From Neophaeotheca triangularis (Eukaryota), in the NCBI GenBank assembly GCA_054600435.1, contig BAAIJX010000057.1, positions 62,001 through 126,000 of the forward strand: a stretch of 64,000 nt of DNA, read 5' to 3'. Position 1 is the first letter of the stretch. Every line of letters starts with the position of its first letter. Positions 1-64,000 of this stretch are shown in pieces. The position numbers and the translations under genes are program-made. The notes under the pieces were generated by a model. That model worked only from the letters and a program-made list of their open reading frames with translations. It searched no databases and was not told the origin of the DNA.

Positions 1-379
1 AGGAGGCCCTGGCCACCACGACGAACCAACATGCCTACTACTGGCTTCAGGTGGGCAAATTTGTGGGGTCATCTCGCCTTGTTTCTCTTTTATCTACGGG
101 GGGCGCGCCCCTTCTAAACGGGCGCGCCCTTCTTGCGCCCTTTCTTCGACGCCGACTCGCTTTCACGTCTGCTCTCTGTTAAGTACGCTTCATCGTTAGA
201 ACCATCAAAACCGGCACTTTCTGGCATGCGCGACACCCAAAATTCATTACCAGTCTCTTCACATATGAAAAGGTTGGAAATCAAAAGCCACACACACACA
301 AACGGTGAGGACAAGGCCGCTTTCCACCACAAGTTGGCTGACTGCACGTCGACCATCAACAGCAGTTGTCTGTCCGTGT

Positions 380-879
380 TCACTCTCCTAGCCACGGCGT
401 GGCATACAACTCTGCCTCCATTTCGGCATCTTGGTTGCCATAATCCCATTTTGTGCTAAACATCGGGTGCAGTTCCAACACGTCGACTGCCTCGCCACGT
501 TCTAGTATGGATGCTTCGGCTGTAACGCATGGTTAGCCTCTGCTACTACTGCGACGAGCGCGCCAAGGAAACCTTTCGGAGCCCGGATCACGGCTTCACA
601 CCAGCAACACGTCACCATCGATTACTTCCACGCGACGGAATCCCAACATTAGGACATCTTCTCATCGTCGCCCCGGAACAGCATTGCAGGATGGAGAAGA
701 CAAGATCGGCGAGGCTTACACTGAGGTCGTTGTCGCCAGCGATCCAGCAATCCTTGAAAGAACGTCTTCGCCTCCCTGTGTGCCTTTCGGAGTATATCCC
801 AAAAGGCTTTTGCCAGTGCTATGAGGACCATCACCGCTAGTGTTGCTAACGCAACCTTCGTCTCGGCGGTCAAACCCAT
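380..879 (-). CDS. Putative small single-pass membrane protein, 2 exons (879-720, 519-380), 99 aa
   Basis: ATG at 879. N-terminal hydrophobic helix (MGLTAETKVALATLAVMVLIALAKAFW). GTAAGC donor at 719, GCTAAC branch and TACAG acceptor at 520. Splicing restores a frame ending TGA at 380-382. Confidence 0.5.
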
Positions 880-3140
880 GCTCGTGGTCGGCTGACAAAT
901 TGCTCGCAGGCACCGCGGGTGACTGATGTGCGGCTTGGCCTCACAGTATAGGTTCGATCCAAAGTATGCTCGCCGCTTAGGACTTCGACACACGCACTCC
1001 TAGGCAGCTCTCTGTCAGCTTGACTGGATCCACTCGAAAGCACCGCTGTCGCCATTTTACAGACAGATCAGTCGTGCCTGCGACTCGTAACGGCCTCATC
1101 CCTTGCCGCCTCTCGAACAACATCATCGGTACTCTAATCCATGGGCCCAGCTTATGTACGCCACAGTAGCAAGTACTGCCGTCATAACGCCTGGTAAAGT
1201 CGCGAAGAGGCGACTGAGAACCTGTCTGGCTCAGGTCGGCCCAAAGAGAGCGCGATGTACTGCCACCGCTGGAGGAGGAAAGGGTTGTGATACTCACCAA
1301 TTGATGCTCCCACCAGGCCACTTCGACCAAACCACGCTCCTCTGATGTGGCAACCTTGCCGCCGAGGCTAGCTGCTCTTGCACCGGAACGACTCGCCGCG
1401 CTTCCTGCTGACTTCAGGCTTGAACTCTTAGGGAGTCGAGTGTCAGTTGTTATGTTCGACGAACCATCGCAGATGGCCATCATCTGTTTCAGTACAACGA
1501 GAGACCAGACGAGGCGAGACTGTTGCGCGCACTTCGCTGCACTGGACCCTTACTCAGGAGACCGCCCCACGATCTCGCGCGAGCGTTTGGTACTCCATCT
1601 TTGAGCTCAGGTTCGGTTGTGCTGGTCACCAACATCATAAAAGGCTTGACAGCGTGGTGTGTTAGAACGGGGAATCACATACCACTGCGTTGGCACTGCG
1701 CTGCTCCGTCGGCGGAAGCTTTGCCTTGGTCTCGTCGAGTACCGTCACGGGACTGAAGATGGCGATGTATCATATGCGATGCGTCTTTGTTAAGTGTGTT
1801 CGTCAACATGCGGTTGATGTTGCTGGAAGATGAGGTGGTCGCAAGGTCAGGTGTGCTTCGCCTCCAACCCCATTGTAAGCACCCAATCGCACACCCTGGT
1901 AAGTATCTTGGTGGTGTAACAGTCGTCAACCCCACTTTTTATTGGGCTCTTGATTTACCTTCTCCTTTGCTGTAGAAACAGTCTTCAGCCTATTGGTATC
2001 TCGAAGCCACAGGCGCGAAAAACTCTTCTGCCCGGTTTGTCGACCAGGGGACGCTTCCGAGTCGTCCCAGACTGTAACCTGAAGATGGACCTGAGAACGG
2101 CCCTCTGAACAACACAACGTCCTCCTCTAGACTTATGTCCAAACGCTCACATTTTGCAACCTCGGCAAGAGCAAGGGAACACAGGGCGCCTCTAGTACGG
2201 CAACATAATTCAGTGTCCCGTCGCCTTGATGTTGAATGGGGCCGCCAGGCCTCACACGTGAAATTACATGGGCGGCTTATACTCGTCGAGGCTCGCATTT
2301 GCACGGGGATTCCTGCGTAGCAATCCTCGTCATGCTCACCGAACTCAGCAATGGCTGTTCGCAGCGAGACGACGATGATGTTTGGGTCTCCCTCGCAGGG
2401 AAAAATGCGGGCTAGCTATCACGTCCACTTGTAAACACATCAGTATAGACGAATGAATTGAAGCCCGGTCTACTCGGCCCCGGTCCTTGCCCTCCACCTC
2501 TCACGTTCGAGGCACCACAATCAGTGATGCGGAATCTCGGCCACAAGTTGAAGTCTCGACACAGCGCGGCATGGCCGCAACCGCGTTGTAAACATTGCGG
2601 TATCGAGACTCGATCACCGCCGCGACACTAGGTAGCTGCATGCCACTTCATTCTAGCCAATAGCTCTTCTCTCGTAGGCTATGATGGCCCAACTACTCAC
2701 GCTCTCCCTTGTTCTGCTGTAACCGGTGTCGACCGAAAGAGCCAGGGGCCATTATTACCCTAGCTTTAGTTGTAGCAGTGCCTTTCCGGCACCAAAAAAA
2801 AAACGGGAACGAAAGGATATTGGCAGTACCCTGGCAAGTATGCAACTTCCACGCTCAGTACACGGTTGCGGGCTTGAATGGGCGGGAGAAACGGAGTGCG
2901 ACCACTTCCACTGGGCACGGAAACTCGAGCGGTGACTTTGGCCGAACGTTGTCGAAAAGCACTTTTCCGGTTCGAACTGGTGATTACGAAGCGAGAGCTC
3001 GAAGAGGCTGAGTCCGTGATGTCTCTTCAACGGAAACAAAACATGCTGCGCTGCGCCACGCTACACTCTACACGCCCGAAAAGAGCAATCCCAGGGTATT
3101 CGATTCCAATGCCTTGCCAATCCACTTCTCCCAAGCTACA

Positions 3141-4823
3141 CTAACCCCTGACGGCACCTCCAAGCCGCCCATCTGCAAACTCCACCCCAGACTCGGACCC
3201 CGAACTCCCCCTCCTCTTCTTCCGCAATTTCCTCCCCCCTTCCCAACTCCCCGATCTCCGCCGCCCGACAGACCCACTCGACCCGTTCTGCAAACTCACC
3301 GGCGGCGCGCCAAAAGCCCGCTGCCTCTCCATCTCGTCCGCCGAGTTGGAGGTTGCACTCTGCTGCACGGCGAGCGAACCCGGCCGCAAGATTTCGAACC
3401 CCGTGCCGTGGCCTCGGACGACTTGGGAAGCGCGAGAAGGACCGTCGAAGGAGGAGCGGGCGCTTTGTTGTTGTCGTTGTTGTTGCTGCTGCTGTTGCGA
3501 GGAGGGAGTTGGGGAATTGCGGCGTTTTTCTGATCTTGGGGGTATTTGCGGGGGTGCGGGATTTGAGGGGGTGGTTGTGGTTGTGTTTGGGATTGTAGTT
3601 GTGGCTGTGGCGGCGGGGGCGGGGGACTGGAGGATTTCGCTCGCGTGGCTGGTCGGTCGGCTGTTGCTTGGGGAGGGAGGGGAGTTTTTGACGAATTGCG
3701 CAAAAGGGGTCACGTCTGGCATGCTGGATCGGCGGAGGGATTCGGGGAGGGCGTCGGCTTTCGGAGAGTTCATGGTTGTGGTGTCTGAGGGGGTGGGCTG
3801 TGAGGCCTTTTGGAGAGCGAAGTAGTCGATTTGTTCATTGATCGTGGGGGGAGTCGTCTGACCCTGAGTGGCTCTCCTCGCTCGCGGCGTTAACTGTCCT
3901 GTTTCCGCCACCTGGGAGATGCGGTGGTTGTCGAGCATGTTCAAGTCGGAAGACTGCTGTCTCGTTCGTGATCTTGGTCCAGTCAGGAGTCTTGGCGCGG
4001 ATGCGTAGATGGACTCGATGTCCATGCCGCCGTTACTGGAGTGACTCGAGGACCCGGTGCTACCGTTCCCGCCATCACTATCGTCGAAGGTGCCTCGGTC
4101 GTGGATGGACGTTGAAGCACGGTATATTGCCTCGATGCCTTCGAGCGTGTTGGCTGTTGAAGAATTGCGCAGGATATAAGGGTTTCCACAGTAGCGTGTG
4201 TAGGAGCAGGGCGGCTGTCGGCTTCGGGGAGGCTTGGCGACGACAGCGTCAGGTGAAGAGTCCCTACTTGTTTGAGCACTCGACATGCGCTCTGCTGAGA
4301 CTGCGCGATCGAATGATGGCCTTGCATGACGAGCCGTATTTGCGCTTGATGCCGAAGTAGATCGATCGCGTCCAGTATTGACGTCCTGCCTCTCCAAGTC
4401 GGGAAGAGTCTGTCTCCTTGGAGGACGGTCCCAGACTCCATTTGTAGAAGACTCACGGCTCGCAGGCTCTGGCGTATTATTTCTTGATATCCACACGCCA
4501 TCAACCTCCACGCCGCTTTCAATGGCCCTGATACCGAATGGTACCTCGTCGCTTTTCCCTGTGGCAAGCGTACGCCGCCTCTGGCTCATCTGTCTCTGCA
4601 CGGCATGCACTTGCTTCTCTTTTTCAGACACAGTCGCATACTTCCGAAGTCTCCAGTGGGTATAACCGAGCTTCGCGCATCCTAACAAGACAGTGACGAC
4701 CAATGCCAGCCCGAGTATCTGAATCGAACCGTAAGCGAATGTTCAAAACGTGCCCATCTCGTCGTTACTCACGAATACAAGCTTCTGCCATAGGTCCCAG
4801 CTGTCAAAGAACGTGTTGCTCAT
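3141..4823 (-). CDS. Fungal hypothetical protein with N-terminal TM segment and long disordered S/P/Q-rich tail; exons 4823-4773, 4718-3141
   Basis: 520 aa ORF. Upstream exon MSNTFFDSWDLWQKLVF joins in frame via GTGAGT...CAG intron 4772-4719. Contains a PFGIRAIESGVEVDGVWIS motif typical of a Pezizomycotina uncharacterised family. Confidence 0.8.
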
Positions 4824-7018
4824 TCTGTAAGCATGGACGTATCGCAAATATCCTCCAGTGCCAAGAAGCGTGAAAGTTAGAGGGTGGGCGGGTAGTAACT
4901 AGGTCTTTAGGGAGGTAAACGTTAGCTGCGCGCGTTCCTGCAGGGATATCAATAGAAGCGAAGAGAGTAGCAATCGTTCCACGTGCCACCGATTGTGTGG
5001 AAACGGGATATCTGTACCTTGCAGATGACGCACGACAACGGGTGCCGACTTATTAAGGCCGGGTAGGTGAAGTGTTGTGGCCCTCACGCACAAGTTCTGG
5101 GAAATGGTACGGTCGGCTTTGAAAGATGTTGAGTAAAGACAGTAAGAGGATGAGGGGACCTGTCCAGGTGCAGGATGTTATTTGGAATCAGGTAGGTCGA
5201 TAAAAGTGGTGCGATTAGAAAGTTGCAGGTGGTGCCAGTCAATGGCGAGAATAGAGGTCGGTCTGTGAATGGCGGCGTTGGCGCAAGGTACAGTCTTGAA
5301 CGGCTTAGCGAATGTGTGCAACGCAGGCGGTGAGTCCGGGATGCCGAGCCTGCTGGTCAGTAGGCGTGAAGAGGCAGTCAAAAAGGAATGTATGCGAATA
5401 ACAGTGAATTGATTATAATGAATGTCGGTGTGCAAGAAGATTCTGCAGTCGGGGTTGGGGTGAAAGAATGAAATGAATGCGGCCAACCAGCGGTATGAAA
5501 AGATGGAGAGTGAAGGGCGAAGTGAGGTGTAAGTTGATGTAGTAGGATGGATCTAGGAAATGTTTCGTTACCCAGAGTCGTCTGCTCAAGCCAAGGGCAG
5601 TTAATGTTATCGTCCAACGGTTCGGGCTCGTTGAAGCATGGCAGACCTTGTGCGAGCTGCGACACTCGCTCGCCTCCTTCAGGTTGCCCGTTCCGCCATG
5701 CATGCATACATACATATGTACTAAGGAGGTACTACTATACGCAGTGGCCCGCGGTGTACGACGATAACACCCGACTGCCGCACACGTCCAAGGTGCTTGC
5801 CTACTCCATTTGCACAAGACCACCTCATGCTCAATACTAGTACCGTGTCTTGTGTCAGTAGCGGGCCCTGTGTGTTGCTATCGCATGTATAAAGGTTTCC
5901 ATTGCGAGGAGGTGCGAGCCCGATAGCAGGGGCGACGAGGAGGACGAGGACGAAACACAACGTGACGTCCGGACAGGCACAACTAAAATGACCGGGGGAC
6001 ATTACTCGGGAGCCATCTGCAGATAGGTGTACCGTAAGTAGGTAACTTATTAGTAGCCACCGTCGACCAAAGCTTGATTTTCTGCAACCCCAGGCATTAT
6101 TATTGCAATCCTTGTCGTGAGTTCATCCTTGCAGCCACACAACAGTAGATCGCAGGACTTGGGCATCATCATGTTTCAAGATTGGCGTGATGCACTACCT
6201 TACTGATGATGAGAAAGTGACCTTTGTTTCTATGCACATGCGTCGAGGATGACATATCTACACAACAGCCTCGAGGATATCAGTAGTAATAATGTCTGTC
6301 TGTCGGGTGCAAACTCCTGACACATGTCAAATCCGAGGCTATTGACTCGATGTCTACCCAAGTAATTGAAGACGTTTAGCTACGGGTTTCATGATGCTTT
6401 AGTAGACGGCAGGTGCCTATAAGCGACGCCTGTACTGTTACAAGAATTGTCATAGTCCATCTATCCAATTTAGGTATCTGTCAGCTCTCCAAGTCTTTAC
6501 GCTTTGCCATCATTCGGTATCCGAGAAGGTGCTTGATATACCAGCAAGCGCACCTATAATAAGATATCTCGCCTGCTGTTTAACCATCTTACACGAAAGA
6601 ACTTGCGAGGTTGTTGGGCATCCCTACAATAACAATCCAATGCTTGATACCGGTCCTCTCTTTACACCTTCTCATCCTCTCAGCCAACAAGGCCCGCATT
6701 ACTATGTATTTACTATAGCACTACTACTGCTCAGCTCTCAGCTCAGCTAAGTTCCGAGCAGCAAGCCGATCATCCGACCTCCATCCGTGACCGTGACCGT
6801 GACCAATCTTGGCATCTATCAGGGCTGCTTACGACGATGGAAAGCCCTCCAAAGTTCCCCTCGACGAGCTTTTCCTTTGATCATCTCCACTGCTTCTTGT
6901 CCGCATCTCCTTTTTCTTTTCACTATGATAGTCACATCAGCCCTGCGCGCTTGAAGCTGCCAAGTAGCAGCACACGACTACCTTGCGCTCGATTCTTGAC
7001 TTTTCAGGTGCCATCAAC

Positions 7019-8677
7019 ATGGATCATCCCCGAGCAGAGGATCCCTTCGCAGACCCAACAACGACAGACCCGTCACCAGCATCAGGTACACGAGACCACA
7101 GCGATGTCTTGACCGTGGACCGTAATGCCACCCTCACACTTGGCACCGACTCTCTGATTGTGCTAGACGAAGGGCTGGCCCAAAGGCGCGCAGCCAGCAA
7201 CCTCTGCGGCTTACTACCCCAGTCCTCGCCTTCCACGCGCGCGATCCCTTTCTACAACGTCCTATTCGCCGAACTCAAAGACTTTGACGTGACAGTGCAC
7301 TACGCACAAGCCGTGGGAAAGAAGGCCAAGGACGTCAGAGTCGGGTACATCAACTACGCAGTCACGGACAAGAGCTTGCACCCGCATGCGAAGAAATGGG
7401 TGGATGCGCTGATGGGGCGCGCGTACCCCGCTAACACAAAGAGGCGGAAGAAGATCAAGGTTCTGATCAACCCTTTTGGTGGTCAAGGGTATGCGCAAAA
7501 GCTGTGGACGCGTCAGATCGAGCCCGTTTTTGCGGCTGCCCAATGCGATATTGAGGTGGAAAAGACCGCATATCGCGGGCATGCAGTTGAGATTGCCCAG
7601 AAGATGGATGTGGATGCTTTCGATGTCGTGGCATGCGCTAGTGGTGATGGACTACCGCATGAGGTGTTCAACGGGTTGGCTAAACAGGAAAACCCTCGAC
7701 GTGCGCTGAGAAAGGTCGCTGTGGTGCAGCTTCCCTGTGGGTCGGGCAATGCTATGTGTATGAACCTTAATGGTACGGATTCACCTAGCCTGGCTGCGTT
7801 GGCAATCATCAAGGGTGTTAGAGCGCCTATGGATTTAGTGGCTATCACGCAGGGCAGCGACAAGTACTACAGCTTCTTGTCGCAGTCTGTGGGGATTGTC
7901 GCCGAGAGCGACCTGGGAACTGACCATTTGCGTTGGATGGGGCCCTTGCGGTTCACCTGGGGTTTCCTCGTCCGATTGTTGGGCAAAACCGTTTACCCAG
8001 CTGAAATCTCGGTAGCAGTGGAGCAGGACGACAAGCGAGCTATTCGCGAAAACTACAAACGAAAGATCGAGAAACTTGAAGCTACTCGCGCCAAGAGGCC
8101 AGATGTCGCCTCAGACAGCGAGTGCGACGATGAAATCGTCACCACAGAGGTGGAATTGCCACCCCTTCGTTATGGCACAGTCACGGATGCGATCCCTTCG
8201 GACTTCGTCACCACGGACTTACCAACTCTGGGCAATTTCTACTGCGGCAATATGTGCTTCATGTCTGGCGACGCGCCCTTCTTCCCCTGCTCGCTCCCCT
8301 CAGACGGTCGCATGGATCTCGTCAACATCGACGGCACCATCCCACGTCTCAAAGCAATCTCCATGCTTACGTCCGTCGAGCAAGGAGCCCTCATGAACTT
8401 CCCCGAAGTCAACTACCGCAAGGTAACGGGGTACCGGATCGTGCCACGGCTTAGAGATGCCGCCAAGCGCGACGGGGTAGACTCGAAGGGTCTAGGGGCG
8501 AAAATGGGCAAATGGCTCGGCGGCGGTAAGAGCGGTGGGAAAGAGGAGGGGTACATTAGTATTGATGGCGAGAGGGTACCTTTTGAGCCTTTTCAGGCGG
8601 AGATTTGTCAAGGATTGGGAACGGTCTTGAGTAAAAGAGGTGGAGTGTACGAATTTGATGGGCCTGCGTCGCCATGA
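7019..8677 (+). CDS. LCB4: Sphingoid long-chain base (sphingosine) kinase, DAGK catalytic domain, LCB4/LCB5-like
   Basis: Motifs VLINPFGGQG, SGDGLPHEVFNGL, LPCGSGNAM, ESDLGTDHLRWMG and ISIDGE. ATG at 7019. Confidence 0.92.
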   Translation: MDHPRAEDPFADPTTTDPSPASGTRDHSDVLTVDRNATLTLGTDSLIVLDEGLAQRRAASNLCGLLPQSSPSTRAIPFYNVLFAELKDFDVTVHYAQAVGKKAKDVRVGYINYAVTDKSLHPHAKKWVDALMGRAYPANTKRRKKIKVLINPFGGQGYAQKLWTRQIEPVFAAAQCDIEVEKTAYRGHAVEIAQKMDVDAFDVVACASGDGLPHEVFNGLAKQENPRRALRKVAVVQLPCGSGNAMCMNLNGTDSPSLAALAIIKGVRAPMDLVAITQGSDKYYSFLSQSVGIVAESDLGTDHLRWMGPLRFTWGFLVRLLGKTVYPAEISVAVEQDDKRAIRENYKRKIEKLEATRAKRPDVASDSECDDEIVTTEVELPPLRYGTVTDAIPSDFVTTDLPTLGNFYCGNMCFMSGDAPFFPCSLPSDGRMDLVNIDGTIPRLKAISMLTSVEQGALMNFPEVNYRKVTGYRIVPRLRDAAKRDGVDSKGLGAKMGKWLGGGKSGGKEEGYISIDGERVPFEPFQAEICQGLGTVLSKRGGVYEFDGPASP

Positions 8678-9001
8678 GAGTCTAGCTGAACACACGGAAG
8701 CTGGATGGTGGGAATTTTTACAATGGCGTTGTCTGCTTTGTGCTTGAAAGATACCCGGAATCCGCTTGATTCTTTACATATACGATAGGGCATAAAATGT
8801 TTACTGGGGTTTTTTTTTTCCTTGCTCACTTTGGTCTTGTCTCGACCTGTGTACCTCCCTCGCTGCATTGTGTCTCAAGGTGCGAGTGTAAGGTACATAC
8901 CAACACCTACATAGGCATTAGAAAAGCACATGGGGTTGCGATCCATAGAGCGTGCAGCGATTCTAATGAAATCACGTGTTTTGGCGCACCTTCCCCGCTA
9001 T

Positions 9002-9044
9002 CGCGCGGCCCAGGCTTCGCCGCCACTGCGCGCGTCAAACGCGG
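9002..9044. promoter_or_regulatory. Cluster of CGCG (MCB-like) cores upstream of RAD51
   Basis: TCGCGCGG, GCGCGTC and AAACGCGG lie about 130-170 bp upstream of the ATG. Confidence 0.5.
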
Positions 9045-9170
9045 ACGAGTCGTCTTAAAGATACAACAACCTGCGAACTTTCTTCTGCTCTCACCCTATA
9101 TTTTCCCTTGGAACAATCCTGCCACTTAGCATTCAGTCAGCATACCAATCTCCACTACGATTGGAGCAAG

Positions 9171-10326
9171 ATGAGCGCCGAAGAGGAGCAATCGCAGTCC
9201 GGTTACGAGGATGCGCCAGCCGGACCGGGTGCGCCAACGCCACTTGCAGCGTTGGAGGTGAGCCGACTGAGACGAAATGCAGACTCGATAGGAGGCTAAC
9301 ACTCATCTAGGGTGTAGCAGGCTTGACGAAGCGTGACATTCAGCTCTTTGTCGATGGAGGATACAACACTGTCGAGAGCGTGGCCTACACGTGAGTCTGG
9401 CGAGACGACGGCGGTTGATACAGCCGAGTTGCTAACACACGTTCAGGCCAAAGAAGCTACTCGAACAAATAAAAGGCATCTCCGAACAGAAAGCTACAAA
9501 GATTCTGACTGAAGCCTCCAAGCTCGTACCGATGGGATTTACCACTGCCACCGAAATGCACGCTCGTCGCTCCGAACTCATTTCAGTCACCACCGGTTCG
9601 AAACAGCTGGATACTCTACTCGCAGGCGGTATAGAAACCGGCTCGATTACTGAGATTTTTGGCGAGTTTCGAACGGGAAAGAGTCAGATTTGTCATACGC
9701 TTGCTGTGACTTGTCAGCTGCCGTTCGATATGGGAGGAGGTGAGGGAAAGTGCTTGTACATTGATACGGAGGGGACATTCAGACCAGTCCGTCTGCTCAG
9801 CGTGGCTCAGCGGTTTGGTCTGTCTGGGGAGGAAGTGTTGGACAATGTCGCATACGCTCGCGCCTACAATTCCGATCATCAGCTTCAGCTCCTCAACCAG
9901 GCTGCTCAGATGATGACGGAAACTCGCTTCTCCCTTCTCGTCGTCGACTCTGCTACCTCTCTCTACCGTACAGACTTCAACGGTCGTGGCGAACTCTCGA
10001 GTCGACAAACCCATCTGGCAAAGTTCATGCGCACACTTCAACGTCTAGCCGACGAGTTTGGCATCGCCGTTGTCATCACGAACCAGGTCGTTGCTCAAGT
10101 CGACGGTGGTCCCTCGGCAATGTTCAACCCGGATCCCAAGAAGCCCATTGGCGGAAACATCATCGCTCACGCTTCGACCACAAGACTCAGTCTGAAAAAG
10201 GGCAGAGGGGAGACGAGGATATGCAAGATCTACGACAGCCCTTGTCTGCCAGAGAGTGATTGTATGTTTGCGATCAAGGAGGACGGTATCGGTGACCCGT
10301 CGCCGAAGGATTTGGAGAAGGACTGA
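9171..10326 (+). CDS. RAD51: DNA repair/recombination protein RAD51; exons 9171-9257, 9311-9390, 9447-10326
   Basis: GFTTATE, Walker [17 protein letters not shown] and [13 protein letters not shown]. Canonical GT-AG introns with CTAAC branch sites. Confidence 0.98.
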
Positions 10327-10832
10327 TGGTTATGAACTTGCGGAGTTACGAGGTGGGATGGTGGGCCTGCTTTGACATGATACCTGTTGCATAGCTTTGG
10401 CGCTGGGGTTCTCATGGGAATTCGGATTCACGGTTTCAATTCAATGTGGTGTGTAATAAATGACCTTGCTGCCGGTCGCCGCGAGATCACAAGTTGGAAC
10501 TGTATCGAGGGAAAGATGAGCTTACACCTGGCGACTCGTCTAGTTCGTCACGATTGTCATTCATTGCTGAGATGTTGGCAGAGGCTATTGAGGCGAGAGC
10601 GATTCACCGCGACATCTTCTGCAGATTATCACGTAGCCGGGACATAAGCTTATCTTTGACTTTTGGCTTAAATTAAGTATAATAGCCTAGAAACAGCCAT
10701 TGACTAGCTTAGGTACTTATCAGCCAATCGGCGCAGGAAAGCTCTTCCGCGTGCTTCAGCTCCAATGACTTTCAATTCGAATGGTCGTTTCCTGCTCTCA
10801 GTCACCAGAACATCACTTCACGACCGACCAAC

Positions 10833-11957
10833 ATGCAGGCGCCTTCACCGCTATGCCTTCGGGCTTTGCGCATGCTAATAGCTCACGAGCTCCCTCGTCC
10901 ATGCATACACGCCCACCGCCGCAACTACGCAACGAAGTCCCCCGAGCGACCCCAACCCCCACCACCGCGAAAGATAACTCCCAAACCAACACCGACCCCC
11001 GACTACATCCGCCCACCACCGCCAACCTCCCAACCTCAAACCACCCCCACCCCCACGGGCCCCCATGAACCAAACGAAGATGAAGAACACACCCCCCTCC
11101 CCCTATCCCGCCCAATCGGCATGCCCAACCCACCGCAACGGGGCGAAAACACCGGCCTCGACAACCGCAGCCTAAAACAACGCCGCGACGACTTTGTAGA
11201 CTACGACAAACACCTCGCCAAGCGCGCGCGCATGACCAAGCAGATTTCCAAACCCTACTTTCGCGATTGGTCCAACATGCGCTTTCACAAGGGCAAGTCC
11301 TTCATAGCTCCCGACCGCCTCTTTAGGGCTGAGCATGCCTTGTTTTTCCCCAATTTCTTTGGGAAGACGCTTAGACGGGATGTCGAGGCTACCGGGGTGA
11401 AGGATGGGTATGGGGGCTTGGGCAGGGATAGTTGTGAGGCTATGGCCGGGAGGGTGAGCGTGGTGAGTATCGTTAGTAATACTTGGGCGCAGCATCAGGT
11501 AGAGAGTTTTGTGGGGTCCAAGGCCAATGCGGAGCTGGAGAGTGTGTTGGGTGAAGCGTCGGATGTGGCGCAGAGGGTGGAGATTAATGTCGAGGAGAAT
11601 GCGCTCAAGTGGTGGTTGTTGCAGGTTTTTGCTTCGAACTTACGCCGGCGCAAGTCGTTGGAGGAGCAGGGGAGGTATTTCATGGTCAGGAGGGGTTTGT
11701 CGGAAATTATGAAGGAGGCTTTGGGGCTGTTGAATGATAAGGTTGGGTATGTGTACCTTGTGGATGCGGAGTGTAGGATTCGCTGGGCGGGGAGTGCGAT
11801 TGCTGAGGAGGGGGAGAAGGAGAGTTTGGTCAGGGGGTTGAGGAGGTTGATTCAGGAGGCCCGGACGCCGGTGGAGAAGCGGGTTGATGAGAAGCAGATG
11901 CTCGAAGGGGCTGTCGCGGAAGCTCTCGAGGAGCCCAAGGCTGCTCCCCCGGCATAG
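10833..11957 (+). CDS. ATP10: Mitochondrial ATP synthase assembly factor ATP10
   Basis: Presequence-like N-terminus. Motifs [23 protein letters not shown] and [17 protein letters not shown]. Confidence 0.9.
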
Positions 11958-12087
11958 TGAGGTGTCGTAGATTCAAGAAGATGCTGTACAGATACCCCCA
12001 AGTTACGTCCCGCTCGCGGGTGCTTCCAACGCCGCCCCGGAACGCCCTGCTTGCTTCCAGCCGCAACGATCGAACTACTTAAAAACA

Positions 12088-12897
12088 CTACCACAGCCAA
12101 AACAGCAATAAACAGCAAAACGCAATAAAACTCCCAAGTATAATGCCATCCCTCCTCTTCTTACTCCCAATCCTCTGCATCAACCCGTTAATCCCCGGCA
12201 CCTGCGCGGCAGCGCCCGTGATCCTCCGCTGCACACTCGCCAGCGTCTCCCTCTGCAGCCCAAACTGCTCATTCACAGCGTAAGCCTGACTTAGCACCGA
12301 ATCGGCCACGTTGTGGCTGCGGTCCAGCCGCGCCCGCTCCTCGAGCATGTACTCGGCTTCCGCATTTTCCGGGTTCTGCGAGGCGCGGTATGCGGAGATG
12401 TCGGAGCGGACGTTGGAGAGAAGGTTCGCGCGCTCGCGGGCGTGGGTTATTGTTGTTTTGAGCCGCGAGAGTTCGGTCCGGTGTTGTTGGAGGATCTCGC
12501 GGTGGCGGGAGAGATTGGTGGATTTGAGGGCTGAGGGGTGCGGTTCGGAGTCGAGGTGGCGCGAGAGTTGGGATAGGAGGGTGGAACGCTGAGGTGGGCC
12601 AGTAGAGTTAGTGTGCTGTTGTTGGTTTGGCGTTGTTGTGTGTGATGCGCGGGATCTACCTTTTCGAGTAACTCGTTCAGCTGCTCTTCTGTTCGTTGTT
12701 CTTCGTCGCTGGGCTTGGGTTCTATGTCCGTTTTCGAGGCGAATTGAGAATATGTGTGAAAGAGTGTTTCGGTCTATCGATCGACGAGTCGCGTCAGCCT
12801 AGGTTGTCTTATTGGCATCCCTTGACCTTCTAACCTGTGTCTCTTGCTGTCTGGCTTGCTGTCGCAGTTGCGCCCAGCTGTTCGTATTGGCTGCCAT
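12088..12897 (-). CDS. GOS1: Golgi SNARE GOS1, 3 exons (about 12897-12835, 12773-12660, 12588-12088)
   Basis: N-terminus SWAQLRQQARQQETQ/TETLFHTYSQF, RHREILQQHR, and C-terminal SNARE motif plus TM (KKRRDGIILGSFIAFCCLLLFWLW). Confidence 0.92.
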
Positions 12898-13254
12898 GTT
12901 GGCGTTGCCTCGATGGGTGAGTTCTTGGTACTCTCAAGCGAACTGTTAGCCTCAATTGTCGTTCTCAGGTGTTATCCAGCTTCCCGGCAAAAGTTAATGA
13001 GTACAAGATATGGTCGCTATTGTATGCCTTCAGGATGCAGGTGCTTTACTAGTTCACAGCCGCCATGTGACGCGAAGCCGAATGCGGCCTAAAACGCGCT
13101 AGTCGCCGGGCAGCGCGGCTCTTCCCGAAGCCTGCAAGTCTTGGCTTCGCACTCTTCCAAAAACTTAGCGGGCTGCGGAGACAACCACACGACAGCGACT
13201 TCACCGACGACGACGACGACGTACTAATCCCCTACAGCACATCCGTCACCCAAA

Positions 13255-13868
13255 ATGGTACGCACGCCCCGCCGAATCGAAAGGAATTGAATGCAGCGCG
13301 CAGGATCGCGTACGAGGGGTCATCAGGCTAACGCAGTATGCGCAACAGTCGTCCGCAAAGATCAGGTCCGCCCAGCTCTGGGGCAAGAACAAGGAGGACC
13401 TCCAGAAGCAGCTCGATGAGCAGAAGCACGAGCTCGTCCAACTTCGAACCCAAAAGATTGCCGGTGGCGCCTCGTCCAAGATCAGCAAGATGTACGATAC
13501 ACCCGCGGATGAAGGAAGGGAAGACGTGCGATTGAAGGATTGAACACTAACGCGACACGTAGCCACGATGTCCGCAAGAACATTGCCCGTATCCTCACCG
13601 TCATCAACATGAACCAGCGCACCCAGCTCCGCATCTTCTACAAGGGCAAGAAGCACCAGCCGCTCGACCTCCGCCCGAAGCAGACCCGCAGCATGCGCAG
13701 ACGCCTGACGAAGCACGAGGCCACCTTGGTGACGGAGAAGCAAAAGAAGAAGCAGAGGCATTTCCCCCAGAGGAACTTCGCTGTCAAGGTCAGTTGATGA
13801 CTATACTTGGGATGCGGATTAATGGCGCAAGCGGGATACGGAGCTGACTCTTCAAACAGGCCGAGTAG
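13255..13868 (+). CDS. RPL35: 60S ribosomal protein L35 (uL29); exons 13255-13257, 13349-13491, 13563-13788, 13860-13868
   Basis: Spliced product [23 protein letters not shown]...[13 protein letters not shown]...[16 protein letters not shown]...[11 protein letters not shown]. Three GT-AG introns. Confidence 0.96.
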
Positions 13869-15288
13869 ATTCTTTTCCAAGAGAAGGGGTTCTTCTGCTG
13901 CGCACTTCAGCGACTTGATTCACGGCGAATATGGAGGGCACGATAAGCCTTGGTGTTGTAGCTAAGATCATGCAATACCAATGAATCAGCCACCAACAAG
14001 TCAAAGAAACCCACAACCATTCCGTTCCCCTTTTCTCAATTTCGGGCAGGCCTTGAATGCTTCGGACCTCGACAAGTATATTGTGCGTCATTATGATCAG
14101 GACCCAGAGGTAGGAGAATGACGCCGGCGCCATTCTCATTTCCCTCTGAATCGTTTCCTACACTGCGTTGCCACACTGCGATGGAATTACGAGTGTATCG
14201 GACCTTGGGCGAAAGAGTGAAGACGCTACGAGTGCCCAGCAGCGCGACCACAAGCTGAGGCCTCGGATTCAATGGGTGAATATGAGCAAGTTGTAGTAGA
14301 TAGGGTACACTGACTAGTTCCAGATGCTTCCATTTCTGTTGACTGCCGGACTGCCAAGAATATCCCATACTCACCCCTTGATGGACAATTCATGGTTCGC
14401 CATGCTCAAGTCGCTATATCCTGGAACAGCTACATACTATTCTGGCCCTCCCGAGAAGGCGCCATTGCTACGAAGACTAATGTAAAGTCCGAATCTGATC
14501 GCCTGGAGACCTACCGGCAGCAAAAATTGCATCCGATAGGTCGCTGCCGCACGAGTTTCTGCTCGGCTATCTGCGCCCCAGCTGGGCATCGAGAGTATGA
14601 GAGCGCTCTGTTTAGTAACCACTTCCGAATCTGCTGGCTCCATCTTCAGACACTCTCGCCTGTACGCTGCGCGAGATGGAATGCTGGCTCGAGTTTGGGG
14701 ATCGTCGGAGTCTATCATCATTCGAATGCCCAAAACATGACATGTACTGTGTGCCGGCACCAGCTTGTAAGTGGGCAATCTGCGTCCGATACAGCCACGC
14801 AGAGATTCGAGAAGGCAGGGGTGGTAGCTTAAACATTATGAGACCTTTACTTCAACCAAATAGATCAGTTGCGAGTGTGTGGTAAACGGAGGCTATTGCC
14901 GCTGCGCTTTGATTGCAACCTACCCCTGTAGGTGAGGTGAAAGCGTTGGAGTGTTGTACTTTTCGCTTTCTATTGACTCTGAACCGTCCTCGCGCGGCTA
15001 CGGCTCTGTCTAGGTTTACGAGCCCGGCTCGATTTATGACCCTGAGCTTCGTAAATCTGTAGCCGCATGCTCGTCGCTGCTAGCCTGTGTGGTCGCAGAG
15101 CGTGGATTTAGCCGCTACGCTTTTCTTAGCTCCTTATCTTCCGATGCTGCCAGCTTAGCACAAAATATACTACTCAGGAGCGAGGAGACTTCCTCACTAC
15201 GCCACAAGGCGGCAGAGCCTCGCGCATGGTCGAGCTCACGATCATCTTTCAAAGTCCTCCTGATTCGATAGATCCGCACGCAACACCT

Positions 15289-15999
15289 TCAGCCCTCAAC
15301 CTTCAACTCCCGCATCTTCTCCAAATCCATCGTATCGCCCTCATCCTCCTCATCCGCGTTCTTCCCAGCAATTCCCATCTCCCAAAGCTGCTTCCCCGAC
15401 AATTGCCTCTCCTTATCCGCCTTGGGCCCCTTCTTCTTCCTCTCAGCCTCCTCCGCCTCGAGGCGCGCCTTCTCCTTAGCCTCCTCAATCTCCCTTCTAA
15501 AGCCCTCCCGCCACTTCAAAAAAGTCTCAACAGTAACCTTCTCGCCCTCAAACTTCCTATTCTCTTCCTCTTCCGCTTTAGCTGCCTCGTGGTCCTGAAT
15601 GGCCTGGATAGCCTGCTGCCGCTCACTAATGAGCAATTCCGCAGCGTCCTTGAGCGTGCTGACTAGCGTGAAAATCATGGCTATGCCGAGATTTTCTTCT
15701 ATACTCGGCTGCAGAGCGTCCAGCAAGCGCGCTTTGTCATCTTGGATGTTGAGGTGCGGGTGTTTGGGGGCGTTGGGCGGTTGCGTTATGTCTAATCGTG
15801 GCGCTTCGTCGGGGTATGCTTCCGGGTATTGGACGTTGAGGATGATGATGGGGGTTTCGGGTTCTTCGCCTTCATCGGAGGGGATGGTCACGTCGAGGCT
15901 TATGGTTATGCGGTATTCTTGCTCGTTGACATCTTGGATCTCGTCTGGGAAGATGGAGTCGAGGACCTCGCGTTCTTCTTGCTGTTCTTCCTTCCCCAT
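15289..15999 (-). CDS. GIR2: RWD-domain protein (GIR2/RWDD1)
   Basis: EEQQEEREVLDSIFPDEI, YPEAYPDEAP, EENLGIAMIFTLV, GEKVTVETFLKW and LSGKQLWE. Confidence 0.88.
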   Translation of the reverse strand: MGKEEQQEEREVLDSIFPDEIQDVNEQEYRITISLDVTIPSDEGEEPETPIIILNVQYPEAYPDEAPRLDITQPPNAPKHPHLNIQDDKARLLDALQPSIEENLGIAMIFTLVSTLKDAAELLISERQQAIQAIQDHEAAKAEEEENRKFEGEKVTVETFLKWREGFRREIEEAKEKARLEAEEAERKKKGPKADKERQLSGKQLWEMGIAGKNADEEDEGDTMDLEKMRELKVEG

Positions 16000-16260
16000 G
16001 GCTACTTAATTGATGAAGAAGAAGGCTTAGGTTTGATTCGAATATCGAGTTGGTTGGCAGGAAGACTGCCTGCTGCTGTGGTATTTGTATCAAACGGGTT
16101 GTTTCCGCTAAATTCGCAACGTGAAGTCACCGAGCGAAGGCGAACCCCGCATTTTGATTAGAGCTCAACAATGAATATCTGCCCCGCCTCAATCAATACA
16201 CTTCGATTAACCCCAGCTCGAACCCAACGCCATCCGCCCCAAAGCATCGATCCTCGAACC

Positions 16261-16893
16261 ATGGCGACAGCATCATCCCAACCAGGCTCAATGTCTTCAG
16301 CAACCTTAGCCGGCTCTCCAGCCCCCAGCAATCCCCCCAACCGCAGCGACGCCTTCACCTTCCCAACCTACACCTCCTTCCCCCCCTTCTACACCCTCCA
16401 ACCTAATATCACGACCCGCGCGCGGCAACTGACTCTCTGGTCCCAACTCGTGCTCTCCTATTGCTCCCACCACCGTATCTTTCGACTCCCCTTGTCCTCA
16501 CTCCCGCCGGACCTCTTCACCAACCGCACCATCTCCCGCTCCCTCAGTGCCGCCGACACCATGGCTCTGCTCACCTGGATGTCGTTGCCGGAGAACCAGA
16601 GTCGGGTAGAGTGGGTGCCGCCTGCGGCCAAGGGAGAGAAGAGTAGTGCGTGTTGGGTGCTTTGGAGGAGTCTGGGGGAGTGGGCGGATGTTTTGTATGG
16701 CTGGGTCGAGGAGACCGGGCAGAAGGGGAGTGTGTTGACGGTTTATGAGTTGCGGGAGGGTGAGGCGATTGGCGGTAGGGAGTGGGTGGGGATGGACGAG
16801 GAGCTCTTGCAGAAGGTGCTCGGGGTGATTGTTAAGAGGGGAAAAGCCCAGATCTTTGGGCAGGAAGAGAGTGCTGGTGTGAAGTTCTTTTGA
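16261..16893 (+). CDS. VPS25: ESCRT-II subunit VPS25
   Basis: FTFPTYTSFPPFYTLQPN, WSQLVLSYC, WVEETGQKGSVLTVYEL and C-terminal GVKFF. Start ATG uncertain (16171, 16261 or 16291). Confidence 0.93.
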   Translation: MATASSQPGSMSSATLAGSPAPSNPPNRSDAFTFPTYTSFPPFYTLQPNITTRARQLTLWSQLVLSYCSHHRIFRLPLSSLPPDLFTNRTISRSLSAADTMALLTWMSLPENQSRVEWVPPAAKGEKSSACWVLWRSLGEWADVLYGWVEETGQKGSVLTVYELREGEAIGGREWVGMDEELLQKVLGVIVKRGKAQIFGQEESAGVKFF

Positions 16894-17179
16894 GATGGCA
16901 GGTCTCGTCGGAGCTGGATAAATCGATAACCTGCAACGGGGTAAAGAAATTGTTGAAATTGCTCTGCATTGGGTATGTCATACGATACAATCCATCCGGC
17001 GCCAACGCTAAACTAACAGAACCAAGAAATGCTGCTACTTGACCAACCGCTACTCGAATGCGTGTCTGACACCAAAAGCCCAGTGATGCGTCATGATAGA
17101 GCGCAGGTTCGAAGGTCTCGCTGGTCATCAGTTAACATGCCTCTTCACCACAGAAACGACGGGAAAGGGTGGGAGTGCT

Positions 17180-20051
17180 TTAGCCACGCTTACTAGAAAG
17201 CGCCCCCTCTTCCAGCAACCACCTGTCGTTCCAACGGATCTGCTGGCTCATCGCAGCGTTGAGTAGCCAGTCAGATTTGACAACTCGAGCCTCGAGGTCC
17301 TGCTTTGCGGCGAGGTCGCGGAACGTCTTCCAGAGCTTGACTTCCTCGTTCGAGGTACCGGAAACGAGGTACACGTACTTGCGCTCGTCATCGCTGCCTT
17401 GGTTTTGGGCCTCAGCGCCAGTTGCCTGATCGTCCTTGCCACAACGCTTGTCGATCTTGAGGCCACCGCGACCCTTGTATTTGAGAGGTGCGCCGCCGTT
17501 GACCCGAATGATCTCTTCAAAAGTATCGAACCCACCGGGGAGCTGTTCAGTCACAAAGATGGTCCACCCACGCAACAGCTTCTGGTTGTTGATTTCAGCG
17601 CGCTTGAGTGATTCAGACAAGGAAAAATCAAACCGCTCTTCATTCTCCTTGTCGTGTAGGAGGCCGGGGTTGTCGACCAGCTTCCCCTTGCTCAACGCAG
17701 TGTCGAGATACTTGGTGTCGACAACTAGTGGCGCAAAAGCCAGGGCGGAGACAAATTTGCGGGTGCGCAGAATCTTTGGCGCGACCAAAATGTCTACGTC
17801 CCTTGTAGTTGTCGTGATCTCAACTCCAAGCGCACGAAGTTTTTTCTGGACACAAAGTCAGTTACCGTGAACGTATCGTGCGAATGAGGCAATAACTTAC
17901 TGTATCAGCCGACTCTTTCTTTGGATTGTTCACCCATCGTTCGTCACCAGTGACCATCATCTTGTACCGTACAGCCTGCTCGCCACCACCTATCTTCGCC
18001 TTTTTCGCCGCCGGTTTTGTCGCCTTTTGGGTTTCTCCGTCGCTGAGATCGCTGCCTTGGGCTGTCACATCGTACGTGCCTTCATCGCTTGCACGCTTTT
18101 TCCCCTTCTTCATGGCGGCAGGTGAAGGTTGATCGGCAGCATGACTTGAAGGACGTCTACCACCGTGGATGACGCCGCCCTTCCGTTTGGATTCACGCTC
18201 ATACAGCGCAATGTCGTCTGCCTGGTTGTGGAGAGTGTTCATTGCTTTATTCTTCGCCGCCCTGCCGCTTGCAGTCGACAAGGGAGCCTCATTCTCCTTC
18301 TCTTCTCCGACGTGGCGTGGTGTCGCGGTATTTCTGGAAAGTCTGCCACGGGGCTTCTTTATAGTTTGTGGAGCTTCAGTCTCCTCCACGCCGGCAGCGG
18401 TCTGATCGCCATCAACTCCAGCATCTTCGTTCGCATCTTCCTCAATTGGAGTTGGTACTCTGTCATCGACGTTCCCATGTGTCTCCGCGGCCGTCGAAAC
18501 GATGCCGTTCACAACGCTAGAAGCCGGGACCGTCTTGTGAGGTGATGGGTTTGTAGAAGTTGTGCGAGACGGAGCTTTGGCGGGCTCTTGGGCCTTGGGA
18601 TAGTGCACCTGCTCCAGCCTTTTGGAATCAAGGCCGATACCGCCTACGACCTCTCCCAAGTTTGTTCGTGCCGGAAAGCGCGTGTACTTTGGATTTGATA
18701 AACTCTGTACCGCACACTTTGCGTAGCTTTCTTCCAGCCAGAGGTGGTTGACCATGTTGATGTTCCATTCTTGGGCAGCTTCACACTTCTCGGACGCCCT
18801 ATGAGCCGTAATGAGGTGTGTATTGTCCTGCTTCATCGTTTTTGTGAATTCGGCGCCGCAGCATTTGACCAGGTTTTCCAGGTAGGTCCGCGAGTCACCA
18901 GAATAATTGGACAGACTGATCTTCATGTTCTCGAAACCCGAAATGCCGTTGCGCGGGATAGGGTAATGTAGCAGCCTATTCAACGGATTCGTCCAGCGGT
19001 TGCATGAGAGAACAGAGTAAAGCCATGAAAGACTGCCAATCTCTTTGCCCGCACGGGCAGCTGCCAGGAATTCCTCGCCTTCTCGATAGTGCCCAATGTA
19101 CGTATCCGCCTGACCTACATCGTTCGTGACTTGCCCACCTCCGTAGTTCACCACCTTGACCAAAGTTCTGAAGAGATGTTCGCTGATCTTCAAATCGTTC
19201 CCTAGCAGAATGTGCTTGCCTCGAAATACGTCAAGCTCTTTGCGGTGATCCGATGGAGTAGAAGCCGGAGTTTCGGGCGGTGCACCCTCAGGCTTTGCTG
19301 TTGTCGCCCCTTCGATAGCGGTTGAGGATCGGATTTTGACCGGAGATTTGTGGCCATGCTGTAGGACTTCCGGTTCTGGAAAGGTGTATGGCTCTTCGCT
19401 GATCTTCCTGCCCAGCGATAGGCAGTCATCGAACCAATGCGGCGCCACTATCTTGCAGTCCAGTTTCCTCTCGCCCACCATCTCGCACTTGGGGTGTTCC
19501 ATGCTCATTGTCACAACGTGCGTTACGAGCCTCGACAGTGGTCCCGAAACCAAGCCTCCAAGCGCCATCACTCCGGCAGTAATAGCATCTTTGTCCCCTT
19601 CCGGCAGATCCGCACACGTCAACACGATGTCCTGGAAGATCTGGCTGGGATCGGGGGTGTGCTGTCTTGCCGAGGCGACTTTTTCTTTGATCAGAGACTG
19701 CTCTACCCATGATGGTTTGACGACGAGCCGCCCTGCCTCCAATGCAGCATTGTACTCGGGAAAGTCGATATGCGATGCGACAATGTGCGTGATGGATTCG
19801 AGCGAGGGGAAGTCTTCGTGGACGTTGTGAGGTACATACTTGGCCCCATTGGCGATGAGTGCGCGGATGATCTAGTAGAATGTTAGCAGTTTATAGTATG
19901 TAGAACTATAGTTTTTGGGGAGAAGTACCTTTTCTTCGTCTTGCGCCACGAAGTCGCCAGTCAGATTGACTGTGAAGGAAACACCGTCGAAGAGCTTGCC
20001 AGGAACATCTGGTTGCCCCTCCATTGTGGTGGTGCCGGTGTTGTTGGACAT
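17180..20051 (-). CDS. RTT107: Multi-BRCT DNA-damage scaffold, RTT107/Brc1-like; 3 exons
   Basis: Repeated BRCT signatures (THIVA, VVKPSWV, IVAPHWFDDCL, LLHYPIPR, NMVNHLWLEES, LRTRKFVSAL, KSDWLLNAAMSQ). Introns at about 19929-19872 and 17900-17846 join the 626 aa and 202 aa ORFs. Confidence 0.85.
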
Positions 20052-20113
20052 TCCAAGAGCAAAAGCGATAGGTATACCTAGGTAAAGTAGTTTTAGGTAC
20101 CTAATGTTGATCG

Positions 20114-20149
20114 AACGCGGAGAACGCGTCGCGCCTGGCCCGCCGCGAA
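20114..20149. promoter_or_regulatory. MCB (ACGCGT) cluster upstream of the BRCT gene
   Basis: Perfect ACGCGT at 20124-20129 flanked by AACGCGG and CGCGAA, about 70-100 bp upstream of the ATG. Confidence 0.55.
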
Positions 20150-20593
20150 GTCACGAGGGGCCGAGCACCAAAGCTTTGACACGAGACACGAAGGACTTCA
20201 CCTCTCCCAACACTTCCAAGTAAGCATTCTCGAAGCGGCTCGAATGTACGGTTATGACTGATCATTGAGAATTCGACCTAATACAGCATCTTTGGGTACG
20301 CTTTTGACTGGGACACAAACATCTTCGTCCAAAAAGACATCTGTGGGGGCACCGCAGTCGCCACCCGCAGTCGCGGGTTTCTAACATAATGCCTTTGTTC
20401 ACCTCTACAATGCTCCGCGTAGGTTACAGTGAGTCCACGCTCGGCAGTAGCAGCTCGTTCATGCACCACGGAGGTCCACGAAACAATGCCTCGAATTTGC
20501 GAGACCTCTTGCGAGGCAATTGACATTCTAGATACGATGACGACCGAAAAACGCTGTGCATGCAGACAACATTCCCGCCCAAAATCCACATAA

Positions 20594-22143
20594 TCATTTC
20601 AATCCATCCGTCGGAGACCACACTGGCGCCAAAGTTGTATCCGGACTCGTGTGCTGGTCGAAGTACAAGTCTCCGCTCATGTCCCCCATGGCTGCTTCAA
20701 ACTGTGTCTCACTCGGCATGCTTTGGCTTTGTCCCGCAACTTGAGCGGCCTCAAGGTCGGCAAACAGCGCTGGATCTACCGCATGTTGTGGTTGCATCTG
20801 CTGCTGAAGATACTGCTGGTGCTCGTACGCTTGTTGCGAAGGTGGCTGGTAAGGCTGCTGGTACTGCGGTGTTTGATACTGGTACAGCGGCTGCCCGTAC
20901 TGATTGTACTGCTGCATTGGAGTGGCAGTACGCGAGTTGTTGAAGACCTCTTCCGCAGATTGGCCACCCGGCAACCCATAACCGCCGAGAGTCTGCCCGT
21001 TGATTGAGCTCATGGAATTCGGCGTAGGGACCCTGACTCCATGGACTTCCGGCATGTAAGCTTGTCGGGACTGTTGAAATGCTGGTTGTTGATGGTAAAT
21101 GCCAGTGTGCGGATCATACGGAACACCGGTAGGATCGTAAGCGACGTTCGAAGGCAGTGGACGTCCTGGGTTCGCATACGGATAATGGGTCTGCTCGTAG
21201 CTGCTCACTGGCTGGTTGTAGTATGGATGCGTCTCAAAGTGGTTGCTGGGCAGGTACGCGACATCAGACCTGGGCGTTTGCTGCCTTCTGACCTTTACAT
21301 GGCGGCCGCCTCGGTACTCAGCATCGGGATCGTCAAGGTCGCTTGGTTCGTCTTCGTCGTCGGTGTACTCTCCCTTGCGACGCTTGTTGTTTGACTTGCT
21401 TGGCGAGAACTTGTATTCCGGATGAGCGGCTTGGTGGTTGGCCCTTTCGACCTTTGCCCATTCGTTGAACTGGTCGCGGACTTCTTGTGGCTCCATTGGC
21501 CAGCTTTCCCCGGAAACAGACGACACCACTTGATGATTGTTCTGGAGCCCCCAGGCCTTTGTACGCTCGGCGTAGGCAGAGCGGTACAGCATGAAGGAGT
21601 TCATCGGGCGAGTGACATATCCATTGCGCTTTTCCACCTCTTGTCTCCGAACTTCTGCTGGACGGTTGACCCATGCTCCGATATCCCGGACGGGTACTTC
21701 CATGTCTTTTGTCAGGATGGATAAAGGTGCAGTGAGCTTAGGTGTCTTGGACTTGTCGAGCTTGCTGGCCTTCTTCTTCCTGGACCGTGGCATTGGTGAC
21801 TTTGACACTCTAGACTTGCTGACACTGAAAGGGGAGTCGGTACGCTTGGTCGATCGACCACTCCTTGTTCGCACTCCGTCGCTTGCCGTATTTGAGCGTG
21901 GTGTTGGTGGACTTTGCTGGTAGGTATTGTCATGCTGGAAATTGAAGTCATCCTGCTATGCACTGTCAGCATGAAGCCTACGGACCAGCGAGGGCATTTG
22001 GTACTCACATAGAAGCCGAGGTCCTTTGCATCTTCCTGGTAGGGTGGGAACTGGTCGACGCCAGCGTTGTGCTTGGCGACTGCGTCAAGACCGTAGTCTT
22101 CAGCAGTTGCAGACCCATGATGAGCCACAGTGGTGGGTGTCAT
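20594..22143 (-). CDS. Sequence-specific MATA/SOX-type HMG-box transcription factor; exons 22143-22009, 21955-20594
   Basis: HMG box RPMNSFMLYRSAY...NHQVVSSVSGESWPMEP...AKVERANHQAAHPEYKFSP with a Q/Y/P-rich C-terminal region. GTGAGT intron. Confidence 0.88.
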
Positions 22144-24621
22144 GGCTGTCGCAGTCTTGCTTGTGGTCTTGAAACTTCAATCGGAACGAATGCTACGCTT
22201 CTGGAACTGTCAGAGCGCCAATGCCTTCCAAGAGGCTCGTTGACGATGGCCTGCATGTCTTGTAAGCATGGATACCAAAGGAGTATATTCACACCCGCAG
22301 GTTTGTCTCGCGTGCGTGGGCACATTGGTTCTTTGGGACAAGGCGGCGTTCGCGTACCTTGTGCGGCTATCCGTGGCGGATGCACTTTGTCTGCAACGAC
22401 CAGCAGCTGCCTTGCAGTTCTTTGCTGCTATCAGATCGGCAAGCGGCCCTTGTCGTCGGCTTTACTTTTGTTAGTATGGGTTGTCCTTTGGTTGCTATGT
22501 CGTTGTCTTGGTGAGCTTTGTCTCGGGGGTTTCAAAAGAGCTGACGAGCAAGCAGGATGACAGAAAGGAAGTCGGGAAGATTCAGACAAGATCCTTTGTG
22601 CGAGCAGAGCCTGAGGGTACTTGTAGCAATGGCAAGACCTTGATCGCTGAATCCAGACAGTTAAGGGCGACTCGTGCTGAAGACGGACGAAGTCGACCGC
22701 ATCCGTAGGTGTCTTGAGCCTGGGCCCGCTGTGAGTCTCAGATGGCCGTTTTCGGAAGAACACCGCTTGCACAACCTCACGACCAACGTCGTGACGGCAG
22801 GGTCGCAAGAGTTGTAGTTACTATGCTGTCGCCGTCACGGTCTTCTTGGTAATCTGGTAAGTGTCGAACACGCTCCATAGTTTCCTAAACCGTCACCTTC
22901 GCTCGCTCGGTCAGGAAGCACAACGACCCGCGCCATTGAATCAGTGTGGGACGATCCCGAGTTATGCTCGCGCGTCCTCTGTTGAATAGCTCACGCGCCC
23001 AACTATCCTCTCAGCCTTTCCAGTGTACGCGGCGACCGTGTCGGTCTCCACAGGTTCTTGTGCAGTGAGTTGACCAAGAGTCAGGTCATCTGAGGCAGGA
23101 AGTTAAGATGTGCAAGGATGTTTGGGTACCGCTACGTAAGGCTTCGGTTCAACATTGGCGGCTCGCCCGTTACACATGCCTCGAGACAGCCGCATTCCTC
23201 ACATCTGGTCACCTTACGACCGTCCTCCTAAGTATCGACGCTTGCGGAGAATATTGAAGAACCTACCTGCTTTCCAATTTGCGAACGACGTTTACCTTCG
23301 CACAGCCAGCGCCGCCCGACGGACAACTGCATCAGCCCAGATTGTCGGGCTTTTGAGCCACCCTGGCGTTTGGGTCCTGCATGCGTTTCATGTTGGCCTG
23401 GTCTACACACCACTGCCTTGTGGAAAAGCACCCGTTGGAGCTAGATCATGCGTTACTGCCGCCAGTAAGCTTTACACGATCCGCAGACGACGGAGCTAGC
23501 ATCTGAACGCGGGCAAACTTGCAGACAGCCAGCAGTCATATCCGCGCCTCACAATCTTAACATGTCGTCCACGAATATGCTCAAGCCAACGGGAGTCCCG
23601 GCGGGTGTGGCACAAGGGCACTTTAGCTAGATGCTCGAGCCAACCACGTAACCAGGTCAGCAAGTCACTGCGAACAGGGTATCTCGGTTGCTACCGAATG
23701 TCGAGCAAGACCCCTGTACACACGCCCTGGAATGCACGCTAGTTTCTATGCAATCAGCCTTGTGACACCGCACGCGGTCTTGGCTTGTCACCCCATTCCA
23801 ATCGCTGCGCTTCGCTTCAGGCTCGACGGAATTGGCTGCGAACGCCGACCGCGGCGAGAAAGCAATTCTTTACAATTTACGAAGGGTGATTGGGTTGGTC
23901 GACAGAAATTGAGGATCAGCAGTGACGCGATCCGCGACCCTTGTGGACGCTGCTCTACAAGGGTAACGTTTGCCGGCTCCGTATCGATCAAGATCACTGG
24001 ACCGCGTGCGCCACGACCGTGGTCCAAAGTTTCAACTACAGGCGGTGTTCCCCACCATAGAATCGCTGGTATGAGCAAACCTACTGAACAATACAACCTC
24101 ATGGTATGCTAAGCAAAGAAGACACGTACTCGATCGAGTCTATCGAGATCAAGTGGCTATCGGTGTGACTTGGCGAGGAGATAAGGACTGACCTTAAGAC
24201 TTCAAACCAACCCGAGGCGAGGGGAGGTGGCGAGCAAGACGACGTGTTTTCGCTTTTGGGCAGACGTCCGAGAGTCTGTTGGAGCTTCAGGCAATGAACT
24301 TGAAGTCGAAGTAAGCGCGTGAAGGTTCTGGCTACCGACGTGTGTGGGGAAGAGCGCCACGGTGCCACGAACCAGAGTCGCTGTGCGAAGCTGAGCCTCA
24401 ACGTTACGGTCACCTGGGTTCTATTAAGAAAAGGACAGGCTGCTCTGGTGATAGATTGTTACTTCTTACCCGGTCAGGGAGATGGGAAAAACTTGGCTTG
24501 CAGTCAGAGCACGATCAAAGGTGGCAGGTCAGGACGAGAAGATGGATGGTATCGTTGGTGCTTGGCATGAATCTTACGTGCCCCGTAATGGTAATGCCCG
24601 AAAGTCAAACTAGTAGCCCGC

Positions 24622-25842
24622 TCACGCGTCCTTCATCTTTTCGTCCTCGCCGTCTTCTTCGTCATCATCAATGCCCTCCCATTCCTCATCGTCGACCAAC
24701 TCCTCCGCTCCTACCACATCCTCTCCTTCCTGCTCCGGTCCAAGCAGATTGTTAAGATCAGTCAAGACCTCTTCCGCATGTGCTTTGAGCCTGTCATCTT
24801 CGTAGTCCTGCGCCTCGAAAAGCTTGAGAGACATCTTCATCCATTGCCGACTGCCTCTCAAGGCCGTTTCGATGGTCTCGCGCCTTTCGGGGTCCTCCCT
24901 CCAGTTTTCGGTTTCCCCTTGGTGCCGATCTGCAATCAAGTGCTGACACCAGCCTCCGAGGTACCAAGCCTCAACACTTTGGTCATCTTCCTGAATCAAG
25001 CGTGCAAGCACACTCATAGCGTCGTATTCCATCTCAGCTTCCATGAGAAGGCGTGAGAGTGAGATGCGAATGGGAAAGTCCGGCACCGCATCATCCTCGG
25101 GGTCTAAATCCTTCCAGGTGTCGATAGAACGCTTAAGAGCGGCCTGTGCGTCTTCCTTCCTCTCCTGCGAAAGTCGTACGGAGGCCAATGTCTGTAATAC
25201 TTCGGGGCTCGTCTCGTCTTCCACAGACATGGCTTGAGTGACAAGGTTTTCGCATCTTGTTTCAGCATCGTCCTCCCACGAAAGGTCCGTCATGTAGACT
25301 TCCACAATGCCACAGAGAGCGTTGGCCAGTTTGCGCTTCTTCTCAACGCGCATCATGAGTAGGCTCTCCTCGTCCATACCCTTCACCTCGCCACTTTCAA
25401 GCGCCGCGATCTCGTGCTGCAATGCCACAACACCCTTCTCATACCAGTCCACACTTCTCTGGCCCCCCTCGTCGCAAAGTTGCGCCAGCCAGAGGAACTT
25501 CTCAGCGCCGCCGCCCATGGCTTCAGGCACCTTGCCTTCTGGGTCTAGCGTCACAGCCTTCTCGAAGCACAAGCGCGCATCGTCAATCTCCCCAAGCTCG
25601 ACGTTGATCTCGCCCATGAGATTGATGGCCGGCAAGGCCTCCGTGACAGAACCATCCTTCACAGCGTTCCAGAGTTTAGTGGCTTGCTTCAAGGCTTCCT
25701 CCGGCTGAGATTGCTCTACGAATTCCACAGCTGTGGCGTAGAGTTGTTCCGGCCTTTCCTTGGGTTTAGCTTGGCCATTGAACATCTTCTTGCCCTGTTG
25801 TTTGGATTTTTGATTTTGCTGGGCTGCTTTTGCTTTGGCCAT
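24622..25842 (-). CDS. ACL4: TPR protein, assembly chaperone of Rpl4 (ACL4)
   Basis: TPR helices, GAEKFLWLAQL, VEVYMTDLSWEDDAETRCE, PEVLQTLASVRLSQ, VEAWYLGGW and an acidic tail. Confidence 0.85.
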   Translation of the reverse strand: MAKAKAAQQNQKSKQQGKKMFNGQAKPKERPEQLYATAVEFVEQSQPEEALKQATKLWNAVKDGSVTEALPAINLMGEINVELGEIDDARLCFEKAVTLDPEGKVPEAMGGGAEKFLWLAQLCDEGGQRSVDWYEKGVVALQHEIAALESGEVKGMDEESLLMMRVEKKRKLANALCGIVEVYMTDLSWEDDAETRCENLVTQAMSVEDETSPEVLQTLASVRLSQERKEDAQAALKRSIDTWKDLDPEDDAVPDFPIRISLSRLLMEAEMEYDAMSVLARLIQEDDQSVEAWYLGGWCQHLIADRHQGETENWREDPERRETIETALRGSRQWMKMSLKLFEAQDYEDDRLKAHAEEVLTDLNNLLGPEQEGEDVVGAEELVDDEEWEGIDDDEEDGEDEKMKDA

Positions 25843-26208
25843 GTTGGAAAGTCGGTGAATGGCAGATAAGTATCGTCAAAAGTTGAGGCAGCAAATTGTG
25901 CGATTCTGCCGCAGAGAAATTCGCTCGGATTCGGATCTCGGTAGAATCTCGGTGGCGCACAGACTACACTTATGTTAGAAACACAGTAGTGGCAGGTGGT
26001 TGGCGACAGCAAATATAATCACACATTTTTAAGGTACTCTGATCGGCATCAACTCCGGACGGTCCTCTCGAGTTGACTGACTTTCGAGACGCATCCAACA
26101 ATGCCAGAGTAGTCTTTCGGTAAGTCGCTAAAAGCAAATTAAATGGTCTCACCAACTCTAGGCTATAAGTATGCCATTTCCGCTTCGAGGCTAGACATCA
26201 TCATCTAC

Positions 26209-26990
26209 TTATTTTTTACTTCCCACAGCACTTCCTGCTCTACCTTGCACCGTGGGGTTGCCAAACGACCCGTTGCCTATCACACCGATACGCTTGTTGG
26301 AGCAATCCAACGTATGGTCACAATTTCCAGGATGGACTTTGTGGCCTTTGAAATCGTGGACGCCGAGAATAGATGGCCATTGCCAGGTCGACAGGAACCC
26401 ACGCCCCGATATTAATATGTCGGCGTGGACCGCAGAGCATTCGCCGCCGTCAACAGCCACTCTGAGCGTCCAACAGGACTTGCTTTCGTCCCATCGCGCC
26501 GAAAACACATAGATTGCAGATGACGCATCGCATCGAACACCAGGGTAGGTGTTTGCACCCCAAGTGCCTCCAACATCAGCTCGGGCCTCGTAGATCACGT
26601 TCTCGGCGAGCTGGCTCATCTTATCGGCATGTCGATGCTGCAGTTTGCGGGCCATGATCATGCATGAATAGCCGGTTCCTATAGTGATGATCCTGATCTT
26701 TTTGTTGGGTGACCGTTTGATCGTTCAATGGTATGGTCATGCGATCGATGTAGTCTGAATCCTGGTGAGCCGAGGCTAGGGAAGTCTCAGTCTTACTGTT
26801 TGGTCTCGCTTCGACACTACTTTCGAGGTCATCCTGACTTGTAGGAGTATGAACGCCACCGTTAGAAGATGTCGTATCTGGAGCGGGAGAAGCAACAGCG
26901 TTGCCTATAAGGTCACGGGGCTTCGAGAAGGTGAAAAGGTCCTTTTTGCCCGGACAGTAAGACTGCCTTTGCAGAAATGAGCTCAACAGA
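26209..26990 (-). pseudogene. Degraded FAD-dependent Baeyer-Villiger-type monooxygenase
   Basis: KIRIITIGTGYSC (broken GxGxxG), VGGTWGANTYPGVRCD, FKGHKVHPGNCD (degenerate FxGxxxHxxxWD) and RIGVIGNGSFG. Frameshift near 26700, internal deletion after AIYVF, and no C-terminal half. Confidence 0.8.
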
Positions 26991-27415
26991 TGGGTATGCA
27001 GATTGAACCTTACCTAGGTACTTTGACACAAACAATCATGTAGGCCTTGAAAGAAGGTTATATAGATATGGGGGATGCAGCGGGGGATCTGGGGCGAGAG
27101 TGTGACGGCCAAAGACGGCAAATTGCTCATATTGTGTCTTCGAGATTCGCTCTGATCATATCTGCTCTATGCAACAAGGTAAACGAATCAGAATACCACA
27201 TCTTCTTTCATCTGGCCACGCATGTCTCTTTTAGACATGGCCTGTAGATTTTCGCATTTGCAGTGCCGTATACCTTAAATACCGGCTACCGCTTCGGTAT
27301 CGGTTAGAAGCTCACTAACCTCGGCTCGATCTCACGACTTCATGTCGACGACGATACGGTGATCTTTCAACGATGCACTCATGTAATATGAAACTGCCCG
27401 GCATCCCTGACCCTC

Positions 27416-28863
27416 ATGTCATCCTCCGTTTTTCGAGTGCAGGAGCACAAAATTCCTGGGTCCCATATCCGAGAGTACCCAAATGCTTTGGCAAACGATC
27501 AGGAAGAAGTTGTTCACTTGGCCGTAAAACAATACACGCCGCTCGACAACACGAGCACGAATGGTAGAAGCATCACGATCGTTGGGGCTCATGCCAATGC
27601 TTTCCCAAAGGTCAAAATCCACGTGTTTGATATGGTTTTAAAAGCTCTTCCTGACCAACTAATAGGAACTGTACGAACCACTGTGGGACGAGCTGTATTC
27701 TCGGCTCGGGTCCAAGGGCATCACCGTACGCAACATCTTCATCGCCGACGTTGCGCATCAAGGACAATCTGGAGTCATCAACGAGCAGAAGCTAGGCAAT
27801 GATCGTACGTCCACTCAAGCCCCCTGACTGTGGGATTCTTCTAATTTTATCACCAGCATCCTGGATGGACCACGCAAGAGACCTCTTCCTGATGATCAAC
27901 CACTTCCGCTCGGAGATGAAACGACCTCTAGTCGGCATCGGCCACAGCATGGGAGGTGCCCAACTCGTCAACCTAGCATACATGCACCCCCGACTACTAT
28001 CAAGCCTGATCCTTATCGACCCAGTCATACTCCGGGTGCAATCCATGGACGGAAACTTCGGCCCAGCCAGAGCATCAACGAAGCGACGTGACAAGTGGCC
28101 CAGCCGTAAAGAGGCCGAAGCAGGTTTCAAGCGGTCCAAATTCTATCAAGCCTGGGATGCTCGAGTACTAGACCTTTGGCTAAAATACGGCTTGCGAGAT
28201 ACGCCAACGCCCTTGTACCCGGCGGCGGGCAGCTCTCCCTCCCACCCCCAAACAGCAAAAGCAGACTCAAATGGCTCCACCGATGCCGAAGTGACTCTGA
28301 CAACTACCAAACACCAAGAAGTCTTCACTTTCCAACGAGCCAACTGGCCGACTGAATCGCACCCTTACCCCAACACCGACCCTAACCCAACTACTCACCC
28401 GGACATCGACCCCACTTCATCCCCCAACGCGCCCTTCTACCGCGGCGAACCCATTGCGACATTCAAACGCCTACCGACGCTGAGACCGACAGTGCAGTAC
28501 ATTTTCGGCGAGGAATCGCCGCTCTCGGCGCCCATTTTGTGTGCGGATAAGATGGCCGTGACGGGTGTAGGAGTTGGCGGGTCCGGGGGCGCGAGGAAGG
28601 GGAGGGTCAGGCAGGTCACTGTCAAAGGTGCTGGACACTTGATTCCCATGGAAAAAGTTGAGGAGACGGCGGGGCATTGCGTGGACTGGCTTGTGCCTGA
28701 GATGGGACGGTGGTGGGAGCAGGAAGTGGCTTTGGCGAGGGAGTGGAGTCAGGTGCCGAAAGAGCGCAAGGCTGTCATGAGCGAGGAGTTTGTTGAGATG
28801 ATGAAGAAGGATTGGTCGAAGATGGATTTCGACAGGCCGGAGAAGAAAGACAGCAAGCTGTGA
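27416..28863 (+). CDS. Alpha/beta-hydrolase (LPX1/MpaH-like) with PTS1; exons 27416-27610, 27666-27804, 27857-28863
   Basis: HANAFPKELYEPLWDEL, nucleophile elbow GHSMGG, GHLIPME and C-terminal SKL. Two GT-AG introns. Confidence 0.88.
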
Positions 28864-28966
28864 CGAAGACTGGTAGAAGTACAGCCGAACACCTAAGATT
28901 TCTCGCGCGAAAACGCCTCGCTAATACCCTGGCAAAGAAAGCATCCGTCGCATGTCCTTTTCTTCA

Positions 28967-31900
28967 CTACAACATCTCCACATCCTCCCCTCCCGCTCCC
29001 ACACTAGCATCCCCAACCAACCCTGTAACCGGAAACCTGCCCAAAGCCAGATCGCTCCTACGGTCCAGCTCCTTCTCAAACTCACCCCTGACCTGCTCGA
29101 GAGTGACAAGCCTCCTCTTCCTGCCATCGACATGCACGCCCGGGATCGGTTCAGCGAGGACCCATCCCTCGCCCTCACCACAGCAGGCAAGAGTGTTGAT
29201 GAGAAGCATGTACGCCTCAACAAGCGTCTCGTCGTCCGGGTTCTGCAGGTAATGGCTCTCCTTGTAACGCAAGCGCTCGAGCCGCTCGTAGAGGATCTCG
29301 GATGCGCCGCGGTAGTTGTTGCGGTCGATGCGGTAGGCGTAGAGGATTTGGTGGTATTGCGGGGAAGACGCTGAATTGGAGGCGAGGCTGCGCTTGGCGA
29401 GGGAGAGGAGGATGGAGTCGGCGAGTTGGTCGAGGTCGTTGATTTCGAAGGGTAGAGAGCGGAGGAGGTTTATGCAGTCGTGTTCGGCGCATTTCTTAAT
29501 GAGGGTGTCGAGGTTACTGCGCTTGAGCGTCGGGTTGCTGAGCTTCGCTAGCGCGTGGAATGCCTCTTCAAACCTGGCAGTCTGCGCGAGTGCGCCGAAT
29601 AAGCGACAGAGTATCTCGTCGCGTGTCTCGCGAATGTAAAGGATGTGAGCTTCTTCCATGGCATCGTCCATCTGCTGTATGGCCGGACTGCCCTTTTGAC
29701 TCTTGCGCATATCAATGTCAGACAGGCGGGCATCGTAATCGTCGCCTAACTCGTCGTTGAGGTGATGGAACGCCACAGCTGCGAAGTCTGCAGTGTATGA
29801 CCAAATACGTAGCTGCTCGAAGATTGACGAGACATGTTGGTAGTATTTGGGCGGGCCTCGTCCAAAGTCTTGGGTCTCATGATCGTGAAGGAGATGAGCT
29901 GTGTCGTAGGTGGAGATACTGCTTGCCTGAGCTAGGCCATCGGCTGCAGCCTTGAAGTGTAGTGATGCGGTTGCATAGTCGCCAGTCGCGGTGTGAAGGC
30001 GTCCTCTGAGATAGCTCGACCAAGGAAGATCCGATTGAAACTTCTCGAAATCTGCTGCCAATTCAATGTTCTTGCGTTTCAGCAGCTCCGCCATCGTGTG
30101 GTCGGTCGTCCCATTCCAGTTCTTATCCAAATCAAATCCGTACGTCCAGGCCTTGCTCCAGGCCGTCAGAAGTTGAGACATCGAGTGGCCATTGCCGTCG
30201 GTTCGAGAAGACCAGTCACCCATGAACACAGTCTCAGCGACAGTAAGTGTGACTGCCTCTTCTTGTGCGGCATCCTGCATGGACTGGCGCGTGGCCGCTC
30301 GGGCACTCTTCCTACTGCAAGGACCTTCGACTACGTTCGACACAAGCCAAAGTGAAAGCTGGTTGTTCTTCAATTCCTGCATAATAGCGTCAAAGACGTC
30401 GGTAGCACGGAACGCCTCGTCGAGCTCGTCTGACTCGAGATCTCCGTTCATGAATATCACGAGTGCCAGCAGATCCAGCAGCACGGTGTGGGTGCGCTGT
30501 AGGGTCTCCTGAGCCACAGCAAGGGTGAATTTATCACCAAAGCGATCGAGGATCTTGCCCCCATCCGCACCACGAGCTGGCGACGTGTCGATTAAGATGT
30601 TTAACGCAGCCATGAAAGTATCGCTTGTAAGGGTGCCGAGACCCTCGAAAGCTTCGGCGGCTTCCATGAGTGCGTCGAATTCCTCGTTGGTGACTTCGCT
30701 TGCGAAAGCGTGGCCCTGGTACATGCGATCGAGTGTTTGTGCCAGCTCTTCCGGATTCTGTCTGTCCTGTAAAGATTCTATCATCGCAGCGTTACGGAAG
30801 TTCGTTTGAAAATCGGCAGAGAGACTGCCACGGAATCCTTTGGCGGTGGAGAACAACAGAGCTGCAGTGACACTCGCTCCTTCGTCCAAAGAAGAAGGCA
30901 ATATGTCTGCACGGACTTGCTCGTCAAGGCGCTGCCAGGCTTTGCGATCCCGCAAGACCTTGACGTTAAGAGAAAGGTTCTCGAAGGTGCTGCACGTTCT
31001 AATGGGCGCAACAAAGTCCGCGCAGACGTGCCATGGCAGCGCGTGCTCGGCGTCGAACGCGAAGCCAATCGATTCGCCTCGCTTGTTGTGCAGATGCGAC
31101 AGTAGACTGTAGAAGGTTTGCCATTGCGCGTTGATGCTCGCTTGGTAGCTGGCGAAGTCCGGTTGATCATCCGGTAAGCGGCGCATCAAGACTTTGCTGG
31201 TCATGGCGGATGCAAGGCGTTCTTTCAGAGGCGCATCTGGTGCGTTGATGCCTCTGCCGGTGGACGTCGACACGCCCCTGGCCTTGCGATAGATGTTAAG
31301 CGCCGTTTCCAGTGAAGCCGTGCTATACCTTCCGGGCGAAAACAGGAAGTCCATCCAGCGCTCAGAAGGAGTGACAGCTGCGTCAGAAGTTGTTTCCAGT
31401 GCATTGGGGAAGTCCGGGCACTTCTGCAACTCCTCCGACGTTTGTTGTCCGCTGTATACCATCGTCCAACGAGTTTGCCAGTCTTCCTGCAAATCCTCAC
31501 CATGGAACACGCTAGGGTGATCGAGGTCCAGTACGAAGATTTTGCAGAGCGCGCCGCTTCTAGCACGAATCCATAGTTTGTTTGAGCTCCAATATGGGTT
31601 AGGCCTGAAGAAGAAATCCGCCAGATGCCAGATGTTCGTGTTGAGCAGTTCGTCGACCGGCGGGACCAGGCGAGCTCGTGGGAATGCGTCTCTCACTTGC
31701 AGGGTTTCGTCTTCAATCGAGCTGAAAGTTGTAGATACATTGAAGAACTTGAACTGGTGATCCCTAGGCGAATGCACAACAACGGTATACCCACTCACGT
31801 CGCCCTTTCGGGACAGGGCGGGCCCCTCGTCTGCGGAAGAAGACGGGACGATCTGCAGCAGGGTCCCTTGCTCAGCGCTCATGAGATATTGAGGTCGTTT

Positions 31901-32815
31901 CTGGTCAGGCTTGTCGTTCTGCTCTTGGACCAAATCCACAGTCTTAACCACCTTTCCTGTTTGCGTATCCCAGATTCTCACCGTATGGTCCAGGCACACT
32001 GTCCAGAGATGTTTCCCATCCGGGCTTTTCGCAATCGCTGCGGCAGCCGTCGGCTCCACGTCCAGGTTCCCATATCTCACGGTTTGCTGCCTTTTGACGG
32101 GTATCCAACCCCTCAAGGTACCACTCCACCCACCCTCAACATAAAGAACCTCTCTCCACTGTGCTCCATTTTGCTTCGCCTCACGATTGAGCTGCATCAA
32201 GCTACCATCGTGGAGACTGACAATAAGTTCGTGGCTACTGACAGCATGGAATCGGTAAGGGTGCCTAAGCGTGAAACTGCTCGACGCGTATCTCCTCCAG
32301 CAAGCAGTCGCATCAAAGTCCTTCGGCACGTCTTCCCTAGTCAAAAGATCCCGCCTGAGCGTCACAGTGAACAGCTCATGCCCACCCGTCAACACAAACA
32401 CCTCCAGCGCGTCCGTCTCTTCTGGGTCTGCGAATGCAACTCCACTTTCCACTATAGCGTGATCGAAGCGAAGGTGAAACGTCAACCAGCTTTCCTCTTT
32501 TTGTTTCTTGTCCTGAACCAGATCGACGCATTGGATCTCGAGCAATTTTCTGTCCTCTAGCACGCGCCATAGAAAGCTCCGGGGTGACCTCGATTTGCGA
32601 CGGAAGAAGACACTGCCCTCTGTTGCGAGGTGCTTGTGCGCGTATGATTCTTCATCCAGCCCGCTAATTTCGTTGAAAGGACGTTTGCGCCCAGCTCCGC
32701 TAAAGGGGACCAGCTGTTGGGATGCATGGCCAGTATCGATGGTAAGGACTGAGGAGGGCGAGGAGGGAGTCGGCGATATGCGCGTTTCGTTCCATAAAAG
32801 GGCCGCTTGCGCCAT
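28967..32815 (-). CDS. NUP120: Nucleoporin NUP120/NUP160
   Basis: About 1280 aa. N-terminal beta-propeller (FFRRKSRSPRSFLWRVL, TVCLDHTVRIWD) and helical C-terminus (YHQILYAYRIDRNNYRGASEILYERLERL). Confidence 0.88.
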   Translation of the reverse strand: MAQAALLWNETRISPTPSSPSSVLTIDTGHASQQLVPFSGAGRKRPFNEISGLDEESYAHKHLATEGSVFFRRKSRSPRSFLWRVLEDRKLLEIQCVDLVQDKKQKEESWLTFHLRFDHAIVESGVAFADPEETDALEVFVLTGGHELFTVTLRRDLLTREDVPKDFDATACWRRYASSSFTLRHPYRFHAVSSHELIVSLHDGSLMQLNREAKQNGAQWREVLYVEGGWSGTLRGWIPVKRQQTVRYGNLDVEPTAAAAIAKSPDGKHLWTVCLDHTVRIWDTQTGKVVKTVDLVQEQNDKPDQKRPQYLMSAEQGTLLQIVPSSSADEGPALSRKGDVSGYTVVVHSPRDHQFKFFNVSTTFSSIEDETLQVRDAFPRARLVPPVDELLNTNIWHLADFFFRPNPYWSSNKLWIRARSGALCKIFVLDLDHPSVFHGEDLQEDWQTRWTMVYSGQQTSEELQKCPDFPNALETTSDAAVTPSERWMDFLFSPGRYSTASLETALNIYRKARGVSTSTGRGINAPDAPLKERLASAMTSKVLMRRLPDDQPDFASYQASINAQWQTFYSLLSHLHNKRGESIGFAFDAEHALPWHVCADFVAPIRTCSTFENLSLNVKVLRDRKAWQRLDEQVRADILPSSLDEGASVTAALLFSTAKGFRGSLSADFQTNFRNAAMIESLQDRQNPEELAQTLDRMYQGHAFASEVTNEEFDALMEAAEAFEGLGTLTSDTFMAALNILIDTSPARGADGGKILDRFGDKFTLAVAQETLQRTHTVLLDLLALVIFMNGDLESDELDEAFRATDVFDAIMQELKNNQLSLWLVSNVVEGPCSRKSARAATRQSMQDAAQEEAVTLTVAETVFMGDWSSRTDGNGHSMSQLLTAWSKAWTYGFDLDKNWNGTTDHTMAELLKRKNIELAADFEKFQSDLPWSSYLRGRLHTATGDYATASLHFKAAADGLAQASSISTYDTAHLLHDHETQDFGRGPPKYYQHVSSIFEQLRIWSYTADFAAVAFHHLNDELGDDYDARLSDIDMRKSQKGSPAIQQMDDAMEEAHILYIRETRDEILCRLFGALAQTARFEEAFHALAKLSNPTLKRSNLDTLIKKCAEHDCINLLRSLPFEINDLDQLADSILLSLAKRSLASNSASSPQYHQILYAYRIDRNNYRGASEILYERLERLRYKESHYLQNPDDETLVEAYMLLINTLACCGEGEGWVLAEPIPGVHVDGRKRRLVTLEQVRGEFEKELDRRSDLALGRFPVTGLVGDASVGAGGEDVEML

Positions 32816-33152
32816 GATGAAACAGGTACTGGGAGATAGCAACAAAAGGAGAGGCCGACGGGTGTTGCGAAGGTGAAAGAAGCGTACAACGGCAGAAACA
32901 GAAGTTTGGAGCTCGAGCTTCACGACAGACGCGGAAGCGCGTTGCTTTGAGACCGACGCCAAGACTTTCACGTCCACTCTAGCATCTGCGTACTCATTAT
33001 ACTTTACCTATCTGTATATCTGATGAAAGGTGAAAACCAGATCCATGATCACAAAATGGCCTATACAGCAGTTATCGCTACAAATACCGCAAACTTCCAA
33101 GGAAACCCCATGCCACATCCCACTTCGTTCGTCCCTTATGGTATAGCAAGCT

Positions 33153-34667
33153 CTACTTCCCCTCGAAGCTGTATCTCAACCACTCTCCCACGGCTCTCAA
33201 GCTCTCCCATCTCACACCCTCATCATCACTCTTCATCAACTCCATGACTCTCGCCTTCAGTCCCATTTTCTCTAGAGCTTGCCTCTTCTCGGGGCACTCC
33301 TTGACCAAGAAAGCGACGTCGTTGCACCCAATAGCCAGCACTTGCTTATCATTGTCCCACGGCTTCGACAAAATCTCGGCAAGTTTGCGGCAAAGCTCCC
33401 CATTCGAATCTTCGATAATCGTTCGCGCGTTCTCACGCCAAAAGTCGGCGTTCTTGTGGGGAGGCGACCATCTCAGGTGGCCAGACTCGAGCTCTGTGCG
33501 GTACGAAGAAAGCGTGGTTTGAGTTGCCATGTAGTCGTCCAATAGCTTCTTGAGGTCCTCGAGATCCTCGAGCAAATCAGGGTCAGACATGTGGCGGCCC
33601 GACTTCAAGTTTGTGAGCACTGAGGGCAGTTTTGCTGGTATGGCTGCAGGCATGAGCGCCTGTTTGTTGGTCTTGAGAAGATTGGAAAGAATGCCGAGCA
33701 ACAAGCGCGTCGTCTTTTCTTTGGGCGATACTCGAAGGAGGCCTGTGAGAAGAGGGATTATGTCGTGGTCATCGTCCAGCCCCCGCCCGACCAGCGCTCC
33801 CTCGAATGACAGCTGCCAGAGCACCATGAGAACGTGGTAAAGAAGCTGCAGCCCAACGCCGCTGCCAACACGAACGTTTGACTCTGTCACACTCCGTATC
33901 GATGCCCCCGTGCTGCTTCCACCATTGTAAAGCGTGCTTTCGGAATCGCTGCCGCCCGAGGCTTGGCGCAGGACGTCCATCAGAGGGTTCAAGGTATCTT
34001 TGCGCTGCTTCCAAAACTGCTGCCTCGACTTGGACGTGCGGAGAAGCGCACTGTACTCCTGAACAGCAATGTCTTGCAAGTTGGAGTCTGATGTGTTGGA
34101 AAGCTGGGCAATGTAGCTGTACAACTTTGGCAGAGCTTCGTCGATTTCCACGTCGGACTTAGGGTGAGCGGTGATGCCATGAGAAAGAAGAGAAGCCAAT
34201 ACAGAGGACGTAAGGAGGGGTATCGGGTCTTCTGGGTTGTTTGATTGTTTGAGGAGGGGGAGCAGAGGCTTGTACGGGTGAGGATGGTTCACCAGCGCCT
34301 GAGCGAGAGGTGGTATATCTGCCTGGCGTATTAGTATTGCATCTACCAGTGAAACAGTATCACTCAATTTACCATCTATCAGGTCTCCGGTCAGGACGAG
34401 CATATACTGCAAGATGTCGGTCCTCTTCGCGGCGCTCTCGAAGATGCTCTTAGCCTCGCCATTGCCCAGCAGCAAGGCAGTATAAGTTTCGATGTCGGAC
34501 TCGATGGTCTGCTTCCTCTGCTCCTTGCGGACCTTGTCTATGGCCTTGATCTTCTTGAGGTCTGCATCTGTGATTGTCTTCGCGCGAACAGCTCCCTCCC
34601 AGCTGATTGGCCTGGCCCGGATATTGTTCTGCAGGGAGAGGATGTAGGCCGGCGGATCGAGCGACAT
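33153..34667 (-). CDS. VMA13: V-ATPase V1 subunit H, one intron (34372-34319)
   Basis: NNIRARPISWEGAVRA, VSPKEKTTRL, ELESGHLRWSPPH..ADFWREN, LAIGCNDV and LKARVMELM. Confidence 0.95.
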   Translation of the reverse strand: MSLDPPAYILSLQNNIRARPISWEGAVRAKTITDADLKKIKAIDKVRKEQRKQTIESDIETYTALLLGNGEAKSIFESAAKRTDILQYMLVLTGDLIDGKLSDTVSLVDAILIRQADIPPLAQALVNHPHPYKPLLPLLKQSNNPEDPIPLLTSSVLASLLSHGITAHPKSDVEIDEALPKLYSYIAQLSNTSDSNLQDIAVQEYSALLRTSKSRQQFWKQRKDTLNPLMDVLRQASGGSDSESTLYNGGSSTGASIRSVTESNVRVGSGVGLQLLYHVLMVLWQLSFEGALVGRGLDDDHDIIPLLTGLLRVSPKEKTTRLLLGILSNLLKTNKQALMPAAIPAKLPSVLTNLKSGRHMSDPDLLEDLEDLKKLLDDYMATQTTLSSYRTELESGHLRWSPPHKNADFWRENARTIIEDSNGELCRKLAEILSKPWDNDKQVLAIGCNDVAFLVKECPEKRQALEKMGLKARVMELMKSDDEGVRWESLRAVGEWLRYSFEGK

Positions 34668-35073
34668 GGTGGCTACCCTGCACGTGGGATCAATTCGAGG
34701 AGACGTGCAAGTGGTGGATAGTAGATGGTCAGAGGTGAGGCAGGGGAAGAATGTAAGTACTGGGTAGGTACAGTAGTCAGGGAAGTAGCTGTAGGTAGCA
34801 GGTGGTCAACTGGGAGCTGCATCCCGCCCGTGACGTTCGGCTGGCCGCCAGGGCAGTCCACCTGCACGGTCTGCGCGCGCGACCCGGGGCTGGCTGGAAG
34901 AATGGAAGCTTGGACCTTCGACAACTTCATCTGCCCTGCCAAGACAAACAGCCTCTTCCTACGACTTCACCTGTCAGTCGTGCGTGTAACAAACCAGTCA
35001 CCCGCCCGCTGCTCATTCAGTGGAATTACGAGAGCTCGTAAGGGAAACGAACGGCGCTCTATTCAAGATCAAG

Positions 35074-38073
35074 ATGACCTCCTTGAAGCGCTCCCACGCC
35101 ACGGCGTCGCCAACTACCACGCTGAGCAGCAAGACTTACTTGAGAACCCTCAAATCCGGAAAAGTGCAAAAGATTGTCCGCGAGCTCTACCTCCGTCAAG
35201 ATATCCCCTGCTCGAGTAAGCTTTGTTCGGCATGTCTCGACATTGCTCCTTCAGGTTTTCATCATAAACCCGCGCCGTTCGTGCTTTCCGCCACTCCAGC
35301 TGGACACAAGAACTACCCCCAGGGCCATTATCTTGTGCCAGATACCAATGCCTTTCTTTCTGGAATGGATCTTTTTGAGACCGAGGGTGTCTTCCAAGAT
35401 GTCATCGTGTTGCAGACTGTGCTCGAGGAAGTCAAAAATCGCAGTTTGCCTCTGTACCATCGATTGATCGCCCTGACCAAGAACGAGGGTAAACGCTTCT
35501 ACGTCTTCTTCAACGAGTTCCGCCTGGAGACTTATGTCCAGCGCGATGTTGGCGAGAGCATCAACGACCGTAACGATAGAGCAGTACGGAGAGCGTGTGC
35601 CTGGTACGGAGAGCATCTTGGTGCGGCTACGAAAGCGAAGCAAAGTGTGCGAACACCGGCTGTCGTGATGGTCACTGATGACAAGGGGAACACTGAAAAG
35701 GCACATACTGAGGGAGTTGCAGCTACTACCTTGAAGCACTACGTTTCTTCGCTGCATGATTCCGACCGCTTGCTTGATATGCTCTCCGCCGGTAAGGAGC
35801 AGAGATCGGTCAAGGAGGGCAAGGTCGAATTGCTCTACCCTGATTACATGTCTGTTTCTGCCATGCAGACTGGTGTCAAGGCCGGCACACTGCATCAAGG
35901 CGTTTTCAACGTCTCGCCCTACAACTATCTAGAAGGCACCATTCACGTACCTGCTTTCGACAAGTCACTGATAATACAGGGCCGCGAGAACAGCAACCGA
36001 GCTGTTTCCGGCGACGTTGTCGTGGTCGAGGTACTGCCAAAAGATCAGTGGAAGGCGCCGAGTAGCAAGGTCATCGAAGAGGAAGACGTCAACAAGAACG
36101 AGAACGCTGAAAATGAGGATGACTCTGCAGAAGCTGTTGTTACGGAGCAAGAACGCCGAGCCCTGCAAGACGAAGTCAAGAAATCACATAGCAAGGGCGC
36201 TGACGCTCGTGCTCAGCCAACAGCGAGAGTAGTTGGTGTAATCAAACGGAACTGGCGCCAGTATGTTGGCCACATCGACAAGGATTCCGTACGGTCCACA
36301 ACAAAGTCGAGTCGTAGCCAGCAGACCGTCTTCCTCATTCCCATGGACAAACGTGTGCCCAAGATCCGAGTTCGAACTAGGCAAGCTGGCGATCTACTCG
36401 GCAAGCGCGTGCTCGTTACTATCGATAGTTGGGACCGCGAGAGCAGGTATCCGGTGGGCCATTTCATCCGATCCCTTGGCGAGCTCGAGACCAAAGGCGC
36501 CGAAACCGAAGCTCTGTTGCTCGAGTGGGACGTTCAGTATCGACCATTCCCCAAGACGGTATTGGACTGTCTACCCGCTGAAGGCCACGACTGGAAGGTG
36601 CCTGCAAGCACAGACGATCCAGGGTGGAGGAACCGTCGTGACTTGCGTGATCTGAACATTTGCTCTATCGATCCTCCCGGCTGCGTCGACATTGACGATG
36701 CCCTACACGCTTATCAGCTGCCTAACGGCAACTACCAAGTGGGTGTCCACATTGCGGATGTTTCACACTTCGTCAAGCCCAACAATGCCATGGACACGGA
36801 AGCGTCTCTCCGGGGTACAACTGTATACCTCGTTGACAAACGAATCGACATGCTTCCGATGCTTCTTGGAACCGACCTCTGCTCGCTCAAGCCCTACGTC
36901 GAACGCTATGCCTTTAGCGTGATCTGGGAGCTGGACCAAAACGCCGACATCGTCAGCGCTGACTTCACCAAAAGCGTCATCAAAAGCCGTGAAGCCTTTA
37001 GCTACGAGCAAGCCCAACTGCGCATCGACGACAAATCGCAGCAAGACGAACTGACAACAGGCATGCGCTGCCTGATGATGCTTTCGAAAAAGCTCCGCGC
37101 TAAGCGCATGGCAGCCGGTGCTCTCAACCTAGCCTCTCCCGAAGTGCGCGTCGAAGCCGACTCGGAAACCTCCGACCCTCAAGACGTCAAGACCAAACAG
37201 CTCCTCGACACCAACCAGCTAGTGGAAGAATTCATGCTGCTCGCCAACATATCCGTCGCAGGCAAAAACTACAGCGCTTTCCCCCAAACCGCGCTCCTCC
37301 GCCGCCACGCCGCGCCACCCAAAAGCAATTTCGAAGAACTCTCCAACCAACTCAAAGTGAAGAAGGACATGGAAATCCGCACCGACAGCTCGCGCGCCGT
37401 CGCCGACTCCCTCGACGCGTGCACCGACCCCCAGGAGCCCTTCTTCAATACCCTCGTGCGCATCCTCGCCACCCGCTGCATGATGTCCGCCGAGTACTTC
37501 TGCTCCGGCACGCAAGCCTACCCCGAATTCCGCCACTACGGCCTCGCGTCAGAAATCTACACGCACTTTACCAGCCCCATCCGTCGCTACGCGGATCTCG
37601 AAGCCCATAGGCAGCTGGCGGCTGCCATTGAGTACGAGCCTCTAGACGCCAGCTTGCAGAGCAGAGGCAAGCTCGAGGGCGTGTGTAAGAACATCAACGT
37701 CCGTCACCGTAATGCGCAGATGGCTGGGAGGGCTAGTGTGGAGTACTATGTCGGTCAGGCGCTCAAGGGCAAGGTTATCGAGGAGGATGGCTTTGTGATG
37801 CGGGTTTTTAGCAATGGGTTTGTCGTCTTTGTGCCGAGGTTTGGTATCGAGGGGTTGATCAGGCTGAAGGATCTCGGGGATGAAGATGGCAAGGAGCCCG
37901 AGGGGGTGTTTGACGGGGAGAACTACGTCTTGGAAGTCAAGGGAGGCAAGTTTGCGAGCAAGAAGGGTAGCGGTGGCAGGAAGGTGGAGCTGTTCGAGAA
38001 AGTCAAGGTCAGGATTGCGGATGAGGCCGAAGAGAGCACGGGGAAGAGAAAGGTCAAGCTTGAATTGCTGTAG
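35074..38073 (+). CDS. DIS3: Exosome catalytic subunit DIS3/RRP44 (PIN + RNB)
   Basis: VRELYLRQDIPC, PIN PDTN / ESINDRNDRAVR, RNB SIDPPGCVDIDDALH and YTHFTSPIRRYAD. Confidence 0.97.
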   Translation: MTSLKRSHATASPTTTLSSKTYLRTLKSGKVQKIVRELYLRQDIPCSSKLCSACLDIAPSGFHHKPAPFVLSATPAGHKNYPQGHYLVPDTNAFLSGMDLFETEGVFQDVIVLQTVLEEVKNRSLPLYHRLIALTKNEGKRFYVFFNEFRLETYVQRDVGESINDRNDRAVRRACAWYGEHLGAATKAKQSVRTPAVVMVTDDKGNTEKAHTEGVAATTLKHYVSSLHDSDRLLDMLSAGKEQRSVKEGKVELLYPDYMSVSAMQTGVKAGTLHQGVFNVSPYNYLEGTIHVPAFDKSLIIQGRENSNRAVSGDVVVVEVLPKDQWKAPSSKVIEEEDVNKNENAENEDDSAEAVVTEQERRALQDEVKKSHSKGADARAQPTARVVGVIKRNWRQYVGHIDKDSVRSTTKSSRSQQTVFLIPMDKRVPKIRVRTRQAGDLLGKRVLVTIDSWDRESRYPVGHFIRSLGELETKGAETEALLLEWDVQYRPFPKTVLDCLPAEGHDWKVPASTDDPGWRNRRDLRDLNICSIDPPGCVDIDDALHAYQLPNGNYQVGVHIADVSHFVKPNNAMDTEASLRGTTVYLVDKRIDMLPMLLGTDLCSLKPYVERYAFSVIWELDQNADIVSADFTKSVIKSREAFSYEQAQLRIDDKSQQDELTTGMRCLMMLSKKLRAKRMAAGALNLASPEVRVEADSETSDPQDVKTKQLLDTNQLVEEFMLLANISVAGKNYSAFPQTALLRRHAAPPKSNFEELSNQLKVKKDMEIRTDSSRAVADSLDACTDPQEPFFNTLVRILATRCMMSAEYFCSGTQAYPEFRHYGLASEIYTHFTSPIRRYADLEAHRQLAAAIEYEPLDASLQSRGKLEGVCKNINVRHRNAQMAGRASVEYYVGQALKGKVIEEDGFVMRVFSNGFVVFVPRFGIEGLIRLKDLGDEDGKEPEGVFDGENYVLEVKGGKFASKKGSGGRKVELFEKVKVRIADEAEESTGKRKVKLELL

Positions 38074-38226
38074 CGAGCTTGTCGTGGTTTTCGTGAGCTA
38101 GCCAGATCGATTTCCTAATGTAACAAAATGCCGTGCTAGCCTCCAGACTCATAGCTGTGTGAACGCCTCAAAACACCCGTAATTGCGGTCCGAAGCATTG
38201 AATTGACAATTTCCATGGCCACCCGC

Positions 38227-39260
38227 TTAATCGCTGTCGTAGTCGAGCGCCTCGTCTCTTTGCCCACCGCCCCTCCTCTCAGTCTCTTCCAACCTATCCT
38301 CCGTTTCATCCTCGGCGCCCTCTTCCTCCTCCGGCCCGGAAACCTCATCCCCACTCTCCTCGTCCTCATCCTCGTCATCATCTTGCTCGTCAACATTAGT
38401 AGGCTCGTCCCCATCCCCATCGTCATCCTCGCCTTCGCCATCCGTCTCCCGCGCAGCAACAGCGGCGCCGCTCTGCCCCTTGAATTTCTTGAAAGGGCGC
38501 TCATCATCGGCCGCGGTCTCGGCGTTTCCATTCGCCGCTGCAGTGCCATTGACACCTTTCGTGGTGAAATCGCCGTTCACGCCCTCGGCGATTTCGCTCT
38601 CCTCTCCGGTGGCAGGTTTGCTGCCTTCGGTAGTCTTCTGCTCTGCTTTGACGCGACGGCGGTAGTTGTTGCGCTTGTCGCATTGGATTTCGTTGTATTC
38701 TGGAGATTTGTGTTAGTCAATTTGTCTTGGTGGGGTTTTGGCAAGGGGCGACTTGCTTTGCAGCTCGGCTTCGAGTCTGGGGAGGAAGTTTTCGAGTTCG
38801 GCGTCTTTGATGGCGGTCATGACGTGCAGAGGCGGTATTGTCTTCTTGCCATCTGCTCTGGTGATGTCGTTGGCGCTGTGGTAGTATGTTAGAATACCGC
38901 GTGTCAAGGGGCTAGGACGAATACATACTTTGAAGCGAGATAGCTGACGAAGACGGTAGCGCTCTTGTGTAAAGCGAGCAAGGCATCCTTGTGGATTTGG
39001 GTATTGGGTGGCAACACCCCTTTGGCGAGTCGGCCGATCATGGATTTTGGTAGAGAAAAGTCCTGGTAGGGTTCGTCGGTTTGGAGGCTTTCGGATTGAG
39101 CTTCTTCGCCACTCACCTCGACGCTCATGCCGTCTTTTGGTTCTTTTGGGTCTTTTGGCTCCTTTGGCTCCTTGGACGCTTTGGTATTACTCGGGCCTGC
39201 TTCGATGGGTTCATCTTGCTCGTGGGGAGTGGCAGAAACATTACTCCTCCTGCCGGGCAT
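38227..39260 (-). CDS. DPB4: Histone-fold DNA polymerase epsilon/CHRAC subunit DPB4, about 4 exons
   Basis: Spliced DFSLPKSMIGRLAKGVLPPNTQIHKDALLALHKSATVFVSYLAS..ANDIT..KKTIPPLHVMTAIKDAELENFLPRLEAEL..YNEIQCDKRN with an acidic tail. Confidence 0.88.
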
Positions 39261-39393
39261 GATGGTCGATGGTCAGCAGGGTTGGATGTTGATGATTTCT
39301 TTCCTTTGAAGGGAGAAGTAGACACAGTGGATTCGGGGTGAATGTGGTGGGAGTGCAAGGTATTGAAGTTGGTGGGTTGAAGTCTTAAGGTTG

Positions 39394-39415
39394 ACGCGAG
39401 ACTCGCCAAACGCGT
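39394..39415. promoter_or_regulatory. MCB pair upstream of DPB4
   Basis: ACGCGA at 39394 and ACGCGT at 39410-39415, about 135-155 bp upstream of the ATG. Confidence 0.55.
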
Positions 39416-39798
39416 AGGTGGTTGGCCGTAAGTAAGTTGGAGCGACGGGAGAGGGTGCAGGGCTTGTGCTGGTGTGTGTGTGGTGCCGCTAGCTAGCGCG
39501 GTCCCCGTAAGTTACAGTATAATACCTTAACAACAATACAAGAGGTTATGTACCTTCTTCTTCATCACCTCGAATGCCGAGCTTTGGCCTTGATCTTGAC
39601 CTCATCTTCATCTTCCGAAGCCCGCTTGCAGTACAGTACAGTAGTACCGGTACCTAGGTAGGTAGTAGGTAGTAGGTAGGTGGTACTTTCACTATCACCA
39701 TGACAGTCTCTTCACAGCGAAATATAAAGGAGTGGAATCGAATTATAAAGGCCTCACTAGCAGGCAAGCTTGTTAACAGCCTTCATACCTCGACATGC

Positions 39799-39800
<2 letters not shown>

Positions 39801-39829
<29 letters not shown>

Positions 39830-39842
39830 CTTCTTCTTCTTC
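39801..39842. repeat. (TTC)14 microsatellite
   Basis: Perfect trinucleotide run seen directly. Confidence 0.95.
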
Positions 39843-40436
39843 AACTGAGGCCTACGGATACCCGAGAAAACAGCCTAGTCCGGTGAGAATGATGAGGACG
39901 TTTGTGCGCTTGGAGGAAATTAGCCACAGGATGGCCACCTTCAAGCAACAGTGTCATCTAATGGCCGCCGCCGCCTTTCTATTCGATTGCTGGAGGAAAC
40001 ACTGCTCGGAAACCGAATTGGACCAATCCGAAAAGACGTCGAAGAAGCTAGTAATCCTTCACCGCGAGACTCACTACTCGACTTCAGCAAACGCAATCAA
40101 TTCATTAATGTCCTCAAACAGTATAAGTAAGACCACACTAAAGTGCTTTCTTTCCCTTCCCTCCAGCACAATAAGTCGCCAATCCAAAATCCTTTCACAT
40201 TGTCTACCTTTTTGAGGACGTCTTCGAGAATGCTACAACGTACAAACGAGCCTTGCGACTCTTACCCAAAACCTAACTACAAGCTGTACAGTATTACAGT
40301 CCCGTCGATAACTACTGTCAAGGTACCCTACCCTTTCAAAACCCTACCGAGTACGATCAAGGCCGCTCTAGTTGCGACAACGACTGCTAGTCGACGACCT
40401 GAAGCCTTCAGTTCGCGATGGGACGATACGGTTGCC

Positions 40437-41357
40437 ATGTGGACTAAACGCGATTCAACGGATGAGAAGAGACTGAAAACCACAGCCGCTCTCATCAAGC
40501 TAGACAGCAAACTCGGTGTCGCTGGAGACCCGCCCCTCCAACCTGAAGCAGCAACGTCGCACCGAGAATCGCAGATCGATCGCCCAACGAAGACAACCAT
40601 CAACTCCGCCTCAGGGTACGACCCATCAAAAGGCCTCGACAATCTCCCAGGCGAAGTTCGTAACGTCTTCTACCGCGCGGCCGTCGTGGCACCCCTTGGA
40701 ACACCGATCCCGGCCTTCACCAAATCCACCCCGACCACCACAACCCTCACCTGGAAACACACGCCTCCCGCCCTCGCAACCGCCTTCCCCCTCCTCCGCC
40801 ACAAAATCCTCTCCCTCTACTACAGCGAAAACGACTTCCTCTTCACCCGCAGCATGAACCCCACCGCCACATTGTGGTCCAACTTCCTCTCCCACCTCAA
40901 TCCCACCAACACCGCCCACCTCCGTCAAATCACCATAACCCACGGCGTGCACTACAGCACCAACCAAGCCCCCTCCGGAATCTACGACTGGGAACACATC
41001 TTCATGTCCACGCAACTCACGCTGCAACCCCTCACAGGCCTGGTAGCCGCCTCCCTCCGCTACGACAACGACGCCAACTTCTGCTGCTGCGCGTTCCGAA
41101 CCGCATGGAGATGCGCGAGTCTCGTCACTTTGGGTGAGGAGTTCAGGCGAGGTGGTGGCGGTGCGCTGCTCTGGCATGTGGGCAAGCTTTTTGAGTTTCT
41201 GCGCTCTCAGGAGCAAGCGTGGCTGAGGCGCTGTGATCGAGGCGTGGCGCCGGCGTGTCCTGGGTGTGGTAGGGGGAAGGCTTATTGGTGCGAGGTCGCT
41301 GGGGTCGAGAGGGTGATTCAGTGTTGGAGTCCGTCGGAGGTCTGGGAGGCGAGTTGA
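40437..41357 (+). CDS. Hypothetical protein with an 'LPxExRNxIY'-type F-box-like motif; start uncertain
   Basis: Long ORF with GLDNLPGEVRNVFY...PPALATAFPLLRHKILSLYYSENDF, the pattern of a large Dothideomycete uncharacterised family. Confidence 0.6.
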   Translation: MWTKRDSTDEKRLKTTAALIKLDSKLGVAGDPPLQPEAATSHRESQIDRPTKTTINSASGYDPSKGLDNLPGEVRNVFYRAAVVAPLGTPIPAFTKSTPTTTTLTWKHTPPALATAFPLLRHKILSLYYSENDFLFTRSMNPTATLWSNFLSHLNPTNTAHLRQITITHGVHYSTNQAPSGIYDWEHIFMSTQLTLQPLTGLVAASLRYDNDANFCCCAFRTAWRCASLVTLGEEFRRGGGGALLWHVGKLFEFLRSQEQAWLRRCDRGVAPACPGCGRGKAYWCEVAGVERVIQCWSPSEVWEAS

Positions 41358-41937
41358 GAGGGTGGGAGATGGGTGGAAGTTTGTCGTGGCTGCAAGGTAC
41401 TCTGGGTTTGGGCGGTTGAGCAGGGTCGCTGGGGAGTGGGAAAAGGGCTCAGGTGGTGGCATTTTCCTTGCAGGGCGTTGCTTTGGTGCTTTGAGTTCCT
41501 GCAAAACTTTTCCTCTGCTTGACATTTGAATGACTGCGTTGGATAGGCACGAGAAGAAATTACAATGGTCTGCATTCTTTATTTTTTTGAGCTAAACCGA
41601 CTTTTCTCAACCCGGTAACTCTACCAGCATTTCATGTCGTTGTAGGCTGCATTCTGTGCAGCGAAGCAAACCGCACGTCTCACTTCTTGGGTATCTTATA
41701 TGCGTCCCCTACGCATGACTAGTAGATGAATCGTATTCTGCGCGCTCTGAATAAAGTCAGTATATGATTGATCTCCAGGCTATACAAAGGCTGGCTTACG
41801 CTTGCTTTCCGAGACCGCAGCATCCAACGCCTGAAATGCTCAAGTAGCCAGAGCCAAGCGCTCACTATGCCGAAAAAAGCGTAAGTATATCGAATAAACA
41901 TGACACATCTCCAAATCCTTTCTCCCCCATCAGCTCA

Positions 41938-42654
41938 CTACCTCATTTGCTTGGGCTCCGTAGGCGCAAGCCCAGGAACATTGGCATAACGCTCCTGCCG
42001 CTCCGTCTTGAAAGTAACCTGCACCCAAAACTCCTTGCTGTCCTCATCGAACCAAGTCCAGAACTTGTCCTCCGCGCGATCAATCTCCTTGGCCTGCAAC
42101 TTGAAACCCAGCGTTTCGTACGGCTCTGCGGCGATCAGCAAGTACTGGAACGCAGCATCGGGATCCTCGACCTTCTGCTCGTGAGCGCTCATGAAACGCA
42201 CGCGCGGCACGGCGCCGGGCGAGATCTCGCCGTACTCGAGCTGGAACGTGAGGCCCAGCTGCTTCGTCACGGGGTCGCGCGTCTTGACGATATTGTACCC
42301 AGGCGTGCCGATCTTGACGACGTTCTTCTTGACCTGCACGGCGTTGGCACCCGTGTAGCCCTCTTCCTTTTTCTGGCCCATTTGCGCTTCCTTGGCGGCG
42401 CGGCGCGCGAGGTTGGTCTGGTGCTTGCGGCCTTGGGTGTGCGCGAGATAGGAGCCATCGTTTTGGTGGACGGTGAGGCAGAGGCGGCATTCGAAGCTGC
42501 CGACGTGGTTTTTGAAGAAGTACGGGTCTTTTTCCAGGTCGATGGTTTCGAGGGCCAGTTTGCGCAGGCGCTCGCGGCGGTCCGCGTTGGTGGCGGATTG
42601 CGAGGCTACGCCACCGCCGCCGAATTTGGAGCCCGCTCGGTTTTGGTAGTCCAT
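41938..42654 (-). CDS. PRP11: Splicing factor SF3a subunit 2 (SAP62/PRP11)
   Basis: MDYQNRAGSKFGGGG, DRRERLRKLALE, ZnF ECRLCLTVHQNDGSYLAHTQGRKHQTNL and FQYLLIAAEPYE. Confidence 0.96.
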   Translation of the reverse strand: MDYQNRAGSKFGGGGVASQSATNADRRERLRKLALETIDLEKDPYFFKNHVGSFECRLCLTVHQNDGSYLAHTQGRKHQTNLARRAAKEAQMGQKKEEGYTGANAVQVKKNVVKIGTPGYNIVKTRDPVTKQLGLTFQLEYGEISPGAVPRVRFMSAHEQKVEDPDAAFQYLLIAAEPYETLGFKLQAKEIDRAEDKFWTWFDEDSKEFWVQVTFKTERQERYANVPGLAPTEPKQMR

Positions 42655-43276
42655 GATGCTGGGGGAATTGTGTGAGGGGATGGGTGGAGGTTAAAAGGTT
42701 ATGTTGTGTAGGCGTGGTTTGAAGCTTCAAGAGCGCAAGGTAATGAGACAGTCCGTGCGTGTGTAAGATGAGATAAGATAAGATGTTTGGCAGCGACTTC
42801 CACATGCACAATAGATATGTTAAATATTAAAGGGCCAGTATTCACGTCTACCAAGCGGGGCATGGCTTATGCGCTTTCGGAAGTTTCGACTACACATGTC
42901 ATGCTCCTCTCTTGCAGACGGTCATTACTCATTACTGCGATTATTGTGTGGTAGTACTTAAGTGTCTCGTGTTCGCGATCCGGAGAGGCTCGGGTAGAGC
43001 GGCGTATGCCAACAATTGGCGCCGAGGAATAGCGGCGAGCAGTGCGTGAGGTGATAGATTGAACGAACGAACAAACGACTGGGCTGTATACCTTCAACGC
43101 CAATACGGAGACATTGGGATAGTAATGAGATTCCTTATTGACTCTTTGAGCCTTCTTTTACAGATCTAATGGCGTGGATAAGCTCTAGATTGTATAGCGA
43201 TACTCCTATATACCTAATCTACCTACTACATAGGTTTCCGGACCTATCCTATATTCATATCTCGGCCTATGCCACG

Positions 43277-43300
43277 TGCTAATGCTAATGCTAATGCTAA
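43277..43300. repeat. (TGCTAA)4 tandem repeat
   Basis: Seen directly. Confidence 0.85.
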
Positions 43301-43834
43301 TGCTGATACTCCACGAGTGCATTGGCTCCGTCTTGGCACTCGACAGGACCCCGTCTTGCCCGTCCCCACTTCATCCCGACCTCCATTCCACTCCCGCGCC
43401 CCTCGCCGACCTGCCCGACTCGAGATCGGAAGTCTTTCTTCGTTCTTGTTGACCTCGTCGACGTCTTTCTGTCAGCCCCATCCCTCGACTGGGAAGCTAA
43501 CGGTAAAAAAGCGGACATCCAATTCATGGAACCTTTTCCGCCTTTCTAACGTGATAGGCTGATACCCGTCCCTGAAAGCCAGTTTGCCGGCAGTGACGAT
43601 CTTCCGCCGGCTGTGACACCGTCCAAAGTCTCAGGGCAGCGTCAGGGCAGCGTCAGGGCGGCGCCAGGGCCCACCACGACGGACGACAGACTTTGGCCGT
43701 GTGAAGATAGACTTCCTTGACAAGCCTGCTCCCTCTTTTGTTGTTTACGAAGCCCGACAACATCTGCGCCAACCCGTTGCGCCATCAGCGACGACAACAG
43801 AGGTCGTGTCCAGTTGGCCGCCATTCGTCTTAAG

Positions 43835-43857
43835 CCCCCCCCCCCCCCCCCCCCCCC
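43835..43857. repeat. Poly-C homopolymer (23 nt)
   Basis: Seen directly. Confidence 0.95.
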
Positions 43858-44188
43858 GGCTACGACATCCATCTTTGAGAAATCATTTCCCCTCGCGCTG
43901 CCCTTCAGACCGGACCTCGTCTACAAGTCACAACCCGAATTCACTTGCTTGCTCGACTTCTTACGGCCAATGGACGTTGGGGTTCACTCTAATCCAGCAA
44001 ACCTCGCCCACTAACTCGTCCAATCTCACAACACCACCCCTCAACCCCGGACAAATGAGCAACCTCGCCGGAGGTGTCTCGCGGTAGCACGACAGAATGC
44101 ATTACGACCAGCACCAGCAATAACGGCCGCATTTGAATACTCAGTCTGACTTGGTTCCGGGCTTGATCGCCTTAACTACTCCAGTGCT

Positions 44189-45685
44189 ATGGCGATCCAT
44201 CGTGGAGTCCAGTCGGCCATCTTTTACTACCTGTCATGCGCACCCTGTACCGACTACAACTACCGTAAGAGGCGGAAGAAGGAGGCGAGGAAGGATAGAG
44301 AGGGTAGAGAGGCATTGGAATCAGAGCAGCCGGGCCTATATCGGCACCCCTCGCCGTTCTCGACGAACCAGCATTGGGACGCGGATCGATTATTAGGGCC
44401 TATACCTGTGCGTGGTAAGAAGAAGTCACAAGCGGAGAACAAGAGAGCGAGCAAGTCGGCTGGTATCGATAGCAATGCAGGTGGTAGCAACATTGCGAGT
44501 ACTACGACTTTGGAAGAGGAACACTCGCCGGATGCCGAGGACGATGATAGATGGAACAGGCGCCCATACCAAAGACAGGACGAGGAGCTATGGCGTACTG
44601 TGCCGGCGGACGAACGGCAGAGGTCACGTAACGGGGGGCTTTCCGGAAGCGTGCCTCTTTCGAGGCCGGCGACAGCGAGGACAACGGATTCATCGCAGAG
44701 CTACCATAGCAAGCGGAACCCAGCGATCAACGATCTGCATCCTCCTACGGTCACCCACGTCCAATCTAGAGAGGATGTAGCGTGGATGCTGCAGCCTCCT
44801 CCAGTAGCAGCAGTCATGCATGGCTCAGAAAAGCCGACACGCAGCAGGAGCAATAGCGGAAGTAGTCGACCTTCAGCGAGAGACAGCAGCATCGCTCTCT
44901 CGCGCCAAGTCAGTGAGCGCATCATGCTTCAAAAGCTCAAGTCGAGCGACACGCTAGCTCCTTCCATGTCACGGACAAGCTCCAGCGGCACCGTCTTAGG
45001 AGGCGCCCACCAACGCCACGACCGAAGCAGCCCCATCCCAGCCCCCAACATGGCAGAAAGCTCTGCAGACGACTCGCCCTCCAAGAAACGGGAAAAACGA
45101 AAGCCCAAACCCCTCAAAATCTCCGAGGAAGACTCCTCGGCCGGCTCCGCCATCACCGTCGTCCGCCGCCCCAACGGCCTCCCCAGCGAATCCAATCCCT
45201 CGACGGACAAATTCCTCAAAGTCGCCTCGCGCCCGCAACTCTCCACTATCAACTCCGACAACAACAACACCGCACCCGACTCTAACACCCTGACCCCTCA
45301 CGCCCACCTCCGCGAAAGAAGCAACACCCACGACTCCATCTCCTCGGAAGACCTGGAATGGCGCGACCGCGCTGCCCGCCGCTCGCCACTTCTCGTCAAC
45401 AACGACTCCCTGGCAGGTTTACAAGAGCTAGTCATGCCTAGCAACGCTCTCAAAACAAATCCTCCCTCGGCTACTACTACGGCCACCTTCAAGCCGCCTC
45501 CTGTCGTGGAAGCGCGCCTGCATGTCCGGCAAAAGGCTTCGCGTGAAGCTATGTTACACCGTTCGAGCAGCGAGGAGACGCTGCCGCCTTTTGACAGCTT
45601 GTTGGCGAGGGAGATGGATTTGCCCAGGTGGATCGAGGAGCATACTAAGCGTGATGTTGCGCAGAGGTGGAGTATGGATATTTGA
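44189..45685 (+). CDS. Fungal hypothetical protein, mostly disordered
   Basis: 498 aa ORF with family-like motifs QSAIFYYLSCAPC, YRHPSPFSTN, NPAINDLHPP, WMLQPPP and C-terminal RWSMDI. A short upstream exon near 44056-44084 is possible. Confidence 0.8.
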   Translation: MAIHRGVQSAIFYYLSCAPCTDYNYRKRRKKEARKDREGREALESEQPGLYRHPSPFSTNQHWDADRLLGPIPVRGKKKSQAENKRASKSAGIDSNAGGSNIASTTTLEEEHSPDAEDDDRWNRRPYQRQDEELWRTVPADERQRSRNGGLSGSVPLSRPATARTTDSSQSYHSKRNPAINDLHPPTVTHVQSREDVAWMLQPPPVAAVMHGSEKPTRSRSNSGSSRPSARDSSIALSRQVSERIMLQKLKSSDTLAPSMSRTSSSGTVLGGAHQRHDRSSPIPAPNMAESSADDSPSKKREKRKPKPLKISEEDSSAGSAITVVRRPNGLPSESNPSTDKFLKVASRPQLSTINSDNNNTAPDSNTLTPHAHLRERSNTHDSISSEDLEWRDRAARRSPLLVNNDSLAGLQELVMPSNALKTNPPSATTTATFKPPPVVEARLHVRQKASREAMLHRSSSEETLPPFDSLLAREMDLPRWIEEHTKRDVAQRWSMDI

Positions 45686-46388
45686 TTGAGTTTGGGTGGG
45701 AGTGGTGGACGGGATGCGGGGGGGTTTTTGTTGGAAGATTGAAGATCTGGTTTTGGGTTCTGTGATTGGAGGAAGGGGTTTTTTGTTTTTGTCGTGAGCG
45801 TGGGAGTTTCTGGCGTTTTGGGTTAGGGTTGGGGTTTGGGATGGGTTGAATTGGAAAGAGTGTCTGTTCCCTGTGGAATCTTTGCTTCTGGTCGAGGGGA
45901 GCTTTGCCCTTAGAGTTGCTTTTGTCTTTCGATACATTGAGAACCTTGTGAAGTAAGATCTGCCCATCTGAGTTGGTGATGCCGAAGGTAGAGCAAAGTC
46001 GTCGACGACAAGTGAAGTCGACTGTCAAATACAGTCTAAAACTGTCTGGAAAGACAGGGGCGAGCCCACGTTTTGCCGTGACAATCTGCTATTTGTGTAT
46101 CGCGCATGACAAGACAAGGGTCCCGAAAGCGAGACAGAGCATTGGTTATATTCGAAATACGTAGACGAGAAGTAATGGATGCCAAAGCTTCCTCCCGCAA
46201 AACTCCCTCCAACGCCACGCTATGCGACTCAAAACAACCATCGGTACCCAAAACCCCCCCCCCAAAAAGAAGCCTCGCCCGAAAAGAAGAAACCCCACCC
46301 GCTCGCTATGCACAACCAGCCAACCCACGGGGGAAAAAGAGGAAGTACGAAAATCCAGGACCACAAAAACACACACACATCAACACCC

Positions 46389-49376
46389 TCAAAGCCTCCC
46401 ATCCCCCCCAGACCTGCCCACAGTAATCGTCTCCAAATTCCGCGCACAAGCCTTGACAGCCGGGCCCTCCCACCACACCTTCCCCGCCTCCTCCCCATCC
46501 CCTCCACCATCCAGCCTCCCCAACCCCCCATTCCGAACCCACTGCCCGACAATCCCATGCACAAACTCCAACTTCCTCTGCAATAGATTCGCAACCACAA
46601 GCTTCTGCCTGCTTCTCTCACCCCCATGCAACAGCGCCGCAGTGCTGTCGGCGTGGACTTCGCGGTCGTTGACGTGTTCGGCTAGCAAGTCGGAGCGGGT
46701 TGCGAGGTGCGTACACGCCGAAGCGCTGAGTAGCGTTGCGGAGACGTGAAGGCCGTCGGCGCCGAGTACCAATTTCGTGTGGTCCGGGAAATGCACTTGG
46801 AGGGAGCCGTCGGCGAAACCCCAGATTCCTGGGTTGCCGAGGCGTTGGTAGAAGCGGATGAAGTTGTGGGCGCGAGCTGGGTGCGTTGAGGCGGTGGCGG
46901 AGGCGGCGGAGGGCCGGTTGGAGCGCTCTTCCCCGTTGAGCGTTTGGCACATGTAGCGCGCGAATTTGATCCATAGGATGCCCATCGTGTGACGCCTTTC
47001 GGCTTCCGCGGAGAGGTGGCCGGCGAGGGGATCGTCGTCGACGCCGGTTTTGACGCTGCCCAGGCCTTTGTAGACCTTGCGCACGACGCCCTCCTCGCCT
47101 AGGTCCTCGGAGATTTCAAACGGAATTCGCTCCATGCCTTGAAAGGTTTTGGTGTTTACTCGCTCGATCCACTTGGCTCCGCTGCGAACGACGACGTGGG
47201 TGACTGGCTGGTATTCGGTTCTGTTGGACTCGTTGATGATGATGCCGACTGTGCCGTCTTCGGCTACGTAGCCTACGCCGTGTTTGCGGCTATAGTCGAC
47301 CCATCTAGTGACGAAGGGAAGATTCTCCGCCTCTGCTGGGTCTGTCTTGGGGAGTCGGGTGGAGTTGCGCAGCGCCAGTCCGAGATTGTGGTGCAATGTC
47401 TTCAGCCGCGAGAGCACACTCGGTGGGTCTGTACCCTGCAAGCAGTTGGTTGAGGCAGGTGGGCTAACCGATTCACTTGCCTTTCTCGGCACTGGCAGTC
47501 GCTTAGACATCTGCGGAGGCGGTGGTAGGGAGAGTGTCGCCGATTCGGCGGTCTCGGGCTTTTGTGTCTTCTGCTTCTCCTTGTCGGATTCTGGATCCGA
47601 CAGTATCTCTATCACTTCAGCGTCGGCAGGCTTCTTGCGAGCTCTCTTGACGGGCGATGTCTTCTTCAGCTCGTCCAAAGTAGCTAGCGGATCTTGTCTC
47701 GAAGCAGAGGGGGCGCGCTCTCGTCTGGCGGTGGGCTTCGGTCTTCTCGCGAGGCTTGCATCCGCGCTTCTCTTGACTGTCCCTATTCGTTGCGGTTTTG
47801 ATTCGCTGGATCCTTGTGATTGCGAGTTGGACGATACACTGGACTCCTTAAGTGTCTTGGGCGCAAATGTCGTCCCAGTCCTGGTCTTGGGGACCCGCAA
47901 GCCATCCAACGGTCCATCGGGCTGCACACGATGCGTCTCTGAAGTTTTTGCGGCTGTTTCCTCGCTAATAGTCCGGCCGGCCTTGCGGATGGTGCCTGTC
48001 CTACCTGCTGGTCTCGATGGTGGAGGCATCAAATCTGCATCTCTTGCTCCTCGTGCATGCATCGGGCGTTGAGAAGCCACCTCGTTCTGCGATATCTCTC
48101 GGAGCCCACCGCTTTGTGCTTTTCGCACTTCCTGCGCTTCCTCTTCACAGACTTCGCCCGGGAATGTGTTCAAAGGAGACTTGTACACCTCGTCTTTCTT
48201 GATCGGCATGGTTGGTACCGTCCCCATTTGCTCCTCCGCGACCATGTCGTGTACTATACTCCTGACCCTCTTTCCGCTGTTCAGTGGGAAACGCTTCCCT
48301 TCAGAGTACTCGCCCACGCCTGAAGCTTTGCAGATCTCCCACCATGAATCGCTGTAGCCTTTCCTGTGAGTCTCGGCGGTCGGCATTCCGACATTTGGCC
48401 AAGAAGGCGCCTTTTCCCGCGCGGTGGATGGTATGCTGGTTGGAACGAAAGCGATCTTGAAGAACGGGTGGCTGACGATCTTATCCGGGTTCGGACGCAA
48501 TTCCTCTGGCACCAGAAGAGTCGAAACCAAGTCTCGTAAGTCTGCGCTGATGTTGTTGTTGGTAGCTTTGAGCTCCGGCCACGAGTAATCTCCAACTTTG
48601 AGCTTCTTGTAAATCTCCTCCTTGCTGCTTGCGTGAAAAGGCGCTTTACCAACTGCAAGCGTGTACGCTATGACCCCTATTGCCCACAAGTCAACCTTTT
48701 CGCTGTGACCCTTGCCCTTCTCGAGGATCTCCGGAGCCAAGTAGTTCGGTGTACCGCACATGGTGGTGCGTCTTTTGACCTCCATTTCCTTTTCGGTGAC
48801 CAACAAGGCGGCCAGCCCAAAATCTCCGACCTTGACGTTCATATTCGAATCCAGGAAGAGGTTGCCGGTCTTGAGGTCTCGGTGCACTATGTGCCTGTGA
48901 TGCAAGTACTTGACGGCGCCGCAGATATGTATCACGAAGCGCCGTATTTCTGGTAGCGTAAGGCATTTGCGCCTTTTAAGCATGTCCGCAAGCGAGCCAT
49001 TGGAACATAGCTCGAGCACCACGTATGTCGAAGTCTGGAAGGAGAAGGCCCGGTAGAAGGTGACAATGTTCGGGTGGTTGAGTTTCGAGTGTATCTGTAA
49101 TTCTGTGACGAACTGCAAAGGCTGTTAGACTCCATCGACGGCGACATCCACCCGTCCTTGATTGGTCTCTACCTTTTGCGCCAGCTTCGCCGGTTCCATC
49201 TTCGACTTGACAATCTTGAGAGCAAACATCTGTCCCGTGGGCTTGCTGCCCTCGAATCTCTCCGCGCGATGGCATATGGCAAAGCCGCCCTTGCCCAGAG
49301 CCGAGCCAGTCGCATAGTTGGTGCCATGTGGTTCCGATACAATCGGAGGCGGTGGTTCAGCGTGCACAGAAGACAT
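46389..49376 (-). CDS. CDC5: Polo-like kinase (CDC5/PlkA); exons 49376-49173, 49112-46389
   Basis: LGKGGFAIC, HRDLKTGN, DFGLA, TMCGTPNYLAPE, and polo boxes (FVTRWVDYSRKHGVGY; GSLQVHFPDHTKLVL). Confidence 0.95.
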
Positions 49377-49728
49377 GACGGCGACGGCGGCGACGGCAAC
49401 GAGAAGGGGTGGTTGTTGGTCTCGAGTGTTACCGGAGCTCAGTGCGCTTGAAGCTCGACTTGATGTTTGCGAAGCTAAACACTAGTGAGCTCGTTGCTGG
49501 GCGACCAACGCCGGCTTAAAGCCGAGATATTACCGTGGCGGCTCTGCTGACACATACAGTATGTTGCCTGTAGGTATTTACAGCCACCTACTACTATTCT
49601 ATTCTGTCCTTCCTTAATCATGGCCTGCGAGAACAGCAAAACACACAGTCGCTGCAATAGATGCAGTCGCTGCTCCCGTCCTACGCTCCCTACCCGCCTA
49701 TCCGCGGCCTGGGTAGAACCCGAAGCGT

Positions 49729-50454
49729 CTACCTTCCACCTGCGACATCGATGATGGTCCCGGTGACATACGATGCGGCCGGCGAGAGTAGCCAAACGAT
49801 GGCCTCCGCAACTTCAGACGCTTCACCAGGTCGACCCAGAGGGGTGGCGTTTCCGAATCGTTCAACTCTTGATGGGTCCGAAGCATGGATGTCGGTCTTG
49901 ATGATTCCAGGCCGTACAGCATTCACCCTGATACCCTTGGGACCCAGTTCCTTCGCGAGGCCGACAGTCAGAGTATCCATGGCGCCCTTGCTGCCGGCAT
50001 AATCCACGAACTCGTTGGGGGATCCTAGACGAGCCGCAGCCGAGGAAATGATTACAATGCTGCTGTCTTTTGGCAATCTCCTTGCAGCTTCTCGAGCACA
50101 CAAGTATGAGCCGAGTACATTCGTGTCGAACACTTGGCGCAAGCGTTCGAGGCTCATTTCTGCCAGGGGAAGCTTGGGCGCTGTTATTCCAGCATTGATG
50201 ACAACGCCTTGGACTGGTCCGTACTGTGCCTCCATCGAGTCGAACAATCGGACTACGTCCATTTCTTGAGTGACATCTCCCTGCAATATCACACCCTTGC
50301 CTCCCGACTGATTGATTGCCTCAACAGCTGCTTCTGCTGAAGATGCGTTTGTAGCGTAATTGACACCGATGTTCCAGCCTCGCGAACCCGCCAGACGAGC
50401 GGTGGCATTGCCGATTCCTCGACTACCACCAGTCACCAGGATATTTTGTGTCAT
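49729..50454 (-). CDS. Short-chain dehydrogenase/reductase of bacterial YgfF/glucose-1-dehydrogenase-like type
   Basis: TGGSRGIG, NAG, catalytic YAGSK, SSAAARLGSPNEFVDY, VRPGIIKTDIHA and terminal DVAGGR. Intronless. Confidence 0.92.
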   Translation of the reverse strand: MTQNILVTGGSRGIGNATARLAGSRGWNIGVNYATNASSAEAAVEAINQSGGKGVILQGDVTQEMDVVRLFDSMEAQYGPVQGVVINAGITAPKLPLAEMSLERLRQVFDTNVLGSYLCAREAARRLPKDSSIVIISSAAARLGSPNEFVDYAGSKGAMDTLTVGLAKELGPKGIRVNAVRPGIIKTDIHASDPSRVERFGNATPLGRPGEASEVAEAIVWLLSPAASYVTGTIIDVAGGR

Positions 50455-51170
50455 TTTCAATAAGAGAGCAGATTGTTGTTTGCGTGTGCAACACGCATCT
50501 AACGGTACCGTGTCTTCAACGCTTGGTCATGGAATTGAATACCGATATCGGGCTGTTCAACAAAGCGAAGTGGCTATAGCCAATCAAATTCTGGCGCTGT
50601 ATTCGCACGGCTGAACTTCACCAGGCGAAAAATCCCTGGTGATTAATTGCCCGAGCTTGCCTCGGGCCTATACTACTATGCGGACCTTCGACAATTCGTA
50701 CCCTAACGCTAAGGAATGATTGGCTGTCGTTACTCTAGATGATTGGCTGTCGTTGCTCCAGGGTTAAATCATCGTAACGTGACCTAAAGGTTATATAGAT
50801 ACCTTCGTTCTAATATATACCTAATATACATACCTAACAAAAATCTACTACTACAACATTTCTATGACTATCTATAACATAAATCTAACAACAATTACGA
50901 TCACTTCACTACTTAATACTTTACGCACCTCCTTCTATAACAACAAAGTATGTTATATAACAATAATTGACAAGAATTTCGACACTTCCTACGTACTCCC
51001 GGGGCTTCCTTTTGCTATGTCTTGGCATTACTATATGTCGCATTCTCAGATTTCCTACTCCTAACATTAATCTAATAACAACTCCCTAACATTATTATAT
51101 CGCTAATATCATTACCTATTATCCCTTAACTATCACTTCCATTAGTACGCCTATAGTATAAGCCGCTTCT

Positions 51171-51620
51171 CCTAATAAAAAGCTAATAATAAGCTAATAG
51201 AAATCTAACAATACTATACTACGTACTTCTATACCTCGAGGTCACATCTACTCCCCCTATAATTACTATCCCTTCTAACAAAAAGTTGCTAATAGTAATC
51301 TAATAGAAATCTAATACTTACGTACTCCTATACCTATACCGCATTCATTCACTTTTCAATAACCTATCGTTCCTAATAAAAACTCGTGGACGGTAATCTA
51401 ACGAAAATCTAATAATACCCTCGTACGTATATATACTACTCCTAGATATGTCTACCCCTTCTCTAATAACCTACTTCTCCTAATAAAAATCTAACGGTAA
51501 TCTAATAGACATATAATACTATCCTATCGCGTATCTGTTCTCAAACTATGTCAGAATGCCCTACTAGTAACCTATTTCTCCTAACAAAAAGCTAATAACA
51601 ACTATTTAGACACCCTATAA
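51171..51620 (+). repeat. Five imperfect ~102-bp units, each starting with a CCTAAYAAAAA-like site and built of ~11-bp CTAAY sub-repeats
   Basis: Unit starts at 51171, 51274, 51372, 51479 and 51580. Confidence 0.75.
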
Positions 51621-51703
51621 CACCCCTATCTAATACTATCCCTTCTCCCTCTCCCTAGTAAGCCTATACACATATAATAGTAATATAATAACAATTCGGT
51701 AGG

Positions 51704-54700
51704 ATAGAGGGTCGTGTTTATACTACCTATTATACTAAAAGACTAGTATTAGAGTTCTCGAAAGGATGTTAGGTACTTAAGACATGTAATCCTTACTATA
51801 ACCGAAATCGAAAGGCTTTAACAAAACTACGTATATCTAGCCCACATTATAGCGAGTATAACGCTATTACTATAGGATATCGGATCCCTAGTTAAGAGAC
51901 TATATAATAATAGCATTTAAGGCGTAAAACTACTACGTCCTAACGCGAGCAACGGTATACTAATATCTAGTAGGCACATATAGATAATCCTTATCCTTAG
52001 CCTACTCCCTATCCTTAGGCATCTCTCTATCCTTAGGTAGCTCCCTATCCGTAGGTAGCTCCCTATCCGCATATAGCCCCCCGTCCGTAGGAGGCTACTT
52101 AACTATGCCTTATGCCCTCTACCTAAGCTTTATCGCTACTTACTTAGGCCCCGTTAGACCCCCTTCGCGAAGGTACGTACACTACTCTAGTTAAATACTA
52201 TCCTCTCTCGAGCCTATAGGATCTTTCTTAACTAGTAGTCTCTAGTCGTGATTAGGACAAAATCTAGTAGTAGTTAGCGACCTTAGACTAACGAGAGTAG
52301 TATTATTATACCTACTATAGGGAGCTTTAGTTCGACCTCTCCTTACAAAATGGCATTTACTAAAGGTACTTCATTCGCGACCGAGCTAAGCCTAAATCCG
52401 AGCCCTTTCTTATGTCTACTAAAAACAATATAGATCCTAGAGATATACCTAACCTTCTAGAACTTATAGACATCGAGTAGCTCCTTATTACCCTAATACA
52501 CATTAGTATATACATGTATTACGTTAAAGGCATATAGTATAGGTATAAAGATTATGTTATAACCTTCCTCCGTAATGTCCCTAATATCGTTACTATACTA
52601 CCCTGACTTCTAGTAGAATATGATCTCATACTAATCCGGCCCTAGTAGAGTTATGGCGATAGGGGAGACAATGTCGTCCGACAATTCAAACGAGCATTCA
52701 CTATCCGTTAATAGAACATGTAGCGCTAGCTAGAATATCTCTATAAACATTATCCTAGATTCCGCGATATCTCTATTAATTAGTCGCGTCTCGTATAGTT
52801 ACCTAACGATACCGACGTCTTCTATGATATCTAAACTATTGTAGAGCTAGATGATACCTATAATACTAATGCGATATTTAACAGCGTCGCTAACGAGGAC
52901 CTTAAGTAGGAGATTAAGCATTACACTATTCCTAATACCTAACTACCCTATAGCAAACTTAAGGATCTTAGACTTAGTACGTCTCGTTCCTAACAATAAA
53001 CAATAGTTTTTGTTATTATCCGTTAAGTAATTTGCTCGTTCTTACCTAGCTAAAGCTACCTACCTATTTCTTCTACCCTTATATTCCTTTCCTGTTTATC
53101 ACTACTACTCTATTCCTAACAAGAATAGATCTTTTTGTTATTAGAATCTAACTGTCTTTTAGGACTTAGTATCGACTATAGAAACCTTATGCCGGATATC
53201 TAGTAGCTATAGCTTAAAACACTTCGCTATTCTACGTAGGGTCGTAGGTAAAGGATTTTCTCCCTTATATTCCTATATCTTTTCCTATGTAGCTACGCTA
53301 ACTAGGCTATTCCTCGCTGTCGAATAACTAGGCTTATCTTTCTTATATAGACCTAGTACCTCCTTCGGTTCTATAATAGACAGTTTACGAAGCACGATAG
53401 GTTTCGCTATACTACGTTTAATATCTAGATAAGGGATCTTAGTAGTAGCCGTTCTTATTAGATACTGAATCGTAAGAATAGTGTCCCTCTATCGCTCGAT
53501 AAGCTACGCGACGCTCTTATAGAGGAAGCGCTATAGGCCTAATCGCTTATAAACTAAATTGTCCGTAGCATAAGTAACATTAAAGGTATCTATCTATTCT
53601 AGAGCTGTCGTCGCCACGAGCTATCTACATATGTATATACCCTAGGGAAGCCTACCTTTTTTTTTACTTTTAGCGCTACTAATACCTAGTAGTATAATAT
53701 CTAGAAGCATTTCCTAGACTATTAGTAGTAGAAGTATAGTAGTGACTCTAAGAGGTACTATATTAACCGCTATAACATACGCGTATGCCCCTATATCGTA
53801 ACCTAGCACTTTAGCGACCGCTTCTGCCTATTCTTCGACATCGTTATGGCCCTAAAGTTTAGTATTATCGATTACTAGTAGAGGTTCGAATTTTAGGGCT
53901 GTAGTAGTACTTATATCTATAGATTTGCTTTTTGTTAGGATATGCCTAAAGTATATACGAACCTCGAAATAGAGATTAGTAGGGACTAATTCACATAGTT
54001 TTAGGAGCGCTATATAATAGTAATGAACCCGGAGCCTACATGATAACGAGTACTTATAGGAGAGAGAGGCATTATTAATAGTAACTGCTTTAAGCTTAAA
54101 AACAATATGGCATACCTATCTAATGTAGTGAATTGGGTATAGCACTACATCTATAACGAGTAGTATTGTCTTCGGCGCCGCATTAATGTACCTAATACGC
54201 TAAAGGAATGTCGATTCTACTTTCCTTAGAGCGCTAGACCTACTAAAGTTAATAAGAAGAGAAACCCTAACTACTAGTTATTCTATACTGCCTCGAATAA
54301 AACTAACATGAATTAGTATAACCCTACTATTAGTCTCGGATAGCAGGCGAATAGCGACATCTCCCTATACACGTCTCTTTAGGTAGTACTAACTTATGTT
54401 ACTAAGTACTATACGAAAGATAAGCCCTAGACTAACACTTACTAGTATATATTAAGGCTCCTTACTCCTTACCTTAACGAGTCCTAACTAAAACTATCCT
54501 TTATGTCGAAGATGATAAACAAACTAATTGCTAAGCGAGACTAGTCCGCTTAGGAGGTATCCTACATTCTATTTAGGCTTTAACTATATAGTAGTAGTCA
54601 TGAGGTTATTACCTTTAACTATCGACCTAAGTACCTCTTTAGGGAATCTATAGAGCTAAACGAAGATAGTATAGAGTAGGACACTAGTAAGAGTATACTT

Positions 54701-57000
54701 GAGAAGTATAAAGCCCGTAATGCCGAGTACGACTACTCGCTACTATGCTTCCTTTAGGGCTATAAACATGTAGTACATAAGAAGTATCGTCCTCGACCTC
54801 GCGCTCGTAATTACGTCATTATATACTAGCTATAGTATGTTCCTTATAGCGAAGATCTCGAAGACTATTACTATATAAAGATTATATTATACTACCCTTT
54901 CTATATATATCCTACCTTACTATATAAAGGTGCCCTTACCTAGAAGGCGGCCTATCTCTTATACTAGGAGTCTTATAAGTATAAGCTAGACTTCCTTAAA
55001 TAAGAGCTACTACTACCTAATAACGAGGAGTTTAAGTTTAAGGATTCGGAAGATAACATTATCGATAAATAGGAGTAGCTCGCTATAGAAACCGCTATTC
55101 GTAACCCTATAGAGAGATTAGAGGACCCCGACAATCTAGGGTTATATACTAAGGACTAGAAGTATAACTAGAGCTTCTATATCGGTACCTATCTCGATAC
55201 TAGTATCTATAATGGCAAACAATACTAGAAGCGTTAGAAAGAACTCTTCCTAGACGTTTCTCGCGTTACCTAGCACTTAATAGATGTTCTATCTACCTTA
55301 GCCCCTAAATAGCGTGTAATCTATAATATAGTGATAAGTCACTATACTAAGTTTATCTAAGGCTATAGCCCCCCTCCGTTATTGCTTAACATTAATAGTC
55401 GAGCTAGTACCGGTAAGTCATTCATTATTAATGTCATCTCTACCTACCTTATAGCTAAAGCTAGCGACTAGGTTATTATATGGTGCGCTCTAACTAGTAC
55501 TGCATCCTTTAGCATTACTAGGAGCACGTTATACTCCCTTTTTAAACTCCTAGTATAGAAGGTTAAAGAAATGCTACTACTTATACCTAACTCTCTTAGC
55601 GCCCTTTAAAGTATACTCCGTAACATCTAGTACCTTATTATTAATAAAAAATCTATAGTTAGCTTAGCCACTTTATCCTATATCGAAAAGCGCCTTATTA
55701 AGGCCTTCCTAGATTAGAGAGATATCCCGTTTAGCGGCATATCCATTCTTTTATTTAGCGATTTCTAGTAGCTCCCTCCTATAGCGGATAAGGCCCTTTA
55801 CTTTAACATCTAGCGATCGGAACCCTATACTAATAATAACAATTTCGTACCTACTAATAATGCCCGTAGTTCCTAATCCTCTTCCTAGGATATACGAGAG
55901 CTACCTAACAACAACTCTCGTATAGCTAACAATATTTAACTAGCTATCTACTTTAATTAAAGCGTATCCTAGGATGACATCGAGGGTTACTACAAATACT
56001 ATACGTTTAATTAGAGCATTAAGCTTTAGGTTTAGTAGCATTAAGACGCTAACTAGAACGCTTTCCGGGAAGCCCTCGATAGTCTTCGATTCTGTTTAAT
56101 CACTATAGAACACTAGTAGACTCTCGTATCTCGCTACTAGGTTAATTTGACCTTTAATAAGATTAAGTAATTCGACGATACTATCTACCTATACCTAACC
56201 TCTATAGTAATAAATGAATATAACTACCGTTAGTAGTAGTATAGTAGATAGCTAGTACTTAAAGTCCTTATGTCATATTGCCCTAACGGTTATATCGTAG
56301 AACAAGCCTAAGTAGCTAAAGCTAGCTAACTAGAGTAGTACCTAGAGCTTAGCATTAGCTATAAGTTAATGTGTCTTAAGAATATCTAGACGGAGCGTAG
56401 GATAGTTAATAGGACCCTTTACCGCCTTTACGACATCGTTTAGTCTGTTAACGCTAATGTCTAACGTAACTAACTACTCTACTTACTTGTCGCTCTCCCT
56501 TCGAAAAGCTATTACGGACCTAGAGTTAAGACATACGCCTAGCATAGATCTAAGTACTCTATAGTACTAATCTTCTACTTATAGAGGGACTTTTATAAGA
56601 AGGGGGAGGTATAGTACTATAACTAGTTCCCCGTTAAATTAGCATATATACTTACTATCTATAAAGCTTAAGGTATAACTATAGAAAAGGCTATACTAGA
56701 TCTTACTATTAGGGTACGGAACATGGCTGTTTTTTATGTTGTAGTCTCTCGCGTAAAACGGCTTAAGGACTTAATGTTCAAGTAGATATTCGACCTTAAG
56801 CAGCTCTAGGCTACTAGTAGTATTACTACTAATATGTATCTCTAAGACTACGAATAGCGACATACCTAACTACTCATTTCTACTAACATAGCGTTAACCT
56901 AGGCGACTACTACATAATTACGAAGTGCCCTTTCCTAGCGACTCCTCTCTATCCTTTAGAATTAGCGTTAAAATAGCGGTACCGTTTAACCGGAGTAGGA
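51704..57000 (+). pseudogene. RIP-mutated RepHel gene (N-terminal Zn finger, Helitron_like_N, HUH Rep, PIF1 helicase)
   Basis: After reversing TA to CA/TG: CTTC..KRPVSEF..LKTCNPC (~51720-51800), QYRYKGHV (~52540), RFRY..FN (~53400), FFTFSAAD..W (~53660), EFQGRGSTHIHG (53888-53923), W.AN.DISP..YVAKYCTK (~54340-54420), GRAGTGKS (~55400), IDEKSMV (~55640), FGGISILLFGDF.QLPP (~55730), QFPVKLA..LTIHKAQG.T (~56625-56680). Intron 52977-53162. End approximate. Confidence 0.88.
52005..52095 (+). repeat. 18-bp tandem repeat x5 (CTCCCTATCCGTAGGTAG-like) in the RepHel N-terminal region
   Basis: Seen directly. The unit length is a multiple of 3, consistent with a coding hexapeptide repeat. Confidence 0.75.
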
Positions 57001-57346
57001 GGAAGATCTCTATACTAGTAGTCGTCCCCTAAATAGAACCTTGGGTATCTAAACCTTACCTAATAGAAACCTATTAATGTTAGAAAACACATCTCTCTAC
57101 TAGCGTCTCGCTACCGTTGCTAATCATATCGTTCATTTCTCCTAATAAAAACTATTAATTTTTGTTAGGTAAGGTCTATCTCACGTTATGCTAGGTAAGC
57201 CGCGTAACCTTTACCCTTACGAATTCTAATCTTTCTCCTACGTCCTCCTCTTCTCTTAGTACTTTCCCTAATATAAACTATCTCTTTTTTGTTATTAGTG
57301 TAGTGTCTTATAAATTATAGAAACACTTGTAACCTTAAAGAACTCG

Positions 57347-57478
57347 GGAAGAGTATAGCGAGGCTATTAACGTATATAATGAATTCCGTACGGTTAAGTA
57401 GATTAGTATAACGGGAAGAACATAGCGAGGCTGTTAAGACATGTAGTAAATTCGGTACAGTTAAGCAGATTAGTATGC
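57347..57478. repeat. ~66-bp tandem duplication between the two element genes
   Basis: GGGAAGA..ATAGCGAGGCT.TTAA...GTTAAG.AGATTAGTAT occurs twice. Confidence 0.8.
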
Positions 57479-57644
57479 CGCGCGAGCGTAGATAACCTTT
57501 ATGTTATATATAACTCCTAAAAAAACACCTAAGGACCTATATACGGCGTAACTACTAGTATATAGTAAACCACATAAACACTATAGCTACCTAGATAGCG
57601 TAGATAACGAAGACTACCTATATAATGACTAACGAGCACCTAGC

Positions 57645-58790
57645 TTAATCTTCGTACTTCCTACTATCGTGACGGTAGTAGCTACACTTACTATGTCTAG
57701 CCTTCCTCTCGAAGTTAACCGCCTATCTAGGAGTATAGACATAGTACTCTATAGCCGTAGTAGTACCCTTACCGCGATAGTAAGAGTATGCCGGAGCGCG
57801 TAGAGTAGACACTATAGTGTCCTCCTAGATACGGCTAATATATGTGAATCGGCGGCGATTCTCGGCGGTTATGTCTATTAAATCAGTCAGCTTTTAAACA
57901 CTCTAATTTCAAATACCCTTAAGGAATCAAACTTACTAGTCTATTATATAGGGGTAAACGCACGATAGAAGGTACCTACTCTACCTATAGTAGGATAGCG
58001 CTCGATAAAGGTCGAGCTAGGGGGGTAGCTAGGAGTATAGTATATAGTAGGAGTTAGGGTTCTAGAGGGACTAGTAGAGGTAGTAGGGGTAGGGGTAGAT
58101 ATAGAGACCCTAGGGGTAGTAGTAAGAGTAGGGGCTAGAGTCTAGAATAGACTAGTAGCGCTAGCTATAAAGAGGTTACATAGTAGCGCTATAAAGGCGC
58201 TAGGTATATAGGGGGAGGGGGCAGCTAACGAAGCGCGTACTAAGACGCTAGTAGGGAGAGGGGACGCCTAGCTAGGAGAAGGAGAAGGGGGGGGAGACTA
58301 GTCGTCTCTACCCCTAGGAGCGAAGCTAGGCGATAGAGAGCGAGCTAGCGATAGAGAGCGAGAGATTAGGGGGGAGCTACCCTTATTAGACCTAGCGGTA
58401 GAAGGTAAGACGGCCGTAGGGACGCTAACCCTAGGTAACGCGAGACTAGCTAACTAACTACTAATAAGGTCGATAGTAGTAGTAGTAGAGGCGCGAGCGC
58501 TACTAATAAAAAGTTAGTTTTCTCCTCATGTTTTTATTATCTAGTAGATTATACATATAACATTAATCTAGTAGGAAATATAAGGCACTTATAGTTAAAG
58601 CTCACGCCGTATTTAGCGCTTAGCGCTACGACCCTAGTATAAGGCACTATAGGTAATGTTAGCCATAAGGGCTAAGGTCTAGCGCTTATTACGCTCGACG
58701 ACTATAGGGGCACTATACTAAGTAGGAGGTATAGTTACTACTACTATTACTATTATTATTACTATTACTATTACTACTACTACGGTTACT
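57645..58790 (-). pseudogene. Second, RIP-mutated spliced gene inside the Helitron: polyQ, then Ser/Pro-rich, then C-terminal putative Cys6 zinc cluster
   Basis: Minus-strand intron 57936-57875 (GTAAGT/CTGAC/TAG) and a second one at about 58605-58503 (GTGAGC/CTAAC/TAG). De-RIP reading gives QQQ.., RSPSPARSPSP and CSHC-x10-C-x19-CGYC-x6-C. Five of the six Cys codons are inferred from TAY. Confidence 0.6.
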
Positions 58791-58841
58791 AAAACTAATA
58801 GAAGAAGAGGAAGAAAGAGAGAGTAAGGAACTAAAGAAGTT

Positions 58842-59101
58842 CTTATAATAAGAACTTAGGTAAGGTTATTGTTCTTACCCTAAGTAAAGTCGAACCTTAT
58901 ATATAGCCCTTAGTAGGATGTTATTGTCGTTAGCGAGCCCTTTATAGTAAGGTAGTATATATCTATATATAGAAGACGCCTTATAATAAGAACTTAGGTA
59001 AGGTTCTTATTAGAAGAGCAAATACGCCTCCTATAGGACCTTATTATCATTAGTAAGATCTTTATCATAAGGTAGCGTCTATCCGTATATAGAAGACGCT
59101 T
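58842..59101. repeat. Imperfect ~120-140 bp direct repeats in the 3' subterminal region
   Basis: CTTATAATAAGAACTTAGGTAAGGTT at 58842 and 58980. AAGGTAG..T.TATC..TATATAGAAGACGC at about 58949 and 59069. Confidence 0.75.
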
Positions 59102-62071
59102 ATAGATAAAAGAACTATAGTAAGATGAAGTCAGGTATTATTATTAGGAGTCTTACCTTTTTTGTTAGGTGTATAGTATAAGGACGTAAGTAGTAAACCT
59201 AAGTGTTAGAGTCGTTCTTTATCGAGAAGTACTTCCTTATATGATGTGAATAGCTAGTGTCGCATCTATGCGACAATTCCTACTTACGTGTTCCTAATAA
59301 TAACAGTTGCCTTTTTTGTTAGTAGTAACCTTTTTATTAGTAGTAACCTTTTTAATAGGAGAACTCTAGATACATACGTGAATGTAAACTAGTCGTTCTT
59401 AAGTTGTTACCTTTTAAGCTAACGTTAAATTGTGAAGTTGATAAAAGCTGACATATGTATAACGGGTAACTCCGCCTAACTCCTTTGCTCCTATTAAATA
59501 TAACAAAAACATCTAAAAAATGCTAGGGAACTTCAGTTTTTGTTAGGAGTCCTATTGTGAATAACTAGGGCATAATTGTTGTTAGGAAGAAGGGTTTTTG
59601 TTATATGTATAGTATAAAAACCTTTAAAGTTTATAACATAAAGTCTGACCTTAATAGAAATAATACTTAAACTCTAACCCTCGGCTTAAATTCGGCATAA
59701 AAGGCATGCTCGGGCTCTATGCTTAGGCGTCGCCTGCTAGAGATCCATATTATACTGTATATCTCCATAAGCAGCTAAAAGCAATGTATGGCCATTTTTC
59801 GCTGACCATGGCATCGTGACGCTTCGACAGGGCAAAGTACCTCGACATCTTCAACCTCTGGGTTGATGATGTTCCTCGGCGGATCCAAGAAGCGCGCCCA
59901 TTGTCTTCCACACATGGCTTTAGAAAGGATTTCGCCGTACGGCGTCGGGCATGTCTCCTGCTTAGGAGGGGAGCCATGCCGCAAGTATCCGAATTCTACT
60001 GGGCACACCCGGTGGAGCGGTGGGCATTTGAACGTGCAATCGACATCTCGCTGGTCCTAGCAGATCGCTGCTAACAACTCGAAGGCTCCATCACTAAAAG
60101 CTGCAAATCAGTGCGGATTAAGTATTTCTTTTTCTTTTGGAAGTATCAAGAAGCAAGATGTCTAGCCGTGGCACCGACCAAGGTCATGCCGTGGCTCATC
60201 ACAGAGAAGCTGCGTGCGGTGCCGCAAGTTACCGCACTGAGACCGTCGTCTTCAACGAGGATTCACCGTGACCAGCTCGTACTCCACTCTGACATCGCGA
60301 TCGTCTCAGTATTAGATGCTGAACCTCAAAACATATACAGCATACAATTGCGTACTCTATACCTCCAAGGTCGCCATCTCCAAAAGCCACCTCCAAGATC
60401 GATGCGCACGAGCAGGCACCGAGGCCAGGCGATGTCTGACTTTACCCAAAGCCAGCTTTTTGGGCCTGGACCCCGACGCCAAAGCGTACGGGAGGCGTCG
60501 CGCCTATCTGCTCCTTGCCCGCCGTTTTTAACACGCTGCTCATCGATAGTGTGAAAACAAGACAATTGACAGACCGCTGCGTCACGGAAGAAGCGCCGAG
60601 GTACCGCTGGCGCAGTCAACAGTAGAAACTGAACCTTAGTGCCAAGCTTTTCAATGAGCGATCGATGTTGATAGGATATTGACGACGCGATGATGGAAGG
60701 ACCGCACGGCCACAATACCATACAGGCGCCCGAATCACATCTCTGTATGACGTTGCCTGGTTGACGTGATCTTCTTGTGAGGCTCTCCGTCGTGTCAACC
60801 GCATGGCAACCACCGATATTTAGAGGCTCGATCCGGCCGGTTCTTTGCTATGGCGCCCTTCTCACGCGACTTGACTCTTGAGCACCTCGGAGAAGCAGGA
60901 ATACTCCACGGGAAGACGGTGAGAAGATGAGCTTACGCTCCACCACATATATCATCCGGCAAGGCTTGACGACGCTCATGGCAGATTTGTAGAATACAGA
61001 GTAAGTTACGGGGCAGCTGTCTTGGCTCATGTTCTTTTGCAGGCTGCGACGACCTCGGACGATAATAGAAAGATCCTCCTGAACGTTCAAAGCCCACAAG
61101 AGATGTTCATCAAGCATTTTGCACGGCCCTGCATCTGGCTAATATCCCGGTGGAACGGTCCAAAAGCGGCGTGGTCCCGGCAACACCTACCCTTTGGTTC
61201 ATCAGTCGTGGTGGTGTCGAGCCCGCCATGCTGCAACCTTCTCGTGGTGCTTGTGATGTGAGTTGTGCACGACGCGCGAGCCGCGGTATCGGCACCATGC
61301 AGTGCCATGATTGGGTACATGCGGCGCTCCATCAGCCGTTCAATTGGCTATTGAACCAAAAGTCAAGTTCACCAGACTTTTCGCCGACCGTTAGCTCAAG
61401 CTTTTTAACCTTTCGTTAGTGCATCTGTACTGTGAGGGGAATCGTGGGATTGCGGATCATGGGGCTAGCGTAGGAGCGTGCGGGGAGAAGCCAGATTTTG
61501 AAGACCATCAAGTTCCATTGCCCGAGAGCCTGCCATGAGTATGACCCGCTTTGTCGATCAGTGCCTGCCCGTGGTATCAACTCTGCCTGGCCTTGACCGC
61601 ATCAACAGACAGTCAACAAGAACAATCCATAATACCAACGGAGGCACTTAGGAATGCAATTCATTACAGTCCGTGCCATTCGAGGTCTTTCCACCAACAG
61701 ATTCCAGCGTTGCGTTTTCCATCACTCGAGTGGCCTCGGCTTCGACCAAGCGGATGCCATCTGATCTAGAAGGCATAGACTGCTGCCCGTCGACTTCCCA
61801 CTGGTACTTGAATACATCTTACTTTTGCGGGGCCGTGTGCAATATGGCAAACAACCGAGCACTACCGAGGCACTTTCGTGTACACTGCGTGTGACCCTCA
61901 TGGCCGCTAGTAGCAGATGGTGGGCTATGTCTGTGATATCTGGCTCAGGAAGCGTATTTGTGTTTCGATCTAGGCCCTGTACTCTTGACTTAATTGCAAC
62001 GACCGCCTCTTCGCAGACCACAGGTTTTCTTTTTCCGTGCAACGACTTTCGACTCGACTAGAGAAGTCAAG

Positions 62072-64000
62072 ATGGTCTCTTCTGGGTCTTCTCCCGAGCG
62101 TCGTGAGTCCCAAGTATACGATAAGGCGGACGTGGAGAGAATCAATACCCTCGAGCGTGCTGGCACCAACGCCGAATACTACGAGAAGGATGGCCTCCGC
62201 ACGGAAGGCGATGGTGTCGACCATGACGGCACCCATCATAAGGTAAGCAACGCTCGATACCGCGTGCAAGCAAGAGACAAATCGCTAACACTCTGCAGTT
62301 CACTTTCAAATTGTTCAGTGCACTGACGGCCATGTCGTTCTTATGGATCGGGTCTCAGATTCCTCTGTATGTCTTCTTTCCCGCATCGACTATACAACGC
62401 TCTTCTCACGTCCGCTCAGGTTCCTATTCGGTGGCGTCTCGCCCGACATTTACTCAGACATTGGAGGATACGATCGATGGGTATGGCTGGTTATCGGATA
62501 CCTGATTCCCAACGCCGCGCTCTGTCCATTTGTGGGAGCCCTATCCGATCTCTTCGGAAGAAAATGGGTTGGTGTTGCTGGCCAAGTTTTCTTGATCATG
62601 GGCCCCATCATCACATCGACTGCTGATACGATGAACATCGCCATCGGTAAGAAATCCGCCGTCGCAAGTCGTTGGGATCTATCGACTTACTGAATTGTCA
62701 ATAGCTGGTATGGTTTTCTCTGGAATCGGCGCAGGTCTCAACGAGCTCATCGCACTCTCTGGAACGGGAGAGATGGTACCAACAGCGAAGCGTGGAACGT
62801 ACGTCGGGGCCGTCGTCATCACTATCCTCCCGTTCGCACCGTCAGTGCTCTATGCGCAACTCATCACTGGCGCCTCCTCCTGGCGTTGGGTCGGTGCCTT
62901 CGTGGCTGGATGGAACTTGCTTGGTCTCATCTTGATCATTGTCGCCTACCACCCTCCAGCCCGCCCTCGTCGCGGACATTCCAACATGGAAATCATCAAG
63001 AGGGTCGATTATGTTGGTGGCATTCTGAGCATCGGTGGAGTATTGATGTTCATGATGGGCATGCAATGGAGCGCGCAGCAGGTGAGCGGCCTACACTCCA
63101 TTCCACAAGGGGACTTTGCTAATGTATACAGTACTCTTGGGGGAGCTCACACGTTCTGGTCCCGTTCATCTTGGGCATCGTTTTCATCATCGCCTTCTTC
63201 GTCTGGGAGGTTGTTGGCGCTAAGTATCCTATGCTTCCGGGGCGGACTTTCTCCAAGGCCAAGCGCACGATGACCCTCATCCTCCTGATCACCTTCCTCA
63301 GTGGTGCGAACTTTTTCGTCATGCTGCTCTTCTGGCCTACTCAGATCTACAATGTCTACGGTGGAGAGGACCGCGTTGGCATCGGAATTCGCAGCTTGCC
63401 CATCGGTTTCGGTATCATCGTCGGCGCCTTCCTCTCGCTTGTGGCAATCCCGGTCACTGGCGGTCGCATCAAGTTCATCATGATCTTCGCGACCGCTCTC
63501 ATGACTGCCGGTACCGGTGCGATGTCGGTCGCCAGGCCGGACAACCTCAACGTCGTATACGGACTGGTTACTATTGCCAGTCTTGGTGTAGGAGCCGTCA
63601 TCATCCCGTGCTCGATCATCGCACAGATTATTTGTCCAGACGATCTGATTGCCACAATTACGGCCATCACTCTTGCCATTCGTTACGTCGGAGGTGCCAT
63701 CGGCTTCACTATCTACTACAACGTCTTTTACCAAAAAGTGGAGAAGCTGATCACGGACAACGTGGCCACAGAGGTCATCATATACCAGCTAAGCTATCTG
63801 GAGGGTGTTGCATCAGGCGATCAGTCTTACATCACAGCTCTTACGGAGGCCATCGCCGAGGCGCGCTATGCGGACTTCAACAGGCTTGCCGAGGCCGCCG
63901 CCATGTTCCCGACAGTCACCGTTTCGCCGCAAGTCTTCAAGGACACGATCGTGGCGGCAGCGCAGGAACAGTTCGCCAATGCCTACCGGTGGCCTTACTA
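62072..64000 (+). CDS. MFS efflux pump of the TRI12/siderophore-iron-transporter-like family; multi-exon, truncated at window end
   Basis: FLWIGSQIPL, PFVGALSDLFGRKW, GIGAGLNELIALSGTGEMVPTAKRG, YAQLI...SWRW and ICPDDLIAT. Several GT-AG introns. Confidence 0.9.

Follow-up and report, generated by a model that had tools for sequence, protein, structure and literature searches.

A possible second gene, convergent with the transposase gene, in a RIP-inactivated fungal HLE2 Helitron

Introduction

Second ORFs in Helitrons of fungi have been described for the FoHeli elements. According to the main text of Chellapan et al. 2016 (PMC5148889), FoHeli3 carries an additional, non-overlapping ORF on the opposite strand, which has no domain and was found only in Helitrons. 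Table S2 of the same paper lists second ORFs of 342-451 aa for FoHeli3, FoHeli4 and FoHeli5, all without a known domain, confined to Helitrons and head-to-head with the transposase; among the proteins given in this paper are FOXG_16389/FOWG_17139 (383/374 aa), FOQG_16342 (345 aa) and FOMG_18626 (451 aa). The hallmarks it gives for FoHeli3-5 are a length of 9-11 kb, a 5' TGCCT with a hairpin, an inverted repeat of 13-16 bp with its 3' copy located 20-40 bp from the end, and a 3' CTCCTGT. A preliminary description of the locus presented here regarded FoHeli as a single-ORF element and derived the novelty of a second gene from this, a premise that is contradicted by the main text (for FoHeli3) and by Table S2 (for FoHeli3, 4 and 5).

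The HELIANO paper (PMC11417382) reports 20 extra domains that are stably carried by HLEs. They comprise RPA, OTU, endonuclease and 17 others, and transcription-factor-like ones such as B3 and STPR are among them. It also reports DUF6570 as almost exclusive to HLE2, and the criterion it applies to accessory domains is recurrence at a conserved position across copies. Capture of genes by Helitrons, introns included, is described for plants, for Pleurotus (HELPO) and for Fusarium, the latter with 27 captures.

Here we have analysed a 64-kb stretch of fungal DNA (the window) containing a RIP-inactivated Helitron with a putative second gene. Compared with FoHeli3-5 as listed in PMC5148889, the element is likewise a fungal HLE2 of similar length (about 9.1 kb against 9-11 kb) with a 5' hairpin and an inverted repeat, and the putative gene is likewise on the strand opposite RepHel. 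It also resembles the FoHeli3-5 second ORFs in size (at least about 330 codons), in the lack of a conserved domain and in its small candidate introns, the introns of FoHeli3-5 being implied by the gene spans. On the other hand, the listed second ORFs lie upstream of the transposase and head-to-head with it, whereas the gene in the window lies downstream and tail-to-tail, and the 3' CTCCTGT of FoHeli3-5 is missing from the window element. As an extra coding sequence at one side of RepHel in an HLE2 with DUF6570, the gene is like the accessory domains treated in the HELIANO paper, but unlike these it has no recognisable Pfam domain. With the reported Helitron captures it shares the position of an intron-bearing gene within the 3' part of the element; in contrast to these, no parental host gene was detected in protein searches. 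Second ORFs of fungal HLE2 elements are already known, and the present case departs from them in being arranged tail-to-tail and in a protein family that is unannotated and apparently unrelated.

Results

The element

The window has a GC content of about 54%, interrupted by a single AT-rich block at about 50,560-59,720 with GC of about 0.33-0.51 and with extreme RIP indices (TpA/ApT about 1.4-4.3; (CA+TG)/(AC+GT) down to 0.04). A six-frame Pfam scan of this block, with X at stops, gave DUF6570 (E 6.6e-8, about 52,400-52,793), Helitron_like_N (E 2.5e-11, about 53,357-53,903) and PIF1 (E 1.7e-7, about 55,400-55,820), all in the same plus-strand frame, and no match in any minus-strand frame. The helicase C-terminal motifs of RepHel are at 56,636-56,764 and end near 56,770. 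With Rep and a PIF1-type helicase in one plus-strand frame, and DUF6570 upstream of Rep, the element is Helitron-like and of the HLE2 type. Three-base periodicity was intermittent in windows from the RepHel gene. Just upstream of the first recognisable RepHel domain, at 51,988-52,091, there are about 4.5-4.8 copies of an 18-bp unit; the period is a multiple of three, and the repeat may perhaps be coding.

At the left end a hairpin with a 7-bp stem, GCCCGAG-CTTGC-CTCGGGC, occupies 50,649-50,667 (DNA fold -8.4 kcal/mol), with TGCCC/TGCCT beside or inside it (TGCCT at 50,658). An inverted match of 13 out of 14 positions connects 50,649-50,662 with 59,702-59,715, near the right end. The CTCCTGT 3' end of the FoHeli type was not found in the element, neither exact nor in RIP-degenerate form, and the right end is therefore only inferred. 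Hairpin and inverted match appear to resemble the termini of FoHeli3-5, a likeness that does not extend to CTCCTGT.

The region of the putative second gene (57,645-58,790) lies inside the RIPed block, 3' of the plus-strand RepHel gene and convergent with it, at 0.5-0.8 kb past the end of RepHel. It is the most extremely RIPed segment of the block (TpA/ApT 4.33), and since RIP is heaviest here the segment must itself once have been repeated in the genome. No sign of a nested transposon with terminal repeats of its own around the second gene was seen in the repeat analysis.

Both arms of the element contain copies of a motif, TTTTTGTTAGG, with 18 matches in the window at no more than one mismatch (0.99 expected), 17 of them in the RIPed block. 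The copies on the left form an array, whereas those in the right arm are inverted and bracket the second gene, with one copy on its RepHel side and the others at 59,159-59,586 (Table 1). These putative arrays look like subterminal protein-binding repeats, which would be unusual for a Helitron. The motif copies around the second gene put it inside the element, and this position is compatible both with an intrinsic gene and with cargo of a multi-copy lineage.

Table 1. Features of the Helitron and its surroundings in the 64-kb window
Feature	Position	Strand	Basis or remark
Polo-like kinase gene	46,389-49,118		left of the short-chain dehydrogenase gene
Short-chain dehydrogenase gene	49,729-50,460	-	adh_short_C2, 2.3e-55
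RIP-inactivated Helitron, HLE2, FoHeli3-5-like; ends approximate, about 9.1 kb	50,648-59,741	+	RIP indices, GC drop, hairpin, inverted match
Left subterminal TTTTTGTTAGG array, 6 copies, about 100-bp spacing	50,833-51,590	-	motif scan
RepHel gene, many RIP stops; recognisable domains only	52,400-56,770	+	Pfam, stops read as X
Right-arm TTTTTGTTAGG copies, inverted (57,159; 59,159; 59,313; 59,537; 59,576)	57,159-59,586	+	motif scan
Last exon of the putative second gene, basic 75-aa C-terminal module	57,645-57,874	-	similarity to P0004; stop TAA 57,647-57,645
Candidate intron 2, 62 nt	57,875-57,936	-	GTAAGT, CTGAC, TAG; GC about 0.29; no periodicity, p = 0.84
Exon 2, low-complexity coding region, 566 nt	57,937-58,502	-	three-base GC periodicity, chi2 30.7, p = 2.2e-7
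Candidate intron 1, 103 nt	58,503-58,605	-	GTGAGC, CTAAC, TAG; GC about 0.25; no periodicity, p = 0.92
Putative exon 1 / 5' region	58,606-58,850	-	triplet run 58,736-58,783 and CT-rich tract
MFS/TRI12-like transporter gene	63,171 onward		at the window's right edge

Features at chance level in RIPed DNA

Several features that would normally point to a gene occur at chance level in the RIPed block. Within 52,400-56,899 the true RepHel frame contains stops at 123 of 1500 codons, against 94 and 90 in two wrong frames, and a low stop count was rejected as coding evidence because the true frame is not the one with the fewest stops. Instead, the true frame is marked by the highest third-position GC and a TAG:TAA ratio of 3:1, with TGA accounting for two of its 123 stops.

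The same holds for splice signals. Intron-like patterns (GTRAGY..CTRAY..YAG) are found three times on the plus and four times on the minus strand of the block, where 4.1 and 3.2 are expected from simulated sequences of the same composition. The two minus-strand introns put forward in the preliminary description do have their signals in place, but signals of this kind are no more frequent than chance would have it.

Tyr, which could be read back to Cys, is in excess everywhere in RIPed DNA, and this excess is due to RIP: Tyr makes up 8.4% of the RepHel frame and 13% of the second gene's last exon, compared with 1.8% in a host gene. The last exon has 11 Tyr/Cys among its 75 residues, and three Y/C-x2-Y/C pairs were reached in 14% of 5000 shuffles; the loose six-site Tyr/Cys pattern discussed below was reached in 5.6% of 5000 shuffles of this exon. 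The lesson for RIPed DNA is that low stop counts, back-reading of Tyr to Cys and matches to splice consensus sequences are no evidence alone, whereas periodicity and an outside relative are.

Gene model

Exon 2 exhibits a strong three-base periodicity (Table 1), the phase of which is constant from 58,540 to 57,940, whereas all 12 of the windows taken from the non-coding arms were without periodicity (p>0.05). Both periodicity and GC collapse exactly at the two AT-rich segments with splice signals. The remaining parts of the model are aperiodic, with p = 0.91 for exon 1 outside the triplet run and p = 0.55 for the last exon. The higher-scoring tandem repeats of exon 2 have periods of 18, 9, 6 and 3, i.e. 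multiples of three; two low-scoring repeat rows, with periods of 10 and 8, share sequence with the 18-nt array.

Read in the frame compatible with intron 2, exon 2 is rich in Ser, Thr, Pro and Ala, and the adjoining frame is rich in His and Gln. The Ser/Thr/Pro-rich frame (58,501-57,938) has the fewest stops, six in 188 codons compared with 25 in 181 in the alternative frame, and a Ser/Pro-rich frame, as had been proposed for this place, is present. The letters at the junction are '...ACT A|GTAAGT' on the side of exon 2 and 'TAG|AC ATA ACC' on that of exon 3, and because of them the 62-nt intron joins the Ser/Thr/Pro frame in phase to the frame of the last exon that is related to an outside protein, P0004 (see below). 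When the exon-3 frame is continued across 57,875-57,960, two of its six stops are TGA, a stop that is rare in RIPed coding frames.

For the 5' part of the gene two models were compared. A run of 16 TAG/TAA triplets is present at 58,783-58,736, and the preliminary description had interpreted it as RIPed polyQ. Across intron 1, the polyQ frame leads into the His/Gln-rich reading of exon 2 and not into the Ser/Pro frame. In the frame that is phase-consistent with the Ser/Thr/Pro reading, the run is AGT/AAT (Ser/Asn) and the CT-rich tract is Ser/Leu, with seven stops in 64 codons, and so the run itself stands while its polyQ reading gives way to Ser/Asn in the only fully phase-consistent model. 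The length of intron 1 modulo three equals the shift in phase from the triplet run to exon 2, an agreement resting on the microsatellite alone. No start codon of the second gene was identified in the putative exon 1 / 5' region.

The His/Gln and the Ser/Pro frames agree equally well with the periodicity seen in exon 2, and in the His/Gln reading the third position is the GC-rich one. An argument of the GC3 type would favour the His/Gln frame; it was not preferred, however, as the 62-nt intron 2 breaks it from the frame related to P0004. The low third-position GC of the Ser/Thr/Pro frame is explained by RIP of NNC-ANN junctions. All in all, the fully phase-consistent model, leading from Ser/Asn over Ser/Thr/Pro to the basic tail, is somewhat preferred over the polyQ/His-Gln model.

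The last exon and its relative

The 75-aa last exon was compared with 1.84 billion representative proteins in a full HMMER pass (E<=0.001). Five proteins were found at this threshold, of which one, P0004 (74 aa, E 1.8e-4), matched as a single collinear stretch. The other four are internally repetitive proteins that matched in four to seven stretches each, and they were rejected as spurious. Pairwise BLASTP of P0004 with the last exon gave 1e-13. In tblastn against the window P0004 matched only at 57,869-57,666 on the minus strand (4e-9), the next best match having an E value of 0.61. Among the 66 aligned positions 30 are identical, and for another 12 the difference comes down to C>T/G>A changes in the codon of the window exon (42/66 altogether), compared with a mean of 13 and a maximum of 24 in 2000 shuffled controls. 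The similarity begins at the proposed exon boundary, which is the acceptor of intron 2. The alignment thus suggests that the last exon has one real relative outside the window.

P0004 is a singleton, a 74-aa ORF from one ENA contig of 567 nt, and may have been called in error on homologous transposon DNA. Its sequence has no stops and abounds in Arg, Ala and Gly, and therefore looks un-RIPed. Both sequences are basic, with 15 basic residues out of 75 in the window exon and 17 out of 74 in P0004. His residue 18 of P0004 is aligned with a Tyr codon in the window that is derivable by RIP from CAY.

Further relatives were sought by several routes. No annotated fungal protein among the 1.84 billion representatives matched the last exon, in a search whose sensitivity is reduced by RIP, and the FoHeli second-ORF proteins were not among the five matches obtained with this 75-aa RIPed query. 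A word-based protein search with residues 290-381 of the window translation gave 13 candidates, none at E<=1. The same kind of search gave 120 candidates for P0004, none of them a longer related protein, and a profile of P0004 and the exon gave seven candidates, with P0004 itself as the only relative. The PDB sequence search returned only noise (E 1.5-1.6). In the ESM Atlas the best value was 0.77, for hypothetical proteins of Ascomycota, which is under the level that counts even as a lead. The AlphaFold2 prediction from the two-sequence alignment had a pLDDT of 53.8 and was unusable. A genome scan covering bacteria and archaea matched 98 stretches, one of which passed; this one was rejected as a chance match because it falls within the ABC-ATPase gene of a bacterial MAG, but in an alternative reading frame.

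The Tyr/Cys pattern

The canonical spacing of Zn2Cys6 clusters (Gal4 type) is CX2CX6CX5-12CX2CX6-8C. The preliminary description had proposed a Zn2Cys6-like domain from six Tyr/Cys codons in the last exon, which are those of residues 29, 32, 43, 63, 66 and 73. The spacing given for them (x2, x10, x19, x2, x6) is exact, but x10 and x19 fall outside the consensus and the pattern as such is within chance. Five of the six Cys had been acknowledged as inferred, and at those sites the window indeed has Tyr codons; all six codons are TAY or TGT and could have arisen by RIP from TGY. Three of the sites, window residues 43, 63 and 66, are Cys in P0004 with the same C-x19-C-x2-C spacing; the first two are Tyr, and P0004 stops short of the sixth. 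Retention of Tyr or His at the Cys sites, which had been named as an outcome speaking against the domain, is thereby seen in part and in one sequence, P0004, with its Tyr at two sites. Pfam gave no family at E<=10 for P0004, in which the Cys are kept, Zn_clus being among the families covered. For the window exon DUF7921 alone was obtained (E 0.15, under its cut-off), in a scan where RIP lowers sensitivity.

The module has some likeness to Gal4-type factors, which are also fungal and have a short, basic, Cys-containing module attached to low-complexity sequence. In contrast, it fails to resemble them in spacing, in position within the protein (the proposed cysteine module is C-terminal), in the Pfam result and in Cys conservation. 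Judged from the two aligned sequences, the conserved part consists of a basic module containing three Cys and possibly a His, and not of a six-Cys cluster. In literature searches we found no account of an accessory gene with Cys or a zinc cluster in Helitrons of fungi.

Discussion

That the Helitron carries a second, convergent and intron-bearing gene, now dead, is probably correct, in view of the relative P0004, the periodicity of exon 2 and the position between subterminal motif copies. The interpretation that we favour, with confidence evenly balanced for and against it, is that a real second protein-coding gene, an orphan accessory borne by a FoHeli3-5-like HLE2 Helitron and arranged tail-to-tail with RepHel, has been destroyed by RIP. 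The gene would consist of three exons (about 58,850-58,606, 58,502-57,937 and 57,874-57,645). Its product would have a long, disordered Ser/Thr/Pro-rich region followed by a strongly basic C-terminal module of about 70 aa with three conserved Cys and one likely His. Such a protein would belong to an orphan family with no recognisable domain, rather than to the Zn2Cys6 factors, and by inference only it may be an accessory protein broadly comparable to the second ORFs, likewise without domains, that are listed for FoHeli3-5. Judging from charge alone, the most plausible role of the basic tail would be binding of nucleic acid. The copy in the window would no longer be functional. Counted against this interpretation are P0004 as the sole relative, the chance-level intron signals, the aperiodic exon 3, and an orientation that is convergent where the FoHeli3-5 ORFs are divergent.

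The strongest competitor, although we regard it as rather unlikely, is captured cargo, i.e. a fragment or a whole copy of a host gene that was taken up as DNA with its introns, by the Helitron lineage or by the present copy alone, and has no role in the element. Captures usually sit in the 3' arm of a Helitron, and the second gene is found in the 3' arm too, bracketed by the motif copies at 57,159 and 59,159 as if it had been inserted into the arm. It is known that Helitrons take up genes with introns, with 27 captures in the Fusarium account, and capture would also agree with the convergent orientation, which is unlike that of the second ORFs listed in Table S2 of PMC5148889. Against this, neither the last exon (searched against the 1.84 billion representatives) nor P0004 led to a host parent, a point of little weight since RIP lowers sensitivity, and the extent of RIP in the segment shows it to have been multi-copy.

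Less probable than capture is that there is no gene at all. The segment would then be non-coding DNA of the right arm, its ORF-like features would result from RIP and low complexity, and P0004 would be a spurious ORF on a homologous element. This would account for intron signals and a Tyr/Cys pattern at chance level, for stop counts that are meaningless in RIPed DNA, for the aperiodic exons 1 and 3 with no start codon found, and for P0004 being a singleton on a 567-nt contig. It does not sit well with a phase-constant periodicity over 566 nt that is absent from 12 of 12 arm windows, with higher-scoring repeat periods that are multiples of three, with the collapse of the signal exactly at the two candidate introns, or with an exon 2-exon 3 join that is in phase and at the boundary of which the similarity to P0004 stops.

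We consider it improbable that the second gene encoded a lineage-specific DNA-binding factor of the element, whose basic Cys/His tail would recognise the TTTTTGTTAGG arrays. A factor of this type would be a second trans-acting component in HLE2 transposition or regulation, and possibly a convergent counterpart of the FoHeli3-5 second ORFs. Least probable is a transcription-factor-like protein in which a polyQ/Ser-Pro activation region is combined with a Zn2Cys6-like cluster of six Cys, and which would act as a regulator of the element or against silencing: six codons derivable from TGY, the three Cys shared with P0004 at equal spacing, the basic module and the presence of repeated motifs that a DNA-binding protein could recognise are outweighed by the non-canonical spacing and C-terminal position, the lack of a Pfam match for P0004 or the exon, the Tyr at sites 1 and 2 and the missing site 6 in the un-RIPed-looking P0004, a pattern within chance, and a polyQ frame that has no connection to the Ser/Pro frame.

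To return to the favoured interpretation of an element-borne accessory gene, the evidence at present consists of one dead copy and one anonymous relative. Should the gene be an intrinsic part of the element, the HLE2 Helitrons of fungi, for which second ORFs are listed but not known to have been studied, would have another orphan accessory gene, and the subterminal motif arrays would have a possible protein partner.

Other repeats were observed near the second gene. Between the two convergent genes, at 57,345-57,476, a 67-bp unit occurs twice in tandem (81% matches), flanked by an imperfect inverted repeat of 39 nt (57,008-57,046 / 57,527-57,565). On the upstream side of the second gene there are direct repeats at a spacing of 120-138 bp, pairing 58,842-58,873 with 58,980-59,011 and 58,914-58,979 with 59,034-59,099, and these may represent a duplicated promoter region.

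The flanks of the element consist of ordinary host genes (Table 1). The short-chain dehydrogenase gene starts about 190 bp from the left end of the element, and the Helitron is therefore located in the promoter region of this gene.
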